Source: an uncultured Pseudomonadota bacterium
GTDB taxonomy: Bacteria; Myxococcota_A; Polyangia; Fen-1088
Direction of reading: 5' to 3'
Length of the DNA: 64,000 bases
NCBI GenBank assembly: GCA_963725905.1
Contig: CAVSAG010000002.1
Coordinates: forward strand, 804,962 to 868,961
Shown: one piece after another, positions 1 through 64,000 of the stretch
Layout of the letters: each line of letters begins with the position of its first letter
Position numbering within the stretch: the first letter of the stretch is position 1
Notes under the pieces: generated by a model
Told to the model about the DNA's origin: nothing
Database searches by the model: none
What the model saw: the letters and a program-made list of their open reading frames with translations, nothing else
Position numbers and translations under genes: made by a program

Positions 1-148
1 CCGGCTCGCGCCCGAGCCGCGCGACGAACGCGCGCGAGCTGGGGGCGAACGCCGCCGCCAGCAGGCGCAGCCGCTCGGCGGCCAGATCGCCGTCGCCGAA
101 GGTGTAGGTTTGAACCGGGGGAACAGGGACGAGTTGGGGTTGGGACAT
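1..148 (-). CDS. hypothetical protein, N-terminal 49 codons only (gene continues beyond window start)
   Basis: Minus-strand ATG at 146-148 gives MSQPQLVPVPPVQTYTFGDGDLAAERLRLLAAAF...; mostly GC3 codons; no stop before the window edge. Confidence 0.35.
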   Translation of the reverse strand, partial: MSQPQLVPVPPVQTYTFGDGDLAAERLRLLAAAFAPSSRAFVARLGREP

Positions 149-190
149 CGGCGGCTCGGCTCGCCACGGCGTTCCCCCAATCGATCCGCG

Positions 191-230
191 TTGCCCAAAA
201 CGCGAAGAGGCGACCACCGCGGGTCGCCTC
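191..230 (-). terminator. putative rho-independent terminator (GC hairpin GAGGCGACC/GGTCGCCTC followed on the minus strand by TTTTGGG)
   Basis: 9-bp perfect stem, 6-nt loop and a T-run on the minus strand, downstream of the minus-strand lipoprotein gene. Confidence 0.3.
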
Positions 231-468
231 TCCTCTCTATCCACGTTGCGTTCTAAGTGGCGGGCGCCCGGCGTTCGTTCGCGCGCCACCACCAGCGGGT
301 AGCGCGTCCCCCAAAGGGATAATACGAACGAGACGCGGCGGGCTTCATCGGACCTATATCCATTGTGCCCACCGTCCGCCGGGCCGTCAACGCCCCTCCG
401 CCCCGGCCGGGGAACCTGGTCCCCGGCCGAACGCGGTCGCGCCGTTACTGCTGGCGCTGCTTCGGGCG

Positions 469-1419
469 CTACTTCTTTTTGCGGCCGCCACCCATGGCGG
501 GCGCCGGGGCGCGAGCCGCAGGCGGCGCGGCATGCATCGCCGGGGCAGGGTGAGGCGCTGCCGCCGGAGCCGGTCCGCCGTGGGGCGGGGGCGGTCCGCC
601 CGCGCCGTGCGCTTCGGGCCCGCCAGCCGGGTGCATTCCACCCGGTCCGCCGTGGGCCTCGGGTCCGCCCGCGGGGTGCATGCCGCCAGCCGGTCCGCCC
701 GGGTGCCCCATCTCGCGGTGCTCGGCTTCCCGGTTCTGCATCTCCCGGTGCTCGCCTTCCCGGTGCTCCATCTCCCGGTGCTCCTCGCGGCGCTCGGCCT
801 GACGGCGCGGCGCTTCACCACGCCAGCCACCCGCCGGCGCGCCGGGCGCCCGCCGCCATCCGGCGTTGTGCTCCGGGGCGCCCCGCCAGGCGCGCGGCTC
901 ATACTGAGGACGCGCGCGCCAGCCGATGGGACCGCGGTCGCCGTAGTAGGCGTAGTCGCGCGCGCCGCCTGGCCCCATCCAGTAGCCACGGTAGAAGACC
1001 ATCTGGTCGCCTTCCCAGATGAAGCGCGGACCGTAGTAGGCGAAGCCGGCACGGTTCGGCGTCCAGTAGCCGCTCTGCCAGTTCCAGTCGTAGCCGGTCC
1101 AGTCCCAGTACCCGGCGACCCAGGTGTAGCCGTAGCCGGGCGACGGCGGAACGAACTCGGGGACCGGATCCGGAATCGGCGAGGTCGGGTAGGCGGAGGC
1201 CTCCAACATCACCGGCTGCGGGGGCGGGGGCGCCTGCTCGACGTACACCGGCTGCGGGGGCGGCGGCGGCGCCGGCTCGACGTAGACGGGCGCGGGCGCG
1301 GGCGCGACGTAGACGGGCGCGGGAGGCCCGATGTAGATCGGTGCCGGACGCACCCAGCAGCCCGCGACGGGGGCCAACACCAACACCAGCGAACCAGGCA
1401 ACCAGGGGCGCAGCTTCAT
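469..1419 (-). CDS. proline-rich lipoprotein with Tyr/Trp-rich core and C-terminal His/Glu-rich (EHREM) repeats
   Basis: MKLRPWLPGSLVLVLAPVAGC signal peptide plus lipobox. GGGAG RBS upstream of the ATG at 1417-1419. Repeats EHREMEHREGEHREMQNREAEHREMGH. The upstream part of the 469..1731 track ORF is out-of-frame filler. Confidence 0.7.
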   Translation of the reverse strand: MKLRPWLPGSLVLVLAPVAGCWVRPAPIYIGPPAPVYVAPAPAPVYVEPAPPPPPQPVYVEQAPPPPQPVMLEASAYPTSPIPDPVPEFVPPSPGYGYTWVAGYWDWTGYDWNWQSGYWTPNRAGFAYYGPRFIWEGDQMVFYRGYWMGPGGARDYAYYGDRGPIGWRARPQYEPRAWRGAPEHNAGWRRAPGAPAGGWRGEAPRRQAERREEHREMEHREGEHREMQNREAEHREMGHPGGPAGGMHPAGGPEAHGGPGGMHPAGGPEAHGAGGPPPPHGGPAPAAAPHPAPAMHAAPPAARAPAPAMGGGRKKK

Positions 1420-1495
1420 GGGGGCACTCTCCCTCGACTTAGCGAGTCGTGGGACGCTAACACGGGCCTCGCGCCAGGTTCTATGAAAAAGGAGA

Positions 1496-1744
1496 ATGGC
1501 GAAAGTTGTTACCGGCGAGATCTGCGGCATTTTCCGCCGAATATCGGAGAATGGGGGCGAGGGTGCCGGCCGTTCAGGCGAGCAGAACTGTGAGGTGAAG
1601 CCGCGAAGAAGGAGACGTTCCGATATCGAATCTTGGTGGAATGGAGTGACGAGGATCTGGCGTTCATCGCCCGCGTCCCGGCGCTCCCCGGCTGCCTCGC
1701 GCACGGACCGACCGCGGAGAAGGCAACCCACGAGGCGGAGGTAG
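1496..1744 (+). pseudogene. possible degraded hicA-like toxin remnant upstream of and overlapping hicB
   Basis: N-terminus MAKVVTGEICGIFRRISENGGE resembles the HicA N-terminal motif (E-F-R-R-W-L-E-S-Q-G) but the conserved catalytic His region is absent. Strong AAGGAG-like RBS. Position is typical for hicA. Confidence 0.2.
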
Positions 1745-1827
1745 CAGCCGAGATGCTGCTCGAGGTGATGAAAGAAGACGGCCAGGCGCCGCCCCCGTTT
1801 GTCGCCGTCGCGGAGGCGGTCGCGTGA
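1633..1827 (+). CDS. hicB: HicB-family antitoxin (UPF0150)
   Basis: VEWSDEDLAFIARVPALPGCLAHGPTAEKATHEAEVAAEMLLEVMKEDGQAPP matches the HicB N-terminal domain consensus. TTG/GTG start preceded by a GAAGGAG RBS. Confidence 0.7.
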   Translation: MVEWSDEDLAFIARVPALPGCLAHGPTAEKATHEAEVAAEMLLEVMKEDGQAPPPFVAVAEAVA

Positions 1828-1845
1828 GTCTGCTGCCCGCGGCGA

Positions 1846-2466
1846 TCACCACCACGGCCCGCGCGTGAGCGCGCTCGCTTCGAGGCTGACGCGACGCTCG
1901 AGCGCGGGAAGAAAGCTGCGCAGGGCGGAGGCGTCGGCGGGCGCGAGGGCGAGGCGCGGGCGGCTGGCCAGCGCGCCGACGAGGCGCGCGGCGACGAAGT
2001 CGAGATCGCGGTACCCGTCGGGTATCGCGCCCGTCCGGAGCCGCACCACCATCGTCCGCCAGCGCTCGCGTGAGGCCGGGTCCCCGAAGGCGAACGGCGC
2101 GCGCCCACCCTCCGCGTCCACGAGGCTGCGGGCGTAGGCGGCGCGAGCCGGCGCATCGCCAGCGAGGAGGCCGTCGAGCAGCAGCTCGATGCCGACGTGA
2201 GCCGCGCCGCGGGCTGGTCCGCGCGGAAGCCCCGCCTCGCCGAGCGCCGCCGCCGCCCAGATTGCGAGCCCGGTGAACGCCAGGCTGCCGTGGAACCAAG
2301 CATCCACCTCGAAGTGGTGCGCCTGCCCGGCCGCGACCTTCACCGAGGCCGGCGCGCCGGCGACCGCGCCGCACATCTTCAACAGATCGGGCGCCATCGC
2401 CCCGAGCAGGAAAGCCGGGTCGTCATCGACCCGTCGCGCGACGGCGGCGTGCCCGAAGAAGTTCAC
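1846..2466 (-). CDS. hypothetical protein (N-terminus MNFFGHAAVA resembles the DUF479/ACP-phosphodiesterase-like family)
   Basis: 206-aa ORF with GC3 codon bias. Weak similarity to the AcpH-like N-terminus MNFLAHL. Confidence 0.45.
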   Translation of the reverse strand: MNFFGHAAVARRVDDDPAFLLGAMAPDLLKMCGAVAGAPASVKVAAGQAHHFEVDAWFHGSLAFTGLAIWAAAALGEAGLPRGPARGAAHVGIELLLDGLLAGDAPARAAYARSLVDAEGGRAPFAFGDPASRERWRTMVVRLRTGAIPDGYRDLDFVAARLVGALASRPRLALAPADASALRSFLPALERRVSLEASALTRGPWW

Positions 2467-2506
2467 GAGACAAGCTTACGATCGCCGCGGCGGAATCGGC
2501 AGCCTG

Positions 2507-2535
2507 TTGCCCCCCAGGGGGCGTCGAAGTAAGTA
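2507..2535 (+). promoter_or_regulatory. candidate sigma70-type promoter for tRNA-Leu (TTGCCC - 17 bp - TAAGTA)
   Basis: -35/-10-like hexamers with a 17-bp spacer ending 14 nt before the mature tRNA 5' end; the spacer contains the palindrome CCCCCAGGGGG. Confidence 0.3.
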
Positions 2536-2549
2536 TTTGAAAACCCCTC

Positions 2550-2631
2550 GCGAGGATGGCGGAACTGGTAGACGCGCCAGACTTAGGATCTGGTTCCGAA
2601 AGGAGTGGAGGTTCAAGTCCTCTTCCTCGCA
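2550..2631 (+). tRNA. tRNA-Leu (anticodon TAG)
   Basis: Cloverleaf with 7-bp acceptor stem GCGAGGA/TCCTCGC, anticodon stem CCAGA/TCTGG, loop CTTAGGA, long variable arm and T-loop GGTTCAAGTCC; no encoded CCA. Confidence 0.9.
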
Positions 2632-2726
2632 ACTGACTTCGTCCGGCGAGCTTGCGCGATTCGCGACTAGGGATCGCCCTAGCCGAACAGCTTTCGAAGG
2701 TTCGCAACGGACCGAACGCCGCGTGC

Positions 2727-2817
2727 CCACAACGCCGGTGTTCGCCGCGTACACGAGGAGATCGCGAAGCGGGGCAGGGTAGAGCACGCAGGCGTCGTAG
2801 AGGACGACGAACGCCAT
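2727..2817 (-). pseudogene. truncated PIN_3-family toxin N-terminus (only about 30 intact codons)
   Basis: MAFVVLYDACVLYPAPLRDLLVYAANTGV matches the conserved PIN_3 start (VLDANVLYPAxLRDLLL), then the frame degenerates. Start lies 4 nt after the antitoxin stop in classic toxin-antitoxin spacing. Confidence 0.4.
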
Positions 2818-2821
2818 CGCG

Positions 2822-3127
2822 CTAATACCCGAGGCCGTGCTTCTCTGCTTCGGCGGTGAGCTCGTCGAGCACCTTCTTGCGCTCGGCTTCGTCGCGCTGC
2901 TGGTAGGCGATCAGATCGGCCGCCTTCACGCGGCGGTGCGCGCCGACCATACGGAAGGGAATCTTTCCCTCGTCGAGAAGACCGATCAGGAACGGCCGGG
3001 ACACGTTCAGAAGATCGGCGGCCTGCTGAGTCGTCAGCTCGGCGTGCACGGGGACGATCGTGACCGCGTTTCCGTTGGCCATTTGGCCGAGGATCTCGAG
3101 GAACAGCTCGAAGGCCTCGCGGGGCAC
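2822..3127 (-). CDS. HTH_17 (excisionase-family) DNA-binding protein; antitoxin partner of the PIN_3 toxin
   Basis: TTQQAADLLNVSRPFLIGLLDEGKIPFRMVGAHRRVKAADLIAY is a typical MerR/excisionase-type HTH_17 domain. Confidence 0.65.
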   Translation of the reverse strand: MPREAFELFLEILGQMANGNAVTIVPVHAELTTQQAADLLNVSRPFLIGLLDEGKIPFRMVGAHRRVKAADLIAYQQRDEAERKKVLDELTAEAEKHGLGY

Positions 3128-3149
3128 GGTGGCGGAAATCGGACGGGCT

Positions 3150-5612
3150 TCACCGTCGGAGCAAACCTGAACCGTTCGAGATGATGCCCTCCGCCGAGAA
3201 GACGCCCGAGCTCGATTGCCCCCGTCGACGGCGACGGAGCAAGGCGGCGGCCAAGAGAACCGCGAGGGGCGTGAACGCAGGGTGGGATGCCGCCTGGGTG
3301 CCGAGATCGCAGGAGCATCCTGACGAGCCGGTATTCGGGCCTGCGCCTCCGTGGCCGCCCGCGCCCGCGCTGCCGCTCGTTCCAGCGTGGCCCGCCGTTC
3401 CCGCGTTGCCGGTCATTCCCGCGCTGCCGCCCGCGCCGCCTGCCCCAGTGTTGCCGTCCGTTCCGGCGTGACCGCCGGCCCCAGCGTTGCCGTCCGCTCC
3501 GGCGTTACCGCCGGCCCCAGCATTGCCGCCTGTTCCAGCGCGGCCGCTCGCGCCGGCGATGCCGCTCGTCCCGGCGCTTCCGTCCGCGCCGCCGCTGCCG
3601 CTCGTTCCCGCGCCGCCGCCCGCGCCCGCGTGGCCGGCCACCCCGGCGTGGCCGCCCGTCCCGGTGTTACCGCCCGCCCCGGCGTTACCGCCCGCCCCGG
3701 CGTGGCCGCCCGCGCCGGCGTTACCTCCCACGCCCGAGCCCGCGCTTCCGCTCGCGCCGCCGCTGCCGCCCGCGCCACCGTCGGTGGCGACGTTGGTGAG
3801 CGTCAGGATCCAGGTCTCGACGCCGTTGAACATGACGGCGCCGTCGCCCAGGGTCGTCATCACGGGGATCCCGGCTTGAGGGCTGCCGAAAGCGGGGGGC
3901 GTGATGTCGGTCCACTGCACGCCATCCCAGGTCCAGGTGTCCCGCTGTGGAATGCCGTTCTTGTTTTCCCCTCCGAACAGAGCGAGCACGCCGCCCAGGG
4001 ACACCATCGCGGCTTCACTGCGGCCGGACGGGGCCGTGTAGGCCGGCGCCAGCCCCATGAGCTGTGTCCAGGCCGCGCCATCCCAGCTCCACAGCTCGGA
4101 CCTGCCTTGTCCACCGAACATCGCGACGTGATCGCCGCTGGTGGCCACGGCCGCCCCCCAATCCGAGAAGGGGGGATTGGCCGGCGTCACCTGCGTCCAG
4201 GTCGTCCCGTCCCAAGTCCAGGTGTCTCCGACGCTCGCGACAGTCGACGTCAGGCCGCCGAACAGCACCGCCTGACTCCCCAGCGTTCCGAGGGCTGGAT
4301 TCGAGCGCGCGCCCGGGCTGGCGGCGGGCACGAGCTGGGTCCAGGTCGTCCCGTCCCAGCGCCAGGTGTCGGCGAGATACGCGCTCGGCACGTTCGGCGT
4401 CAGGCCACCGAACAGCAGCCCCTGGCCGCCGATGGCGGTCAGCCCGAAACCGCCGCGCGCGGGTGGGCTCCTGGTCGGCAGAAGGCGCGTCCAGGCGGCG
4501 CCGTCGAATTGCCAGGTCTCGAGCGTCTGATCGGCTCCCTCGTCCGAGGTGGCCAGCAGCGCCCGGCCGCCGAGCGTGATCATCTGGCCGGTGGTGCCGT
4601 CGAAATCGCCGGGCGGCGTGGCCGCAACGGCCCGCTCGCTCCAGGTCGTGCTGTCCCAGGTCCAGGTGTCGCCCAACATGCCGCTGCCAGGGGAGACGCC
4701 GTCGTAGCCGCCGAAGACCACCACCTGCGTGCCGAGCGTCGCCATCATGTGCGCGGCGCGCGGCGGCGGGCTGGTGGCCGGCGTGCGCATCGTCCAGGTG
4801 TTGCCATCCCACTCCCAGCTGTCGGCCGCGTAGGCGTACAGCATCAGAGAGCCGCCGAAGAGCACCAGCTTGTCGGCCAGCGGTTGCATCTGGGCCCAGA
4901 AGCGCCCGGACGGTCCGGTGCTGGTCCGGAACGTCCAGTTGCTGCCGTCCCACTCCCAGGTCTCGGCGAGCCCGTAGTAGTTGGCGCCGGCGCCCCCGAA
5001 CATGACGACCTTGTTTCCGAGAGGAGCCATGGCCGGCGACGTGCGCGCCGCCGGTTGCACGGTCGGGGTGCGCTGGGTCCAGATGGTGCCGTCCCACTCC
5101 CAGGTCTCGGCGAGCGGTGTCCCGTTGGGCTTGTCGCCGCCGAACATGACCAGCTTGTTTCCGAGCGGCGCGATGGCGGCGTCCGACCGGGGCGACGGGC
5201 TGATCACCGGCGTGCGTTGCGTCCAGTTGATGCCGTCCCACTCCCAGGTGTCGTTGTACGGGTTGTTGGTCGCCGGCGTGCCGCCGAACAGGACCAGCTT
5301 GTTTCCAAGCGCCGCCATCATCGCGTGCGAGCGGGGCGGCGGGCTCGTGGCCGGTGTCTGGCGCGTCCAGGTCGCGCCGTCCCAGGTCCAGGTGTCGGCG
5401 TGGACGTCGTTGCCGAGCCCGCCGAAGAGCACGACCTTGTTTCCGAGCGTGGCCATCGCGCCGCCCTGGCGCCGAATCAAGAGCGGCACCTCCTGCCAGG
5501 TCGCGACCGCCAGCGCGCCGCGCGTGGTGCTGGTGCCGGGTGAATCGGCGCGACACCCGGTCACGACCCCCCACCCGACCACCGCGACGCCCACCCAACG
5601 GGTCAATTTCAT
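3150..5612 (-). CDS. Kelch/galactose-oxidase-type beta-propeller repeat lipoprotein with Gly-rich spacer and MYXO-CTERM sorting domain
   Basis: About 12 repeats of (TWxWDGxxWTxxTP...LGNKxVLFGG). Signal peptide MKLTRWVGVAVVGWGVVTGC. C-terminus GCSCD...LAVLLAAALLRRRRR matches the MYXO-CTERM pattern. Large opposite-strand ORFs here are shadows. Confidence 0.8.
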   Translation of the reverse strand: MKLTRWVGVAVVGWGVVTGCRADSPGTSTTRGALAVATWQEVPLLIRRQGGAMATLGNKVVLFGGLGNDVHADTWTWDGATWTRQTPATSPPPRSHAMMAALGNKLVLFGGTPATNNPYNDTWEWDGINWTQRTPVISPSPRSDAAIAPLGNKLVMFGGDKPNGTPLAETWEWDGTIWTQRTPTVQPAARTSPAMAPLGNKVVMFGGAGANYYGLAETWEWDGSNWTFRTSTGPSGRFWAQMQPLADKLVLFGGSLMLYAYAADSWEWDGNTWTMRTPATSPPPRAAHMMATLGTQVVVFGGYDGVSPGSGMLGDTWTWDSTTWSERAVAATPPGDFDGTTGQMITLGGRALLATSDEGADQTLETWQFDGAAWTRLLPTRSPPARGGFGLTAIGGQGLLFGGLTPNVPSAYLADTWRWDGTTWTQLVPAASPGARSNPALGTLGSQAVLFGGLTSTVASVGDTWTWDGTTWTQVTPANPPFSDWGAAVATSGDHVAMFGGQGRSELWSWDGAAWTQLMGLAPAYTAPSGRSEAAMVSLGGVLALFGGENKNGIPQRDTWTWDGVQWTDITPPAFGSPQAGIPVMTTLGDGAVMFNGVETWILTLTNVATDGGAGGSGGASGSAGSGVGGNAGAGGHAGAGGNAGAGGNTGTGGHAGVAGHAGAGGGAGTSGSGGADGSAGTSGIAGASGRAGTGGNAGAGGNAGADGNAGAGGHAGTDGNTGAGGAGGSAGMTGNAGTAGHAGTSGSAGAGGHGGAGPNTGSSGCSCDLGTQAASHPAFTPLAVLLAAALLRRRRRGQSSSGVFSAEGIISNGSGLLRR

Positions 5613-5678
5613 GCGGGCAGTATAGGGCGGAGCCAAAAACTATGTGCCGGCGCTGCTCCAACGCGCAATCGTGGCGGC

Positions 5679-5870
5679 TTGCCGTCGGAGAGGTGGAGAC
5701 CCACAGTCCCAACTGGTGAGGTGACAGATGGCATCCAGGCCGTGTATGCCGAGTGGAGCGCCCGGGGTGCTCAGTTCCTGACGCCGCCCAAGCAGCACCA
5801 GTACGAGATCCGTTGTTACATCCGCGATCCCGATGGTCATCTGATCGAAGTGGGGCAAACCACTGACCCA
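5679..5870 (+). pseudogene. C-terminal fragment of a VOC (glyoxalase/bleomycin-resistance) family protein
   Basis: GIQAVYAEWSARGAQFLTPPKQHQYEIRCYIRDPDGHLIEVGQ matches VOC C-terminal beta-alpha-beta-beta-beta module; no N-terminal half present. Confidence 0.3.
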
Positions 5871-5972
5871 AAGGGCGACTGGCGCCCCGCCACTGGCCGT
5901 CGACTACACCCGGTGGAAAGTCCGAGTGAACGCCGAGTCGAGGCTGGGCCGCAGCTCAACTGCTCGAGTGTC

Positions 5973-6981
5973 TCAGAGGCAGGGGACGTCCAGACATATC
6001 TCGATTTGGCAGTCGGCGCTGCACCGCTCAGACAAGCCGCCATACGAGCCGCCATTGTCGGCGCCAAAGTCGCATTGTTCTCCGTCGTCGGCGTCCACCA
6101 CGCCGTCACCACAGTAACGAGCTCTCTGGCAGCTTCCCGTGCAACCGTCGAGGCCGTAGTGGGAGGGGCTCTGACCAGGGTCACATACTTCCGGAGGGTC
6201 GACGATTCCGTCGCCGCAATGCGCGCCAAAAGTACAGCTCGTCGTGCAACCGCCGTAGGTGGCGCCGTTCGGGCCGGGACAGTTGGCTGGTACCGGCACA
6301 GTTCCGGCGCCGCAATCGCACTGCTCGCCTGAGCCGACGATTCCGTCGCCGCAGACGTTGGAGCTCCCGACGTTGCCGCATTTGGCCGTCACGGCACACG
6401 ATCCGACGCATGGCGCGCCGGCTGTCGGGCAGCTCCATCCAACTTCGGCCAGGCAATCGAACGAGCAGCCGTCACCGTTGTTCGAGTTCCCGTCGTCGCA
6501 CTCTTCTGGCGGTTCGACGACGCCGTCGCCGCATTTGGCCGAGCGGACACATGGTTGATTGGCCGTTGGGCAGGCGTACCCGACCTCGATTTGGCACAGC
6601 GACGTGCAGCCGTCGCCCCCCATCCTGTTTCCGTCGTCGCACGCCTCTCCTGGGTCGGGCGCGCCGTTTCCACAGGAGGTGGCGTCAGACGGGCTTCCCC
6701 CACCTCCCGCATTCCCGCCGCCCGCCCCGGCCATTCCTTTGCCGGCCTGGCCGCTGGCGCCCGCGGCTGCCGCTGCCGGCTTGACCGTTGCCGCCCGCCC
6801 CGACCGCGCCCGGCAGCTGCACGCAGAGGTTCGACGCGCAGGTCAGCCCGGCGTTGCAGGTCGAGTTGCCGAAGCAGGGACCGCCCTCAGCGCCGGCCGC
6901 CTTCCCGCTGCTCCCACCACAGCCCGCAAGCGCCAGGGCAGCCACGAACGACCAACCCAAGCACGCGCGAGGCGCTCGCAT
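5973..6981 (-). CDS. lipoprotein with Myxococcus cysteine-rich repeats (CGDGxxxxxEECDDGNxxxGDGCSxxC); apparent frameshift near 6700-6760
   Basis: N-terminal signal and lipobox (MRAPRACLGWSFVAALALAGCGG) in one frame. At least five tandem Cys-rich repeats follow in another frame. The two segments overlap at a GGN-rich tract. Confidence 0.6.
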
Positions 6982-7365
6982 TTCGCGACGGTATCACGAC
7001 GGTCGACCTCGTGACTCCCGAGACCATGCGTTGACCACCGAACGCTCGCGCGGCGCGATCACCCGGGCGACAGACAGGACCAGCAGCCGGAGGATCCGTC
7101 GTTGCTGAGGCAGGTGTCGCCGACCGCCGTGCACGCTCCCGAGGGGAGACTGAGGCAGGCGCACCCGGTGCAGGCGCCAGACGCCCGGGGCACGCAGGTC
7201 CCGGCCTCGGCGGTACCGCAGGCGAGCTCGCCGATGTAAGAGACATAGCCCGAGCTGCACCCGGAGTTGCGGGAACAAGAGGCGCCGCCGGCCGTTCCGC
7301 CGCCCCCGTTGCCCGCTTTCCCGGTCGCCACCCCGGTGCCCGACGCGGGCAATCGAGCTGGGCGC

Positions 7366-7405
7366 AAAAAAGGTCCCGGCCGCCGCCCCCGCAGCGACCG
7401 GGACC
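7366..7405 (-). terminator. rho-independent terminator downstream of the GH6 gene
   Basis: Minus strand: GGTCCCGG hairpin (8-bp GC stem) followed by TTTTTT, 24 nt after the GH6 stop codon. Confidence 0.45.
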
Positions 7406-7428
7406 CCCGGTGGTTCAATCTGTCGTGA

Positions 7429-8955
7429 CTAGAGCAGCGGCGGCGTCGCGTCCTGGGCGAGCTGCAGCGCCTGCTGCGCGAACCAGAGGCCCGCGACGGG
7501 GTCGACCATGCCCCAGAGCGGATCCCATGTGCCCTGTGCCGCGCTGGTCACGTTCCAGGGGTTGTACTGGGTGTAGTCCCAGGCGCGCGGCGGCTTCGTG
7601 CCTTCGGTGGAGTCGCAGCGGCCGTCGGACTCGCCGGGCGTCTTCACCCAGAGGTAGGCGTCGACCAGCGCGACGCCGGTGTTGGCGGTCGGACGCAGGC
7701 CGAGGCCGGCGCCTGGCGGGTTGCACCAGTTGCCGTTGGTGAGCACGTTGATTGTGTCGGACGACTGGTTGTACGGCGCGGCGGCGAACTGGGACGCGTG
7801 GAGCGGGCCGTTTCCGTTGCGGCTCGTGTCAATGACGAAATGCACGGTGGGAACGGTCGTGCCCAGCATTTGCGAATACCGGAGGTTGATGCCCGAGGTA
7901 TTGAGGGCGGGGTTGTCGGAGGCGTCGCTCCAGACGCCGGTCGCGTCGAGCGCCGTACCCGTCCACTCGCCCACCAGGTCGGCGATCTTCGCGGGGTGCG
8001 GCCCGCCGTTCCAGTACTCGTTCGGGCAGCCCCCGAAGGCGGCGTTCATCCCCGCCGAGACCGAGGGGAAGCCGAGAGTCAGGCAGTCCGAGATCCAGGT
8101 GCCGAACATGGCGAGGTTGGACGAGAACTGGTAGTTGGAGACGTCGAGGTAGAAGCCCTGCGCTCGCTGGATGCCCCCCTTGTAGAGGCGCGCCGAGTCT
8201 TCGCCGACGTTGAGCCAGGCGCTGTGCGTGCCGTCGAGGTAGACCGAGGCGGCCGGGGCGTGCGACTCCAGCGAATCGACCGCGTAGTTGAGCTGCGCGT
8301 ACCGGGGCGCGTCGGTGATGGTCGGATCGGGGATCTGCCCACCCGGGTTGCTCGGGTCCGGCACCAGAAACTGGCAGCTCTGGTCCGGCGAGCCGTCGAT
8401 GTTGAGCGTGTTGGGGATGAGGCCCAGGCTGTCGGGCTCGAGGATGACGACCGCCTGGCGGTTGCCGATCCCGGCCGCGAAGCCGTCGATCCACGCCTCG
8501 TACGAGGCGGTGTCGAGCGCGCCCCCCGCCGAGAGGCCGCCGCAGTCGCGGTTGGGAATGTCGTAGGCGACCAGGACCGGCACCGTGTTGGTGAGCGCCG
8601 CCTGCTGCATCGTCTTCTTCACGGCTGCCTTCACCTCGGCGGGCGTGCCGCTGGTAAACCAGACTGCCTGCGGCGTCGTCTCCATGAGGCCGAGCCGGAG
8701 CGTGTCGAGCAGATCGCCCGTCTTGAACTCGCCGGCGATCTGCTTGACCGCGTCGTTGTCGGGCGTGCGGATCATGAACCTGGTGTTCGCTGCCAGCGTC
8801 CGTGACGGCGGCGCCTTGGCGGCCGGTGCCGAGACCGCCGCGGGCGCGACCGCCCCGGGCGGCGCCGGGGCCGGTTCCTCCGCGCATCCGAACGTCATTG
8901 CCGCGCCACCCAGAACCGCCGACCAGAGCCATGTCGTCTGTCTCGTCTTGCTCAT
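7429..8955 (-). CDS. glycoside hydrolase family 6 (cellobiohydrolase/endoglucanase) lipoprotein
   Basis: GH6 signatures VAYDIPNRDCGG, VVILEPDSLG, YLDGTHSAW, YLWVKTPGESDG. Signal and lipobox MSKTRQTTWLWSAVLGGAAMTFGC. Earlier in-frame start at 9084 is unlikely. Confidence 0.85.
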   Translation of the reverse strand: MSKTRQTTWLWSAVLGGAAMTFGCAEEPAPAPPGAVAPAAVSAPAAKAPPSRTLAANTRFMIRTPDNDAVKQIAGEFKTGDLLDTLRLGLMETTPQAVWFTSGTPAEVKAAVKKTMQQAALTNTVPVLVAYDIPNRDCGGLSAGGALDTASYEAWIDGFAAGIGNRQAVVILEPDSLGLIPNTLNIDGSPDQSCQFLVPDPSNPGGQIPDPTITDAPRYAQLNYAVDSLESHAPAASVYLDGTHSAWLNVGEDSARLYKGGIQRAQGFYLDVSNYQFSSNLAMFGTWISDCLTLGFPSVSAGMNAAFGGCPNEYWNGGPHPAKIADLVGEWTGTALDATGVWSDASDNPALNTSGINLRYSQMLGTTVPTVHFVIDTSRNGNGPLHASQFAAAPYNQSSDTINVLTNGNWCNPPGAGLGLRPTANTGVALVDAYLWVKTPGESDGRCDSTEGTKPPRAWDYTQYNPWNVTSAAQGTWDPLWGMVDPVAGLWFAQQALQLAQDATPPLL

Positions 8956-9191
8956 TCGTGTCTCCCCAAGGTGTGTTCCTGCGTTTACAACGGATGTTGA
9001 AGACGGCCCGTCCGCCCGCCTGCTCCCCCGAGCACCGCGCCCCACGTTGCGGACGGACGAGCCCTGCGGCGGTCTCGTGAGCAATCGCCGTGCCGCCCAT
9101 CGCGCCGCGGATTGCCGCGCCTTTCGGCCTCCGTCGCGGGCGCGGACAGTGTCCGATCACTGATCGGGTGATCGGCGATCACTCATTCCGA

Positions 9192-9209
9192 GATCCGAAT
9201 ATTCGGATC
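9192..9209. promoter_or_regulatory. perfect 18-bp palindrome GATCCGAATATTCGGATC about 40 bp upstream of the GGDEF gene (candidate operator)
   Basis: Perfect dyad symmetry and AT-rich centre in an otherwise GC-rich intergenic region. Confidence 0.4.
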
Positions 9210-9902
9210 CCGGAACGTTCAAGGGATCGAGATTGGTCAGGGGGAGACCGATGATCGAACGACGAGGGAGTGCCGAGCGCAGGGTGGCGAAGCTGACGGA
9301 AGCCAACGCCCGCCTGCGGCGCCGGCTGGCCGAGCAGGCTTCGTTCTGGCGCATCGCGCACCAGGATCCGCTGACCGAGCTGTGGAACCGCCGTTACGCG
9401 GACGAGCGCCTCGGCGAGGAGATGATCCGCGCGCAGGACGAGGAGGGCTACCGTTTCTCGCTGCTGGTCGCCGACGTGAACGATCTGAAGCGGATCAACG
9501 ACCAGCGCGGCCACGCCGCCGGCGACCAGGCGCTCAAGTGGGTGGCGCGCTTCCTGGCGGGCGCCCTGCGCGCCGACGACGTCTGCTGCCGCATCGGCGG
9601 CGACGAGTTCTTGCTGCTCCTCCCCGGCACCGGCGCCGACGAGTGCCGCGAGTTCGTCAAGCGCCTGCGCACCGAGTGGCGCCACGAGTCCCGCGCCCAC
9701 GACCACGCCGTGGCGGTCAGCCTGGGGAGCGCGTCGTACCCGACCCACGGGGGGACGGTGGAGGGGCTTTGCGCGGTGGCGGACGCGGGGATGTACGAGG
9801 AGAAGCGGCGGCGGATTGCGCCCGAAGCTCGAGCGGGCGCTCAGACAGGTTCAAAAGCGCAGGGATCGACGGGGGCCGCCGAACCGAACGCCGGGGGCCC
9901 CG

Positions 9903-10933
<1,031 letters not shown>

Positions 10934-10954
10934 CGCTGGGCCCGCTGCGGCTTC

Positions 10955-12793
10955 TCAGATCGGCAGGAGATGAATCGGCAACGAATCCGGTGCGGCGGCT
11001 TCGTCGAGTGGAACGCCGGCCCCGGCCGTGGGTTCGATCGTGGTGCTGGAAAGGAGCTCGCCCACCTGCTTGGACCCGATGAGCGCGGTGACGCGATCTC
11101 CGACGATGCTCACGCGACTGTCCCAGGGGAGGCCACGCCGAAATCGTTCGCGATCGTAGAGCCGCAGCGGCGCCAGCGCTTCAGGCTCGTGCAGGTTCCA
11201 AAGGGGGCAGGGATCGGCCGGCGTGGATTCGGCCGCCAAGATTCCGTTCACGGCGCGGCGCGCCGCCTCGTTGGCCGCCTCCATCGTGGCGATGTCCGTG
11301 TACGTCCTCACGTAGTCGGAGGCCAAGAAGAGGTTGGCGATGCCGGTCGTCGCCTCGGGTCGGAGCCGCCAGGTGTCGACGTAGTTCACCAGCAACGGCT
11401 CGGCGTTGGTCAGCCGAGAAGTCGCGCGGTTCGTTCTGATGTCGGGATCGAGGTTCGACCCGTAGAGGATGTCGTCGGAGAGGACCTCCGTTCCGCCCAC
11501 ATTGAGGCTCTTTTTGAGCTGGCGCCACACTTCGTCCGCGATCTCCTCACGGGCGCAGTCCTCCGCCTTCTTCCCATTCAGTCCCTCGACGTCCCAGTCC
11601 GAAACGCAAACCGAGAGAATGCCGCCGATCCGTCCGTTCGCGAAGGTCTGGGGCGGGTAGTCCGGCCAGAACTGGGCCTGCGAAACCGAGGTCAGGGCCC
11701 ACGGCGTGTCCATGTAGATCGAATGGCCGTGAACGAGAGGCCGATCCTCCGTCAAATAGAACTGGACTCCGTTCATCCACTCGAGGTTCTCGCTCAGCTC
11801 CGCCAAGCCGTCGAAGCGCGCGTCGGCAGCAACGATGGCCGGCGTCACGAGGGGCACCAGCCGCTCCACCGGCAACGCCGCCACGAAGTAGTCGCCGGTG
11901 ATACGCGTTGGCCTGCCGTTGCAGGATACCACCGCCGCCTGGATGCTTTGACCGCGGCAGTCCAGCGAGACGACCTCGCTGTCGAAGTGATACCGGACCC
12001 CGCGCGCAATGAGGTGGCGATACCAGGGGCTGAGCCAGACCTCGCTCGTCGGCCCGTTGAGTACGCGATCCGCCGTGTCGAAAGGCGTCAGGGCGGACAG
12101 AATCATCTGAACGAAGATGTCCCCGATCGTCTTGGTGCTGGCGCGTTCGGCCTTGGCGGCGACCAGCGAACGGGTGAATCCGTTCGCGAAGAACTTCTGG
12201 TAGCCGAGCGAGTGGGCATCGGCCTGAACGAATTGCCACCAGTCGATCTTCTCGTATTCCGCCAGCCGGCGCTCCTGGCACGACGACACGATCTGAAAGA
12301 CGCGCTCGGCGAAGAATGCCGTTTCGTTGGGCGGAATGTCCATCTGCCCGGCGAGCAGGCCGACCACGAACGTCACAGCCGTACGGAGCTCGCCCGGAGA
12401 CTCGGGGAACCGCGCGGGGTAGAAGACGGGCGCCTGGCCGAAGCGCGCGATGTGAACTTGAGAGGTCGCGACCAGATTGTCCGCGACTGTGCAGTCCCCG
12501 AATGGGATTCGGCGCATGGTATCGATGACGTGCTTGTAGAAGCCCGGGAAGAACCGAAAACCATGCTCGCCAGGCAACCAGGAGCGTACCGACGATTCCG
12601 TCGCGGGCCGCTTCCGTCCGTCCCAGGGTGAGGGCCGCGGCTGCTGCGCGTCGAGGACCTCGAGGCTTCGTGCCTTCCCGCCGGCCAGTGAGCTGCGGTC
12701 GAATACGTCGACGCTGAACCCCCGGTCGATGAGCTCGTGCGCCGCCGTGAGCCCAGCGATCCCACCCCCGAGAATGACGACGCTCTTTCCCAT
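10955..12793 (-). CDS. FAD-dependent oxidoreductase (amine-oxidase/phytoene-desaturase-like Rossmann family) with about 45-aa C-terminal extension
   Basis: N-terminal dinucleotide-binding motif VVILGGGIAGLTAAHEL...AGGKARS. 612 aa. 21-nt gap to the polyprenyl synthetase gene. Confidence 0.8.
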   Translation of the reverse strand: MGKSVVILGGGIAGLTAAHELIDRGFSVDVFDRSSLAGGKARSLEVLDAQQPRPSPWDGRKRPATESSVRSWLPGEHGFRFFPGFYKHVIDTMRRIPFGDCTVADNLVATSQVHIARFGQAPVFYPARFPESPGELRTAVTFVVGLLAGQMDIPPNETAFFAERVFQIVSSCQERRLAEYEKIDWWQFVQADAHSLGYQKFFANGFTRSLVAAKAERASTKTIGDIFVQMILSALTPFDTADRVLNGPTSEVWLSPWYRHLIARGVRYHFDSEVVSLDCRGQSIQAAVVSCNGRPTRITGDYFVAALPVERLVPLVTPAIVAADARFDGLAELSENLEWMNGVQFYLTEDRPLVHGHSIYMDTPWALTSVSQAQFWPDYPPQTFANGRIGGILSVCVSDWDVEGLNGKKAEDCAREEIADEVWRQLKKSLNVGGTEVLSDDILYGSNLDPDIRTNRATSRLTNAEPLLVNYVDTWRLRPEATTGIANLFLASDYVRTYTDIATMEAANEAARRAVNGILAAESTPADPCPLWNLHEPEALAPLRLYDRERFRRGLPWDSRVSIVGDRVTALIGSKQVGELLSSTTIEPTAGAGVPLDEAAAPDSLPIHLLPI

Positions 12794-12808
12794 GTCCTCG
12801 AATCGACC

Positions 12809-13699
12809 TCAGCTCTTCGGGATCTCGTTATTCACGACATAGAGGTCGTACTCGACCAGATCGTCGACCGTCGAAACCCGCCCGACACCGATGAACTCGT
12901 GGCGATTCATCCAGAGGTAGTTCGCGTGCGCGGTCATGAATTTGGGTGCCACCTGAAGCGCCGCATAGTCTGGAAACTCTCCCCGCAGCGCCCTTTCGTA
13001 TCCTCCTTGGCCCATGTCGAGGAATCCGGTGTTCTCTTCGGTAATCAGCGCGCCGTCGTTGGTCTTCATCGTGGCGCGAACCTGAAGAATGGCCACGCCG
13101 TCTCGGCGGATCGTCAGATAGTCGGTGCCCCGCGGCAGGAAGTGCGCTTGCAGATCGGGTCCGGTGACGCCGCCTCCATCGAGAAAGTAGTTGATGCGTA
13201 GCCCGTCCGGCGTGTCGCCGATGATCTCCGGTGTTTTCGAGACGAACACTTTGACCGAAGCGACGAATTTGAACTCGGGGGTGAACTTGGGGCCGACGTC
13301 CGAGTTCCTGGGCGGCGACCCGGGCTCGGGCACCGCCGGAGCTGGGTCGACCAGACGGAAGCGTGACGTGAACGCCGCCGTCCTGGCCGGCGCCGGCGCT
13401 TGCCGGCCGCTGCAAGTTACGACCGGGACGTACTCGACGAGGTCACCTTCGAGCAGCGGCGGAAAGACCGCGCGAAAGTACTGAACGTCGAGGGAGTAGT
13501 TGCGACCGAGCTCATAGCCCGATATGACGCGCTCCGGCCCGGCCGCGACGCGGTATCGAACGTTCACGACGTTGCCAGCGCTTGCGGGGTTGACCGCGAC
13601 GACGACGGATTGTCCCGTGCGCGCAGCCCCGTCCTCATTGGGACCGGGCGTATCCGGTCCCCCGTACCATATTGTGAGCCCGTCGTTCTCAGCTCGCAA
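12809..13699 (-). CDS. DUF3237-domain protein with about 130-aa N-terminal extension
   Basis: C-terminal half (GLRINYFLDGGGVTGPDL...YLTIRRDGVAILQVRATMKTNDGALITEENTG...YLWMNRHEFIGVGRV...EYDLYVV) fits the DUF3237/UPF0311 beta-barrel consensus. Confidence 0.65.
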   Translation of the reverse strand: MRAENDGLTIWYGGPDTPGPNEDGAARTGQSVVVAVNPASAGNVVNVRYRVAAGPERVISGYELGRNYSLDVQYFRAVFPPLLEGDLVEYVPVVTCSGRQAPAPARTAAFTSRFRLVDPAPAVPEPGSPPRNSDVGPKFTPEFKFVASVKVFVSKTPEIIGDTPDGLRINYFLDGGGVTGPDLQAHFLPRGTDYLTIRRDGVAILQVRATMKTNDGALITEENTGFLDMGQGGYERALRGEFPDYAALQVAPKFMTAHANYLWMNRHEFIGVGRVSTVDDLVEYDLYVVNNEIPKS

Positions 13700-13713
13700 A
13701 AGCCCCTCCGGCT

Positions 13714-14028
13714 CTAGTCTCCGGAGCCGTCAAGACGCATTTCCACGGCTGCCCGCTGTCTGCGCCCCTCAGTCGAATCACCGATCCCCGCTTGCCTCAC
13801 AACAACGATCGTGTCTGGTTCCTTTTCGCTGGGTTTCTCAGCCTTCTTGGCGGCGGCTCTCTTGGCGGCGGCCTTCTTGGCGGCGGCCTTCTTCTCGGCG
13901 GCCTTCTTCTCGGCGGCCTTTTTTTCGGCGGCTTTCTTGATAGCGGCTCTCTTCTTGGCAGCTCTCTTCTTGGCGGACGTCTCGTCGCCGCCTTCGCTCA
14001 GATCTTCATGCCCAACGCTCTCGCCCAT
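13714..14028 (-). CDS. Lys/Ala-rich histone-H1-like low-complexity protein
   Basis: KKAAEKKAAEKKAAEKKAAAKKAAAKRAAAKKAEK repeats; minus-strand codons are AAG/GCC/GAG (good bias) whereas the plus-strand alternative uses rare TTG/TCA; 40 nt downstream of the encapsulin gene. Confidence 0.5.
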   Translation of the reverse strand: MGESVGHEDLSEGGDETSAKKRAAKKRAAIKKAAEKKAAEKKAAEKKAAAKKAAAKRAAAKKAEKPSEKEPDTIVVVRQAGIGDSTEGRRQRAAVEMRLDGSGD

Positions 14029-14068
14029 GATGTGCTCCCTTTTGTGAGTCGAATATCAGAGGAACGAT

Positions 14069-14983
14069 CTACGTATGAAGGACGACGACAGAATCCATTT
14101 CCTTTGCTCGCAAGACGATTCGCTCCGAGACGCGGAAGACGTAGCGCGGTTCGGTGTTGATCTGGAGAAACTTCACCGAGATATCTGCCGCGACGACCAG
14201 CTCTATCGGACTCCCTCCCAGCGAAACCACCACGCCATATCCAGGTGACAGTGCACCGCACCGATAGAGTTGACCGTCCACAAACGGGAGGATGCGGTCG
14301 CGCGGCATGACCAGGCTGCCCGGGACCGGCTCGCAGGCAACCTCGAACAGATCGTTGGAAAGGGCGCACGCATAGGGGCCGAAGTGTCCAGCCGCTTCGA
14401 GCGAGGTTATCGCAGCCACGACGGACCGGACCAGCAGAGGCCCGACGGGCGGCAGCCGAATCTCGCCGCGTAGCCCTATGCGTGCGATGGGTCCCGCGAG
14501 CGGCGCAGCCGGAAGTTGGGGCGGCAGGAGCCCTTCCGTCGCGCCGCCCCCGGTTATTCTTCCGACGGCCCTCAAAGCCGCCGGGGTGTTAGGTGGCCAG
14601 TCGGCCAGCGCAGGCTGTCCGTGAAATATCAGCGCATCCTCTGCGCGGGCAATCAGATTGGCGGCGCGTCTAAACAACCCCAAAGCGGCCGACAAGTCGG
14701 GATCCGAGACTTCGTTCGTTCGCAGATACACCAGCGACGTAATGGTTGTCAGCGCGAGATCTGGATCGCTGTTGATCACGAGCCGTGGAGCCGGGGGGTT
14801 CCCCGCAGCGTCCTGGCCCAACAGAAGGCGGGGCACCGCGACGGTGGTTGGATCCAACGGCCCGTAGATGGGCAGGAACGAAGCGCCCACCCGCGCACGC
14901 TTCGCCTCCTGTGAGACCGTCTGCTGGACTAGGTTCCATTGGTCATCGGACCAGTTCAAATCCGCGGAGTTGCGATCCATCAA
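14069..14983 (-). CDS. encA: Family 1 encapsulin nanocompartment shell protein (EncA/linocin M18-like, HK97 fold)
   Basis: Alignable by eye to M. xanthus EncA and T. maritima encapsulin: LNWSDDQWNLVQQTVSQEAKRARVGASFLPIYGPLD, AEDALIFHG, AGHFGPYACALS, GVVVSLGGSPIELVVAADISVKFL, YVFRVSERIVLRAKEMDSVVVL. Confidence 0.85.
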   Translation of the reverse strand: MMDRNSADLNWSDDQWNLVQQTVSQEAKRARVGASFLPIYGPLDPTTVAVPRLLLGQDAAGNPPAPRLVINSDPDLALTTITSLVYLRTNEVSDPDLSAALGLFRRAANLIARAEDALIFHGQPALADWPPNTPAALRAVGRITGGGATEGLLPPQLPAAPLAGPIARIGLRGEIRLPPVGPLLVRSVVAAITSLEAAGHFGPYACALSNDLFEVACEPVPGSLVMPRDRILPFVDGQLYRCGALSPGYGVVVSLGGSPIELVVAADISVKFLQINTEPRYVFRVSERIVLRAKEMDSVVVLHT

Positions 14984-14999
14984 GTTCCCCCTGGGTCCA

Positions 15000-17900
15000 C
15001 TAACGGTTGATCGGTGGCGATTGTTCCCGCTGTTCCAGTGAATGTACGTCGAGCGATGAAATGCGACCGGAGTCGGCCACGCCGGTCTCGAGCGCGGTCA
15101 GCGTCGCGACCGCGCGCTGTTCGAGCAGGTAGGCGCCCTGACTGCGCGCGATGTCGATGGCCTTGCGCAAGTGGGCCTTGGCCTCCTCGGTCTCCCCGCT
15201 CGCCTGCAGCAGCAGGGCGCTTCGGAGACGGTGGAGCTCGGCGTCGCAGTTGTTCTCGCCGTTGGCTTCGGAGTAGCGGAAGGCGTCTTCGAGGACGCCC
15301 AACGCTTCCAAGGTCAGCCCGGACCTCGCCAGCAGGTCGGCCAGGCCCCAGCGCGCGTGAACGAAGTTCATGTGGGCGCCGCAGCTCTCGTATTCCCGGA
15401 TGCCGATCTCCATTTCGGCGCGGCCCGAGGCGAGCTCGCCCAAGCGAGCGCGGGCCCAACCGCGGTAACACCGGGCGGCGCCGACATAGAGCTGGAACCC
15501 TTCGTCCTGCGCCAGCGCCAGCAGACGGCCCGAGGTTTCGAGCAGGCTGGCGGCGTCTTGGCGCCAGTAGGAGAGCTCGGCCGAGAGACTCAGGTGAACC
15601 GCCGTGCTCGGGGGATGCCCCAACTGTGCGACGAGATCCCGACCCTGCGCGAGGGCGTGAGCGGATTCCTGCGGTCGTCCCTCCAGCGCCAGGCCGATCG
15701 CCTGGATTCCCCACATGACCGTGGTCGACGAGAGCTGAGTGATGCCGACGATGGCCTGCTCCTGCTCCAGCGAGAAGAGACGGCAGCCCTCGTCCGCGTG
15801 GCGAAGCGCCGACGACAGATCGCCCAGATAGAAAAGGGTGAAGACCATGGCGTGCCGGGCCATGACGCCCAGGAGCGGGTTGCCGGACGCGTTGGCCAGC
15901 GCCAACACGCGCTCGGCCACCGAGAGCGCGCGGGTGATTTGCCCGCGGACGAGGTACGTCGACCACAGACCCCAGAGCGCAGGGAGAACGCTCTCGTGAG
16001 CACCGACCTCCTCGGCCAATTGCAGCGCCCGCCGACAGCTGTCCTCGACCTCGTGGGCCGCCCACCCGTTGATGGCCATGAACGCCGGTGCGATCGCGAG
16101 GTTCAATGCGAGCTCCGCGGCTTTGCGCTCGGGCGACGCGGGGGTCAGTTCCGTCAGCCGGAGGGCGCGTTTGAGGTGAGCGATCGCCTCCTGATTGGCG
16201 GAGCGCCCGAGCGCCAGCGCCCCGGCGCGTTGCCATTGCGACGCCGCACCGCCGACATCGCCGCCTTCTTCGAGGTGCGAGGCGAGAAGCTCCGGTCGAG
16301 CAGCCGCCACGTCGGGGAAGCGCTCCCGCAACGTGTCGGCGGTTCGCCGGTGATATTCGCGGCGTTTCGATCGGGCGAGGGACCCATATGCCGCATCCCT
16401 CACCAACGTGTGCTTGAAGGCGTAGTTGACCGGAGAAGACCCCGAGGAGAGCAGGAGGCCCGACGAGAGGAGCCGATCGAGATCGGGCCTCAGCCCCTCG
16501 TCCGAAACCGTCGACACGGCGCTCAGGAGGTCGCCGGAGAATTCGCGCCCAATGACCGATGCGACCTGAGCGATCCCCTTGGCCGTGCCCAGACGGTCGA
16601 GGCGGGCCATCAACCAATCCTGGAGCGTGACCGGCACGGATGCCGTCGCCCCGGCCGGTCGGACAGCCTCCGTGGCGGATCCCGTCTGCTCCCAGTTCGA
16701 GGAGGGCGCGCGTTACCTCCTCGACGAACAGCGGAAGGCCATCGGTCATTTCGTAGATGCGTGAGGCCAGTGCTTCGTCGGCCATCCGACCGGCGACGCC
16801 AGTGACCATTTCAGCCACCTGCTCTCGTCCGAGCGAGGCGACCTTCATCTCCACCACGGTAGCCGGACCGGCCCAGGGTGCTTGGAATTCAGGCCACGCC
16901 GTCAGGCCGACCAGCACGCGAGACAGCGAGCCACGGACAACCATTTCAAGGACTTCGAGTGTCGTCGGATCCGCCCAGTGGAGATCCTCAATCGCCACCA
17001 GCACCGGGCCGTGAGCAGCCAGGCGTCGTAGCCATTCGACGATCGTCTCCAAAAGCAGGCGCCGCTGGCGCTGGGGAGTGATTCCGGCCCACGCCGCGGA
17101 AGCGTCCTGCGGGAGCGAGAGCAGAGCTGCGACAGCCGATATCTGCAAGCGCGACAGCCCGAGATTCGACATCCTCGCGCTCAACTCGGTCGCGACGGTC
17201 GCGACGTTCGCGATGTTCAATTGATCGGTCGTGATGCCGGCCCGCAACCACTGGCGCAGGAGCGAGACGATTGGATGGAGCGGGACGTTCTGATGCAGCG
17301 GAGAGCAATAGCCCTGTAGGACCGGCGCGTCACCCATCGTGACGTGGTTCTTGAAGACCTCGATGAGGCGCGATTTCCCAACGCCGGGCTCTCCGCGGAG
17401 GATGAAGACGGGACTCGCTCCGCTCTGCGCTGCTTGCCAGAAGTCGAGAAGGGTTGCCGTCTCCTCTTCCCGACCGACGAACGGCGTCAACCCAGATTCC
17501 CGGGCTGCCTCCAGCCTGGTCTGGGCGGCGGTCTCCCCGGTCACCAGATGAAGCTGGGTAGGGACCACACCCGAAAGGATCTTGTCGCCGGCGGGGCTGA
17601 AATGGAAGTATCCGGCCGCGAGCCGCCGTGTGCTCTCCGTGATCAACACCTGATTCGGTTGGGCCTCCGTTTGAACGCGCGCCGCGAGGTTCGGGGCCTC
17701 GCCGAACGCCAGCGTTTGTTCTCCTGCGCCGGGGCCAGTCGCTCCAATGACCACCAGCCCGGTGTGAATCCCGACCCGACAGGCGAGCTTGCTATTCCCA
17801 CCAACGAGGTTGGACACGCGACGGACGGTCTCGATGCCCGCGCAAATCGCTCTCCGGGCGTCGTCACCGTGCGCTTCCGGAAAGCCAAAATAGACCAGGA

Positions 17901-18153
17901 TCCCATCACCGAGGTACTGCGCGATATAGCCCCCGAAGGGCCGAATTGCCTCCGCGCAAGCCGTCTGATAGTCGCGGATGACGTCGCTGAATTCCTCGGG
18001 ATCGAGTTGGCGCGATAGCGCCATCGATCCGACGAGGTCGCAAAAGAAAACCGTCAAGTGACGGCGCTCGGACTCGCGTGACAACCGAGCACCACAGGCC
18101 CGGCACACACCACCACCGCCGGGGTTATCGCTGTTGCAGTTAGGGCAGAGCAC
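15000..18153 (-). CDS. zinc-ribbon / class III adenylate-guanylate cyclase / AAA ATPase / TPR signalling protein; frameshifted near 16640-16700 in this sequence
   Basis: N-terminus CPNCNSDNP...CRAC zinc ribbon. Cyclase homology domain HLTVFFCDLVGSMALS. P-loop GEPGVGKSRL. Conserved PVTLQDWLMARLDRLGTAKGIAQVASVIGREF plus TPR region in the other frame (ORF 15000..16637). Confidence 0.75.
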
Positions 18154-18162
18154 CGCTATCCC

Positions 18163-18642
18163 TCATGCGACGTTGACGACCAAAAGGGTGGGAACTGAGT
18201 TCCCCTCACGGGTTCCAAGCAGCCCAGCGTATCGACCGGGGGGAACGCCAGTCGGGACCGAGACTCGCGCTCCCGCGAGACTGCTCCCCATCGCAGGGAT
18301 TGTCAGCGATTGAGGATCGAAAGAGACGCTGTCGGCGTCGATGAGATCGCCCGCTGCGCTTACGAGGTCACTGGAAGCGAGGTGGACAGAGTGGTCTTGC
18401 TGGCCACTGTTGGCCACGCGAAAGGGGACGCTTGCAGTCTCGCCTGGGCGCCGACTGATCGCCGAACAAACGAAGCCCGGGAAACCCCGGCTCGGATCTG
18501 CGTCGGTGATGAGCGCAGCACCAGGCGACGACGGGCCTACAACCGCCTTCGCGCCGTTCATCACGGCAAGAACGCGCTCAGCAATTCCTTTTTCCGCCCC
18601 TGCCTCCCCGATCTCGGTCGGGGCACGATCGGTCGCCGCCAT
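18163..18642 (-). CDS. hypothetical protein (CARDB-like beta-sandwich motif) in a lower-GC patch
   Basis: ASVPFRVANSGQQ...SVSFDPQSLTIPAMGSSLAGARVSVPTGVPPGRYAGLLG. Codon usage is atypical (third-position A/T) and start assignment is uncertain. Confidence 0.3.
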   Translation of the reverse strand: MAATDRAPTEIGEAGAEKGIAERVLAVMNGAKAVVGPSSPGAALITDADPSRGFPGFVCSAISRRPGETASVPFRVANSGQQDHSVHLASSDLVSAAGDLIDADSVSFDPQSLTIPAMGSSLAGARVSVPTGVPPGRYAGLLGTREGNSVPTLLVVNVA

Positions 18643-18803
18643 GCGCTCGCTCGCTATCTTCCTGAGCTGGACGAAGCGGACAGTCGCACAATGGAGCGCG
18701 CAAACGCAAGTGGCGTAGCGGTGCGCTCCGAGAATCGGTTGCTCGCAGACGCCTACCGATCGCAAACGCAGGTTTCATCGTCTGCGGCATTACAAAAACG
18801 AAT

Positions 18804-20213
18804 CTACGGTTCGTTTGCGCCCTTGCCGCCGCCCGAAGCAGCCCCGCCCGACAGCCGCTTGTCGAGCTCCTTGAACCGCTCCGCCAGCGCCACGACGAAC
18901 AGGCCGAAGGAGGTGTGCAGGCCCAGGTTCTCCTCGAGGAGCTGGCGCGGGACGACCTTGACCAGGACCTCGTCGACGGCCTCCACGGTGGCGGTGCGGA
19001 CGCCGCCCGAGAGGACGGCCGTCTCGCCGAAGACCGAGTTGGGGCCGAGCTCGCGCAGCACCACCTTCTGGCCGTCGACGGTCTTGTAGGCGACACAGGT
19101 GCCGCGGACGATGATGTAGGCGCAGTCGCCCGGGTCGCCCTCCGCGACGATGCGGTCGCCGGGCGGGAAGATCTCCGCGCTCAGCGGAAAGCCGCGCATG
19201 GTCGTCTCGATGTCCTTCTTGCATCTCGTCGACCGTCTGGTAGCGGTCGCTTCGGATCGCGCGCCATCGCCCGCTTGACGATCCGGCACAGGCCGATGGG
19301 CAGCGGCGCGGTCGGATCGCCGGGCGGGAAGGTCACCACGCAGGCGGTCGCCTTGTCGAGGCAGGTGGCGAGATCGTCGGAGTCGAACGGCGGGACGGCG
19401 GTCAGGATGTTGAAGAGGACGGCGCCCAGGCCGAACACGTCGGTGCGCTGCGTCGAACTGGTCGCGCGCGCCGATCGCCTGCTCGGGCGACATGAACGAC
19501 GGCGTGCCGCACGGGCCGCCGCCCGCGTCGAGGTTGGCTTCGCCGGCGACCACCAGCAGCGGCAGCTCGTTCGGCAGCGCCCGGGTCGGCCCCACGATCG
19601 CCAGCCCCCAGTCGACCAGATAGACCTGCCCGAACGGCCCGACCAGGATGTTCCCCGGCTTGATGTCGCAGTGGAGGACGCCGCGGCTGTGGGCGAAGGC
19701 GACCGCCTCGCAGACCTTGAGAAAGGCGGCCATCATGTCGCTGAGCGTCTCGGAGAAGCCGGCCTGTCGACCCGCGCGGGCGATCCAGTCGGCCAGCGTG
19801 TCGCCCTCGATCCGCTTCATCGTGAAGTAGCGGTTCCCGGAGCGGTCGGTCCCGATCTCGTAGACGGGCGCGATGTTGGGGTGATCGAGCTGGGCGGTGA
19901 TCTGCGCCTCGCGCACGAACCGCTGCACCTCGCGCGGCCGGCGGGCGAGATCGGGCGCCAGCACCTTCATCGCCGCGATCCGCAGGAGGCCCAGATCGCG
20001 GACGGCGTGGACCGAGCCCATCCCGCCGGCGCTGATCGGCGAGAGGTACTGATACCGATCGGGCACGCTCTGTTGCGCAGAGGCGTCGGCGACGGCTCCG
20101 GGGGACGGGGCGGCGCCCGCCTCTCCGCGAACCCTGGTCACCTGATCGCCGCTGATGGTCTGCCTCCCACGCGAGCCTGTCCGCAGTCGACCACATCTGT
20201 CGGTTGGGCGCAA
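18804..20213 (-). CDS. Ser/Thr protein kinase fused to a C-terminal cyclic-nucleotide-binding domain; two compensating frameshifts (kinase C-lobe lies in ORF 19181..19438)
   Basis: YQYLSPISAGGMGSVHAVRD...HCDIKPGNILV...DWGLA...GTPSFMSPEQ. Then GLGAVLFNILTAVPPFDSDD...RIVKRAMARDPKRPL in the other frame. Then cNMP-binding FGETAVLSGGVRTATVEAVDEVL. Confidence 0.75.
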   Translation of the reverse strand: MRPTDRCGRLRTGSRGRQTISGDQVTRVRGEAGAAPSPGAVADASAQQSVPDRYQYLSPISAGGMGSVHAVRDLGLLRIAAMKVLAPDLARRPREVQRFVREAQITAQLDHPNIAPVYEIGTDRSGNRYFTMKRIEGDTLADWIARAGRQAGFSETLSDMMAAFLKVCEAVAFAHSRGVLHCDIKPGNILVGPFGQVYLVDWGLAIVGPTRALPNELPLLVVAGEANLDAGGGPCGTPSFMSPEQAIGARDQFDAAHRRVRPGRRPLQHPDRRPAVRLRRSRHLPRQGDRLRGDLPARRSDRAAAHRPVPDRQAGDGARSEATATRRSTRCKKDIETTMRGFPLSAEIFPPGDRIVAEGDPGDCAYIIVRGTCVAYKTVDGQKVVLRELGPNSVFGETAVLSGGVRTATVEAVDEVLVKVVPRQLLEENLGLHTSFGLFVVALAERFKELDKRLSGGAASGGGKGANEP

Positions 20214-20267
20214 TTGGGACCAAACCGGTTTGCGCGATCGTCACGGTGGTGATAGTTCGATCTGGCG

Positions 20268-21614
20268 ATGGGGACGCGCGGGCAGGACACCACGACGCCC
20301 AACACCGCGCCGGTGGGGGCCGGCGGCGGCGAGCGGAGCATCGCCATCCGCTGGGTCTTCCCCACCGACGGCAACCTCACCCGTCTCGTTCCGGGGTCGA
20401 CGACGTTCGGGCGCGATCCCGACTGCACGGTTCCGCTCCCCAGCTCCTCCGTATCCCGTCGCCACGCCGAGATTCGCTGGACGCCGGGCGGAACGCCTCT
20501 CCTGCTCGACCTCAACAGCACCAACCACGTCTTCGTCAACGGGCAGGAGGTCAAGCACGCCAACCTCGAGCCCGGGGACGTCCTGCGCCTGGGAGATCGG
20601 GTGGGGATCGTCGTGGCGCTGACGGGGGAGGGCGCCGAGCCGTGGAGCTTTCGCGAGCTGACGGCGGGCTACTGGGGCGGCCCGGCGCTGCAGGCGGCGC
20701 TGGCGCCGGCCAGGCTGGTGGCCGGCACCGACCTGCCGATCATCATCCAGGGGGCGACCGGCTCGGGCAAGGAGGGGGCGGCGCGCGCCATTCACGCCTG
20801 GAGCCGGCGCTCGGGGCCGTTCGTGGCGATCAACTGCGCCGCGCTCCCGGAGACGCTGGCCGAGGCGGAGCTGTTCGGCTACCGCAAGGGGGCCTTCACC
20901 GGCGCCGACCGCGCCAGCCCGGGGTACCTGCGCGCGGCGGAGGGGGGGACGCTGTTCCTCGACGAGATCTCCGAGCTGTCGCTGCCGATCCAGGCCAAGC
21001 TGCTCCGCGCCGTCGAACAGCGCGAGCTCACGCCGCTCGGTGAGTCGACGCCGGTCGGGCTCGACGTGCGCCTGCTGGCGGCGACCCAGGCGCCGTTGCG
21101 CCAGGCGGTGAACGACAAGCGCTTTCGCGGCGATCTGCTGGCGCGGCTCGATGGCCTGACCGTCGCGCTCCCTTCGCTGCGTGATCGCGCCGACGAGATC
21201 CCGGCGCTGTTCCGCAAGATCGTCGAGATTCACGGCGGGCGATCGCTGCCGCCGCGGCTCGATCCGACCTTCGTCGAGGAGCTGTGCGTTCGCGACTGGC
21301 CGTTCAATGTCCGCGAGCTGGCGCTGCTGGCGCGCAAGCTGCTCGCGCTCTACCCGGACGGCGCGCTGCTCGACGGCAGCGCGCTCGGTGAACGGACGAT
21401 CGGCGAGGTCGGCGCCGCGGACCAGACGCGCCAGACGGCGGATATGCCGCCGCCCGACAACGAAGCCTTTGTCGCGGCGCTGCGGGCCCAGAACGGCAAC
21501 GTCAAGCAGACGGCGGAGGCGCTGGGGATCAGCCGTGGCCGCGCCTACCGGATGATGGAGAAGATCGACTCGCTCGATCTGGCGGCGCTCCGCCGGCGCG
21601 ACAATCCGGGCTGA
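20268..21614 (+). CDS. sigma-54-dependent Fis-family transcriptional activator with N-terminal FHA domain
   Basis: FHA (TFGRDPDCTVPLPSSSVSRRHAEIRW), AAA+ sigma54-interaction (IQGATGSGKEGAARAIH...GAFTGA...ESELFGH-like), C-terminal HTH (NGNVKQTAEALGISRGRAYRMMEK). Confidence 0.85.
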   Translation: MGTRGQDTTTPNTAPVGAGGGERSIAIRWVFPTDGNLTRLVPGSTTFGRDPDCTVPLPSSSVSRRHAEIRWTPGGTPLLLDLNSTNHVFVNGQEVKHANLEPGDVLRLGDRVGIVVALTGEGAEPWSFRELTAGYWGGPALQAALAPARLVAGTDLPIIIQGATGSGKEGAARAIHAWSRRSGPFVAINCAALPETLAEAELFGYRKGAFTGADRASPGYLRAAEGGTLFLDEISELSLPIQAKLLRAVEQRELTPLGESTPVGLDVRLLAATQAPLRQAVNDKRFRGDLLARLDGLTVALPSLRDRADEIPALFRKIVEIHGGRSLPPRLDPTFVEELCVRDWPFNVRELALLARKLLALYPDGALLDGSALGERTIGEVGAADQTRQTADMPPPDNEAFVAALRAQNGNVKQTAEALGISRGRAYRMMEKIDSLDLAALRRRDNPG

Positions 21615-21709
21615 CCTTACGCCTCGAGCCGCCGGGATGAGTTAAGCTTACCGGGCGGGCCGAGATGGTTTTTGAGCTCAAGCGGCCGCCGTGCGGCACT
21701 TTCCGATCG

Positions 21710-22306
21710 ATGGGCGAAAGGCGTTCCCGTCGTGCGCTGCGAGGCCTGGCGCTGGCGCTGGCGCTGGCTCTGACGATGGGCGCGGGCGCTGCCGGCTGCG
21801 GGTCCAACGCCGCGCCCACCGGGCCCCCGCCCATCACCGACGCCGACTTCGCGGTCTGCGAGGGGACGCCCGCCATCCACTTCGCGCCCGGCGTCGCCGT
21901 CCTGTCGGCTTCGGGCGCCTACCGCGTCAGCCTGCAGGCCGCATCCACCGCTCAGGCGGGAGCGACGACCCCGGTCCCGACCGCGGCGATCGGCCTCGGC
22001 GCATTCACCGTGGCGGTCACGCTCGCCGCCGGCGACGCGGGCGCCGACGCCGGGATGCCCGCGCCCGACGATCTCTCGATGACGGCGCCGCCCAAGACGC
22101 AGGCCGTCCCGGCGGATCCCTACATGCCGATCCACGGTCACGGGGGTTCGACCGTGCCCACGATCACGGCACAGGGGGCCGGCGTCTACAGCGTCGGGAA
22201 CCTCGACTTCTTCATGGGCGGCTACTGGGACCTCTACGTCGAGCTGACGCCCGCGGGCGGGACGCCCGATCTCGTGACCTTCCCGATTTGCATCCCCGAC
22301 GATTGA
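21710..22306 (+). CDS. hypothetical lipoprotein
   Basis: MGERRSRRALRGLALALALALTMGAGAAGCGS signal peptide plus lipobox; GC3 codon bias. Confidence 0.55.
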   Translation: MGERRSRRALRGLALALALALTMGAGAAGCGSNAAPTGPPPITDADFAVCEGTPAIHFAPGVAVLSASGAYRVSLQAASTAQAGATTPVPTAAIGLGAFTVAVTLAAGDAGADAGMPAPDDLSMTAPPKTQAVPADPYMPIHGHGGSTVPTITAQGAGVYSVGNLDFFMGGYWDLYVELTPAGGTPDLVTFPICIPDD

Positions 22307-22401
22307 TTGACCTCGGGACCCTCAAAGGGTCCCGACCCCCCGCGATGGGCTGCGGCGGCAGAGCCGCCTCCGCCCGACGCGTGTACGCGTCGCCGGTCCC
22401 G

Positions 22402-23928
22402 TCAGGGCGCGGGGGGCGGCGCGGGGCAGTGGGCGTGGCTGGTGGTCATGGTGATGTTGCTCTTGTAGGCCCCGGTCGCCACGCAGGTCATGATCGCGCC
22501 GGTCGCGCTGTCGGTCGCCTGGAAGCTGCCGGCGCCGCTCGGCGTCCAGTCGAGCACCGCGCCGCCCCCCAGCGTGTAGCGCGCGATCTGCGGCGGCACC
22601 GACGGGTCGAGGTCCTGGCTCGCCACCAGGCTGCCGAGCACGTCGTCGCCGATCGCCTGCAGGTGAACGGCCACCGTGACGTGATCGGGCGTGGCCGGCA
22701 GCGCGCCGGCGCTCGGGTAGGCGAGCGTGAAGTGCGTCTGGTAGGTGCTGGGATCCATCGCGTTCTGGATCAGCAGGCCGGGGAGCTGGTTGCTCGGCGC
22801 CAGCGTCACCGCCTGCCAGAACATGTCGACCTGGGCGCCGCCGGCGTCGTAGAGGCAGTCGCGAATGAGCCACAGATCGGGATCGGGAGAGGCGTCCTCG
22901 AGCGGCAGCGCGCTCCCGAAGCTGCCGGCGGCGTCGCTGTTGCCGCTGGCGTAGACGACGGCGCCCTCCTTGAAAGCCGTCAGCTCGACCCAGGCGCGCC
23001 GATCGGGCGTGGCGCCGCTCGGCCAGCTGTGCCCCGAGGCGCCCGTGTTGTCGAGCGTGAGCACCAGCTTGTTCGTGATCGGGTTCAAGCAGAGCGTCTC
23101 CTGGAGCGCCGTGGCCAGGAACGCCGACGCGGCCGCCTGCTGGGCGGCGTTCTGCGGCGCGACGCCGTTGGTGGCGTCGGCCAGCGGGAAATCGCCGACC
23201 GCCAGATCGACCGCCGAGAGCAGGTGACTGTGGACGCGGCGGATCTTGGTCGGCGTCGTGGTCGAGACGGCGCCGTCGCTGGCGACCATGTGGCACTCGG
23301 CGCAGCTCTCGCCCCCCGGCGTCTTCGCCAGCGTGGTCGCCGACCACTCGGCGAACGTTCGCTCGACGTGGGCCCCCTGCAGGTTCTGGATGTCGTGGCA
23401 GCTGCCGCAGGCGTTGGCCGAATCGATCGTCGCTCCGTCGAGCAGCCGCGAGTAGGAGACCGTGTGCGGTGAGCCCGGGACCGGATCGTCGAACGGGCCG
23501 AAGAGGCCGCCGTTCGAGGCGAGCGTGAGCGGGTTGTTGTGCGTGCCGGTGACCTGCTCGATCGAGTGGCAGAAATAGCAGGTGACGCCCTTCATCGGCG
23601 CAGCGAGCGCGTCGAGGTTGGTGCCGTCGGTCTTCCCCTCGCGCACCGCGACCGGCGCGTGGCAGTTGACGCAGAAGGTGCCGAGCGCCTGGCTGGTCTC
23701 GCGCTCCGCCCGCTGGTTCATCGCGCGGAACACGGGATCGTCGGTGGCGTAGGCGTGCATGCTCCCCGACCAGTCCTGGAACTGCTGCGGGTGACAGGTC
23801 TTGCAGGTGAGCGGATCCATCAGCTCCGCTTGGGTGAGCGTCCCCGTTCCGGCGCCCGAGCCGCAACCGCCGAGCGCACCCAGAGCCAACGTGACGCAGA
23901 TAACGGCGCTCCGGGCCCTCGGTTTCAT
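22402..23928 (-). CDS. multiheme c-type cytochrome lipoprotein (5 CxxCH motifs)
   Basis: CKTCH, CVNCH, CYFCH, CGSCH, CAECH; signal peptide plus lipobox LALGALGGCGS. Confidence 0.85.
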   Translation of the reverse strand: MKPRARSAVICVTLALGALGGCGSGAGTGTLTQAELMDPLTCKTCHPQQFQDWSGSMHAYATDDPVFRAMNQRAERETSQALGTFCVNCHAPVAVREGKTDGTNLDALAAPMKGVTCYFCHSIEQVTGTHNNPLTLASNGGLFGPFDDPVPGSPHTVSYSRLLDGATIDSANACGSCHDIQNLQGAHVERTFAEWSATTLAKTPGGESCAECHMVASDGAVSTTTPTKIRRVHSHLLSAVDLAVGDFPLADATNGVAPQNAAQQAAASAFLATALQETLCLNPITNKLVLTLDNTGASGHSWPSGATPDRRAWVELTAFKEGAVVYASGNSDAAGSFGSALPLEDASPDPDLWLIRDCLYDAGGAQVDMFWQAVTLAPSNQLPGLLIQNAMDPSTYQTHFTLAYPSAGALPATPDHVTVAVHLQAIGDDVLGSLVASQDLDPSVPPQIARYTLGGGAVLDWTPSGAGSFQATDSATGAIMTCVATGAYKSNITMTTSHAHCPAPPPAP

Positions 23929-23974
23929 GGCTATGAAGTATGGGCTCGAGGGCTGCGCGTGTCACAATTCGACC

Positions 23975-24382
23975 GTGAGGCCGCGGCGCGTTCGCACGAC
24001 CGTCGTTCTGGCGCTCGCGCTGGCGCCGCTCGGGTGCCACCAGGCCGCCGTCTACTGCCCGCCGCCGCCAGTCGCCAGTCCGGATGCCGGCTGCCCCAGT
24101 TTCGCCAACGACGTCTACCCGAACGTCATCAAACCGGTCTGCGTCGGCTGCCACAGCCGCGACGGCGGAGAGCCGTCGATGCCGTTCCTCACCTATCAGC
24201 AGATCTACGGAAAGAACGCGCAGGAGGTGCTCGCGATCAAAACCCAGGTCTTCTACAACTGCACCATGCCGCCCAGCAACGCGCCTTTGATGTTGACCGA
24301 CGACCAGCGACAGACGCTTTTCGACTGGCTCGCTTGCGGCGCGCCCAACAACCTCGTCACCGACGGTGGCGCCGGCGACTGA
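23975..24382 (+). CDS. c-type cytochrome domain lipoprotein (PSCyt1-like, single CxxCH)
   Basis: Signal VRPRRVRTTVVLALALAPLGC (GTG start; earlier ATGs at 23927/23933 are also possible). VYPNVIKPVCVGCHS...QVFYNCTMPP...LFDWLACGAP resembles the Planctomycete-type cytochrome c domain. Confidence 0.55.
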   Translation: MRPRRVRTTVVLALALAPLGCHQAAVYCPPPPVASPDAGCPSFANDVYPNVIKPVCVGCHSRDGGEPSMPFLTYQQIYGKNAQEVLAIKTQVFYNCTMPPSNAPLMLTDDQRQTLFDWLACGAPNNLVTDGGAGD

Positions 24383-24408
24383 GCGGCGTCCTCTCCGGGA
24401 GACGCTCT

Positions 24409-25066
24409 ACGGCACCTGGACGAAGAACGCGGCGTGGCCGTGGGGCGAGTCGTCCTGGCTGTCGCTGCACTCCTCGAACAGGTGGAAGCGGACCTGCCAG
24501 ATACCCGCTTGGGGAAACGCAAGGGGACCGACCTTGTAGATGCCGGGCGCGATCTCCGTCGACGGATTCCTCGGCGCCGGCACGCCCGCCGCTCAGGTTC
24601 CCGGGGAGCGAGACGTCGGGGCGGATGCCGGCGCAGGTGGCGGGCATCATGTCCGCCAGGCGGATCGCGGTGACGGTGAAGTAGGTGTCCGCTTTCTCTT
24701 TGATCGGCGTCGCCGTCCAGCTGATGTAGTACTTGCAGTCGTCGTCGTTCCCGGCCGCGCCGTACATCGTCGGACCGTAGTCGGTGCTGGCGACTCGCGC
24801 CCCCGTCGGCGCCGGCGCCCTCGTTGAACGTGACGTTGCAGCTCGCCGTGTTCGACGGGAGCGAGAGTGGGATCGAGCACGTCGCAGACGCCGATCGTCT
24901 GGATGGTCAGCCCGCCGTCGCTGGCCTTGCAGTGATCGTCTGGCGGTCCGATGACGACGCCGGCCGGTGAGTCGGCGCCGCCGCTGCTGCTGCTGTTGCT
25001 GCTGCAAGCGGCGGCCGACCAGCGCTGACCGCGATGAAGGCGACGGAGACGATCGACTTGGTCATG
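24409..25066 (-). pseudogene. secreted protein gene broken into 4 reading frames (3 frameshifts)
   Basis: Signal MTKSIVSVAFIAVSAG is followed by a GCA/GCG microsatellite. Later segments (...GVVIGPPDDHCKASDGGLTIQ...; ...DDDCKYYISWTATPIKEKADTYFTVTAIRL...; ...IAPGIYKVGPLAFPQAGIWQVRFHLFEECSD...FFVQVP*) all keep good GC3 codon usage. Confidence 0.4.
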
Positions 25067-25180
25067 TGGCCTCTCCCTGGCCTCGTACCGTAGTGGCGTT
25101 CCAAGGCTGAGGCGCTGTGTAAAATTTTCGCAGCCGGGTGCGAAAATTTTTCGCACGCTCCGTCGGTGACGATCGGCGCG

Positions 25181-25713
25181 TCACGCGCGCGGCGGGTACT
25201 TCTTCAGTTTGAGCTGCAGCGTGCGGCGCGTGATCCCGAGCCGCCGCGCCGCCTCGGAGATGTTCTGGTTGGTGTCGGCGAGGATGCGCTGGATGTGCTC
25301 CCACTCGGCGCGCGCCAGGGTGGGGGAGGGGGCTTCCGCCTCGGCGCGCGGCGCGGCCTCGCCGGTCAGCGCGGCGACCACCTGCTCGGCGTCGACGGGC
25401 TTCGAGAGGTAGTCGTGCGCGCCGGCCCTCAGCGCCTCGACCGCCGAGGTGATGCTGCCGTAGCCGGTGAGGACCACGATGCGCGCGCCCGGCGCGAGCG
25501 CGTGCAACGGGCCGATGAGCGCCAGGCCGGAGAGCCCCGGCATCCGCAGATCGACCACCGCGAAGTCCGGCCTGCGCGCGCCGGCGGCAGCGATCGCGGC
25601 GTCGTGATCGGCGGCGGTCGCCACCTCGTAGCCGCGGCCGCGCAGCGCGCGTGCGAGCCGCTCGCGGAAGACCTCATCGTCGTCGACCAGGAGGATCGCC
25701 CCGCCCGCGGTCA
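25181..25713 (-). CDS. two-component response regulator (receiver + Fis-type HTH; RegA/PrrA/ActR-like)
   Basis: MTAGGAILLVDDDEVFRERLARAL...DLRMPGLSGL...NISEAARRLGITRRTLQLKLKKY; ATG at 25713. Confidence 0.85.
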
Positions 25714-25730
25714 TGGGACAGCCTTCATCT

Positions 25731-26993
25731 TCATGGCCGCCCCGCGACCGGCAGCCAGAGCGTCGCCGTCGTGCCGGCGCCGGGCGCCGAGCGGATCGAC
25801 AGCCCGCCGCCGAGTCGCTCGACGATCGTCCGCGCCAGGAAGATCCCGAGGCCCATCCCCTGTCCGGTCGGCTTGGTGGTGAAGAACGGCTCGCCCACGC
25901 GCGCCACCAGGTCGGCCGGAATGCCGGCGCCGTGATCGGCGATCTCGAAGACCAGCCGGTGGGCTGCGTCGTCGGCCGCCACGTGCAGGGTGACGGGCGC
26001 GCCCGGCGGCGACGCCTGCCGGGCATTGTCGACGAGGCCGCGCAACGCCTGCCCGAAGGCGTGGCGGGGGAGCGCCGTGACCGCGCCCGCGGCGGCGTCG
26101 TCGACGGTGACATCGACCGCGCGATCACCGTCGGCGAGGCAGTCGTTCAAGATCTCGCGCACCGAGACGTTCGCGAACCGCTCGCCGGCCGGATCGCCGG
26201 CATCGACGCGCATGCGGGCCAGGATCCGCCCGCACCGCTCCACCTCCTGGCGCATGAGGCGAACGTCGTCGGCAGCGGCGGGGGCGATCACGGCCGCCAT
26301 TTCGCGCTCGAGGTCCTTGGCCACCACCGCGATCGTCGACAGCGGCGTGGCCAGCTCGTGCGCGGCGCCGGCCGCCAGCGTCGCCAGCGACGCCAGCCGC
26401 TCCTGCCGGGAGGCCAGGCTGCGCGACGCCGACAGCTCCTCCTCGCGCGCTGCCAGCGCCCGCCGCACGCGCAGCAGGAAGTAGACGATGAAGGCCGCCG
26501 CGACGCCGAACGCCACCCACATCCCGCGCAGGTGCAGCGCCATGTGCCCGGCGTGCCCCCCGCCCATCGGCAGCGGCTGGTGATGCGCGAACAGCACCAG
26601 CGACGACGCCAGCGACAGCAGCACCAAGAGCCAGGTCCAGGCCGAGCGCAGCGTGATGGCGGCGATGGCGATCGGGACCAGGTAGAGGAAGCTGAACGGG
26701 TTCTCCGGTCCGCCTGTGAAGTAGAGCAACCCGGAGAAGGCGATCACGTCGAACGCCATCACCGCCAGCAACCACCACTCCTCGGCCGGGCGCTTCCGTG
26801 CGACGACGATGCAGACCAGATTGGAGACGAGCGCCAGCCCGACCAGCGCAAACAGCGGCGCGACGGGTATCTCCAGGTTCATCCCCCAGCGCACCGCGGC
26901 GATCGTCAGCGCTTGACCGGCGACCGTCGCGAACCGCAGCCGGACCAGCCAGCCGAAGTTGATCCGTGCGGGCGAGACCGGCTCCTCCACCAT
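25731..26993 (-). CDS. sensor histidine kinase (RegB/PrrB/ActS-like, polytopic membrane N-terminus)
   Basis: Six predicted TM helices. H-box AAGAAHELATPLSTI. HATPase region ADHGAGIP...GQGMGLGI. Confidence 0.85.
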   Translation of the reverse strand: MVEEPVSPARINFGWLVRLRFATVAGQALTIAAVRWGMNLEIPVAPLFALVGLALVSNLVCIVVARKRPAEEWWLLAVMAFDVIAFSGLLYFTGGPENPFSFLYLVPIAIAAITLRSAWTWLLVLLSLASSLVLFAHHQPLPMGGGHAGHMALHLRGMWVAFGVAAAFIVYFLLRVRRALAAREEELSASRSLASRQERLASLATLAAGAAHELATPLSTIAVVAKDLEREMAAVIAPAAADDVRLMRQEVERCGRILARMRVDAGDPAGERFANVSVREILNDCLADGDRAVDVTVDDAAAGAVTALPRHAFGQALRGLVDNARQASPPGAPVTLHVAADDAAHRLVFEIADHGAGIPADLVARVGEPFFTTKPTGQGMGLGIFLARTIVERLGGGLSIRSAPGAGTTATLWLPVAGRP

Positions 26994-27000
26994 GCTTGGG

Positions 27001-27435
27001 CTAACTATATGACGTTGGCGGCCCTTTCACCTGCGAGGGCGCTTTCATCCGCGCCAGGCGCGCCAGCGTCTCCAGGAGCACCGCGGGCTGAATCGGCTTG
27101 GGGCAGAGCTCGATCGGGCCGAGCTGGCTGCGCATCGAATCGGGGCTGAACCCGGCCGCCGTCACCAGAACGACAGGGACGGTCGCGAACGCCGGGTCCT
27201 CGAGCTGCTCGCGCCGGAAGTCCCAGCCGTCGCAGTTGGGCATCATGAGGTCGAGCAGGATGACGGCCGGGCGCAGCCCGCCCCGCAGGGTCTGGAGCGC
27301 CTCCCCGCCGTCGGCGGTGGCCGCGACCGCGTACCCCTCGCTGGCCAGGAGCTCGGTCAGCGCCCGCCGGACGTCGGGGTCGTCCTCAACCACGAGGATG
27401 GTCTGGGCCAGCTCCGGCACGGTAACCCACAACAT
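27001..27435 (-). CDS. single-domain response regulator (receiver only)
   Basis: TILVVEDDPDVRRALTELLASEGYAVAATADGGEAL...ILLDLMMPNCDGWDF...KP. Confidence 0.8.
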   Translation of the reverse strand: MLWVTVPELAQTILVVEDDPDVRRALTELLASEGYAVAATADGGEALQTLRGGLRPAVILLDLMMPNCDGWDFRREQLEDPAFATVPVVLVTAAGFSPDSMRSQLGPIELCPKPIQPAVLLETLARLARMKAPSQVKGPPTSYS

Positions 27436-27553
27436 CGTCCGCGTGGCGAGCCCGTCAAGGGCCCAGGGCGCCTAAATCGTACAACATTGACCGGGACGGA
27501 CGGTCCGGGCCGGGGCCCGCCGGAAAATCGGCCGTTACGGGACGGTTCAAGCT

Positions 27554-28174
27554 TTGGCGCGGCCGGTCGATTCTGGAGGTATGAGCAGCATCGCGCTCAG
27601 CCGGCAAGCTCCCTATCCCGTCCGCGTGCAGCAGAGGCGCTGTGGGAAGTGCGGCAAGCTGGTGTCGCGCGCGGCGTACGCCTGTCGGCGTTGCGGGAAG
27701 AGCCAGCGGGTTCGGCCGCGCACCTTGCTCCTCTTTCTGGCGGGCGGGCTCATGGTCGGGATGTTCGCCGTGGCCAGCGCGGGCGCGCTCGTGCCCCAAG
27801 CTCATCCGTCCGAGGCAACGGCCGTCGTGCCGCCGCCCGCCGCCCGCGGTCTCGCGGCGTCGCGCACGCTCGAGATCAGCGCGACCGATCTCGGGATCGC
27901 CTACTCGCGCGACGCGGCCGACGCCGATCGGGCCTACCGCGATCGCTCGCTGACGGTGACCGGGATCGTCCGCTCGGTCGACCGAAACTACGAGGGGGAC
28001 ATGGTCGTGCGGCTCGGGACCGGCGACGCCTTCGACACGGTCAACGCCACGCTCGCCACCCGGAACGACCCCGCGCTCGGGGCCCTGGCCAAGGGGCGGG
28101 TGGCGTCGCTGCTCTGCGTGGGACGGGGCGCGCTGATGGGCGCGCCGCTGCTGGGCAGCTGCTTCCTCAGATAG
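27554..28174 (+). CDS. zinc-ribbon / single-TM / OB-fold (tRNA_anti-like) domain protein
   Basis: CGKCGK...CRRCGK zinc ribbon, one TM helix, C-terminal ATDLGIAYSRDAADADRAYRDRSLTVTGIV...GDMVVRL OB-fold-like module. Confidence 0.55.
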   Translation: MARPVDSGGMSSIALSRQAPYPVRVQQRRCGKCGKLVSRAAYACRRCGKSQRVRPRTLLLFLAGGLMVGMFAVASAGALVPQAHPSEATAVVPPPAARGLAASRTLEISATDLGIAYSRDAADADRAYRDRSLTVTGIVRSVDRNYEGDMVVRLGTGDAFDTVNATLATRNDPALGALAKGRVASLLCVGRGALMGAPLLGSCFLR

Positions 28175-28907
28175 CCGCGCCGGTCGGCCGCCCGCGGCGC
28201 GCGGCGTAGCCGGCCGAGGCGACGAGCAGTCGCGCGTGCAGCGCCTCGGCCGACAGCTGGCCGGGCGCCGTGGCGCCGGCGACGAACCCGTACGCCAGCA
28301 GCGACCCCGCGGCCGCCAGCTCGACCCGCAGCCCGTCGTCGGTCGCCGCCATGCCGATGACCGCGGTCCGCTCCGGGCGGCGCGCGAGCAGCGTGCGCAG
28401 GGCCGCGCGGTCCCCGGGGCCCTTCACCGCGGTCGCGACCTTGGCCACCGCGCCCGGCGCGGCGGCGTGACAGGCGTCGACGCAGGCGAGCAGGGCCTCG
28501 AGCGGCGGCGTGGCGGCGAAGTCGTGGTGCGAGACCACCAGCCGCCCGCCCGCGCGTGCGCGCACCAGCGCCGCCACGTCGCCCAGGATCGCCGCGTCGT
28601 CCTCGACGTCGGCCCAGGAGGCGACGGCCAGCGCCGCGCGAAAACGCTCGAGGCGCTCTCCCTCGCCCGCCGTGAAGCGGCCCCCCTGCGATGCGCTGCG
28701 GATGGTCACCAGGACGGGTGTCCCGCTGGCCTCGAGTCGGGCGCAGGCCTCGGCGCCGCCGTCGATGCGCTGGTCGGCGAAGAGATCGACGCGCGCCTCG
28801 ACCAGGTCGAACGGGCGCGCGCCGCGGTCGAGCGCGGCGCACGCGCCGAGCGCCGCCACGCTGTCGGCGACGCCGACGATCAAGGGACCGCGCGCCAGAT
28901 CCAACAT
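28167..28907 (-). CDS. aroD: 3-dehydroquinate dehydratase, type I
   Basis: Type I DHQase pattern with VVSHHDF and catalytic Lys region AVAKVATAV; 246 aa. Confidence 0.75.
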   Translation of the reverse strand: MLDLARGPLIVGVADSVAALGACAALDRGARPFDLVEARVDLFADQRIDGGAEACARLEASGTPVLVTIRSASQGGRFTAGEGERLERFRAALAVASWADVEDDAAILGDVAALVRARAGGRLVVSHHDFAATPPLEALLACVDACHAAAPGAVAKVATAVKGPGDRAALRTLLARRPERTAVIGMAATDDGLRVELAAAGSLLAYGFVAGATAPGQLSAEALHARLLVASAGYAARRGRPTGAAI

Positions 28908-29032
28908 CCGGCTAGCCTACCAGGATCCCGCCCCTCGCCGCCGGCCGCGGAGTCGCGTCCGCGGCGGCCGCCCCGCTGTTTCCAGGCGCCGCCGGCCGCG
29001 GAGTCGCGTCCCGCGGCGGCGCACCACCGTTT

Positions 29033-29455
29033 CTAGGCGCCGCCCGCGCCGCCGCCGCCGAGAGTCCCGGCCGCGCCACCGCCGCCGAGGGTCCCGGCCG
29101 CGCCACCGCCGCCGAGAGTCCCGGCCGCGCCGCCGCCGCCGAGGGCACCGCCCCCGCCAGCCGCACCACCCGCACCCGCGCCGCCGCCCGCCGCGCCCGC
29201 CGCGCCGCCTGCGCCGCCCGCCGCGCTGGCGCCCGCAGCACCGCCGGCTCCGGCGGCACCGCCCGCGTCACCCGCGTCGACGGCCGCTGCTCCGCCGCCG
29301 CCAGCGTCGTGGGTGGGCTCGACGAACTTGCCGTTCCCGCTGTTGTCGGTGCATCCCCAGACGAACAGCGTGCCCGCGCCGGCCAGGGCCGCGATCAACG
29401 CCAGCGACCCCTTCGACTTGCCGGCCGACTTTGGGACGAAACGGTCATCCGCCAT
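29033..29455 (-). CDS. small lipoprotein with Gly/Ala-rich low-complexity C-terminus
   Basis: MADDRFVPKSAGKSKGSLALIAALAGAGTLFVWGC then (GGAAG/GGGAAGTLGGGG) repeats; upstream part of the track ORF is filler. Confidence 0.5.
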   Translation of the reverse strand: MADDRFVPKSAGKSKGSLALIAALAGAGTLFVWGCTDNSGNGKFVEPTHDAGGGGAAAVDAGDAGGAAGAGGAAGASAAGGAGGAAGAAGGGAGAGGAAGGGGALGGGGAAGTLGGGGAAGTLGGGGAAGTLGGGGAGGA

Positions 29456-29588
29456 CGCGATCTTCTCCTTGGCCGATAAGGGGCCGCCCAGCAGGGTACG
29501 CCAGCTCATGCGTACCCGGCAAGTTCGGCCGGGACGCGCCGCTACTCTAGGCGGCGCCTGCTCGTGGCGGCCCCTGCTCGGACTTTGC

Positions 29589-30101
29589 TCAGCCCGTGCC
29601 GCCGGCGTCGACGTTCGAACCGCCGCTACCAGTTGCGCCGCCGCTGCCGGTCGATCCACCGCTTCCGGTCGTTCCCGCCGCGCCCGTCGTGCCGCCGGTC
29701 CCCGCCTTCCCCGCCGCACCCGTGGCGCCGCCGGTCCCGGTCGTCCCCCCGGCCCCGGTGGTTCCCGCGGCGCCCGTCGTTCCCGCTGCCCCCGTCGCGC
29801 CACCCTTGCCGGTCGCGCCACCCGTGCCGGGCGTGCCGCCCGTGCCTGGGGTGCCACCCGTCGCGGGGGTGCCGCCGGTCCCGGTCGTCCCGCCGGTCGC
29901 GGGAGGGGCGCCGGCCGCCCCCGTCGTGCCCGCGGCGCCGGGCGCGTCGACCGCGGCGTCCATGTTCGCCGGTGCGCCCGCGGCCCCATCGAGCGTGTCG
30001 TTCTGGAAGGTCGACTGCCCCTCCAGATACGCCGAGTCGTCCTCGCAGGAGATCAACGGGGCGGCGCAAACCAGAGCGGCTAGAAGCATGAGCCGTCGCA
30101 T
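29589..30101 (-). CDS. lipoprotein with Gly/Thr-rich (GTTGAAG) repeats
   Basis: [19 protein letters not shown] lipobox followed by more than 20 GT(T/P)G(A/T)xG repeats. Confidence 0.55.
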
Positions 30102-30223
30102 CGGACCATCCTAACCCGCCAGCCAGGAATAGGAGACCTCAATCCTATCGCGATGGTATCGGGCTTTGCGTCAACGATGGTGCACTCGACGCAACCTGAG
30201 TAAGCTCGCGCCGAATATCGGCC

Positions 30224-31483
30224 ATGCAAACGTCTCGCGCCCTTGGGATCCTGGTCGCCAGTTCAACTCTGTTGCTCGGGTGCCCCACCCGACCCATCGA
30301 TAAGCCCGATGGAGGCGGCGGCACCGGGGGCGCGCAAGCTGATGCCTCCGGTTCTGCCGGCGCCGGAGGCGCCATCGGAGGTGCGGGGGGACAAGCGGGA
30401 GCGTCCATAGTGGCGGGAACCACGGGCACGGCAGGCTCGGCAGATGGAGCGGGCGCCGGTGGACTCGCAGGCTCCGCGGGCCTCGCCGGAACCGGCGGCG
30501 GATCTGCCGGAGCGGCGGGCGGCGCCGCGGGTTCATCCGCCTCGTGCTCCACTCCGTGCGATGCGAACGCCTACTGCGACAACGGCACCTGCCGTAGCCG
30601 GTTTACCGAGTTTCCGATCCCGAGCGGTGGCTCGAGCGAGTTCATAACGGCGGGTCCGGACGGGAACATCTGGTTCACGGTGCAGGATTCAAACACCATC
30701 GGTCGGATATCGTCCTCTGGATCGAATCCCACCGAGTTTCTGATACCCACGCCGCAGGCAGATCCTAAGGGGATAGTCGCTGGTCCAGACGGCAATCTCT
30801 GGTTCTGTGAGGAAGGCGGGAACAAGATCGGCGTGATAACGACAACTGGTACATTCGTCGGCGGGTACTCTCTCCCGACCCCGAACGCCTATCCCGACTC
30901 AATCGTAGCCGGCAACGACGGCAGATTGTGGTTCACGGAGTTCTCGGCGAACAAGGTTGGAGCGATCGACGTTCACGGATCGCTTGCGGAATTCGCGCTG
31001 AAGGCGTCGGCCGGGCCCGAGGGTCTCACCAGCGCTTCCGACGGGAGTATCTGGTTCGCGGAGTCCGGTGGGGGCATCGTCGGGGCGATGACGCTCTCCG
31101 GTACGACCACTCAGCAGATCCCGTTGGTGATGGGGCATTTCCCGGATGCAATCGCCAGCGCTCCCGATGGCAGCCTGTGGTTCACGGAATACTCAGGTCA
31201 GAAGGTCGGGCACGTGGTGCCGAACGGTACGCCCATCGAGTACAGCGCGCCTTGGTTCGTCGCGCCCGATCAAATTGTCGCTGGTCCCGATGGGAACATG
31301 TGGTTCACGGACGCTGGAGGCGACAGCGCCGGCGGCAGCCTAGGTCGAATCGAACCGGACGGGACGATCACGCAATATGCCGTTCCGTCACATGATCCCG
31401 AGGGCCTAGCTCTCGGCCCTGATGGAAACCTCTGGTTTACCGAAGGAACTCCCCACAAGATCGGGCGGTTCGTGCTCCCGTAG
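30224..31483 (+). CDS. lipoprotein with Gly-rich linker and Vgb/streptogramin-lyase-like beta-propeller repeats
   Basis: LLLGC lipobox. Six or more repeats of the type ITAGPDGNIWFT...KIGRI / GPDGNLWFTE. Confidence 0.75.
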   Translation: MQTSRALGILVASSTLLLGCPTRPIDKPDGGGGTGGAQADASGSAGAGGAIGGAGGQAGASIVAGTTGTAGSADGAGAGGLAGSAGLAGTGGGSAGAAGGAAGSSASCSTPCDANAYCDNGTCRSRFTEFPIPSGGSSEFITAGPDGNIWFTVQDSNTIGRISSSGSNPTEFLIPTPQADPKGIVAGPDGNLWFCEEGGNKIGVITTTGTFVGGYSLPTPNAYPDSIVAGNDGRLWFTEFSANKVGAIDVHGSLAEFALKASAGPEGLTSASDGSIWFAESGGGIVGAMTLSGTTTQQIPLVMGHFPDAIASAPDGSLWFTEYSGQKVGHVVPNGTPIEYSAPWFVAPDQIVAGPDGNMWFTDAGGDSAGGSLGRIEPDGTITQYAVPSHDPEGLALGPDGNLWFTEGTPHKIGRFVLP

Positions 31484-31499
31484 TGCCTGCACTCCGATC

Positions 31500-31539
31500 A
31501 AAAAAAAGGCGCCCGGCCGACTCGCGGCGGGGCGCCTTT
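31500..31539. terminator. bidirectional rho-independent terminator between convergent genes
   Basis: A8 run, 9-bp GC stem AAGGCGCCC/GGGCGCCTT, TTT; on the minus strand the hairpin is followed by T8. Confidence 0.55.
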
Positions 31540-31560
31540 GAAAGACCGGTCAGCCCAGCG

Positions 31561-32199
31561 TCAGTTACCCACGGAGGCGTCGGTGGCCTGGCACAGGTTA
31601 ATGCCGACGGTGTGTTGGCAGTGCACCATCGGGTTGCCTTTGCCTCCATCCATACTGAGGCCTTCAACCCCCCAGCAGAGGTGGTAGGAGCGGCAGTGCT
31701 CCTGATTGCTACTGGTGTACATGTTCATGCAAGCCGTCTTGTCAGCCGGGAGCGTCAGGCCCGAGATATTCGAGCAATAGGCAAACAGATTGTCGCAGAA
31801 GACCGATGCCGAGAGCTTGTCGGTGCCGGCCGAGTCGGTGACTAGGCAGTCGGCCATCGAGGTGCCGGCGTCGGCCTTCGCGCCGCCCGCGCCGCCGCCG
31901 CTGTGGCCGCCCGCGCTTCCTGCGGTGCCAGTAGTCCCCGCCGCGCCGTTGCCCGCGGTGCCGGTGGTGCCTGCCGCGCTGCTGCCAGCGGCGCCCGTGG
32001 TGCCTGCCGCGCCCGTGGTGCCCGCGGCGCCGGTGGTGCCTGCCGCGCCCGTCGTACCCGCTGCGCCACCGCCCTTTCCGCCGGCCGCGCCGGCTGCACC
32101 GCCGGAACCGCCGGTGCCGGGCGTCGGGGTGGTGCTGCTGGAGCAGCCGAAGGCCGCGATCGTGAGGGTCAGGAACGGAACGGCAAGCTTCTTGAACAT
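31561..32199 (-). CDS. lipoprotein with Gly/Thr-rich linker and Cys-rich C-terminal domain
   Basis: MFKKLAVPFLTLTIAAFGCSSS, (GTTGAAG)n, then 8-Cys domain CLVTD...FCDNLFAYC...CMNMY...CRSYHLCW...CQHT...C. Confidence 0.65.
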   Translation of the reverse strand: MFKKLAVPFLTLTIAAFGCSSSTTPTPGTGGSGGAAGAAGGKGGGAAGTTGAAGTTGAAGTTGAAGTTGAAGSSAAGTTGTAGNGAAGTTGTAGSAGGHSGGGAGGAKADAGTSMADCLVTDSAGTDKLSASVFCDNLFAYCSNISGLTLPADKTACMNMYTSSNQEHCRSYHLCWGVEGLSMDGGKGNPMVHCQHTVGINLCQATDASVGN

Positions 32200-32276
32200 T
32201 GGAGTCTCCCTTGAAAGTGCGGCAGAGCTTAGACGACAACGGCCGCAAGGTCTATTTCGCAATCGTTTGACTCATT

Positions 32277-32912
32277 TCATTTCGCGTCGGTCGCGCCGCG
32301 CAGCCCGAGGTCGAGGCCCCGGACCTTCTCGAAGCGCTGTTCGACGTCCTGCCAGTTCCAGATATTCCAGACCGCCTCGAAGAAGCTCTTCTTGTCGGGT
32401 CCGTACTGCAGGTAGAAGGCGTGCTCCCAGGCGTCGAGCACCAGGAGCGGCACGCCGCCCTGGTTGACGTTCGACTGGTGGTCGTAGATCTGCGTCGTCA
32501 CCAGGCGCTTGGCGACCGGCTCCCAGGCGAGCGCCGCCCAGCCCGAGCCCATGATCGTCATGGCGGCGTTGGTCAGCTGCCCCTTGAAGCCGGCGAAGCC
32601 GCCGAAGTCCTGCTTGATCTGCTCGCCCAGCGCGCCGGTCGGCTCGCCGCCCGCCTTGGGCGCCAGGTTCTGCCAGAAGAGCGAATGCAGGACGTGGCCC
32701 GAGGTGTGGAAGGCCAGCGCCTTTTCGAGCGTGGCGATCTTGGCGAAGTCGTTCTTCTCGCGCGCCTCGGCGAGCCCGTCGGCGGCGGTGTTGGCGCCCG
32801 CGACGTAGGCCGCGTGGTGCTTGTCGTGGTGGAGCTGCATGATCTTGCCCGACACGTGCGGCTCGAGCGCGCCGTAGTCGTAGGCAAGTTCCGGGAGGGT
32901 GTACTTTGGCAT
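32277..32912 (-). CDS. sodA: Fe/Mn superoxide dismutase
   Basis: MPKYTLPELAYDYGALEPHVSGKIMQLHHDKHH...DAWEHAFYLQY classic Fe/Mn-SOD signatures. Confidence 0.9.
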   Translation of the reverse strand: MPKYTLPELAYDYGALEPHVSGKIMQLHHDKHHAAYVAGANTAADGLAEAREKNDFAKIATLEKALAFHTSGHVLHSLFWQNLAPKAGGEPTGALGEQIKQDFGGFAGFKGQLTNAAMTIMGSGWAALAWEPVAKRLVTTQIYDHQSNVNQGGVPLLVLDAWEHAFYLQYGPDKKSFFEAVWNIWNWQDVEQRFEKVRGLDLGLRGATDAK

Positions 32913-33050
32913 GGCGCGAAATATGACAACCGCGCTCAGCCGTGCAAGTGCCGGTTGAGGCAATTCCTCAGCCTCGGGGCGATCCCCGATCCAGGAGGCC
33001 TGCTATCCCAGGCCGGCTATCCCGACCCCACTACCGGAGGCCGGCGACGA

Positions 33051-34077
33051 CTACCCGAGGCTGCGCTTTTCCCGACGGAGGCGCTTGCGGACGACGGCCG
33101 CCGCGCGGCGGGCCATCGTGGCCTGCGTCGGCTTGCGGCCTGTCATCGGCTCCTGCTCGCTGTGGTGCTCGACGAAGTCGCCGGGCGCGCAGCCGAGCTC
33201 GAACATCGTCACCTCGCGCTTGCCGCGATCGCCGAGGCGAAAGGGAACGACCGCCGCGCCGATGCCCGCGCCGACGTAGACCGCGCCGGCCGGCTCACCG
33301 TCGGGGCCCGCGTGATCGCGCGAGCCGTAGAGGCCGTGCACGTAGCGGTGGCCGGCGATCATCCCGACCGCCAGCTCGTGCAGGCGCGCCAGCGTCACCT
33401 GGCCGCCGTGCGTGTGGCCCGAGAGGACCAGCGGGACGCCGTGGCGCCAGAGGCCGTCGGCCTCCTCGGCGATGTGCGACAGCGCGATCGACGGCAGGTC
33501 GCGGCGCAGACCCTTGACCGCCTCGTCGCGCCGCGCGTGCCCGGTGTAGGCGTCGTCGAGGCCGACCACCTGCAGCCGCTCGCCGCGCAGGGTGATCGTC
33601 GTGTTGCGGTTGCGCAGCACCTCGGCGCCGCCCACGCTCGAGCGCGAGGCGGACCTCGTCGGCGCCGGACCAGTAGTCGTGGTTGCCGAGCACCGCGATG
33701 ACCGGCGCCTTGTAGAGCTTGATCACCTCGACGAGCTGTTCGAGGTAGAGCTGGCTGTGGCAGACGAAGTCGCCCGTGAGGAGGATCAGATCCGGGTGCT
33801 GCGCGTTGGTCATCTCGGCGGCGGTCCGCTGGACCTCGAACGGCGTGATGCGGCCGACGTGCAGATCGGTGAGGTGCGCGATCCGCAGGTGGCTCACCTG
33901 CTTGCGGTAGACGGCCGGGCCGGCGAAGCGTCGCAGCTGGATCCCGTAGCGGCGCGCGCCGCTCGACGGACGCCAGGTGGCGTGCGCGCGGCGGGCAGCC
34001 ATGCGCGCGGCCCAGGCGGCGGCGTCGTCGACCGTCGGAGGGACGTCAGCCGTCAGAGTCGGGTGCGAGCCACTCAC
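33051..34077 (-). CDS. metallophosphoesterase (calcineurin-like); frameshifted near 33630-33650 in this sequence
   Basis: HLTDLHVG...LILLTGDF...GNHDYWSG in one frame. LRNRNTTITLRGERLQVVGLDD...GHTHGGQV in the other. Confidence 0.7.
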
Positions 34078-34197
34078 GGAACACCTTCAATATAACTCCC
34101 GCCCGGCTCATCCCGCCGCCGAAATCGTCGCCTGGCGCTGGACGCACCTGGACCTACAATGGTTGAGATTCGACCCAAACGGCGCCATGATCGCCGC

Positions 34198-34848
34198 ATG
34201 ACTTACTTAACTTCGACTATTGGTAGCGTCAGGTTTGCGTTGTTTTTGATGGTCGCGGTCGGCGTGGGGTGCGCCTCGAAAGGCGACTCCCTGGGCGGGA
34301 CCGGCGGGTCGAGTCAGAGCGGGGGCGCGCCCGGGACCGGCGGGCTGTCCCAGAGCGGGGGCGCGCCCGGGACCGGCGGCCAGGGAGTACTCGCCTCGGC
34401 AGAGGCGATCTGGGCGGCCGCGAAGCCGACCTGTCTCATCTACAAGTACCAAAGTCGGGTTTCGTCCGTGTTCAATTCGTGCTCGATCAGTACGTACGAG
34501 ATCGCGAACGACCAGCTGATCAGATTCTCGTACGTCAGTTACGACACGAGCAGTTGCACGGGCAACGTGACCAGCCAGTCGGACGAGGTCGGCGCGCAGC
34601 TGCCGGACGCAGGCGCCGCGCGCACCGTCGAGGAGCTCTTCTCCGAGTGTCAGACAATCGTGAACGAGGTCGCGGCGTCTCCTTCGGCGTACGAGGGGGT
34701 GAGCCTGGTTTTCGACGTCCACGGCGTCCCCGAGACCTGCCTGGCGACCGCGATACAGTGCATAGACGATTGCACCGACGGGATCCGAATCGACGCGTTC
34801 ACCTGCGAGGCATCGCCGTCCTTCGACGCGGGCTCGAACCCGGGTTGA
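34198..34848 (+). CDS. lipoprotein (tandem paralog A)
   Basis: MTYLTSTIGSVRFALFLMVAVGVGCASKGDSLGGTGG..., Cys-containing C-terminal domain. Confidence 0.6.
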   Translation: MTYLTSTIGSVRFALFLMVAVGVGCASKGDSLGGTGGSSQSGGAPGTGGLSQSGGAPGTGGQGVLASAEAIWAAAKPTCLIYKYQSRVSSVFNSCSISTYEIANDQLIRFSYVSYDTSSCTGNVTSQSDEVGAQLPDAGAARTVEELFSECQTIVNEVAASPSAYEGVSLVFDVHGVPETCLATAIQCIDDCTDGIRIDAFTCEASPSFDAGSNPG

Positions 34849-34874
34849 ATTCGATCGAACGGAGGACGCTCATC

Positions 34875-35519
34875 ATGATTTCACCGGCTTCGACTAACCT
34901 CGGCCTCAGGGTTGCGTTGCTCTTGATGGTCGCGGCCGGCGCGGGGTGCGCTTCAAAGGGCGATTCCCTGGGCGGGACTGGAGGTGGCTCGGGTGCGGCC
35001 GGAGCCGGCGGCACGACGGAGGGCGGTGGCGCGCCCGGCACCGACGGCGGCGGTCTGACCGAGCTTCAACTTCTGGGGGCGCTGTCGGTCGCCGGAGAGG
35101 AGTGGGGGATGTTCGAGTCGCGCTGCCCCTCGTACCACTACCAGATTCAGCATTTCGGAAGCTGTGCCGCGACGACGGTCGACGTGGTCAACGGCCAGCC
35201 GACGGAGCGCTCGTTCACCGGCGACGCGGCCGGGTGCACGCCGGCTGCCGACGCTGGCGCGCTCGAGCAGTGGGACGAGGTTGGCGTGGAGCAGCTCGGA
35301 AGTCACGGCGACGGCGACCCGGTCCGGACGGTCCAGGAGCTGCTCAATTACTGCGAAGGGCTCCTTCCCACGGATACATCGAAGTACACACTGTCGTTCA
35401 CCTACGGCGGCTACGGCGAACCCACCACCTGCAGTGCGACGCTCATCAACTGCGCCGCCGCTTGCACGACCGGCTTCGAGATCTCCAACTTCGGCTGCGA
35501 TCAGATCCCGGCCGGCTAG
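34875..35519 (+). CDS. lipoprotein (tandem paralog B)
   Basis: MISPASTNLGLRVALLLMVAAGAGCASKGDSLGGTGG... shares the signal, lipobox and linker with the upstream gene. Confidence 0.6.
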   Translation: MISPASTNLGLRVALLLMVAAGAGCASKGDSLGGTGGGSGAAGAGGTTEGGGAPGTDGGGLTELQLLGALSVAGEEWGMFESRCPSYHYQIQHFGSCAATTVDVVNGQPTERSFTGDAAGCTPAADAGALEQWDEVGVEQLGSHGDGDPVRTVQELLNYCEGLLPTDTSKYTLSFTYGGYGEPTTCSATLINCAAACTTGFEISNFGCDQIPAG

Positions 35520-35527
35520 CCTTCGGC

Positions 35528-36415
35528 TCAAGTCGAGCTCTGAACGAGCTCGAGGAACGCGCGGGCGGCGTGGCTCAGCGTGCGGGCCTTGGCGTAGAGC
35601 AGGCGGACCTTGCGCTCGACGTGCAGCTCCTTGACGGTCACCTCGCGGACCACGCCGCTCTCGACATCCTGGCGGACACACATGCGCGGCAGGAACGCGA
35701 CCCCTTCGCCGTTTTGAACGAGGCGGCGAATCGTTTCGAGCGTTGGCATCTCGACGTCCATCCGCAGCGGCACCTTGTGGCGGCGGAACTCGCGCAGCAC
35801 GACCTCGCGGTACGGCGAGAGGACGTTGTGGGCGATGAAAGTCTCCTCGCCGAGCTCGGTGATCGAGACCGAACGCCGGCGCGCGAGGCGGTGCTTGGGC
35901 GAAACGATGAAGGCCAGCGCGTCGGTGTAGATCACCTTGGCGACCAGGCGATCGTCGCCCGGATCGTAGCTGGCGACGCCGAGCTCGAGGTCGCCTTCCA
36001 GGAGCTCGACGGGGATGCGGCTCGACTGCGCGCGCCGGATCTGGACCTTGATCTTGGGGTAGAGGCCTCGGTAGCGCTGGATGTACGGCAAGAGGTAGAG
36101 CGTCGAGGACTCGTTGGCGCCGACGACCAGTCGCCCTGCCGACTTGTCGCGCAGCTCGGCCAGCGCGTCGTTCAGCTCCTCTTCGAGGTTGCGGAAGCGG
36201 CGGGCGAAGTCGAGCACGGTGCGTCCGGTGTCGGTGGGGACCAGCTCCTTGGCGCCGCGGTCGATCAGCTTCTCGCCGAGCTCGCCCTCGAGGCGCTGCA
36301 CCGCCAGCGAGATCGCGGGCTGCGTGCGGAACAGCTTCTCGGCCGCGCGCGAGAAGCTGCGCTCACCGACGACCGTGGCGAAGACCTGCAGGGCGTGGAG
36401 CTCCATGGCCGGCAT
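35528..36415 (-). CDS. LysR-family transcriptional regulator (divergent from leuA)
   Basis: HTH ELHALQVFATVVGERSFSRAAEKLFRTQPAISLAVQRLE plus LysR substrate-binding domain; 295 aa. Confidence 0.85.
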   Translation of the reverse strand: MPAMELHALQVFATVVGERSFSRAAEKLFRTQPAISLAVQRLEGELGEKLIDRGAKELVPTDTGRTVLDFARRFRNLEEELNDALAELRDKSAGRLVVGANESSTLYLLPYIQRYRGLYPKIKVQIRRAQSSRIPVELLEGDLELGVASYDPGDDRLVAKVIYTDALAFIVSPKHRLARRRSVSITELGEETFIAHNVLSPYREVVLREFRRHKVPLRMDVEMPTLETIRRLVQNGEGVAFLPRMCVRQDVESGVVREVTVKELHVERKVRLLYAKARTLSHAARAFLELVQSST

Positions 36416-36496
36416 GGTAGAGCATAAGGAACGCTTATCTAACCAAGAATAATTATAAATTTGCGATATCGGGTCCCGAGACTCAAGGTTGAGCCC

Positions 36497-37699
36497 ATGC
36501 CCAGTTCGACGACCCCCACGACCACCCCGACCCCCGAGCGCGTTCACATCTTCGACACCACCCTCCGCGACGGCGAGCAGGCCCCCGGTTGCAGCATGAA
36601 CATGGGCGAGAAGCTGCGCATGGCCGCCAAGCTCGCCGAGCTGGGCGTCGACATCATGGAAGCGGGATTCCCCATCGCCTCGGCGGGCGACTTCGAGGCG
36701 GTGCAGAAGGTGAGCCGCGAGGTGGCGGTGAAGGTCGCCGCGCTGGCTCGCGCCACCACGCTGGACGTCGAGCGCGCCGCCAAGGCGCTGGAGGGCGCGA
36801 AGGTGGCGCCGCGGATCCACGTCTTTCTGGCCACCAGCGACGTCCACCTCAAGTACAAGCTGAAGAAGACGCGCGCGCAGGTGCTCGACGAGGCGGCGGC
36901 CGCCGTCGCGCTGGCCCGCAAGCACGTCGCCGACGTCGAGTTCTCGGCCGAGGACGGCGGGCGGACGCCCGTCGAGTACCTGATCGACGTCTCGCGCGCG
37001 GTCGTCGCCGCCGGCGCCACCACGGTCAACATCCCCGACACCGTCGGGTACGGCGTCCCCGAGGAGTACGGCGCGCTCATCGGCCAGGTGGCGCGCGCTC
37101 TCGGCAAGTCGGCCATCGTGAGCGTCCACTGCCACAACGATCTCGGGCTGGCGGTCGCCAATTCGCTCGCCGCCATCCAGAACGGCGCGCGCCAGATCGA
37201 GTGCACCGTCAACGGGATCGGCGAGCGGGCCGGCAACTGCTCGCTCGAGGAGATCGTGATGGTCTTGAAGACCCGCGCCGATCGGCTGCCGTACACGACC
37301 GGCATCGTCAGCGAGCAGCTCTATCCGGCGAGCCAGCTCCTGACCGAGATCATCGGCGTCGGCGTGCAACCGAACAAGGCGATCGTCGGGGCCAATGCCT
37401 TCGCACACGAGGCCGGCATCCACCAGGACGGGTTCCTCAAGGAGCGGACCACGTACGAGATCATCGAGCCCAAGAGCGTCGGCGTGCCGGAGAGTCGGCT
37501 CGTTCTGGGCAAGCACAGCGGCCGGCACGCGCTCGGCGATCGCTGCAAGGCGCTCGGCCTGGCGCTCGACAAGCCCCAGCTCGACGAGCTCTACACGCGC
37601 TTCACGGCGCTGGCCGATCGGCAAAAGGGGATCACGGACGATGAGATCCGGGCCCTCGCCGGCGAGGCCGTCAAAAGTTTGACAAGAAAAATAGCGTAG
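36497..37699 (+). CDS. leuA: 2-isopropylmalate synthase-like (HMGL-like TIM barrel + subdomains) lacking the C-terminal LeuA_dimer regulatory domain
   Basis: [15 protein letters not shown]...[17 protein letters not shown]...[25 protein letters not shown]. Last codons (AAA AGT TTG ACA AGA AAA ATA GCG TAG) are AT-rich and run into an AT-rich island. Confidence 0.8.
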
Positions 37700-37750
37700 T
37701 TTTAATTACTTAAACGAAGTAAGAAAAGTTTGTAAGTCCGCTAAAGCACT
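37672..37750. repeat. AT-rich (about 30% GC) 80-bp island with two direct repeats AAAAGTTTG(A/T)NAAG, at the 3' end of leuA
   Basis: Repeat copies at about 37673-37686 and 37724-37736; composition is atypical for a 70% GC genome. Confidence 0.5.
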
Positions 37751-37776
37751 AGCGGCAGGCCACCGATGCTTCATTC

Positions 37777-38625
37777 ATGGTGGCGGAACGTGTGGCCCGA
37801 AGCCTGGGTGTTCTGTGCCTGGCAACCAGCGCTCTTTCGTGCGCGGGGTCGGGCGAGGCGACGGACGCGCCGATCGGCATCGCGGCCGTCGTCGACAACG
37901 GCCTGTCGGCAAACGGCCTGTCGGCGAACGGTCTGTCGGCCAATGGGCTGTCGGCGAACGGTCTGTCGGCCAACGGGCTGTCGGCGAACGGCCTGTCGGC
38001 CAATGGGCTGTCGGCGAACGGCCTCTCCGCCAACGGGTTGACCGCCAGCGGTCTTCTGGGCGGTGGCTCGACGGCGCTGACCGATCCGATGATGCAGCAG
38101 GTCCTCAAGTACATCGTCTCGTGCGCGCTCGGTCCGGAGCAGAGCCTCACGTTCACCGCGGCCGGTAAGGCCTACAGTTTCCCCGGTCAGCTGGGCCTGG
38201 CGCCGCAGTGGGGCGGCGACCACGGGGTGTGTGACGGCTCGTGCCAGCGGTGGGTCTCGGCCTGCCTGCTCGCCCGCGTCGACGCCGCGGGGATCGACCG
38301 CGAGATCTCCATCCGCGGACCCAACCTCGCGCTGCTGCCGACCTGGAGCGAGCTCGCAGGCTACACGCAGCGCGAGGCGACCTACTTCGGCAACATCTTC
38401 ATTCCCGGACAGCCGCGCTACCTCTGCTTGCCGCCCGGGCAGAGCGGGGACCAACGCGTCTGCGGCGACTCGATGAGCGACTGCCCGATGACGGTCCTCC
38501 CGTCGTGCGCCAAGGCCTGCGCTTTCCAAGGGCTGTTCGGCGACTTCGACCTCTGCAGCGATTCGGGGAAGTTTGGCAAAGGCCAGACCTACTTCGAGAG
38601 CGTCACGGTCTTTCTGCCCAAGTAG
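37777..38625 (+). CDS. lipoprotein with 11 pentapeptide (NGLSA) repeats and Cys-rich C-terminal domain
   Basis: MVAERVARSLGVLCLATSALSCAG lipobox. DNGLSA(NGLSA)x9 NGLTASGLLG. C-terminal domain with about 12 Cys. Confidence 0.7.
   Translation: MVAERVARSLGVLCLATSALSCAGSGEATDAPIGIAAVVDNGLSANGLSANGLSANGLSANGLSANGLSANGLSANGLSANGLSANGLTASGLLGGGSTALTDPMMQQVLKYIVSCALGPEQSLTFTAAGKAYSFPGQLGLAPQWGGDHGVCDGSCQRWVSACLLARVDAAGIDREISIRGPNLALLPTWSELAGYTQREATYFGNIFIPGQPRYLCLPPGQSGDQRVCGDSMSDCPMTVLPSCAKACAFQGLFGDFDLCSDSGKFGKGQTYFESVTVFLPK
37897..38061 (+). repeat. 10-11 near-perfect tandem copies of a 15-bp unit (AACGGNCTGTCGGCN) encoding NGLSA
   Basis: Direct reading of the sequence; variants differ only at wobble positions. 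Confidence 0.85.
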
Positions 38626-38632
38626 GCGCGGC

Positions 38633-41600
38633 GTGATCGAGCGGGTCGTCGCCGGGCGGTTCCACCTTCTCGCCGAGGCCGGCGCGGGAGGGATGGGCGC
38701 CGTCTACCGCGCGCGCGATCTCGCCACCGGCGCGACGGTGGCGGTCAAGATCCTGACCGGCCGCGAGGCGCGCGAGGCGCAGCGGTTCGATCAGGAGGCC
38801 GCGATCCTGGCCGGGCTGGTTCATCCGGCCATCGTCCGTTACATCACCCACGGCGTCGCCGACAGCGGCGCGCGCTACATCGCCATGGAGTGGCTCGACG
38901 GCGAGGACCTGGCGGCGCGGCTCGCGCGCGAGCACCCGACCGTCGCCGAGACGGTGGCCATCGCCCGCCGCACGGCGGAGGCGCTGGCCCACGCGCACCG
39001 GGCGGGGGTCGTTCACCGCGACATCAAGCCGGGAAACCTGTTTCTCCCCGGTGGCGCCATCGAGCGGCTCAAGGTGCTCGACTTCGGCATCGCGCGGCTC
39101 ACCAGCGCCGCGCGAAAATTGACCCGCACCGGCTCGGTGATAGGCACGCCCGGCTACATGGCGCCCGAGCTCGTGCGCGGGGCGCGCGACATCACCCCGC
39201 GCGCCGACGTCTTCTCGCTCGGCTGCGTGATGTTCCAGTGTTTGACCGGCCGCGCGGTGTTCGAGGCCGAGGCGCCGACCGCGCTCTTGGCGAAGATCCT
39301 GCTGGCCGATGCGCCGCGCGTGCGCGATCTGGCGCCGGAGATCCCGGCGGCGGTCGACGACTGCGTGGCGCGCATGCTGGTCAGGGAGCCCGAACGGCGG
39401 CTCGCCGACGCGGCCGCCGTACTGGAGGCGCTGGGCGCGCTCGGTCCCCTCGGCGCCGGGCGCGCGGGCGGCGGCCTGCGCCCGGGCGCGCCGACCGCGG
39501 CGCTCACCGCGAGCGAGCGGCGGATCGCCTGCGTCGTCATCGCCGGACCGTCGGTCACCGGCGAGCGGCGCTGGAGCGGCGAGACACCGCCGGCCCGGCA
39601 GCCTGACGCGTGGATGGAGCCGGGCTCTGCCCGGCGGAGTCCATCGCATACTACAGACGAGGAGGTGGTCATCGCCGGGCAGCTGCGGCGGCTGGTCGCG
39701 ATCGAGGAGGAGCTGGTCCGCCAGCACGGCGCGCAGGTTCATCCGCTGCCCGACGGTTCGCTGGTGGTGTCGCTGCCCGAGCAGGAGCGGGCCACCGACC
39801 AGGCGGCGCGGGCGGCGCGCTGTGCGCTGGCGATGCGCAGCGCGCTGCCGGGCGTGGCGCTGGTCGTCTCGACGGGGCAGGGGCGCTTCGCGGCCTGGTC
39901 GGCGGTCGGTGCGGTGATCGACAACGGGATGCGTCTTCTGCGCGGGACGCCGCCGGGGGCGATCCGCCTCGATGACGTGGCCGCGGGGCTGCTCGACGCG
40001 CGCTTCGACGTCCGGCGCGAGGGGACCGCCCCCTACCTGCGTGCCGAGCGCGACGCGTTCGGCGTGCAGCGCCAGCTGCTCGGCAAGCAGACGCCGTTCG
40101 TCGGGCGCGGCCGCGAGATGTCGATGCTGACCAACCTCTATGCCGGCACCGTCGCCGAGTCGGTCGCCACGCCGGTGCTGGTGATCGGCTCGGCGGGCGC
40201 CGGCAAGTCGCGGCTGCGTCAGGAGCTGTGCGAGTGGGTGCAGCGGCAGCCCGATGGTGCGGAGGTTCTGTTCGGCGGCGTCGACTCGGTGGCGGCGGGG
40301 GCGCCGTTCGCCATGCTCGCCCGCGCCATCCGGCGGGCGGCCGGGATCGTCGACGGCGAGCCGCTCGAGGCGCGGCGCGACAAGCTGGCGGCGCGGGTCG
40401 CGCGTCACGTCGATCGCGAGGCGCGCGAGCGGGTCACCGAGTTCCTGGGGGAGATCGCCGACGTCCGTTTCGCGGACGGCAGCGAGGCGCTGCGGACGGC
40501 GCGCGGCAACCCGCAGCTGATGGGCGACGGCATGCGCCGCGCGTTCGAGGACTGGCTGGCGGCCGAGTGCGCCGCCCACCCGGTGCTGCTGGTGCTGGAG
40601 GATCTGCACTGGGGCGATCTGGGGACGGTGAGCTTCCTCGACGGCGCGCTCCGCAACCTTCACGATCAGCCGCTCCTGGTGCTGGCCCTGGCCCGTCCCG
40701 AGGTGGACGAGCGGTTCCCCGACGTCTGGACGGCGCGCCACCGCCAGACGATCCGGCTCGGCCCGCTCTCGCCGCGCGCCAGCGAGCAACTGGTGCGGCA
40801 GGCGCTGGCGGCGATCGGCGACGAGCTCCTGGCGCGGATCGTCGAGCGCGCGGACGGCAACCCCTTCTACCTCGAGGAGCTGATCCGCGCGGCGGCGGCC
40901 GGGCGCGCCGACGCGCTCCCCGACTCGGTGCTGGCGATGGTGCAAGCGCGGCTCGACGCCGAGGGGGGCGACGGCAAGCGGGTGCTGCGCGCGGCGGCGG
41001 TCTTCGGCGAGCGGTTTTCGCGCGCGGGGTTGGCGGCGCTGCTCGGCGGCGCGACCGGGATCGACGACGTCGCCGATGCGATCGAGCGACTGCTGGCGCG
41101 CGAGCTCTTCGCCCGGGCCCAGGCGCCCGCCCTCGAAGGGGACGTCGAGCTGATGTTCGCGCACGCGCTGGTCCGCGAGGCGGCCTATGCGATGCTCACC
41201 GACGAGGACCGGCTGCTTGGCCACCGGCTGGCGGGCGCCTGGCTGGAGCAGACGGGCGCCGCCGACGCGATGGTCCTGGCCGAGCACTTCCGGCGCGGAG
41301 ACGAGCCGGCGCGCGCGGCGCGCTGGTACGACCGGGCGGCGGCCCAGGCGCTCTCGGCCAACGACTTGTTGGCCGCGATCGACCGGGCCGAGCTGGGGCT
41401 CCGGGCTGGCGCCGACGCCGAGCTGGCGGGGAAGCTGCGGCTCATCGCGGCCGAGGCGCACGTCTGGCGCGGCGAGCTCGCCGAGGCCGAGCGCCTGGCC
41501 CTGGCCGCCGCCGCCGATCTCCCGGCCGGCGGCGCCGCCTGGCTGCGCGCGCTGGCGCAGGCGATCCTCGCGTCGGGCAAGCACGGCCGGCTGGAGAGCG

Positions 41601-42622
41601 TCGAAGAGCAGGTCCGGCTGGTCGAGAATTCGCCGCTCACGGCCGATCCGGCCGTCCGCAGCGCCCGGATCATCTCGCTGGCGTGGGGCGCCCACTTTCT
41701 GGTCTTCGGCGGGCGATACGCCATCGCCGATCCGCTGATCGCGGCCATCGGCGCGCTGGCGGGCGAGCGGGACGCCGCGCTCGATCCGCAGGCGCTGGGG
41801 CTCCTGCATCAGGTGCGGGCGGTACGGGCCTCCGCGGCCGGAGATCTCGGGCGCTGCTTGAGCGGCCTCGAATCGGCGCTGCAGGCGTTCGAGCAGGCGG
41901 GCGACCTGCGCAACGCCTGCGCCGTCCGCAACAACCTCGGCTACATGTACTCGGAGCTCGGTGACTTCCAGCGGGCCGAGGCGGCGCTGCGCCAGGCGCT
42001 CTCCGCCTGCGATCGGATGGGGCTCCACGATCTCTCGGCCGCCGTGCAGCACAACCTCGGGCGCGTCCTCGGCTTCGGGGCCGAGCTGGGGGAGGCGGAG
42101 CGGCTCGAACGGCTGGCCATCGAGGCGCTCCGCCGGCAGGGTGAACCGCGGCTCGAGGGGTTGGCGCGCGTCTACCTGGCCGAGATCCTGATCGCGCGCG
42201 GGGACTTCGCCGGCGCCGCCGGCGAGGCCTCGGCGGCGATCGCGGCGCTGGCGATCGCGCCGGCGATCCGGGTCGCGGCGCTGGGCGCGCTGGCACGCGC
42301 GCGGCTCGGCGGCGGCGATGCCGGCGGGGCGCTGGCGGCCGCGCGCGAGGCCCACGCGGCGCTCGAGCGGCTGGGCGAGATCGAGGAGGGCGAGTCGATC
42401 GTGCGGCTGACCTACGCCGAGGCGCTGGCGGCGGCCGGCGAGCACGCGCAGGCCCACGCCGCGCTGATCGTCGCCCGCGCGCGCCTCCTGGCCCGCGCCG
42501 AGCGGGTCGCCGACCTCGACTGGCGCCACCGCTTCCTGCACGAGGTCCCGGTCAACGCCCGCATCCTCGCCCTGGCCGCCGCGCCGCCGCAGCCTCCGAC
42601 GCGTTCGACCGCCGCCGCCTGA
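38633..42622 (+). CDS. Ser/Thr protein kinase / AAA ATPase / TPR multidomain (STAND-type) signalling protein
   Basis: Kinase motifs GAGGMGAVYRARD, VAVK, HRDIKPGNLFL, DFGIA, GTPGYMAPE. P-loop GSAGAGKSRL. Long TPR-like C-terminus. GTG start at 38633, 8 nt after the upstream stop. Confidence 0.85.
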   Translation: MIERVVAGRFHLLAEAGAGGMGAVYRARDLATGATVAVKILTGREAREAQRFDQEAAILAGLVHPAIVRYITHGVADSGARYIAMEWLDGEDLAARLAREHPTVAETVAIARRTAEALAHAHRAGVVHRDIKPGNLFLPGGAIERLKVLDFGIARLTSAARKLTRTGSVIGTPGYMAPELVRGARDITPRADVFSLGCVMFQCLTGRAVFEAEAPTALLAKILLADAPRVRDLAPEIPAAVDDCVARMLVREPERRLADAAAVLEALGALGPLGAGRAGGGLRPGAPTAALTASERRIACVVIAGPSVTGERRWSGETPPARQPDAWMEPGSARRSPSHTTDEEVVIAGQLRRLVAIEEELVRQHGAQVHPLPDGSLVVSLPEQERATDQAARAARCALAMRSALPGVALVVSTGQGRFAAWSAVGAVIDNGMRLLRGTPPGAIRLDDVAAGLLDARFDVRREGTAPYLRAERDAFGVQRQLLGKQTPFVGRGREMSMLTNLYAGTVAESVATPVLVIGSAGAGKSRLRQELCEWVQRQPDGAEVLFGGVDSVAAGAPFAMLARAIRRAAGIVDGEPLEARRDKLAARVARHVDREARERVTEFLGEIADVRFADGSEALRTARGNPQLMGDGMRRAFEDWLAAECAAHPVLLVLEDLHWGDLGTVSFLDGALRNLHDQPLLVLALARPEVDERFPDVWTARHRQTIRLGPLSPRASEQLVRQALAAIGDELLARIVERADGNPFYLEELIRAAAAGRADALPDSVLAMVQARLDAEGGDGKRVLRAAAVFGERFSRAGLAALLGGATGIDDVADAIERLLARELFARAQAPALEGDVELMFAHALVREAAYAMLTDEDRLLGHRLAGAWLEQTGAADAMVLAEHFRRGDEPARAARWYDRAAAQALSANDLLAAIDRAELGLRAGADAELAGKLRLIAAEAHVWRGELAEAERLALAAAADLPAGGAAWLRALAQAILASGKHGRLESVEEQVRLVENSPLTADPAVRSARIISLAWGAHFLVFGGRYAIADPLIAAIGALAGERDAALDPQALGLLHQVRAVRASAAGDLGRCLSGLESALQAFEQAGDLRNACAVRNNLGYMYSELGDFQRAEAALRQALSACDRMGLHDLSAAVQHNLGRVLGFGAELGEAERLERLAIEALRRQGEPRLEGLARVYLAEILIARGDFAGAAGEASAAIAALAIAPAIRVAALGALARARLGGGDAGGALAAAREAHAALERLGEIEEGESIVRLTYAEALAAAGEHAQAHAALIVARARLLARAERVADLDWRHRFLHEVPVNARILALAAAPPQPPTRSTAAA

Positions 42623-42659
42623 TTCGCCTCTCACGAATCGTCACATCTCCGGCGGCACC

Positions 42660-43770
42660 AACATCCGCGCAATCAAGGTCGAGCCGTCCGCGCGCCGACG
42701 CGCCCAACCCATCGGCGTCCCGGCGCAGACGACCGCACCCCCGCCGAATCAAGTCACGCGAGCGCCGCGGTCCCAGCGGAATCAAGTCGCGCGGTCGCCG
42801 CGGCGATTCGGCCGCCCACCACGCAACCCGCCGCGGTCCGCGCCCGACAACGGGACATGCGCGGAATCAAGACGGTGCGACGGCGTCAGCTCAACTTGCC
42901 CCTCGGGGCGCCACGCACCTGGGGTGGCGCTCGCAAGGGCGCCGGGCGGAAACCCCGCGGCCGTGCCTCGATGCCCCACGACACGCGGCCGAAGGTCGAT
43001 CCGCGATACCCGGTGCAGGTCACCATTCGCGCGACGCCGGGGCTGCCGTCGCTGCGCTCCCCCCGGCTGTTCGGGGCGCTCCGGCGCGCCATCGCGCGTG
43101 CGTCGGTCGACCGGTTCCGGGTGATTCACTTCTCGATCCAGCAGGACCACGGCCACTTCATCGTCGAGGGGGACGAAGCCCGGCGCGCCCGCGGGGGTAT
43201 GCACGGCCTGGCGATCCGCCTGGCGCTGGCAGTCAACCGCGCCCTCGGGCGCAAGGGGCAGGTCGTCGGCGACCGCTACCACGCGCGCCCGCTGACCACG
43301 CCGCGCCAGATGCGGACCAGCATGGTTTACGTGCTGCTCAACTTCCGCAAGCACCTCCGGGCGCCCGCGTGCATCGACCCGCGCAGCTCGGGGCCACAGT
43401 TTTCGGGGTGGCGGCGCGCGCCCGCGAGCGCCGACGCGATCACCCCCGCGATCACCGGCGCGATCACCGGCGCTCCTTCGGCGACGGCGTCGCCTGCCAC
43501 CTGGATGGCGCGCGTCGGATGGAGGCGCGCGGGCGGTCTGTTGCGGGTCGACGAGCACCCCGCCTCGGCGCCGCGCGCGCACCCAACTTGAATCCGCGGA
43601 TGTTGCCCGGCGCGGGCCGCAGCCACTTGAATCGCGGATGGGTCGCGGCGGGTCGCCCGCCTCGAGCGCGCCTGAAGCCGAAGGCGGCTTGAATCCGGAC
43701 GGCAGCGCTGAAGGCAGGGACGGGAGCGCTTGAAGGCGGGAAGGCATTTGAAACTTCTGCGCGGGCGACT
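42660..43770 (+). mobile_element. IS200/IS605-like (Y1 HUH) RAYT-type transposase with flanking REP-like repeat arrays
   Basis: Transposase CDS 42857..43591 flanked by 4 upstream copies of GAATCAAG(T/A)C and 3-5 downstream copies of CTTGAA(T/G)C. Confidence 0.45.
42857..43591 (+). CDS. REP-associated tyrosine transposase (IS200-like, PF01797 Y1_Tnp)
   Basis: PRYPVQVTIRATPGLPSLR...RFRVIHFSIQQDHGHFIVEGDE (HxH of the HUH motif)...YHARPLTTPRQMRTSMVYVLLNFRKH. Confidence 0.8.
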   Translation: MRGIKTVRRRQLNLPLGAPRTWGGARKGAGRKPRGRASMPHDTRPKVDPRYPVQVTIRATPGLPSLRSPRLFGALRRAIARASVDRFRVIHFSIQQDHGHFIVEGDEARRARGGMHGLAIRLALAVNRALGRKGQVVGDRYHARPLTTPRQMRTSMVYVLLNFRKHLRAPACIDPRSSGPQFSGWRRAPASADAITPAITGAITGAPSATASPATWMARVGWRRAGGLLRVDEHPASAPRAHPT

Positions 43771-43791
43771 ATGCTGCGCCACGAACAACTC

Positions 43792-44607
43792 ATGGCCACC
43801 GTCGACGTTCCGCTCAAGAGGGTCCGTTTCGGCCACACCGCCCGCAAAGATGCCTGGTGGGTCATGCCGCTGACGACGTTCGTGGTGTTTTCCGCGTTCA
43901 TCGTCTACGTCACCTGGGCGCTGTTTCAGGGGGAGAACTACAGCTACGGCAACTACCTGTCGCCGCTCTACTCGCCGGAGCTGTTCGGCAACTCGCCGCA
44001 CGCCTGGTTCGGCCCCTGGCGCTGGCCTTTCCTCCTCCCCTTCGTGCCCTTTATTAAATATTCGCCGGCGATGCTGATCCTGATCTTCCCGTTGGCCTTC
44101 CGCATGACCTGCTACTACTACCGCGGCGCCTACTACAAGGCGTTCTGGGCTGACCCGCCCGCCTGCACCGTCGGCGAGCCGCGCGACGAGTACCGCGGCG
44201 AGCAGAAGTGGCCGCTGCTCATCCAGAACGTGCACCGCTACGCGCTCTACTTCGCGCTCGTCTTCATCGTCCTTCTGTCGATCGACGTGGTGAAGGGGTT
44301 CATCTTCAACAACCCCAAGACCGGCCAGGCGACGTTTGGGATGGGCGTCGGGTCGCTGGTGCTGCTCCTCAACGTCGTGCTCATCGCCGGCTACACGCTC
44401 GGCTGCCACTCATTCCGCCACCTGGTGGCCGGGGTGATGGACACTTTTTCGAAGTCACCGTTGCGCAAGAAGGCCTACGACTGCGCGAGTTGCCTCAACC
44501 GGCACCATCCGAAGTGGGCCTGGTGCTCGCTGATCTGGGTCGGGCTCACCGACGTCTACATCCGCCTCTGCGCCAGCGGCGTCATCACCGACCTGAGGAT
44601 CTTCTAG
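43792..44607 (+). CDS. sdhC: succinate dehydrogenase / fumarate reductase cytochrome b subunit (b558 family, 5 TM)
   Basis: Polytopic membrane protein immediately upstream of sdhA with a 2-nt gap; conserved His in TM helices; alternative start at 43771. Confidence 0.7.
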   Translation: MATVDVPLKRVRFGHTARKDAWWVMPLTTFVVFSAFIVYVTWALFQGENYSYGNYLSPLYSPELFGNSPHAWFGPWRWPFLLPFVPFIKYSPAMLILIFPLAFRMTCYYYRGAYYKAFWADPPACTVGEPRDEYRGEQKWPLLIQNVHRYALYFALVFIVLLSIDVVKGFIFNNPKTGQATFGMGVGSLVLLLNVVLIAGYTLGCHSFRHLVAGVMDTFSKSPLRKKAYDCASCLNRHHPKWAWCSLIWVGLTDVYIRLCASGVITDLRIF

Positions 44608-44609
44608 CC

Positions 44610-46433
44610 ATGCCCGTTCACGAGACCCACGAGCACGACGTTCTGGTCATCGGCGCCGGCGGCGCCGGCCTGCGCGCGGCCATCGAGGCCTCGGCCACCG
44701 GTGTGTCGGTCGGCCTGGTCTGCAAGTCGCTGCTCGGCAAGGCCCACACCGTCATGGCGGAGGGCGGGATGGCGGCGGCGATGGCGCACGTCGACGACCG
44801 CGACAGCTGGAAAGTCCACTTCGCGGACACCATTCGCGGCGGCCAGTACCTCAACAACTGGCGGATGGCGGAGCTGCACGCCAAGGAGGCGCCCGATCGC
44901 GTGCGCGAGCTCGAGGCCTGGGGCGCCGTCTTCGATCGCACCAAGGACGGCCGCATCCTGCAGCGCAACTTCGGCGGCCACCGCTACCCGCGCCTGGCGC
45001 ACGTCGGCGATCGCACCGGCCTGGAGATGATCCGCACGCTGCAAGACCACGGCGTCCACCAGGGCTTCAAGGTCTACATGGAGCACACGATCACCAAGCT
45101 GTTCGTCGACGCCGGCCGGATCGCGGGCGCGTTCGGCTATGACCGGGAGCGCGGCAACCTGCGCGTCTTCAAGGCCAAGGCGGTCGTGCTGGCCACCGGC
45201 GGCGTCGGCCGCGCCTTCAAGATCACCAGCAACAGCTGGGAGTACACCGGCGACGGCTACGCGCTGGCCTACGACGCCGGCGCCGACCTGATGGACATGG
45301 AGTTCATCCAGTTCCACCCGACGGGGATGGTCTGGCCGCCGTCGGTCAAGGGCATCCTGGTGACCGAGGGGGTGCGCGGCGAGGGGGGCGTGCTGCGCAA
45401 CAAGGACGGCAAGCGCTTCATGTTCGACGAGATCCCAGACAACTACAAAGCGCAGACGGCCGACAGCGAGGAAGAGGGCTGGAAGTATACGCAGGGGGAC
45501 AAGAACTCGCGCCGGCCGCCCGAGCTGCTCACGCGCGACCACGTGGCGCGCAAGATCATGAAAGAGGTGCGCGAGGGGCGCGGCAGCCCGCACGGCGGCG
45601 TCTTCCTGGACATCGCCTGGATCAAGTCGCGCGTCCCCGGCGGCGCCGAGCACATCAAGAAGAAGCTCCCCAGCATGTATCACCAGTTCAAGGAGCTGGC
45701 GAACGTCGACATCACCGAGGTGCCGATGGAGGTGGGGCCCACCACCCACTACACGATGGGCGGCGTGCGCGTCGACGGCGACACGCAGATGTCGACGGTG
45801 CCGGGGCTGTTCGCGGCCGGCGAGTGCGCGGCTGGCCTCCACGGCGCGAACCGGTTGGGCGGCAACTCACTCTCCGACCTCCTGGTGTTCGGCAAGCGCG
45901 CCGGCGAGCACGCCGCCAAGTTCGCGCGCGAGCGCGGGCCCGTGAGCATCGACGCGACCGCCATCGACGCGGCCGAGCGGGTGGCGCTGGCGCCGTTCGA
46001 GCGGGCGGCGGCCGGCGGCGAGGCCGAGGCGCCCTACAAGATCCAGTACGAGCTGCAGGATCTGATGCAGGAGAACGTCGGCATCGTGCGCAACGACGCC
46101 GACATGCGCAAGGCGGTCGAGGGGATCCAGGCGCTCAAGGCGCGCGCGGCCAAGATCGCCGCCGGCGGCAACCGCGAGTACAACCCCGGCTGGCACACGG
46201 CGCTCGATCTCGCCAATCTGCTGACCTGCGCCGAGGTGATCGCGACGTCGGCGCTCGAGCGCAAGGAGTCGCGCGGCGGCCACTTCCGCGAGGACCACCC
46301 GGACAAGGATCCGAATTTCGCCACCTTCAACCACGTCGTGCGCAAGGGGGCAGGGGGACGGGCCGATCTGCGGCGCGAGACGATCCCGACTCTGCGCGAC
46401 GATCTCAAGCAGGTCGTCGAGGAGAACAAATAA
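44610..46433 (+). CDS. sdhA: succinate dehydrogenase / fumarate reductase flavoprotein subunit
   Basis: DVLVIGAGGAGLRAAIEA...covalent-FAD region...HYTMGGVRVD...RESRGGHFRED; ATG at 44610; the upstream 130 aa of the track ORF is filler. Confidence 0.9.
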   Translation: MPVHETHEHDVLVIGAGGAGLRAAIEASATGVSVGLVCKSLLGKAHTVMAEGGMAAAMAHVDDRDSWKVHFADTIRGGQYLNNWRMAELHAKEAPDRVRELEAWGAVFDRTKDGRILQRNFGGHRYPRLAHVGDRTGLEMIRTLQDHGVHQGFKVYMEHTITKLFVDAGRIAGAFGYDRERGNLRVFKAKAVVLATGGVGRAFKITSNSWEYTGDGYALAYDAGADLMDMEFIQFHPTGMVWPPSVKGILVTEGVRGEGGVLRNKDGKRFMFDEIPDNYKAQTADSEEEGWKYTQGDKNSRRPPELLTRDHVARKIMKEVREGRGSPHGGVFLDIAWIKSRVPGGAEHIKKKLPSMYHQFKELANVDITEVPMEVGPTTHYTMGGVRVDGDTQMSTVPGLFAAGECAAGLHGANRLGGNSLSDLLVFGKRAGEHAAKFARERGPVSIDATAIDAAERVALAPFERAAAGGEAEAPYKIQYELQDLMQENVGIVRNDADMRKAVEGIQALKARAAKIAAGGNREYNPGWHTALDLANLLTCAEVIATSALERKESRGGHFREDHPDKDPNFATFNHVVRKGAGGRADLRRETIPTLRDDLKQVVEENK

Positions 46434-46435
46434 CC

Positions 46436-47191
46436 ATGGCCACCGATTCAGCAGTGTTTCGCGTCTGGCGCGGCGAGAAGGGCCAGGGGGAATTCCGCGA
46501 CTACCGGACGCCGGTCTCGGAAGGGATGGTCGTGCTCGACGCCATTCATCAAATACAGGCCGAGCAAGCCAACGATCTGGCCGTGCGCTGGAACTGCAAG
46601 GCCGGCAAGTGCGGGTCGTGCTCCGCGGAGGTGAACGGCATGCCCAAGCTGATGTGCATGACCCGGCTCGACGACCTGCCGCTCGAAGTGCCGGTCACGG
46701 TGCAACCGCTGCAGGCCTTCCCGTCGATCCGCGATCTGGTCACCGACGTGTCCTGGAACTTCCGCGTGAAGAAGGAGATCAAGCCGTTCAAGCCGCGCGC
46801 GCCCGATGCCCCCGACGGCACCTGGCGCATGCAGCAGGAAGACATCGAGCGCGTGCAGGAGTTCCGCAAGTGCATCGAGTGTTTTCTCTGCCAGGACGTC
46901 TGCCACGTACTGCGCGACCACCACAAGCACGAGGAGTTCATCGGCCCGCGCTTCCTGGTGCACGTCGCGGCGCTGGAGATGCACCCGCTCGACACCGAGG
47001 ACCGCGTCCCCGAGCTCAAGCAGGCCCACGGTATCGGCTACTGCAACATCACCAAGTGCTGCACCAAGGTCTGCCCCGAGCACATCACCATCACCGACAA
47101 CGCGATCATTCCGCTCAAGGAGCGGGTGGTCGACCGCTACTACGATCCGCTCAAGCGCCTGTTCGGGATCGGCAAAAAGCGGGAGCCCTGA
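46436..47191 (+). CDS. sdhB: succinate dehydrogenase / fumarate reductase iron-sulfur subunit
   Basis: 2Fe-2S cluster CKAGKCGSCSAEVNG. 4Fe-4S/3Fe-4S clusters CIECFLCQDVC and CNITKCCTKVCP. ATG 2 nt after the sdhA stop. Confidence 0.9.
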   Translation: MATDSAVFRVWRGEKGQGEFRDYRTPVSEGMVVLDAIHQIQAEQANDLAVRWNCKAGKCGSCSAEVNGMPKLMCMTRLDDLPLEVPVTVQPLQAFPSIRDLVTDVSWNFRVKKEIKPFKPRAPDAPDGTWRMQQEDIERVQEFRKCIECFLCQDVCHVLRDHHKHEEFIGPRFLVHVAALEMHPLDTEDRVPELKQAHGIGYCNITKCCTKVCPEHITITDNAIIPLKERVVDRYYDPLKRLFGIGKKREP

Positions 47192-47273
47192 GAGGGTTCC
47201 CGCACCCTCCCGCGCCGGGATCCGCGGGGCAAAGCCCGTCGGCTCCCACGCGATCGAAGCCCGCGCATCCCGG

Positions 47274-47831
47274 TTAGCCGCCGTCGGATGCGTCCGTGCC
47301 GGCGTCGCGCGCCGCGTCCCCGGCGCCGTCGGCGCTGCCGTCGGTCACGTAGGTGATCGCGTCGTAGAACCGGGTCCCACCGTCGGTGGTGGCGTAGACC
47401 CCGCCCCCGGCCGCGTGATCGGGGATGATGTACGTCGACGGGCCGATCACCGGATAGCCCTCGCAGCAGGTGCCCGGGGCGCTGTAGGTCGGGCCGAACT
47501 CCAGGTGGACGACCTCCCAGGGGCGCCCGTCGGTGTAAGGGTCGAAGGCGACGAGCACGTCGCACCAGCCCGGCGCCTGGCCGGAGATGGTCGTGTGGGT
47601 GCAGCTGGTGTTGGCCCCGTCGCCGATGCAGAGGGCCGACGAGCGCGACGGACAGGCCGGGCCGTAGACGTCGAACGCGACGCTCAGCTGGTAGTCGTCG
47701 CTCGATCCAATGTAGGCGGTCGGGGTCGGGCAGTTCGCGGCGCAGTTGCTGGCGCAGCCCGGTTGCGCCGTGAAGACGGCCAGCAGAAACCCCGCCACCG
47801 CGAGGACGGTCAGCGCCGAGAGCAGCTTCAT
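47274..47831 (-). CDS. secreted Cys-rich hypothetical protein
   Basis: Signal MKLLSALTVLAVAGFLLAVFTAQPGCAS; 10 Cys; GC3 bias. Confidence 0.5.
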   Translation of the reverse strand: MKLLSALTVLAVAGFLLAVFTAQPGCASNCAANCPTPTAYIGSSDDYQLSVAFDVYGPACPSRSSALCIGDGANTSCTHTTISGQAPGWCDVLVAFDPYTDGRPWEVVHLEFGPTYSAPGTCCEGYPVIGPSTYIIPDHAAGGGVYATTDGGTRFYDAITYVTDGSADGAGDAARDAGTDASDGG

Positions 47832-47956
47832 CGGGTGGGGGGTGAGCATATCCGCCGGGCGGGCGGCGCCAACAATAACTCACCGCCGGCGAAAAGCAGG
47901 TGACCGGCCCCACGCGGCTTGGTTTATGCTCGCCGCCCTCGGAGGGAGACAAGAAT

Positions 47957-49159
47957 ATGAGGAAGCTCAGCTCGTTGGTCGGTTCGTCGCTTTTGGGACT
48001 CGCGTTGGGAGCGGCGGCCTGCGCGGGCCCGGCCGCGGTATCGATGAAGCCGGTGGTGGTCGTTCCGGCCACCGGCCCGCATGCACCGGACGTGAACCCG
48101 TTCGCGGGCGCGAAGCTCTACGTGAACCCGAGCTACACGGCGATGGTCGAGGGGCTGGCGGCAAAGCACCCCGAATCGGCTGACAAGCTCAAGAAGCTCG
48201 GCGCCTATTCGACCGCCATCTGGATGAGCAAGATCGCCGACCTCCCGAAGATGTCCCAGTACCTGGCCGACGCCGAGGCGCAGCAGACCGCGGGCGGCAA
48301 GCCGGTGGTCCCGGTGTTCGTCGTCTACAACATGCCCGGCCGCGACTGCGCCGCCGCGGCCTCGGCCGGCGAGCTGCCGCCCAACGAGACCGGCGAGGCG
48401 CGCTACCAGAAGGAATACATCGACGTCGTCGCGGCGGCGCTGGCGGCGCACCCCAAGGTGAACACGGCGCTGATCCTGGAGCCCGACTCGCTGGGCAACC
48501 TGGTGACCAACCTCGAGAAGCCGAACTGCGCCGTCGCCGAGCCGATCTACAAGCGGGCGATCGCCTACGCCATCGCCAAGCTGTCGCTGCCGAACGCCTT
48601 CATCTACGTCGACGCCGCGCACGCCGGCTGGCTCGGCTGGCCGCGCAACATCGTCAAGAGCTACACCCTCTACAAAGAGGTGCTGACGATGGCGGGCGGT
48701 CCCGATCGCATCCGGGGCTTCGCCACCGACGTCTCGAACTACAATCCGTCCAAGGATCCGACTGCGCCCAAGCGCGATCCAGCCGCAGCCCCCAACGACG
48801 AGCTCGGCTACATTCAGGATCTGGCCAAGGGGTTGCCGTCGGTCGGGATCACCGGCAAGGCATTCGTCATCGACACCGCGCGCGACGGCGTCCCCAACAT
48901 CCGGACGGAGCCGGGCAACTGGTGCAACATCAAGGGGGCGGGCCTCGGCGAGCGCCCGCAGGCCTCACCCGAGCCGAACGTCGACGCCTACCTCTGGATC
49001 AAGCCCCCGGGCGAATCGGACGGCACCGCCGACACCAAGGCGGCGCGCTTCGACGCGAACTGCGTCTCCGACGACGCCGCGCCCGGCGCTCCGGAGGCGG
49101 GAGACCTGTTCGAGCCGTATCTGCTCGACCTCGTCAAAAACGCCAAACCACCGCTCTAG
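47957..49159 (+). CDS. glycoside hydrolase family 6 (second copy)
   Basis: VVYNMPGRDCAAAAS, LILEPDSLGNL, YVDAAHAGW, YLWIKPPGESDG; signal MRKLSSLVGSSLLGLALGAAACAG. Confidence 0.85.
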   Translation: MRKLSSLVGSSLLGLALGAAACAGPAAVSMKPVVVVPATGPHAPDVNPFAGAKLYVNPSYTAMVEGLAAKHPESADKLKKLGAYSTAIWMSKIADLPKMSQYLADAEAQQTAGGKPVVPVFVVYNMPGRDCAAAASAGELPPNETGEARYQKEYIDVVAAALAAHPKVNTALILEPDSLGNLVTNLEKPNCAVAEPIYKRAIAYAIAKLSLPNAFIYVDAAHAGWLGWPRNIVKSYTLYKEVLTMAGGPDRIRGFATDVSNYNPSKDPTAPKRDPAAAPNDELGYIQDLAKGLPSVGITGKAFVIDTARDGVPNIRTEPGNWCNIKGAGLGERPQASPEPNVDAYLWIKPPGESDGTADTKAARFDANCVSDDAAPGAPEAGDLFEPYLLDLVKNAKPPL

Positions 49160-49165
49160 TCCCTC

Positions 49166-49633
49166 TCACGAGTAGAGCTTCGGGGGCGCGCCTGGCTCCG
49201 CCGGGTGCCAGGCGCGGGGCTGGATGCCGAAACGGGACAGGCAGGTCTCGAGGTGGCAGGCGTGATCCTCGATGATCCGGCACTTCTCGTCGTGGCAGAG
49301 GCCGGTGCAGGGGCCGTCGACCAGCGCCAGCACGGTCGCCCGGAACAGCAGCAGCTTGCGCCGCTGTTCGATCGGCAGGTCTTGATAGTCGACCTTGAAG
49401 AGGGCGCCGGGCGAGTCGAGGGGGTGCCCGTGCCGGGTCAGGACGTCGTGGAGGCGGGCGCTGGTGCTGGCCGCGCCGCACAGGACGGCCTCGACGCCGA
49501 GGAGAACCTCCTGCCGCAGCTGGGGCGGCGCCTCGTCCCAGTCGGGCAGCACCTGCTCGCCGAGCGCGCGCGCGTAGACCCGGCGCGCCTCGTACGCGAC
49601 GCGCGCGATGGCCGTCGGCTCGACGCCGCTCAT
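49166..49633 (-). CDS. hypothetical protein with C-terminal Cys/His cluster (CTGLCHDEKCRIIEDHACHLETC)
   Basis: 155 aa; ATGA start-stop overlap with the upstream lipoprotein gene (translational coupling). Confidence 0.55.
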   Translation of the reverse strand: MSGVEPTAIARVAYEARRVYARALGEQVLPDWDEAPPQLRQEVLLGVEAVLCGAASTSARLHDVLTRHGHPLDSPGALFKVDYQDLPIEQRRKLLLFRATVLALVDGPCTGLCHDEKCRIIEDHACHLETCLSRFGIQPRAWHPAEPGAPPKLYS

Positions 49634-50004
49634 TGCAACGCCCACAGGTTGCCGCCTTCCCCCGCGAAGGCGTGCCACAGAACGACGGCCGGCCCGCCGC
49701 TGGCCACGGCGCAGAGCTCCTGCTTGGCGCCCACCTCGATGTGCGCGCGGGTCAACACCTCCTGGGCGTACGATGCGTCCTTGCAGTCGCGATCGTCGCC
49801 GTGGACGCGATCGACCAGGAACAGCGAGACCGGACGCGGTCCGTCGACGCTGGCGTGGACCGTCTCCGGCCCCGCTACCAGCATCTGTCCGCTCTCTGCC
49901 ACCCGCGCTGAGCCACGCAGCTCCGTCGCCGCGCTGCGCACCGCGCCGCCATGCGCGCACCCGGCGGCCATCGCCAGCCCCAACGCCATCAACGTCAACT
50001 TCAT
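49630..50004 (-). CDS. small lipoprotein (paralog of 51504..51965)
   Basis: MKLTLMALGLAMAAGCAHGG; shares ELRGS...D-DC...C-VA pattern with the lipoprotein 1.5 kb away. Confidence 0.55.
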   Translation of the reverse strand: MKLTLMALGLAMAAGCAHGGAVRSAATELRGSARVAESGQMLVAGPETVHASVDGPRPVSLFLVDRVHGDDRDCKDASYAQEVLTRAHIEVGAKQELCAVASGGPAVVLWHAFAGEGGNLWALQ

Positions 50005-50159
50005 GACCTCTCCTTTTGTTCCGTGGTGGTTCATCCGTCGCCTTCGCACCCACTACGGCGGGGGCCGCGGAAAATTTCTCGCGAAGAACGTTTTTTTTTT
50101 CGTAGCAGCGGGTGAGATAATTTTTCGCCGGCGGAGAAACTCCGCTCCAGCAGAGCCGT

Positions 50160-50783
50160 ATGACGGACAACATGCTGAGCAAAGCCGGGGAGGCTGGCGG
50201 GGCGGGCGGGATGAACGCCGACCAGGCGATGAGCCAGTACGCCCAGGGGGACGTGGGGGCGTTCGAGATCGTCTATGAAGTGGTCGCCCCGCGCATCGAA
50301 GGCTACGTGCGCCGCAAGGTGCGTGACAGCGCGCGCGTCGAGGACATCGTGCAGCAGACCTTCGAGAACATGCACAGGGCACGCGGCACGTTCGTCCCCG
50401 GCTCGGACGTCCTCAACTGGGCGTTCGCGATCGCGCGCAACCTGGTGATCGACACGGGCAAAAAGGCCGGGCGCGAGACCTCGTCGGACCTGTCCGCCGA
50501 GAACGACGGGATGGGCGCGGTGCTGGCGGCCGCGGTGGCGGGCGGCGAGGAGCTTTTCCTGGCGCGCGAAACCGGCGCGCTGCTGGTCCGCACCTACGAG
50601 GGGCTCACCAAGCTGCAGCAGGAGGTGTTCGAGCTGGTGAAGCTCGAGGGGCTGTCGTACCAGCAGGCGGCGGCCACGCTGGGGATCACCGTTCCCAGCG
50701 TCCGCATGTACGCCCACCGCGCGTACGTGAGCTTGCGCGAGGCGGTCGGCGAAAATTTGCCGGCGGTCGCGGTTCCAGGGTGA
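50160..50783 (+). CDS. ECF-subfamily RNA polymerase sigma-70 factor
   Basis: Sigma region 2 (FEIVYEVVAPRIEGYVRRKV...AEDIVQQTF) and region 4 (LTKLQQEVFELVKLEGLSYQQAAATLGITVPSVRMYAHRA). Confidence 0.85.
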   Translation: MTDNMLSKAGEAGGAGGMNADQAMSQYAQGDVGAFEIVYEVVAPRIEGYVRRKVRDSARVEDIVQQTFENMHRARGTFVPGSDVLNWAFAIARNLVIDTGKKAGRETSSDLSAENDGMGAVLAAAVAGGEELFLARETGALLVRTYEGLTKLQQEVFELVKLEGLSYQQAAATLGITVPSVRMYAHRAYVSLREAVGENLPAVAVPG

Positions 50784-50840
50784 CGACGACGACGACGGCG
50801 ACGACGACCTGCTACGCTAACCCATTCGAAGGGATCCCCC

Positions 50841-51494
50841 GTGCCCCTCTCTCCTGAATTCAAGAGCCGCGTCCTCGCCTCCGTGCGCGAGGTGCCGGCC
50901 CCGACCCGCAAGGAGACGCTGAGGCGGCAGACCTGGCTGTTCGCGGCCGGGCTGGCCGGGGCGCTGGCGCTGTTCTTCATCAAGGGTGGCCTCCGCGCGA
51001 CGAATCGGCCGCCGTCGCTCATCGCGCTGACCAGCCTCGGCACGGCCGTTTGCGTGGGGATCGGGATGTGGTTGCTGTTCACGCGCGCGCCGGGCGGGCT
51101 GCGCCGGCCCTGGACGGTGCTGCTCGGCGCCGCCGTCCTCTCGACGATCGGCTTCGTCACCTGGCGCTGGGGCGTGAGCGCCCTCTACGATCGTGCCGGG
51201 GCCTGGCCGGGGCGGGTGGGGTTCCGCTGTCTGTCGCTCGGCGTCGGGACCGGCGGCCTCATGCTGTTCGCCGCGCTCATGTGCTGGCGGCGGAGCGAGC
51301 CGGTCACGCCGCGCGCGACGGGCGCCGCGTTCGGCGCCGGGGCCGGCCTCGGCAGCGCGTTTCTGGTCGACCTCTGGTGCCCGGTGGCGTACGTGCCGCA
51401 CCTGCTGCTGGGGCACGTCCTCCCCATCGTCATCCTCTCGCTGGCGGGGGCGCTCATCGGCGGGCGCGTGCTCGGCATGTTCCGCCGCCGCTGA
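50841..51494 (+). CDS. anti-sigma factor, NrsF/DUF1109 family (6 TM)
   Basis: Membrane protein directly downstream of the ECF sigma gene; topology and size match DUF1109 anti-sigma factors. Confidence 0.65.
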   Translation: MPLSPEFKSRVLASVREVPAPTRKETLRRQTWLFAAGLAGALALFFIKGGLRATNRPPSLIALTSLGTAVCVGIGMWLLFTRAPGGLRRPWTVLLGAAVLSTIGFVTWRWGVSALYDRAGAWPGRVGFRCLSLGVGTGGLMLFAALMCWRRSEPVTPRATGAAFGAGAGLGSAFLVDLWCPVAYVPHLLLGHVLPIVILSLAGALIGGRVLGMFRRR

Positions 51495-51503
51495 GCGACG
51501 AGC

Positions 51504-51965
51504 TCAGCGCGCGGCGCTGAAGGCCATCGCCGGCGCGAGCGGCAGGGCGCGGTCGCTGGGCGTCGCGTGCCAGGAGACGCTGACGGTGCGGGCGGCGGCC
51601 GCCGGCGCGGCGACCAGGCAGACCACCTCGCCCGGGCCGACGTCGGCATCGATCGGGTTTGGGCGGCGCCCGTGCAGGGAGAGGCGCATCAGCGCCGGCC
51701 CGGCGCAGTCGGCGTCGGTCCCGTCGTGGCGGGCGACGCTGTAGAGCTCGACCGTCCCCCGACTGTCGTAGTCGACGTGAAGCAGGTGCAACGGCCCGGC
51801 GAGCGCGGACCGCGCCTGGGCGCCGCTCACCACGACGCTCCCGCGCAGCTCGCGCTCGCCCGACCGCGCCCCCCTCTGGGTGCCCGCCGTGGCACATCCC
51901 GCCGTCAGGCTGGCCAGCCCGCCCGCCATCCCGATCGCCCTGGTCCAGCTCCCCCGACGCTTCAT
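51504..51965 (-). CDS. small lipoprotein (paralog of 49630..50004)
   Basis: MKRRGSWTRAIGMAGGLASLTAGC lipobox; conserved RELRGSVVV...DADC...VVCLVA. Confidence 0.55.
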   Translation of the reverse strand: MKRRGSWTRAIGMAGGLASLTAGCATAGTQRGARSGERELRGSVVVSGAQARSALAGPLHLLHVDYDSRGTVELYSVARHDGTDADCAGPALMRLSLHGRRPNPIDADVGPGEVVCLVAAPAAAARTVSVSWHATPSDRALPLAPAMAFSAAR

Positions 51966-52063
51966 TTTTCCGTCTCCTCTTGCCCAGGGGATACAGGCGC
52001 GGGGGGCGATCGTTTCTCGCCGTCCGGCATTTTTTTGCCGGGCCGCGGGGCAGGGTGGTTCGG

Positions 52064-53287
52064 ATGGTGCTAAACCGGGAGAAATTGTCGAACGGGAACG
52101 AGCCCAAGCGCAGGATTGGCCCCCGGCGGCGCAGCCGGTTCGTGGTCATGGTTCTGCTCATCGCGGTCGGGATCCAGACGCCGCTCGTGGTGGCGTTGGG
52201 GCATCTGAGCCGCCACCCTGGCGCGGTGCTTGCGCTGGCGGCCGCGATCACCGGCGGTTTCCTGGCCACCTTGTTCGGCGGGCGGAGCGCCTGGGGGGCG
52301 CCGGGGCGGCTGCGTCTCTACCTCTGCCTCTGGCCATTCTTCATCTGGTGGACGCTGGGCCTGCTCTACGCCGCGCTGGCGCCGCTCGGTTACCTGGTGG
52401 CGGCGGTGGCGCACGCGCCCACCAACGACGGCTGGGCCTTCGCGCTGGGCGCCGCTTGCATCGGGACGGTGGCCGCCTTCGTGGGCCGCCCGCGGATCCG
52501 CCACCACGAGATCGCGATCTCCGGCCTGCCGGCGGCGTTCGACGGCTACCGGATCGCGCAGATCTCCGACCTGCACTGCGGCCCGTTCGCCGGCGGCGCG
52601 CGCGTCGATCGCTGGGTCGCCGAGGTCAACCGCCTCGACGCTGATCTGGTGGCGGTCACGGGCGATCTCATCGCCAGCGGCTCGACCTTCGTGCCGGTCG
52701 TGGCGGCGTCGCTCGGCAAGCTGCGCGCGCGCGACGGCGTCTACGCCTGCATGGGGAACCACGACTACTTCGCCGAGGGCGAGGAGATGGCGGTCGCGCT
52801 CGAGCGGTCGGGGCTGACGCTGTTGCGCAACCGCGGCGTCGAGCTCCGGCGTGCGGACGCCTGCCTCTACCTCGCCGGCGTCGACGATACCTGGACCAAG
52901 CGCGACGATCTCGACGCGGCGCTGGCCGAACGCCCCGCCGGCGCGCCGGTCCTGCTCTTGGCGCACGATCCGGCGCTGTTCCCCGACGCCGCCCGGCGCG
53001 GTGTGGCGCTCACGCTCTCCGGGCACACGCACGGTGGCCAGCTGGGCGTGCCGTTCTTCGCCAAGCGCTTCAATCTGGCGCGCTCGATCACCCGCTTCAC
53101 CACGGGCCTCTATCAGATCGACGCGGCCACGCTGTTCGTGACGCGCGGCCTCGGGACGACGGGGCTGCCGATCCGCCTCTCGGTCCCCTCCGAGATCGCG
53201 GTGCTGACGCTCCGGCGTATCGCCACGGAAGCGCCGGCGCGCCAGCCCGCCGACCTCGCGGTGCCGGGCAAGATGGCCCAGGCCTGA
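52064..53287 (+). CDS. membrane-anchored metallophosphoesterase
   Basis: Four TM helices then IAQISDLHCG...VAVTGDLI...GNHDYF...GHTHGGQ; ATG at 52064. Confidence 0.8.
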   Translation: MVLNREKLSNGNEPKRRIGPRRRSRFVVMVLLIAVGIQTPLVVALGHLSRHPGAVLALAAAITGGFLATLFGGRSAWGAPGRLRLYLCLWPFFIWWTLGLLYAALAPLGYLVAAVAHAPTNDGWAFALGAACIGTVAAFVGRPRIRHHEIAISGLPAAFDGYRIAQISDLHCGPFAGGARVDRWVAEVNRLDADLVAVTGDLIASGSTFVPVVAASLGKLRARDGVYACMGNHDYFAEGEEMAVALERSGLTLLRNRGVELRRADACLYLAGVDDTWTKRDDLDAALAERPAGAPVLLLAHDPALFPDAARRGVALTLSGHTHGGQLGVPFFAKRFNLARSITRFTTGLYQIDAATLFVTRGLGTTGLPIRLSVPSEIAVLTLRRIATEAPARQPADLAVPGKMAQA

Positions 53288-53299
53288 CTCGCTCCTCGC

Positions 53300-54124
53300 T
53301 CAGCCCGCCTGAAGCTTGAAGTCGAATCCGATGCGCGGTGGCTCGCGGTCGGGATCGCACCGGTAGCGCGCGAAGTCGGTCACCCCCTCGGCGCGCAGGA
53401 AGTCCTCGTCGATGAGCGCCTGCCCGGTCAGCGCGTCGGGCGGCTTCGCGAACATCGCCACCATCGCGTCGGCCACGATCTCGGGCGTCCGCCACATCGA
53501 CCGATCGCCGAGGCCCCAGCGGATGGTCGCCTGGCTCTCGATCATCGTCGCCGGCCACAGAGCGTTCGCCGCCACCCCGCGCCCGCGCACCTCCTCCGCG
53601 ACCCCCTGCGCGACCAGCGTCATCCCGAACTTGCTGAGCGCATAGGCGACCTTGCCGGCGCCGGCGCGCGCGTCGACCGGCGGCGACAGCATCAGGATGT
53701 GCCCGAACCCGCGCGCCAGCATCGAGGGCAGCAGGTGGCGCGTGCAGGCGAAGGCTCCGCGCGCATTGACCGACATGACCAGATCGAACCGCTTCATCTC
53801 CGTCTCGGCGACCGATCGCCAGTAGAGCGCGCCCGCGTTGTTGACCAGGAAGTCGACCTGCCCGAACTTCTCGAGCGCCAGGCGCGCCGCCCGCTCGACC
53901 GCCGCGTCGTCGCGCACGTCCATCGCCACCGGCAGCGCGCGCCGCCCGAGCGCCTCGATCTCCCGCGCCGTCTCGTCGATCGTCCCCGGCAGCTTCGGAT
54001 CGGGCGCCACGGTCTTCGCCGCCACGACCACGTCGCACCCCTCGGCGGCCAGCCGGAGCGCCAGCGCCTTGCCGACGCCGCGCGACGCCCCGGTGACGAA
54101 CGCGACGCGCTTGGGGAACTTCAT
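53300..54124 (-). CDS. SDR-family short-chain dehydrogenase/reductase
   Basis: VAFVTGASRGVGKALA (TGxxxGxG)...NNAG...YALSKFG (YxxxK). Confidence 0.85.
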   Translation of the reverse strand: MKFPKRVAFVTGASRGVGKALALRLAAEGCDVVVAAKTVAPDPKLPGTIDETAREIEALGRRALPVAMDVRDDAAVERAARLALEKFGQVDFLVNNAGALYWRSVAETEMKRFDLVMSVNARGAFACTRHLLPSMLARGFGHILMLSPPVDARAGAGKVAYALSKFGMTLVAQGVAEEVRGRGVAANALWPATMIESQATIRWGLGDRSMWRTPEIVADAMVAMFAKPPDALTGQALIDEDFLRAEGVTDFARYRCDPDREPPRIGFDFKLQAG

Positions 54125-54159
54125 GCCCGCACTCTATCGCGCTTCGGTACAATCAGCCG

Positions 54160-54783
54160 GTGCGTGTTCGATCTCGGGTGCCGCGACCGCCGGTGGTCGT
54201 GTCGGCGGTCCTGTTCGCGGTCATTTCGGGGGTCATTCCGCTGCTCCTGAGCGGCTGCGCGGAGTACACGCCTGGCCTCCGGGCGACCGACCCGTACTCG
54301 CCCCAGAGCGCCTACGTCTACGGCCGCTTCTTCATCGACGCCGAGTCGAAGACGCTGGCGCTGGATGGACATCAGTCGATGGGATTCTCGGTTCGCTGCC
54401 GCGACGGCAACCGCTACGTCCTGCGCTTCTCCGCCCAGAGCCCGCTGCAGGTCATCCGGGTGGCGCCTTCCGTCTGCCAGATCGATGAGATCATCTACAC
54501 CGCCGCCTCCGGCACCACGCTCGGCCGCAAGCTGCCGCCGTTCCGCCTGCTCGAAAACGAATCCCTCGCTGCGGGCGGCGTCTACTACGTGGGCGACTTC
54601 TTCGCCCGCGGAACCAGCAAGTCGACCTACAACGGCCTCCGCGGCGAGATCAACTGGGACTGGCGCCTCACCGGCACCACCGACAATTACGACACGACGA
54701 CCGACCAGCTGAAACGCCGCTTCCCGAGCTTCGCCTCCGCCGCGACCGAAAACCGTATGACCCACGGCGCGAACGTCTACTGA
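54160..54783 (+). CDS. hypothetical lipoprotein
   Basis: VLFAVISGVIPLLLSGCAEY lipobox. Confidence 0.55.
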   Translation: MRVRSRVPRPPVVVSAVLFAVISGVIPLLLSGCAEYTPGLRATDPYSPQSAYVYGRFFIDAESKTLALDGHQSMGFSVRCRDGNRYVLRFSAQSPLQVIRVAPSVCQIDEIIYTAASGTTLGRKLPPFRLLENESLAAGGVYYVGDFFARGTSKSTYNGLRGEINWDWRLTGTTDNYDTTTDQLKRRFPSFASAATENRMTHGANVY

Positions 54784-54826
54784 GCGGGCGGTGGCAAACA
54801 TACGGGATCCACCGTAGCCTCCAGGC

Positions 54827-55252
54827 GTGACCACGGAAGCCGCCGCACCCGCACCTGCACCCGCCCCGCCGCAGACCTTTTTTCGCCGCCACCGGTGGAA
54901 GATCATCTTGTTTGGATTTCTCGCCGTCGTCGTCGGTGCAGGCGCGCTCTGGACGCTCATCACGCTGACGTTCAGCTACTCGGACGGCGATCGGATCGGC
55001 TACGTCCAGAAGTTTTCTCGCCGCGGGTGGGTGTGTCGGACGTGGGAGGGCGAGCTGGCCATGACGCCGGTCCCGGGCGTGCAGCCGCAGATCTTCAGTT
55101 TCACCATCCGGGACGAGGCCGTCGCCAAGCGGGTCAAGGATGCCGAAGGAAAGCGCGTCGCGATCCACTACAAGGAGAAGCGCGGCGTCCCCAGCTCGTG
55201 CTTCGGCGACACGAGCTACTTCATCTCCGACGTCCGCCTGCTCGGGCAGTAG
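54827..55252 (+). CDS. hypothetical membrane-anchored protein
   Basis: Pro/Ala-rich N-terminus, one TM helix (WKIILFGFLAVVVGAGALWTLITL), soluble beta-rich C-terminal domain. Confidence 0.5.
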   Translation: MTTEAAAPAPAPAPPQTFFRRHRWKIILFGFLAVVVGAGALWTLITLTFSYSDGDRIGYVQKFSRRGWVCRTWEGELAMTPVPGVQPQIFSFTIRDEAVAKRVKDAEGKRVAIHYKEKRGVPSSCFGDTSYFISDVRLLGQ

Positions 55253-55332
55253 CTACTTCTTTCGAGCGGCCGCCCGCGCTGACCTTCTACCTGAGCCGCG
55301 CCGCGCGCTGGCCGTTCCCGTCGGGAGGGGAG

Positions 55333-55362
55333 TTGACGGATGCCGGACCGGTAGCGTAAGAA
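55333..55362 (+). promoter_or_regulatory. candidate promoter for tRNA-Thr (TTGACG - 18 bp - TAAGAA)
   Basis: Consensus-like -35 with an acceptable -10, about 19 nt upstream of the tRNA 5' end. Confidence 0.3.
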
Positions 55363-55381
55363 CCGGTGCCTCGTCGCAGTC

Positions 55382-55453
<72 letters not shown>

Positions 55454-55644
55454 CAAGAGTTTTCATCTCGCGAGCTTGGTGGATCCGTCCCTCGGTTAGT
55501 TCGGCTTCGGTTTCACCGTCGACTTGACCTCGCCCGAGCGCGCCATCGCCACGGTGGCGCGCCGGCGCGCCTCCATGACCCGCCGACGGACCTCTCTCGC
55601 CGAGGCGATCTCCACCGAGCATCGACCGCAGCGCAGGGGGCCGA

Positions 55645-55878
55645 TCACTTCGGCTGAACCACCCGGATGGTCTGGATCGCCGAGCACAGGACCATCACGT
55701 CGTGGGTGTCGACGTCAGATTGCTCGGGTCGCAGGATGACGTACGTGTTGGTCGGAGTTCCGACGACGAAGCCGCGTTCCTTCTGGCCGCCGTGGAGCAG
55801 CAGCTCCGCCATGCGCTTGGAGCCCTTCAGTGCTTCGAACGTCGTCTGAAGGGTTCCGCTCGCTCCCAATAGGGACAT
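55645..55878 (-). CDS. Sm-like (Hfq/LSm-fold) small protein candidate
   Basis: 77 aa. AELLLHGGQKERGFVVGTPTNTYVIL (Sm1-like) and AIQTIRVV (Sm2-like). Strong GC3 bias. Identity by pattern only. Confidence 0.45.
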   Translation of the reverse strand: MSLLGASGTLQTTFEALKGSKRMAELLLHGGQKERGFVVGTPTNTYVILRPEQSDVDTHDVMVLCSAIQTIRVVQPK

Positions 55879-56045
55879 GTGTGGTGTTTCCTCGTTGCAT
55901 GGGTGTCGTTGCTCCCACCGTGGGGTGGCCGATCGTCCCGCCGACCCGTGGCGGTGTCAACGACGCGGAAGGCCGGACGATGCGCAGATCGAGAAAATTA
56001 GCCTTGCGCCGCCGGTGGGCAATCATCGGGGAACAGGAGGCGCAG

Positions 56046-56300
56046 ATGCTCTCAAATGCCGCACTCGAGATGATGAAGCACATCGCCAGTCTCTACCTCT
56101 CGAAGCATCACGCGAGTCACCGGGGGTGGTCGTTCGAGCGGCCCGCGCGCGACAGGGTCTTCCCGGAGTTGGCGCACGGGCACGGGCTCATCGTGCGCGC
56201 GGTGGGCGAGGGGCGCGTGGAGCGCTACCGGTTGACCGACTTCGGCTACCGCTGGGTCATGGCCTACCGGGACGTGGCCGTCGCGGACGCGGCCTACTAG
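56046..56300 (+). CDS. small winged-helix-like hypothetical protein
   Basis: Perfect AGGAGG RBS 9 nt upstream of ATG 56046; LIVRAVGEGRVERYRLTDFG wing-like segment. Confidence 0.5.
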   Translation: MLSNAALEMMKHIASLYLSKHHASHRGWSFERPARDRVFPELAHGHGLIVRAVGEGRVERYRLTDFGYRWVMAYRDVAVADAAY

Positions 56301-56961
56301 CGCGGTTTTGCCCGCGGACTGAAGCTGCCGGCGATCGCCGCCGCGAGCTCGTCTATGTAGCGCGCGAACGGGAGCTTCATCGCGTCTCGGCGCCTTCCAG
56401 CTCACCGGCCATGGTGGCGTAGCCGATGGCGGCCAGGTGGAGGGCGACCGCGAGGGTGCGGGCCTCGAGGTGGCGCGGGAAGCGGGGGTCGGCGCGCAGC
56501 TTGGCTTCCAGGGCGGCGTACATCCGGGCGGTCGCGGGGTAGAGGCGGGCCGGCGCTCCGCCGGGCGCAGGGTCTCCTTGGCGCCAGGGACGACCTGCGC
56601 GCGCACGTAGATCAGGCGGAAGCGCTCGAGGTCGGCCAGGTGAAAGGCGAGGTTGCCGCGCAGGAAGCGTCGGACGGCGTCGGCGGCCGAGCGCGCGGGG
56701 GCGACGGCGGCGATCATCGCGTCTGCCTCCTCGACGACGCCGAGCAGGGCCAGCTCGACGAACAGGCGGTCCTTGGAAGGGAAGTGGTAGAGGACGGCCT
56801 GCTTCGTCAGCCCGAGGCGCCGGCGACGTGATCGAGCGTCAGATCCTGGCCGTGCTGCGCCAGCATGGCGCGGGTGGCGGCCACGATGCGGGTGCGGGTC
56901 TGGCGCCGCGGGCCACGCGGGCGTCGTGGATCGGCAGGCGGAGCTTCAGGCGGCTCTTCAT
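56297..56961 (-). pseudogene. TetR-family regulator broken by at least 4 frameshifts
   Basis: TetR HTH RTRIVAATRAMLAQHGQDLTLDHVAGASG. C-terminal domain pieces (MIAAVAPARSAADAVRRFLRGNLAFHLADLERFRLIYVRAQVVPGAKETLRP; ARLYPATARMYAALEAKLRADPRF...LHLAAIGYATMAGELEG; MKLPFARYIDELAAAIAGSF) in three different frames. Confidence 0.5.
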
Positions 56962-57034
56962 GGTTGACTGCAATATTTACCTGAGGTAAGTAACTTACCG
57001 CAAGTAAGTTTGTTGCCGCACGACGGAGGACCCG

Positions 57035-57741
57035 ATGCCCGAGACGATCGACCCCATCCGGATCTACTCGTTCCCGCCCGGCTACGGGTTGCCGACGACC
57101 GGCCCGCTCTCGCTGAAGCTGATGATGGCGCTGCGCATGGCCGGGATCCCCTACCAGCTTCAGCTCGGCGATCTGCAAGAAGAGCCCCAAGCGGAAGATC
57201 CCCTGGATCGAGGCGGGGACGACGGTCATGGGGGACAGCGCGCTGGTTCTGCGGTGGCTGGCGGAGACCCGCGACGTCGATCTCGAGCGCGGTCTGCCGC
57301 CGCTACGAGCGGGCGCAGGGGCTGGCGCTGCGCGTGCTGCTGGAGGAGCACTGGCACCAGGTGTTCGAGTACGAGCTGATCCTGCACGCCGACGGGCGCT
57401 GGCGCCCGGTTGGGCGCCGGCGATGCAGGAGCATTTCCGCGCGCACCTCTACGAGCGCGGGATGCTCCGCCACACGCCCGAGGAGATCACGGCGTTCGGC
57501 AAGCAGGATCTCGACGCCGTCGCCGCCTGGCTGGACGGTCGGAAGTGGGCGGTCGACGGATCGCCCGACGCTCACCGACTGCACGCTCTGGGGCCTGCTC
57601 GCGCCGGCGATCTTCGCGCCCTTCGAGACGCCCTGCATGTCGCACGCGCGCGCGCTGCCGCCGCTGGTGGCGTTCGTCGAGCGGGCGCGCGCGCGGTTCT
57701 TCCCGGAGATCGCCCCTCCGGCGGTCGTCGCGGCGCGCTGA
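57035..57741 (+). CDS. glutathione S-transferase-like protein; at least 3 frameshifts in this sequence
   Basis: Thioredoxin-like GST N-terminus PIRIYSFPPGYGLPTTGPLSLKLMMALRMAGIPYQLQ. Subsequent conserved segments alternate between the 57010, 57035 and 57228 frames. Confidence 0.5.
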
Positions 57742-57757
57742 GGCGCGGCTCGCGCCG

Positions 57758-58369
57758 TCAGTCGAGCGCGCCGGCGTCGGTCGGCCAGGCGACGTTGATG
57801 GTGCTCGGTCCGGGGAGATCGATCGGAACGTCGAGGCACTGCTGGGGGCCGGTCACGCTGCAGACGGTCCCCCCGGCGTCGGGCGTGTCGACGACGCCCG
57901 GCGTGACGCAGACGTGGGCCAGGTAGTGACCTGCGGGGACGAAGCGAGGCGCAAAGCAGGTGACGTTGCCGCCGCAGGTGGACGCCACGTAGTACGAGCC
58001 GTCCCAGAGCGCGTCCACCCCGGTCAAGCCGTGCCCGTTGCTCGGGTCGCCGAGGCACAGGCCCGTGCAGCCGCTCGACTGACACTGGGCGGAGCAGATG
58101 GGCGCGCACGCGGGAAAGGTTGATTCCAGGACGACCCCCGCGGCGGTGGTGAACGCGACGTGGCTCGGCCTTTCACAGCCGGGACCGTCGCAGAACTGCG
58201 AGGCGGGCAGGCTCACGTGGATCCTGACCTCCCCCGGCGAGACGCCCGCGCCGCCGGTTCCGGTGTCCGGGTTCGCGCCGCCAGATAGGGACAGGGACGC
58301 GGACGAACAGGCGACTGGCGAGAGCGCCAACAAAGCCAACACCCCGAGCTTCAAGACCTCACCCCGCAA
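57758..58369 (-). CDS. Cys-rich lipoprotein
   Basis: MRGEVLKLGVLALLALSPVACSS lipobox; 16 Cys. Confidence 0.6.
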   Translation of the reverse strand: MRGEVLKLGVLALLALSPVACSSASLSLSGGANPDTGTGGAGVSPGEVRIHVSLPASQFCDGPGCERPSHVAFTTAAGVVLESTFPACAPICSAQCQSSGCTGLCLGDPSNGHGLTGVDALWDGSYYVASTCGGNVTCFAPRFVPAGHYLAHVCVTPGVVDTPDAGGTVCSVTGPQQCLDVPIDLPGPSTINVAWPTDAGALD

Positions 58370-58432
58370 TCCATTGTAACCGACGCCTCCGGGAGCGCGA
58401 TGGGGATATGATGATCTGGCGGGAGGTTCCCG

Positions 58433-60097
58433 ATGACAGCTTGCCCTCGCTCTCGGTATCGCCTGCTGGCCGGGTTCACTCTCCTGGTTGCCGCCTGCCA
58501 GGGGAAGGCCGGGAGCAGCGGCGATGGCGGTGAGTCGACCGGCGGCCAGGGCGGGAGCGGCCAGAGCGCTGGCGCGTCGGGCACCGGTGGCACGACGGGC
58601 AGCGGCGGCGCGACCGGCAGCGGCGGCGCGACCGGCAGCGGTGGCACGACGACCGGCAGCGGTGGCACGACCGGCAGCGGCGGCGCGATCGCCAGCGGCG
58701 GCGCGACCGGCAAGGGCGGCTCCGGGGGGACGACGTCCAGCGGTGGCACGACCGGCAGCGGCGGCGCGACGTCCAGCGGTGGCACGACCGGCAGCAGCGG
58801 CGCGGCCGGGAATGGTGCGCGAGGCGGCTCGGGCGGGACGGGATCGGGCGGCACCGGCGCCGCCGGGACTTCAGGCGCCGGCGGGACGTCGGGGGCCGCG
58901 GGTGGCAACGGTTCCTGCATCGGCTCGGCGATGCTGAACAAGCTCGGCAAGAACCGACTGCTCGTGGGGGTCTCGACCTCGGACGTGGCAGCGGCCATGG
59001 CGCCGTTCGACATCCGGTACCTCTACATCTCGGGCGGCCTGTTCGATTCGGCGACGCCCTGCACGGCGTGCGGCAGCGCCTGCGTCGCCGCCGGGAACGC
59101 CTGCACCAGCGGCTGCGCCTGGTGGGGCTGCTACAACACGCCGCCCGGGATGTACGCGACGTACTTCATGCAGGCGGCCGCCAAGAATTCACAGGTGCCG
59201 ATGTTCACGTATTACGAGCTCCTGCAGACGGCGAAGAACACCTTCTCCGGTTTCAGCGAGGGCTCGGCCGAGGCGACGCAGGCGGCGACCAGCACCGCGC
59301 TCATGACCCGCTACTACGCCGACTGGCGCTTCCTGCTGCAGGCGATCGGGCAAAACAAGGCGCTCTTGCACATCGAGCCCGACTTCTGGGGCTACGCGCG
59401 GCAGGCAGGGGCGGCGACGGCGGCGGCCGCGGTGCAGAGCGCGAACGCGACCGACTGCGGCTCGCTCCCCAACACGATCGGCGGGATGGGGCAGTGCCTC
59501 ATCTCGATGGTGCGCAAGTACGCGCCGAACGCGCTGGTCGGCCTGTCGGCGTCGGCGTGGAACGTCGCCGGTAACACGAACACAAAGACCGACGTCACCA
59601 CCGACGCCAAGGCGCTGGCGACCTTCCTCGCCGCCTGCGGGCAGTCGAGCGCCGACTTCATCGTGGTCGAGACGAGCGACAGAGACGCCGGCTACTACCA
59701 GACGGTGCAGAGCCAGAACAACTGGTGGGACGCGACCGACGCCAAGCTACCCGACTACGCGCAGGATCTGACCTGGGTGAAGGCGCTCACCGAGGCGCTG
59801 GGGACGCCGGCGCTCTACTGGCAGACGCCGCTCGGCAACGCCAGCCAGAACAACACGGCCGACCACTACCAGGACAACCGCGTCGACTACTTCTTCGGCG
59901 GCAGCGCCGCCGGCGTCGGCAGCACGGCGCCGATCACGGTCCCGGCGCACTGGAGCGCGCTCGCCTCCGCGCACGTCGTCGGCGTCGCGTTCGGCGCGGG
60001 CGAGGGGACGCAGACCACGCCCGAGACGGACGGCGGCTACCTCATCTCGAAGACCAAGAGCTACGTCTCGGGCGGCGGTCAGGCGCTCTGCCCGTGA
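58433..60097 (+). CDS. lipoprotein with Gly/Ser/Thr-rich linker and probable TIM-barrel glycoside-hydrolase-like domain
   Basis: LLVAACQG lipobox, (GSGGTTGSGGAT)n linker, then RYLYISGG...VPMFTYYEL...LHIEPDFWGYA reminiscent of GH-family catalytic domains (family not assigned). Confidence 0.6.
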   Translation: MTACPRSRYRLLAGFTLLVAACQGKAGSSGDGGESTGGQGGSGQSAGASGTGGTTGSGGATGSGGATGSGGTTTGSGGTTGSGGAIASGGATGKGGSGGTTSSGGTTGSGGATSSGGTTGSSGAAGNGARGGSGGTGSGGTGAAGTSGAGGTSGAAGGNGSCIGSAMLNKLGKNRLLVGVSTSDVAAAMAPFDIRYLYISGGLFDSATPCTACGSACVAAGNACTSGCAWWGCYNTPPGMYATYFMQAAAKNSQVPMFTYYELLQTAKNTFSGFSEGSAEATQAATSTALMTRYYADWRFLLQAIGQNKALLHIEPDFWGYARQAGAATAAAAVQSANATDCGSLPNTIGGMGQCLISMVRKYAPNALVGLSASAWNVAGNTNTKTDVTTDAKALATFLAACGQSSADFIVVETSDRDAGYYQTVQSQNNWWDATDAKLPDYAQDLTWVKALTEALGTPALYWQTPLGNASQNNTADHYQDNRVDYFFGGSAAGVGSTAPITVPAHWSALASAHVVGVAFGAGEGTQTTPETDGGYLISKTKSYVSGGGQALCP

Positions 60098-60108
60098 ACG
60101 CCGCCGGG

Positions 60109-60265
60109 TTAAATCTGCGACTGAATGTTATTAAAAGTGTTCTTGACCTTGCCGCCGAGGACGGTAACCACCACCAGGATCAAACACAGATCGCTGCCAG
60201 GATGAGGCCGTACTCGACCGCCGTAGCGCCCTGTTCGTCGTGGAGTAAGCGGATCAGGTCGGACA
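60109..60265 (-). CDS. flp: Flp/Fap-family type IVb prepilin (orphan; one frameshift)
   Basis: MSDLIRLLHDEQGATAVEYGLILAAIC then ...LILVVVTVLGGKVKNTFNNIQSQI in the +1 frame. Flp signature G/ATAxEYGLI. GGAAGGAAG RBS. Low-GC 3' end. Confidence 0.55.
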
Positions 60266-60417
60266 TCGGCTTCCTTCCTGCGCGGTGTGGCGCCAGGCCT
60301 ACACATCAGAGTACCGAATGGCCCAGCGCGTTTTCCAGTTCGATGTGTCCGCGGTCCCAAAGCCCCGACGCATTCCGGTCGGCGGCCCCTCCCGCGGGCT
60401 GAGGCCGACGGCGCGTG

Positions 60418-63159
60418 TCACGGCCTTGACGCGGGCGGCTCCGGCTGGGGCGCCCGCGGACCGAGCGTTCCGCCGAGGCTGAAGTCCCGCGCCAGGACCA
60501 TCTCGGGCGAGATCCTGGCGAACATCTGCATCAGCGCGGGGATGATGGCGGTCCACCCCGTCTGGTGACTGGCGCCGAGGCCGGCGCCGTTGTCGCCGTG
60601 GAAGTACTCGTAGAAGAGCAGGTGGTCGCGGAAGCGGGGATCGTCGACGAACTTCTTGCTGCCGCCGTACACCGGGCGGCGGCCACTGGCGTCGAGCAGG
60701 AAGATGCTGCCGAGCCGATTGGAGAGCTCCTGCGCGACCTGATAGAGGTTCATGTACTGGCCCGAGCCGGTCGGACACTCCACGCGGAAGTCGTCGCCGT
60801 GGTAGCTGTACATCTGGATCAACGAACGCACGATGAGCGCGTTGATCGGCGCCCAGATCGGCCCACGCCAGTTCGAGTTGCCGCCGAACATGCCGGTGTC
60901 CGACTCCGCGGGGAGGTAGCCGACCCGGTACTCCTGGCTGCCCGCGCGGAAGACGTAAGGATTGTCGAGGTGGTAGCGCGACAGCGAGCGGATCCCGTGG
61001 TCGCCGAAAAATTCGTTGGGATCGAGCATGCGCGCCAGCACCCGGCGCAGCTTGTCGTCGTTCAGCATCGACAGCATGAAGCGCCCGCCCGCGCCCGCGC
61101 GTCGCGGCTGGTGCAGGTTGGTGAACAGCTCGCCTCGGTTCTGGTTGAACCACTTGACCGCCTCGACGAACTTGGGGAGGCGGACCAGGACCTCGGGGTC
61201 GAACACCGTGACCGCGCAGAGCGGCAGCAGGCCGACGATGGAGCGGACCTTGAGCCGCGTCGACCACTGCCCGGGGACCCGCAGCACGTCGTAGAAGAAT
61301 CCATCCTCGTCGTCCCAGAGTGCGTCGCGGTCGCCGACACGGTTGGTGGCGGCCGCGATCCGGATGACCTGCTGGTAGAACTTGATCGCCACCCCTTCGT
61401 AGGTCGGGTCGTGCAGCGCGAGCTCGAGCGACATCTCCAGCATGCACTGCGCGAAGAAGGCCATCCAGGCGGTGCCGTCGGCCTGTTCCAGGTAACCGCC
61501 GGTCGGCAGCGGCGCGCTGCGGTCGAACACACCGATGTTGTCCAGCCCCAGGAATCCCCCCTCGAACAGGTTGTGCCCGTCGCGATCCTTGCGGTTCATC
61601 CACCAGGTGAAGTTGGCCATCAGGGTGTTGAAGGTCCGCTTGAGGAACGGAATCGCGTCGTCGCCCAGCGCGACGCGCTGGAACCGGTAGATGAACATGG
61701 CCGCCCAGGCGTGCACCGGCGGGTTGACGTCGTCGAAGTTCCACTCGTAGGCGGGGAGCTGCCCGTTCGGGTGCTGGTAGCGGTCGAGCGTCATCAGATC
61801 CAGCTGGTCGCGCGCGAAGTCGGGATCGATGTTGGAGAGCGCGATGGTGTGGAACGCCAGATCCCAGGTGGCGAACCAGGGGTACTCCCACTTGTCCGGC
61901 ATGGAAATGACGTCGGCGCTGTACATGTGGAACCAGTGCTGGTTGCGGATCTGGTCGGGCGCGCCCCGCGCCACCCCGTGCTGGGTGAGCCAGGAGTCGA
62001 CGTCGTAGACGTAGGCCTGCTTGGTCCAGAGCAGGCCCGCGTAGCCCTGGCGGACGACGTTCTTTGCGTCGGCGGAGAGCGACGGCGCGATCAGCTCGCC
62101 ATAGAACTCGTCGGTCTCGCGGATGCGATCGGCGAAGGTCCGGTCGAACCCGGCGAAGGGATCGGGAAGCTCGGTCGGTGGATGCGGCGTGAGACGCAGC
62201 CGGATCGACCAGCTCTCGCGCGGGCCGACCGTCCGCAGATAGTGGGCCGCCGATTTGGTGCCGTGCTGGTTGGGGTTCACCGCGTCGTGGCGGCCGTTGA
62301 CCACGTAGTCGTTGATGCCGTCCTTCTGGAACGGCGTCGGGTTGGGCTGCCCCCAGAGGCGGAAGTGGTTGGTCTCGTTTTCGGTGAAGAGCAGCTCACC
62401 GGCGCCGTCGCAGTAGAGAAAGTAAGCCCCCAGCGCGTCGTGGCGCGCGCAGACCGTCGGGCAGCGCGGGTGCGGGCGCGCCTCCAGGAGCGGGCGCCCC
62501 TCGGTCACCGGGCGGGTCGCCCAGGTGTTGCGGAACCAGAGGTGCGGCAGAAGGTGCAGCGTCGCCGGCTCCGGGCCGTTGTTGACGGCCGTGATGCGGA
62601 AGGCGAGGTCCTCCGGCTCGGCCTTGGCGAGCTCGACGAAGACATCCCAGTAGTGGTCGTTGTCGAACACGCCCGTGTCGATGAGCTCGTACTCGAAGTC
62701 AGTGCGCGAGCGGCGCCGGTTCTCGCTCACCAGGCCCTCGTAGGGGAACGGCGCCTGCGGATACTTGTAGAGCATCTTGGCGTAGGCGTGGCTGGGCGCG
62801 CTGTCGAGGTAGAAGTAGCACTCCTTGACGTCCTCGCCGTGGTTCCCCTCGCTGTTGGTGAGCCCGAAGAGGCGCTCCTTGAGGATCGGATCGCGTCCGT
62901 TCCAGAGCGCGAGCGAGAAGCAGAGCAGCATCTGGTCGTCGCAGAAGCCGCAGAGCCCGTCCTCCCCGCTGAGGTAGGCGCGCGAGCGCGACTGGTCGTG
63001 GGTCACCTCGTTCCAGGCCTCGATCCCCCGGGTGGGGTTCTCGCGAACCGTTCCCCATTGCCGTTCGGAGAGATAGGGCCCCCACTTCTTCCACGGGCGC
63101 TCTTTGCGGCCCGCCTCGGCCAGTCGTTCCCGCTCCGCGCTTCGTCGTTTGTCGCCCAT
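60418..63159 (-). CDS. GH63-family glucosidase (MGH1/YgjK-like, (alpha/alpha)6 barrel)
   Basis: 913 aa; conserved WFHMYSADVISMPDKWEYPWFATWDLAFH and GDHGIRSLSRYH...YWRGPIWAPINALIV... typical of processing alpha-glucosidase-like GH63. Confidence 0.8.
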   Translation of the reverse strand: MGDKRRSAERERLAEAGRKERPWKKWGPYLSERQWGTVRENPTRGIEAWNEVTHDQSRSRAYLSGEDGLCGFCDDQMLLCFSLALWNGRDPILKERLFGLTNSEGNHGEDVKECYFYLDSAPSHAYAKMLYKYPQAPFPYEGLVSENRRRSRTDFEYELIDTGVFDNDHYWDVFVELAKAEPEDLAFRITAVNNGPEPATLHLLPHLWFRNTWATRPVTEGRPLLEARPHPRCPTVCARHDALGAYFLYCDGAGELLFTENETNHFRLWGQPNPTPFQKDGINDYVVNGRHDAVNPNQHGTKSAAHYLRTVGPRESWSIRLRLTPHPPTELPDPFAGFDRTFADRIRETDEFYGELIAPSLSADAKNVVRQGYAGLLWTKQAYVYDVDSWLTQHGVARGAPDQIRNQHWFHMYSADVISMPDKWEYPWFATWDLAFHTIALSNIDPDFARDQLDLMTLDRYQHPNGQLPAYEWNFDDVNPPVHAWAAMFIYRFQRVALGDDAIPFLKRTFNTLMANFTWWMNRKDRDGHNLFEGGFLGLDNIGVFDRSAPLPTGGYLEQADGTAWMAFFAQCMLEMSLELALHDPTYEGVAIKFYQQVIRIAAATNRVGDRDALWDDEDGFFYDVLRVPGQWSTRLKVRSIVGLLPLCAVTVFDPEVLVRLPKFVEAVKWFNQNRGELFTNLHQPRRAGAGGRFMLSMLNDDKLRRVLARMLDPNEFFGDHGIRSLSRYHLDNPYVFRAGSQEYRVGYLPAESDTGMFGGNSNWRGPIWAPINALIVRSLIQMYSYHGDDFRVECPTGSGQYMNLYQVAQELSNRLGSIFLLDASGRRPVYGGSKKFVDDPRFRDHLLFYEYFHGDNGAGLGASHQTGWTAIIPALMQMFARISPEMVLARDFSLGGTLGPRAPQPEPPASRP

Positions 63160-63278
63160 CGATCCGAATATGAGATGTGGGTCCCCGCGTCGGACGTAAG
63201 TCCGTTCCTCAATCGGCTGGCGCGGGCCACCGCGGCCGGCGGCAGGGTTACGATGGTCCTGGGGGAGGCGCGGCCGGG

Positions 63279-64000
63279 TTGTTTCTCGAGGTCACTTTCT
63301 TCGCGATACTGGCGGCGCTCTTCGCCGGCATGGTCGGGATGCAGATCGCCGGCCATCACTACGGCCTCCGGCGGGAGCGCAGCGATCCGGTGGCCGGCTC
63401 CCAGGGGACGGCCGCGGTCGAGGCGGCGCTCTACGCGCTGCTCGGCCTCCTGGTCGGGTTCACCTTCGCGGGGGCGCAGGACCGGTTGAGCACCCGGCGC
63501 GTCCTCATCGTCGAGGAGGCCAACGCGGTCGGGACCGCCTACCTGCGCCTCGATCTGCTGCCGCCCGAGGACCAGCCGCCGCTACGCGACGACATGCGGC
63601 GCTACGTCGATTGCCGGCTGACGTTCTACGAAAGGCTGCTGAACCTCAGCTCCGCGAAGATCGAGAAGCAGCGTTGCGACGATCTCCAGAAGGTGATCTG
63701 GCGCCAGGCGGTATCGGCCAGTGGGAAGATGGGCGATTCGCGCGCCGCGCTGCTCGTGCTCCAGAGCCTCAACCAGATGTTCGACGTGGCGAGCGCGCGC
63801 TACGCGGCGTTGCGGAACCACCTGCCGATCGCCATCTTCGTCCAGCTGGTCGTCATCGCGCTCACCTGCGCGTTCTTCGCCGGAATCGGGATGGCCAGGC
63901 GCCGCCGCCCGAGCTTTCTGCACATGGTGATGTTCGCCGGGGTCATCGCGATCACCGCCTACGTCATCCTGAACCTCGAGTTCCCGCGGGTGGGTTTCGT
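63279..64000 (+). CDS. hypothetical membrane protein, C-terminally truncated by window end
   Basis: Frame with strong GC3 bias not reported as an ORF in the track because it lacks a downstream stop. TM helices at both ends (LFLEVTFFAILAALFAGMVGMQIAG; LPIAIFVQLVVIALTCAFFAGIGMA). Possible earlier GTG start at 63177. Confidence 0.5.
   Translation, partial: MFLEVTFFAILAALFAGMVGMQIAGHHYGLRRERSDPVAGSQGTAAVEAALYALLGLLVGFTFAGAQDRLSTRRVLIVEEANAVGTAYLRLDLLPPEDQPPLRDDMRRYVDCRLTFYERLLNLSSAKIEKQRCDDLQKVIWRQAVSASGKMGDSRAALLVLQSLNQMFDVASARYAALRNHLPIAIFVQLVVIALTCAFFAGIGMARRRRPSFLHMVMFAGVIAITAYVILNLEFPRVGF

Follow-up and report, generated by a model that had tools for sequence, protein, structure and literature searches.

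A RAYT-like Y1 HUH gene set between inverted repeats: a probable TIRtron-type, IS-like element of Polyangia

Y1 HUH transposases are taught as enzymes that act on single strands, need hairpins and work without target duplication, and RAYTs as domesticated single-copy genes. Some DDE insertion sequences use palindromic targets, for example the YTAR targets of the IS5 type. The known Y1 HUH systems (IS200/IS605 and TnpA-REP) recognize single-stranded hairpins and produce no target duplication (bioRxiv 10.1101/2022.12.15.520654). Elements of the IS200/IS605 type (IS608, ISDra2) lack inverted repeats, make no target duplication, carry hairpins in subterminal position and act on a single strand. 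A RAYT is as a rule a single-copy gene passed on vertically, and the REP 16-mers that flank it are abundant genome-wide (PMC2817692, PMC5581495). In the TIRYT/TIRtron group (Di Nocera et al., 2013; PMC3733652), treated as subclass 2.1 by Quentin et al. (2018; PMC6006769), a RAYT-like Y1 gene lies between inverted repeats (TIRs) and there are no REP hairpins; the inverted repeats also form small repeat families in some hosts. The TIRtron paper (PMC3733652) makes no mention of direct repeats, target sites or myxobacteria. TnpA-Y1 subclass 2.3 (PMC6006769) comprises class-2 Y1 genes of Chromatiales and Alteromonadales that are present at > 5 copies per genome, show signs of having spread recently and have no REPs; their proteins (∼ 325 aa) carry an NHYH motif and insertions, and no ends are defined.

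The DNA analysed here, referred to as the window, is a 64-kb stretch from an uncultured Polyangia bacterium. Positions 42628 to ∼ 43725 are probably one copy of a ∼ 1.0–1.1 kb multicopy, IS-like Polyangia element in which a Y1 HUH gene lies between ∼ 50-bp TIRs (Table 1). The best reading is that the element is of the TIRtron/TIRYT type and behaves as an insertion sequence. We infer its mode of transposition, including the role of the Y1 protein as mobilizing enzyme, the position of the cut and the use of the short motifs as binding sites.

Table 1. Features of the element copy in the window (positions are those of the window).
Feature	Position	Strand	Sequence	Remarks
Left TIR, outer 17-mer	42628..42644	+	CTCTCACGAATCGTCAC	Sole window match at ≤ 3 mismatches
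Full left TIR, ∼ 50 bp, imperfect	42628..42677	+	CAACATCCGCGCAATCAAG (inner end, 42659–42677)	Inner end corresponds to motif copy 1
Upstream motif copy 1	42670–42677	+	CAATCAAG	
Two tandem units of 32–33 bp	42739..42803	+		42739–42770 and 42772–42803; 84% identity; hold motif copies 2 (42746) and 3 (42779)
Upstream motif copies 2, 3, 4	42746–42753, 42779–42786, 42864–42871	+	GAATCAAG	
ORF, RAYT-like Y1 HUH protein, 244 aa	42857..43591	+		
In-frame 12-nt tandem repeat within ORF	43421..43468	+	ITPAITGAITGA	Variable low-confidence linker
Right-end tandem unit 1, 39 bp	43586..43624	+	ACTTGAATCCGCGGATGTTGCCCGGCGCGGGCCGCAGCC	Holds stop codon and 10-bp palindrome ATCCGCGGAT
Downstream motif copies	43587–43594, 43626–43633, 43688–43695	−	CTTGAATC	
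Degenerate right-end remainder	43625..43725	+		Unit 2 recognizable to ∼ 43641

A search for relatives yielded 135. Copy numbers were taken from related MAGs: one Polyangia MAG has at least 35 copies (36 loci, 87–95% aa identity) and four others have 6–11. Similarity between copies begins and ends at the inverted repeats, and the architecture recurs at > 35 unrelated loci that differ in their flanking genes. In the paralogues the outer 17-mer CTCTCACGAWTCGYCAC is exact at both ends and absent from the rest of their 6.7-kb loci. Aligned with the reverse complement of the right 52 nt, the left 52 nt show a mean identity of 77% (10 intact paralogues). Their right end consists of 1–4 tandem 39-bp units and, after these, the right TIR. 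Intact copies thus have what distinguishes a TIRtron, a RAYT-like gene between TIRs instead of REPs, and the window copy keeps the left TIR only. Even a homologue at only 49% identity (L117) lies between copies of this inverted repeat. Three further homologues at 45–47% identity (L201, L203, L204) lack inverted repeats, so the TIR architecture is clade-specific. A tblastn search of plasmids gave no match.

In the window, the left TIR begins 5 nt past the TGA (42620–42622) of an upstream kinase gene and pairs with 43572–43605 as an inverted repeat (I1). The right TIR was not found in the window at ≤ 3 mismatches. Where the orthologous locus of a sister genome (L016) has an intact right TIR and ∼ 330 nt of intergenic DNA, the window has ∼ 120 unrelated nt, and homology between the two resumes at ∼ 43716–43726. 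The window copy has kept its left end and lost its right end, and it is therefore probably no longer mobile, with its gene still intact. The insertion is older than the split from the sister genome. An Rfam search of positions 42000–44300 gave no match at E ≤ 1.

The short degenerate motif SAWTCAAG is concentrated around the ORF. It has nine matches in the 64-kb window, of which seven are packed into 1.03 kb (four upstream on the plus strand and three downstream on the minus strand) and two lie elsewhere; shuffled sequence contained 2.6 ± 1.75 matches and none of 100 shuffles reached nine. The first-pass annotation had described short repeats that bracket a transposase gene, with four upstream copies, the last overlapping the start codon, and a stop codon inside the first downstream copy. 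All of this is borne out. Copy 4 supplies codons 3–5 of the ORF (GGA ATC AAG), its extended 17-nt version ACATGCGCGGAATCAAG (42855–42871) includes the ATG at 42857, and the stop TGA (43589–43591) falls within the first downstream copy. The first-pass count of three to five downstream copies holds for three, the third of which is decayed (GCTTGAATCCGG, 43687–43698). The remaining two, CTTGAAGG (43729) and TTTGAAAC (43748), are host DNA conserved with the orthologous locus L016; the TTGAAA at this place belongs to a promoter-like site of the next gene, as its −35 hexamer.

Motif copy 1 and the last downstream unit make up the inner part of the TIRs. The other copies stem from duplication of 33 bp on the left and from tandem amplification of the 39-bp unit on the right. 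In an alignment of 32 copies, the second left unit is limited to the window copy and L001, L003, L006, L008, L011, L013, L016, L020, L021, L029 and L036; this 33-bp unit is an insertion or duplication in a subset of copies. Some motif copies did, then, stem from local tandem duplication, and one copy overlaps the gene's start and another its stop, as would be expected if the repeats were purely local operators or promoter elements for autoregulation, produced by duplication without any mobility. As an explanation standing alone we consider this barely credible and already refuted, since the architecture recurs at > 35 unrelated loci whose neighbours differ. A regulatory role of some motif copies is compatible with an IS-like element and is no substitute for it.

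The gene product is, judged by its motifs and its predicted fold, a member of the Y1 HUH (TnpA-Y1) superfamily and RAYT-like, as had been proposed from the ORF. The HUH motif is present as H98-G-H100, followed by E104 and the catalytic Y158 in YVLLNFRKH; the protein also has an N-terminal QLxL..WGGxRxGAGRKP motif and a DPxSS tail motif. Across 67 sequences no variation occurs at H98, H100, E104 or Y158, and the H-G-H form, with glycine at the hydrophobic position, is found in 48 of 48 close copies. Pfam Y1_Tnp (PF01797) is matched by 60 of the 67 family members, and the window protein itself falls below Pfam and NCBIfam thresholds. The family profile matches E. coli TnpA-REP (4er8) with E = 5.7e-4. 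An AF2 model of the window protein (pLDDT 85.6, dropping to ∼ 54 near residues 190–205, the linker in which the 12-nt repeat lies) has 4er8_A as its top Foldseek match (E = 9.7e-5, target-normalized TM 0.62), followed by IS200/IS605 TnpA structures. ORF length across copies is 232–246 aa; 31 of 36 copies have an intact ORF, and the median pairwise dN/dS is 0.18. Against the orthologue in L016, dN/dS is 0.19 for the window ORF, 0.14 for the flanking kinase and 0.18 for an sdhA-like gene (the value for an sdhC-like gene was set aside, its dS of 0.39 apparently being inflated by misalignment). These ratios indicate that the window ORF is still under purifying selection.

The first-pass annotation had proposed a REP/BIME architecture; in this reading, a domesticated single-copy RAYT with cognate REP/BIME arrays spreads GAATCAAG-type repeats genome-wide. 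The protein is indeed closest to TnpA-REP, JGI labels family members ‘REP element-mobilizing transposase RayT’, copies of an inverted repeat bracket the gene (I1), and the TAG adjoining the ends recalls the GTAG head of REPs (PMC3733652). Even so, we regard this reading as very improbable, and the repeats and the gene already contradict it. The motif forms no hairpin: when its units and both ends were folded as DNA, on both strands, the z-scores relative to shuffles were −0.6 to +0.9, with no excess stability. Flanking 20–40 nt imperfect palindromes able to form hairpins, as expected of a RAYT, are absent from units and ends, where the sole palindrome is the 10-bp ATCCGCGGAT. The near-palindromic arms that had been pointed out, CGGAATC (42777) and GATTCGG (42805), do exist; they lie inside the 33-bp tandem duplication, and the region that bears them is, when folded, no more stable than shuffled sequence (z = 0.12). 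Folding of the repeat units, suggested at the time as a check, thus revealed no stable hairpin (z about 0). The left end of one paralogue (L036) has a hairpin with z = −3.1, which is not conserved in the window copy.

Nor is the motif dispersed in the sequence sampled, which comprised 288 kb of copy flanks and 63 kb of the window (∼ 350 kb in total, from sampled loci). SAWTCAAG has a density of 3.08/kb within element copies versus 0.028/kb in the 288 kb of flanking genome, which is the chance level, and CGCGGATGTTG occurs 66 times inside element copies and not once outside them in the flanks and the window. The repeat is therefore not abundant in extragenic space in these ∼ 350 kb. Motifs found only at this locus had been named as the result that would speak against REPs; what was found is a modified form of it, with the motif confined to copies of the element. 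Where RAYTs are present as a single or a few divergent copies per genome, this gene is multicopy together with its flanks (36 loci in one related MAG). Finally, the class-2 signature Y---NP (Quentin et al., 2018; PMC6006769, Table 1) is replaced by Y---N-RKH, the family consensus YVLxNxRKH retaining the N and lacking the P.

The flanks of the element carry a sharp signature. Intact copies have direct repeats of 5–7 bp and flanks of the form TAG-N7-[element]-N7-CTA. A perfect or 6/7 direct repeat of 7 bp was found in 29% of elements versus 1.8% of mismatched pairs, and CTA lies 6–9 nt outside 53 of 87 ends, where ∼ 1 is expected. The flanks differ between copies. Some related copies at different loci nevertheless have the same 7-nt repeat, and CTAG borders both ends even where the 7-mers are unlike; a target duplication of the simple kind leaves both observations partly unexplained. 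Gene-less pairs of the inverted repeat, 115–674 bp apart, have the same CTAG-N7 flanks and are MITE-like; one of them (L163) is 304 bp long with the perfect direct repeat CGCTCCG. In a metagenome scan, 85 of 121 exact 17-mer matches lacked the flank signature and were on lower-GC contigs; these were treated as chance matches. Discrete ends, multiple copies and unrelated flanking genes are generic features of insertion sequences that the element has; its direct repeats may be duplications created on insertion. No empty site or transposition intermediate was observed among the loci examined. One locus (L080) was considered as an empty site and rejected; it shares one gene with window positions 53300–54200, and its synteny stops short of the insertion point.

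These flanks also bear on a canonical IS200/IS605 element, which would move as a single strand by ‘peel and paste’ through subterminal hairpins and insert 3′ of a fixed tetranucleotide. With such elements this one shares the Y1 HUH fold and catalytic core, a small single-gene, multicopy format and a fixed YTAG at a constant spacing from the end, somewhat as TTAC in IS608. Its anatomy already contradicts the assignment, to which we attach next to no probability: the ends are ∼ 50-bp inverted repeats without conserved hairpins, direct repeats of 5–7 bp are present, and the TAG signature occurs symmetrically, at either side. The protein, at 230–245 aa, has N- and C-terminal extensions and Y---N rather than Y---Q (PMC6006769, Table 1), and no tnpB gene is present. 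An IS200 with terminal hairpins, which had been offered as the alternative to REPs, is thus also not what the locus shows. The element ends were searched for a match or complement to their own flanking 7-mer and none was found, which gives no support to guide pairing of the IS608 kind with this 7-mer.

Among described systems the TIRtrons remain the nearest in layout. The element differs from them in that its inverted repeat is unrelated to their common GGGGWSAS motif, that the model of its protein shows no HTH-like C-terminal domain, and that it is highly multicopy as a whole unit, with direct repeats and TAG-N7-CTA flanks. By motif comparison it has DHGH/DHLH and YVLxNxRKH where subclass 2.1 has NHVH/NH[YF]H and YIELNP/Y[IV]HLNP. 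RAYT/REPtron systems (TnpA-REP, 4er8) give the best structural and profile match and likewise have a gene bracketed by inverted repeat copies, a conserved TAG adjoining the recognized sequence and a protein that may mobilize gene-less partners; in the element, however, the gene itself proliferates, and the repeats are neither hairpins nor self-dispersed in the sequence sampled. Subclass 2.3 resembles it in copy number and in the lack of REPs, whereas the element has proteins of ∼ 235 aa, DH(L/G)H and defined ends.

How the element most probably moves can be outlined as follows. The Y1 protein, as a dimer, would bind repeated sites with a GAATC core in both ends, and would cut and join ∼ 7 nt outside the inverted repeats, beside TAG, at a palindromic TAG-N7-CTA target; this would leave the 5–7 bp direct repeats in the flanks. 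The same protein probably also mobilizes the gene-less MITE-like elements that share its ends. We tentatively go further and suggest, as a possibility we would not yet favour, a new IS family in which transposition into double-stranded DNA depends on the inverted repeats and is performed by a RAYT-like Y1 HUH enzyme, the element also driving its own MITE-like derivatives. Under this proposal the two active sites of the dimer would nick opposite strands 7 nt apart next to TAG, and HUH chemistry would make target-site duplications. That no other transposase gene is found in any unit bounded by these repeats in the loci covered argues for the Y1 protein as transposase; the lack of a conserved hairpin counts against it, as does the combination of inverted and direct repeats, a hallmark of DDE transposases. 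The glycine in the HUH motif, the 7-mers shared by related copies, the three homologues without inverted repeats and the absence of empty sites or intermediates among the loci examined also weigh against the proposed explanation.

The element resembles DDE insertion sequences: inverted repeats, direct repeats of 5–7 bp and a symmetric CTAG/YTAR target are their classic signatures. The units could accordingly be non-autonomous and be moved by an enzyme encoded at another locus, for instance a DDE transposase able to recognize these ends, with the Y1 gene as cargo, regulator or accessory nuclease. MITE-like relatives without the gene do occur, and Y1 enzymes are not known to make target duplications (bioRxiv 10.1101/2022.12.15.520654). 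We nevertheless hold this to be unlikely. The element has no DDE protein, its only conserved ORF being that of the Y1 HUH enzyme, and no candidate was found inside repeat-bounded units in the ∼ 1.2 Mb of loci covered, a small sample. Of 36 copies, 31 retain an intact Y1 ORF, which is under purifying selection, and the pairing of this gene with the repeats holds down to 49% protein identity. ORFs beside the repeats in metagenome loci were considered as alternative transposases and set aside: they are host genes, for example a glycogen-debranching-like ORF (L105), apart from a truncated IS110-like ORF (L200) that is probably a secondary insertion. Were the Y1 protein not the transposase, an unknown enzyme with a very specific CTAG-N7-CTAG target would be acting in Polyangia.

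Should the Y1 protein prove to be the transposase, HUH transposition chemistry would be broader than known so far, and the element would offer a tractable model of how TIRYT/RAYT proteins recognize and move DNA; transposition into double-stranded DNA would, if real, make it a mechanistic bridge between IS200/IS605, REP/RAYT and classical elements with TIRs and target duplication. The clade itself shows the behaviour of an insertion sequence, with dozens of copies, defined ends, short direct repeats at the flanks, a sharp target signature of palindromic form and gene-less derivatives. Its genes are mis-called in public annotation, truncated at M39 and labelled ‘RayT’; for the window ORF, the public call (206 aa from M39, 42971) cuts off the conserved N-terminal motif. 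The elements also break short-read assemblies. In soil metagenomes, the family of which this clade is part amounts to thousands of sequence clusters.

The Y1 gene (ORF 42857–43591) is preceded by four copies of a short motif and followed by three, as the first-pass annotation had described (table below); the fourth upstream copy forms codons 3–5 of the ORF, and the first downstream copy spans its stop codon (43589–43591). The third upstream copy stems from a 33-bp tandem duplication that is present in a subset of element copies. SAWTCAAG, a degenerate pattern covering these repeats, has nine matches in the 64-kb window, seven of them within 1.03 kb (2.6 expected from shuffles; none of 100 shuffles reached nine). 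Up to five downstream copies had been proposed. The last two, CTTGAAGG at 43729 and TTTGAAAC at 43748, do not belong to the repeat system. Both fall within host sequence that is also conserved at the orthologous locus L016, and both are accounted for by a sigma-70-like site (TTGAAA-16-TATGCT, 43748–43775, with TTGAAA as the −35 hexamer) that stands just 5′ of the sdhC-like gene (43771–44607).

Motif copies and a tandem repeat in the window, and groups of related gene-less units in metagenomes
Feature	Sequence or loci	Window position	Strand	Source
Upstream copy 1	CAATCAAG	42670	+	motif search
Upstream copies 2, 3, 4	GAATCAAG	42746, 42779, 42864	+	
Downstream copies	CTTGAATC	43587, 43626, 43688		
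In-frame 12-nt tandem repeat	ITPAITGAITGA	43421–43468		
Gene-less group A	L106, L112, L127, L154, L162			metagenome loci
Gene-less group B	L100, L105, L109, L110, L150, L151, L163, L166, L185			metagenome loci
Gene-less group C	L153, L171, L179			metagenome loci
Gene-less group D	L091, L103, L184			metagenome loci

The observation of repeats around a RAYT-like gene was thus confirmed, but their identification as REP/BIME sequences was not. The units and element ends fold no better than shuffled sequence, and SAWTCAAG occurs at 3.08 per kb inside elements versus 0.028 per kb in 288 kb of flanking genome, from which CGCGGATGTTG (66 occurrences inside elements) is absent altogether. We therefore rejected a REP/BIME identity, which is defined by hairpins and by genome-wide dispersal independent of the gene.

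Relatives were searched with one genome per species; 135 were found and 80 loci kept, 36 of them from the Polyangia MAG MFD06714.bin.2.117 (87–95% amino acid identity) and 6–11 from each of four other Polyangia MAGs. In an alignment of 31 loci with the window, similarity starts and stops at fixed points, the motif architecture is kept whole and the DNA outside is unrelated. The 17-mer CTCTCACGAWTCGYCAC is found at the left end and, inverted, at the right end, and nowhere else in the 6.7-kb loci. The inverted similarity of the ends extends over ∼ 50 bp (mean identity 77%) and has CAACATCCGCGCAATCAAG (left) and CTTGAATCCGCGGATGTTG (right) at its inner end. The right end includes one to four tandem copies of a 39-bp unit, each starting with CTTGAATCCGCGGATGTTG. 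The outer 17-mer includes the 9-bp palindrome ACGAWTCGT, the 39-bp unit ATCCGCGGAT. These data leave us confident that the window holds a copy of a multicopy element bounded by inverted repeats, of whose ends the short motifs are parts. The ORF is intact in 31 of the 36 copies of MFD06714.bin.2.117 (median pairwise dN 0.030, dS 0.164, ratio 0.18), and its length ranges from 232 to 246 aa across element copies. GANTC is ∼ 3.3-fold denser inside elements than outside (11.3 versus 3.4 per kb; window 42628–43770 and copies in L001–L060), and GAATC or GATTC is present in the inverted-repeat core and in every motif copy.

The flanks of the elements carry a target signature. The seven nucleotides outside the left and right ends match at 6–7 positions in 29% of 34 two-ended elements versus 1.8% of mismatched pairs (for example L003 CCGGCCG, L018 CCCAGGG, L043 CCGTCCT, L072 GCCAGAC), with further matches if a 1-nt offset is allowed; the 7-mers have a weak palindromic consensus, CCGNCGG. 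CTA lies 6–9 positions (mode 8) outward from 53 of 87 ends, where ∼ 1 is expected, so that the typical layout reads (Y)TAG-N7-[element]-N7-CTA(R). Of 59 such triplets, 34 serve as the stop codons of plausible genes pointing towards the element; the genes flanking different copies are unrelated to one another. Six elements (L003, L012, L019, L039, L042, L043) have gene stops on both sides; in the predicted empty site, just 7 nt would separate them. The window element begins 5 nt past the TGA of a kinase gene (42620–42627 region).

We infer, as the most economical reading, an autonomous element moved by its own Y1 protein. Within the long inverted repeats, the protein's recognition sites would be the recurring GAATC cores, and cleavage and joining would take place next to TAG, 7 nt beyond the repeats, in a symmetric target. 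If the protein acts as a Y1 dimer, its two active sites could place nicks on opposite strands at a 7-nt spacing, and the 5′-phosphotyrosine polarity would be compatible with joining of the element 3′-OH ends to target 5′ ends, yielding a 7-bp duplication. We consider it moderately probable that transposition is carried out by the Y1 protein in this way. Known Y1 enzymes act on single-stranded hairpins without target duplication (bioRxiv 10.1101/2022.12.15.520654), which counts against the proposed mechanism. Several observations also speak against it or are left unexplained. Related copies share an identical 7-mer at different loci (L010/L012/L014, L004/L009, L005/L008), all such pairs ranking among the closest 8% by pairwise distance; CTAG also borders both ends of elements whose left and right 7-mers disagree (L140, L193); and a search for an internal guide complementary to the flanking 7-mer found none. 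Tandem 10–11 nt units (TAG plus a GC-rich 7-mer), equally unexplained, adjoin several copies (L033 2620–2648, L055 2775–2799, L017 3803–3825; likewise in the flanks of L005 and L011). They could be excision footprints, since N7-CTAG-N7 is what the duplication and the element termini CT...AG would leave behind, or, equally, pre-existing target arrays. The main rival explanation is that an unlinked DDE-type transposase mobilizes the elements in trans; among the units inspected, no other transposase gene lay between these inverted repeats. A truncated IS110-like ORF (..CAIDLGGRKSQVCVRSPDG..) in L200 (∼ 1165–1835) starts ∼ 270 nt inward of the inverted repeat and appears to have inserted secondarily; it also occurs in L158, and an IS110-family element may target these ends.

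The window copy is syntenic with L016, from a sister MAG, over 39863–43604 and 43716–46358 (91–93% identity), and its insertion therefore predates the split of the two genomes. Its left 17-mer is exact (42628–42644), but no right inverted repeat was found at up to three mismatches; having only one end, the copy can probably no longer move. In place of the final 31 nt of the element and ∼ 330 nt of intergenic DNA in L016, the window has ∼ 120 nt, in which a second unit decays past 43641 and a degenerate third copy lies at 43687. The gene is still intact and constrained, with a window/L016 dN/dS of 0.024/0.130 = 0.19, similar to that of the flanking kinase (0.14) and sdhA-like (0.18) genes.

Metagenome contigs contain at least 121 exact matches to the 17-mer. 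Among those listed, 85 from lower-GC contigs are without the flank signature and most likely fortuitous, and 33 carry the CTA signature: six with a Y1 gene, about seven gene-less inverted-repeat pairs 115–674 bp apart (for example L163, 304 bp, CTAG-CGCTCCG on both sides) and 13 at contig ends. In several distinct gene-less families among the listed matches, ATYT follows the 17-mer inverted repeat and the CTAG-N7 flank is present. Sequences of groups A and C invariably break off at a contig end after 120–245 nt, which suggests very high copy number. The same inverted repeat brackets a homologue of just 49% identity (L117), and three more distant ones (45–47%) are without inverted repeats; the architecture is therefore clade-specific. 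WTTCAAG directly precedes the ATG in the distant homologues L201 and L203 (both ∼ 1485–1503), which lack inverted repeats; these start contexts (..TTTCAAGATG.., ..ATTCAAGATG..) resemble GAATCAAG at the window gene start and may reflect a conserved 5′ signal or coincidence.

No Pfam family matches the 244-aa product, and its hit to NCBIfam REP_Tyr_transpos has only E = 0.002 (18 bits, cut-off 80). Its family is very large (4871 clusters at 50% identity, E ≤ 0.001). Of 67 diverse members aligned, 60 match Pfam Y1_Tnp, and H98, H100, E104, R140, Y158 and D174 are invariant. A family profile search retrieved E. coli TnpA-REP (4er8, E = 5.7e-4) and ISDra2 TnpA, and for the AlphaFold model (pLDDT 85.6) Foldseek ranks 4er8_A first (E = 9.7e-5, target-normalized TM 0.62, rmsd 2.6 Å), followed by IS200/IS605 transposases. 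The original assignment as a RAYT-like HUH Y1 transposase therefore holds. An N-terminal motif, QLxL..WGGxRxGAGRKP, and a DPxSS tail motif set the family apart; its Y motif is YVLxNxRKH versus the class-2 signature Y---NP (PMC6006769), and all 48 close copies in the window element's clade have H-G-H in place of H-hydrophobic-H. The public gene call P0004 (206 aa) starts at M39 (42971) and cuts off the family-wide N-terminal motif; the ATG at 42857 is the likelier start. The 12-nt tandem repeat falls in a protein linker that is modelled with low confidence.

Of the concepts described so far, the TIRtron/TIRYT comes closest: RAYT-like genes lie between inverted repeats, and some hosts also harbour small families of inverted repeats (Di Nocera et al., 2013; PMC3733652). 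Most TIRYTs have been equated with TnpA-Y1 subclass 2.1 (Quentin et al., 2018; PMC6006769). The present family has the same architecture but lacks the GGGGWSAS inverted-repeat motif, the TIRYT protein motifs and the HTH-like tail. Multicopy class-2 Y1 genes are already known as subclass 2.3, with undefined ends (Quentin et al., 2018). We therefore regard the family as a TIRYT-like element that appears to behave fully as an insertion sequence and whose target signature is defined. Direct repeats, target sites and myxobacteria are all unmentioned in the TIRtron paper (PMC3733652), and our literature search found no paper linking tyrosine transposases with myxobacteria. Elsewhere in the window, 29720–29990 and 58540–58800 show 65–70% similarity to the flanks of L020, L023 and L052; they lie in or near very GC-rich sequence (28–30 kb, GC 0.78–0.80) and may represent a further dispersed repeat or coding sequence of low complexity.
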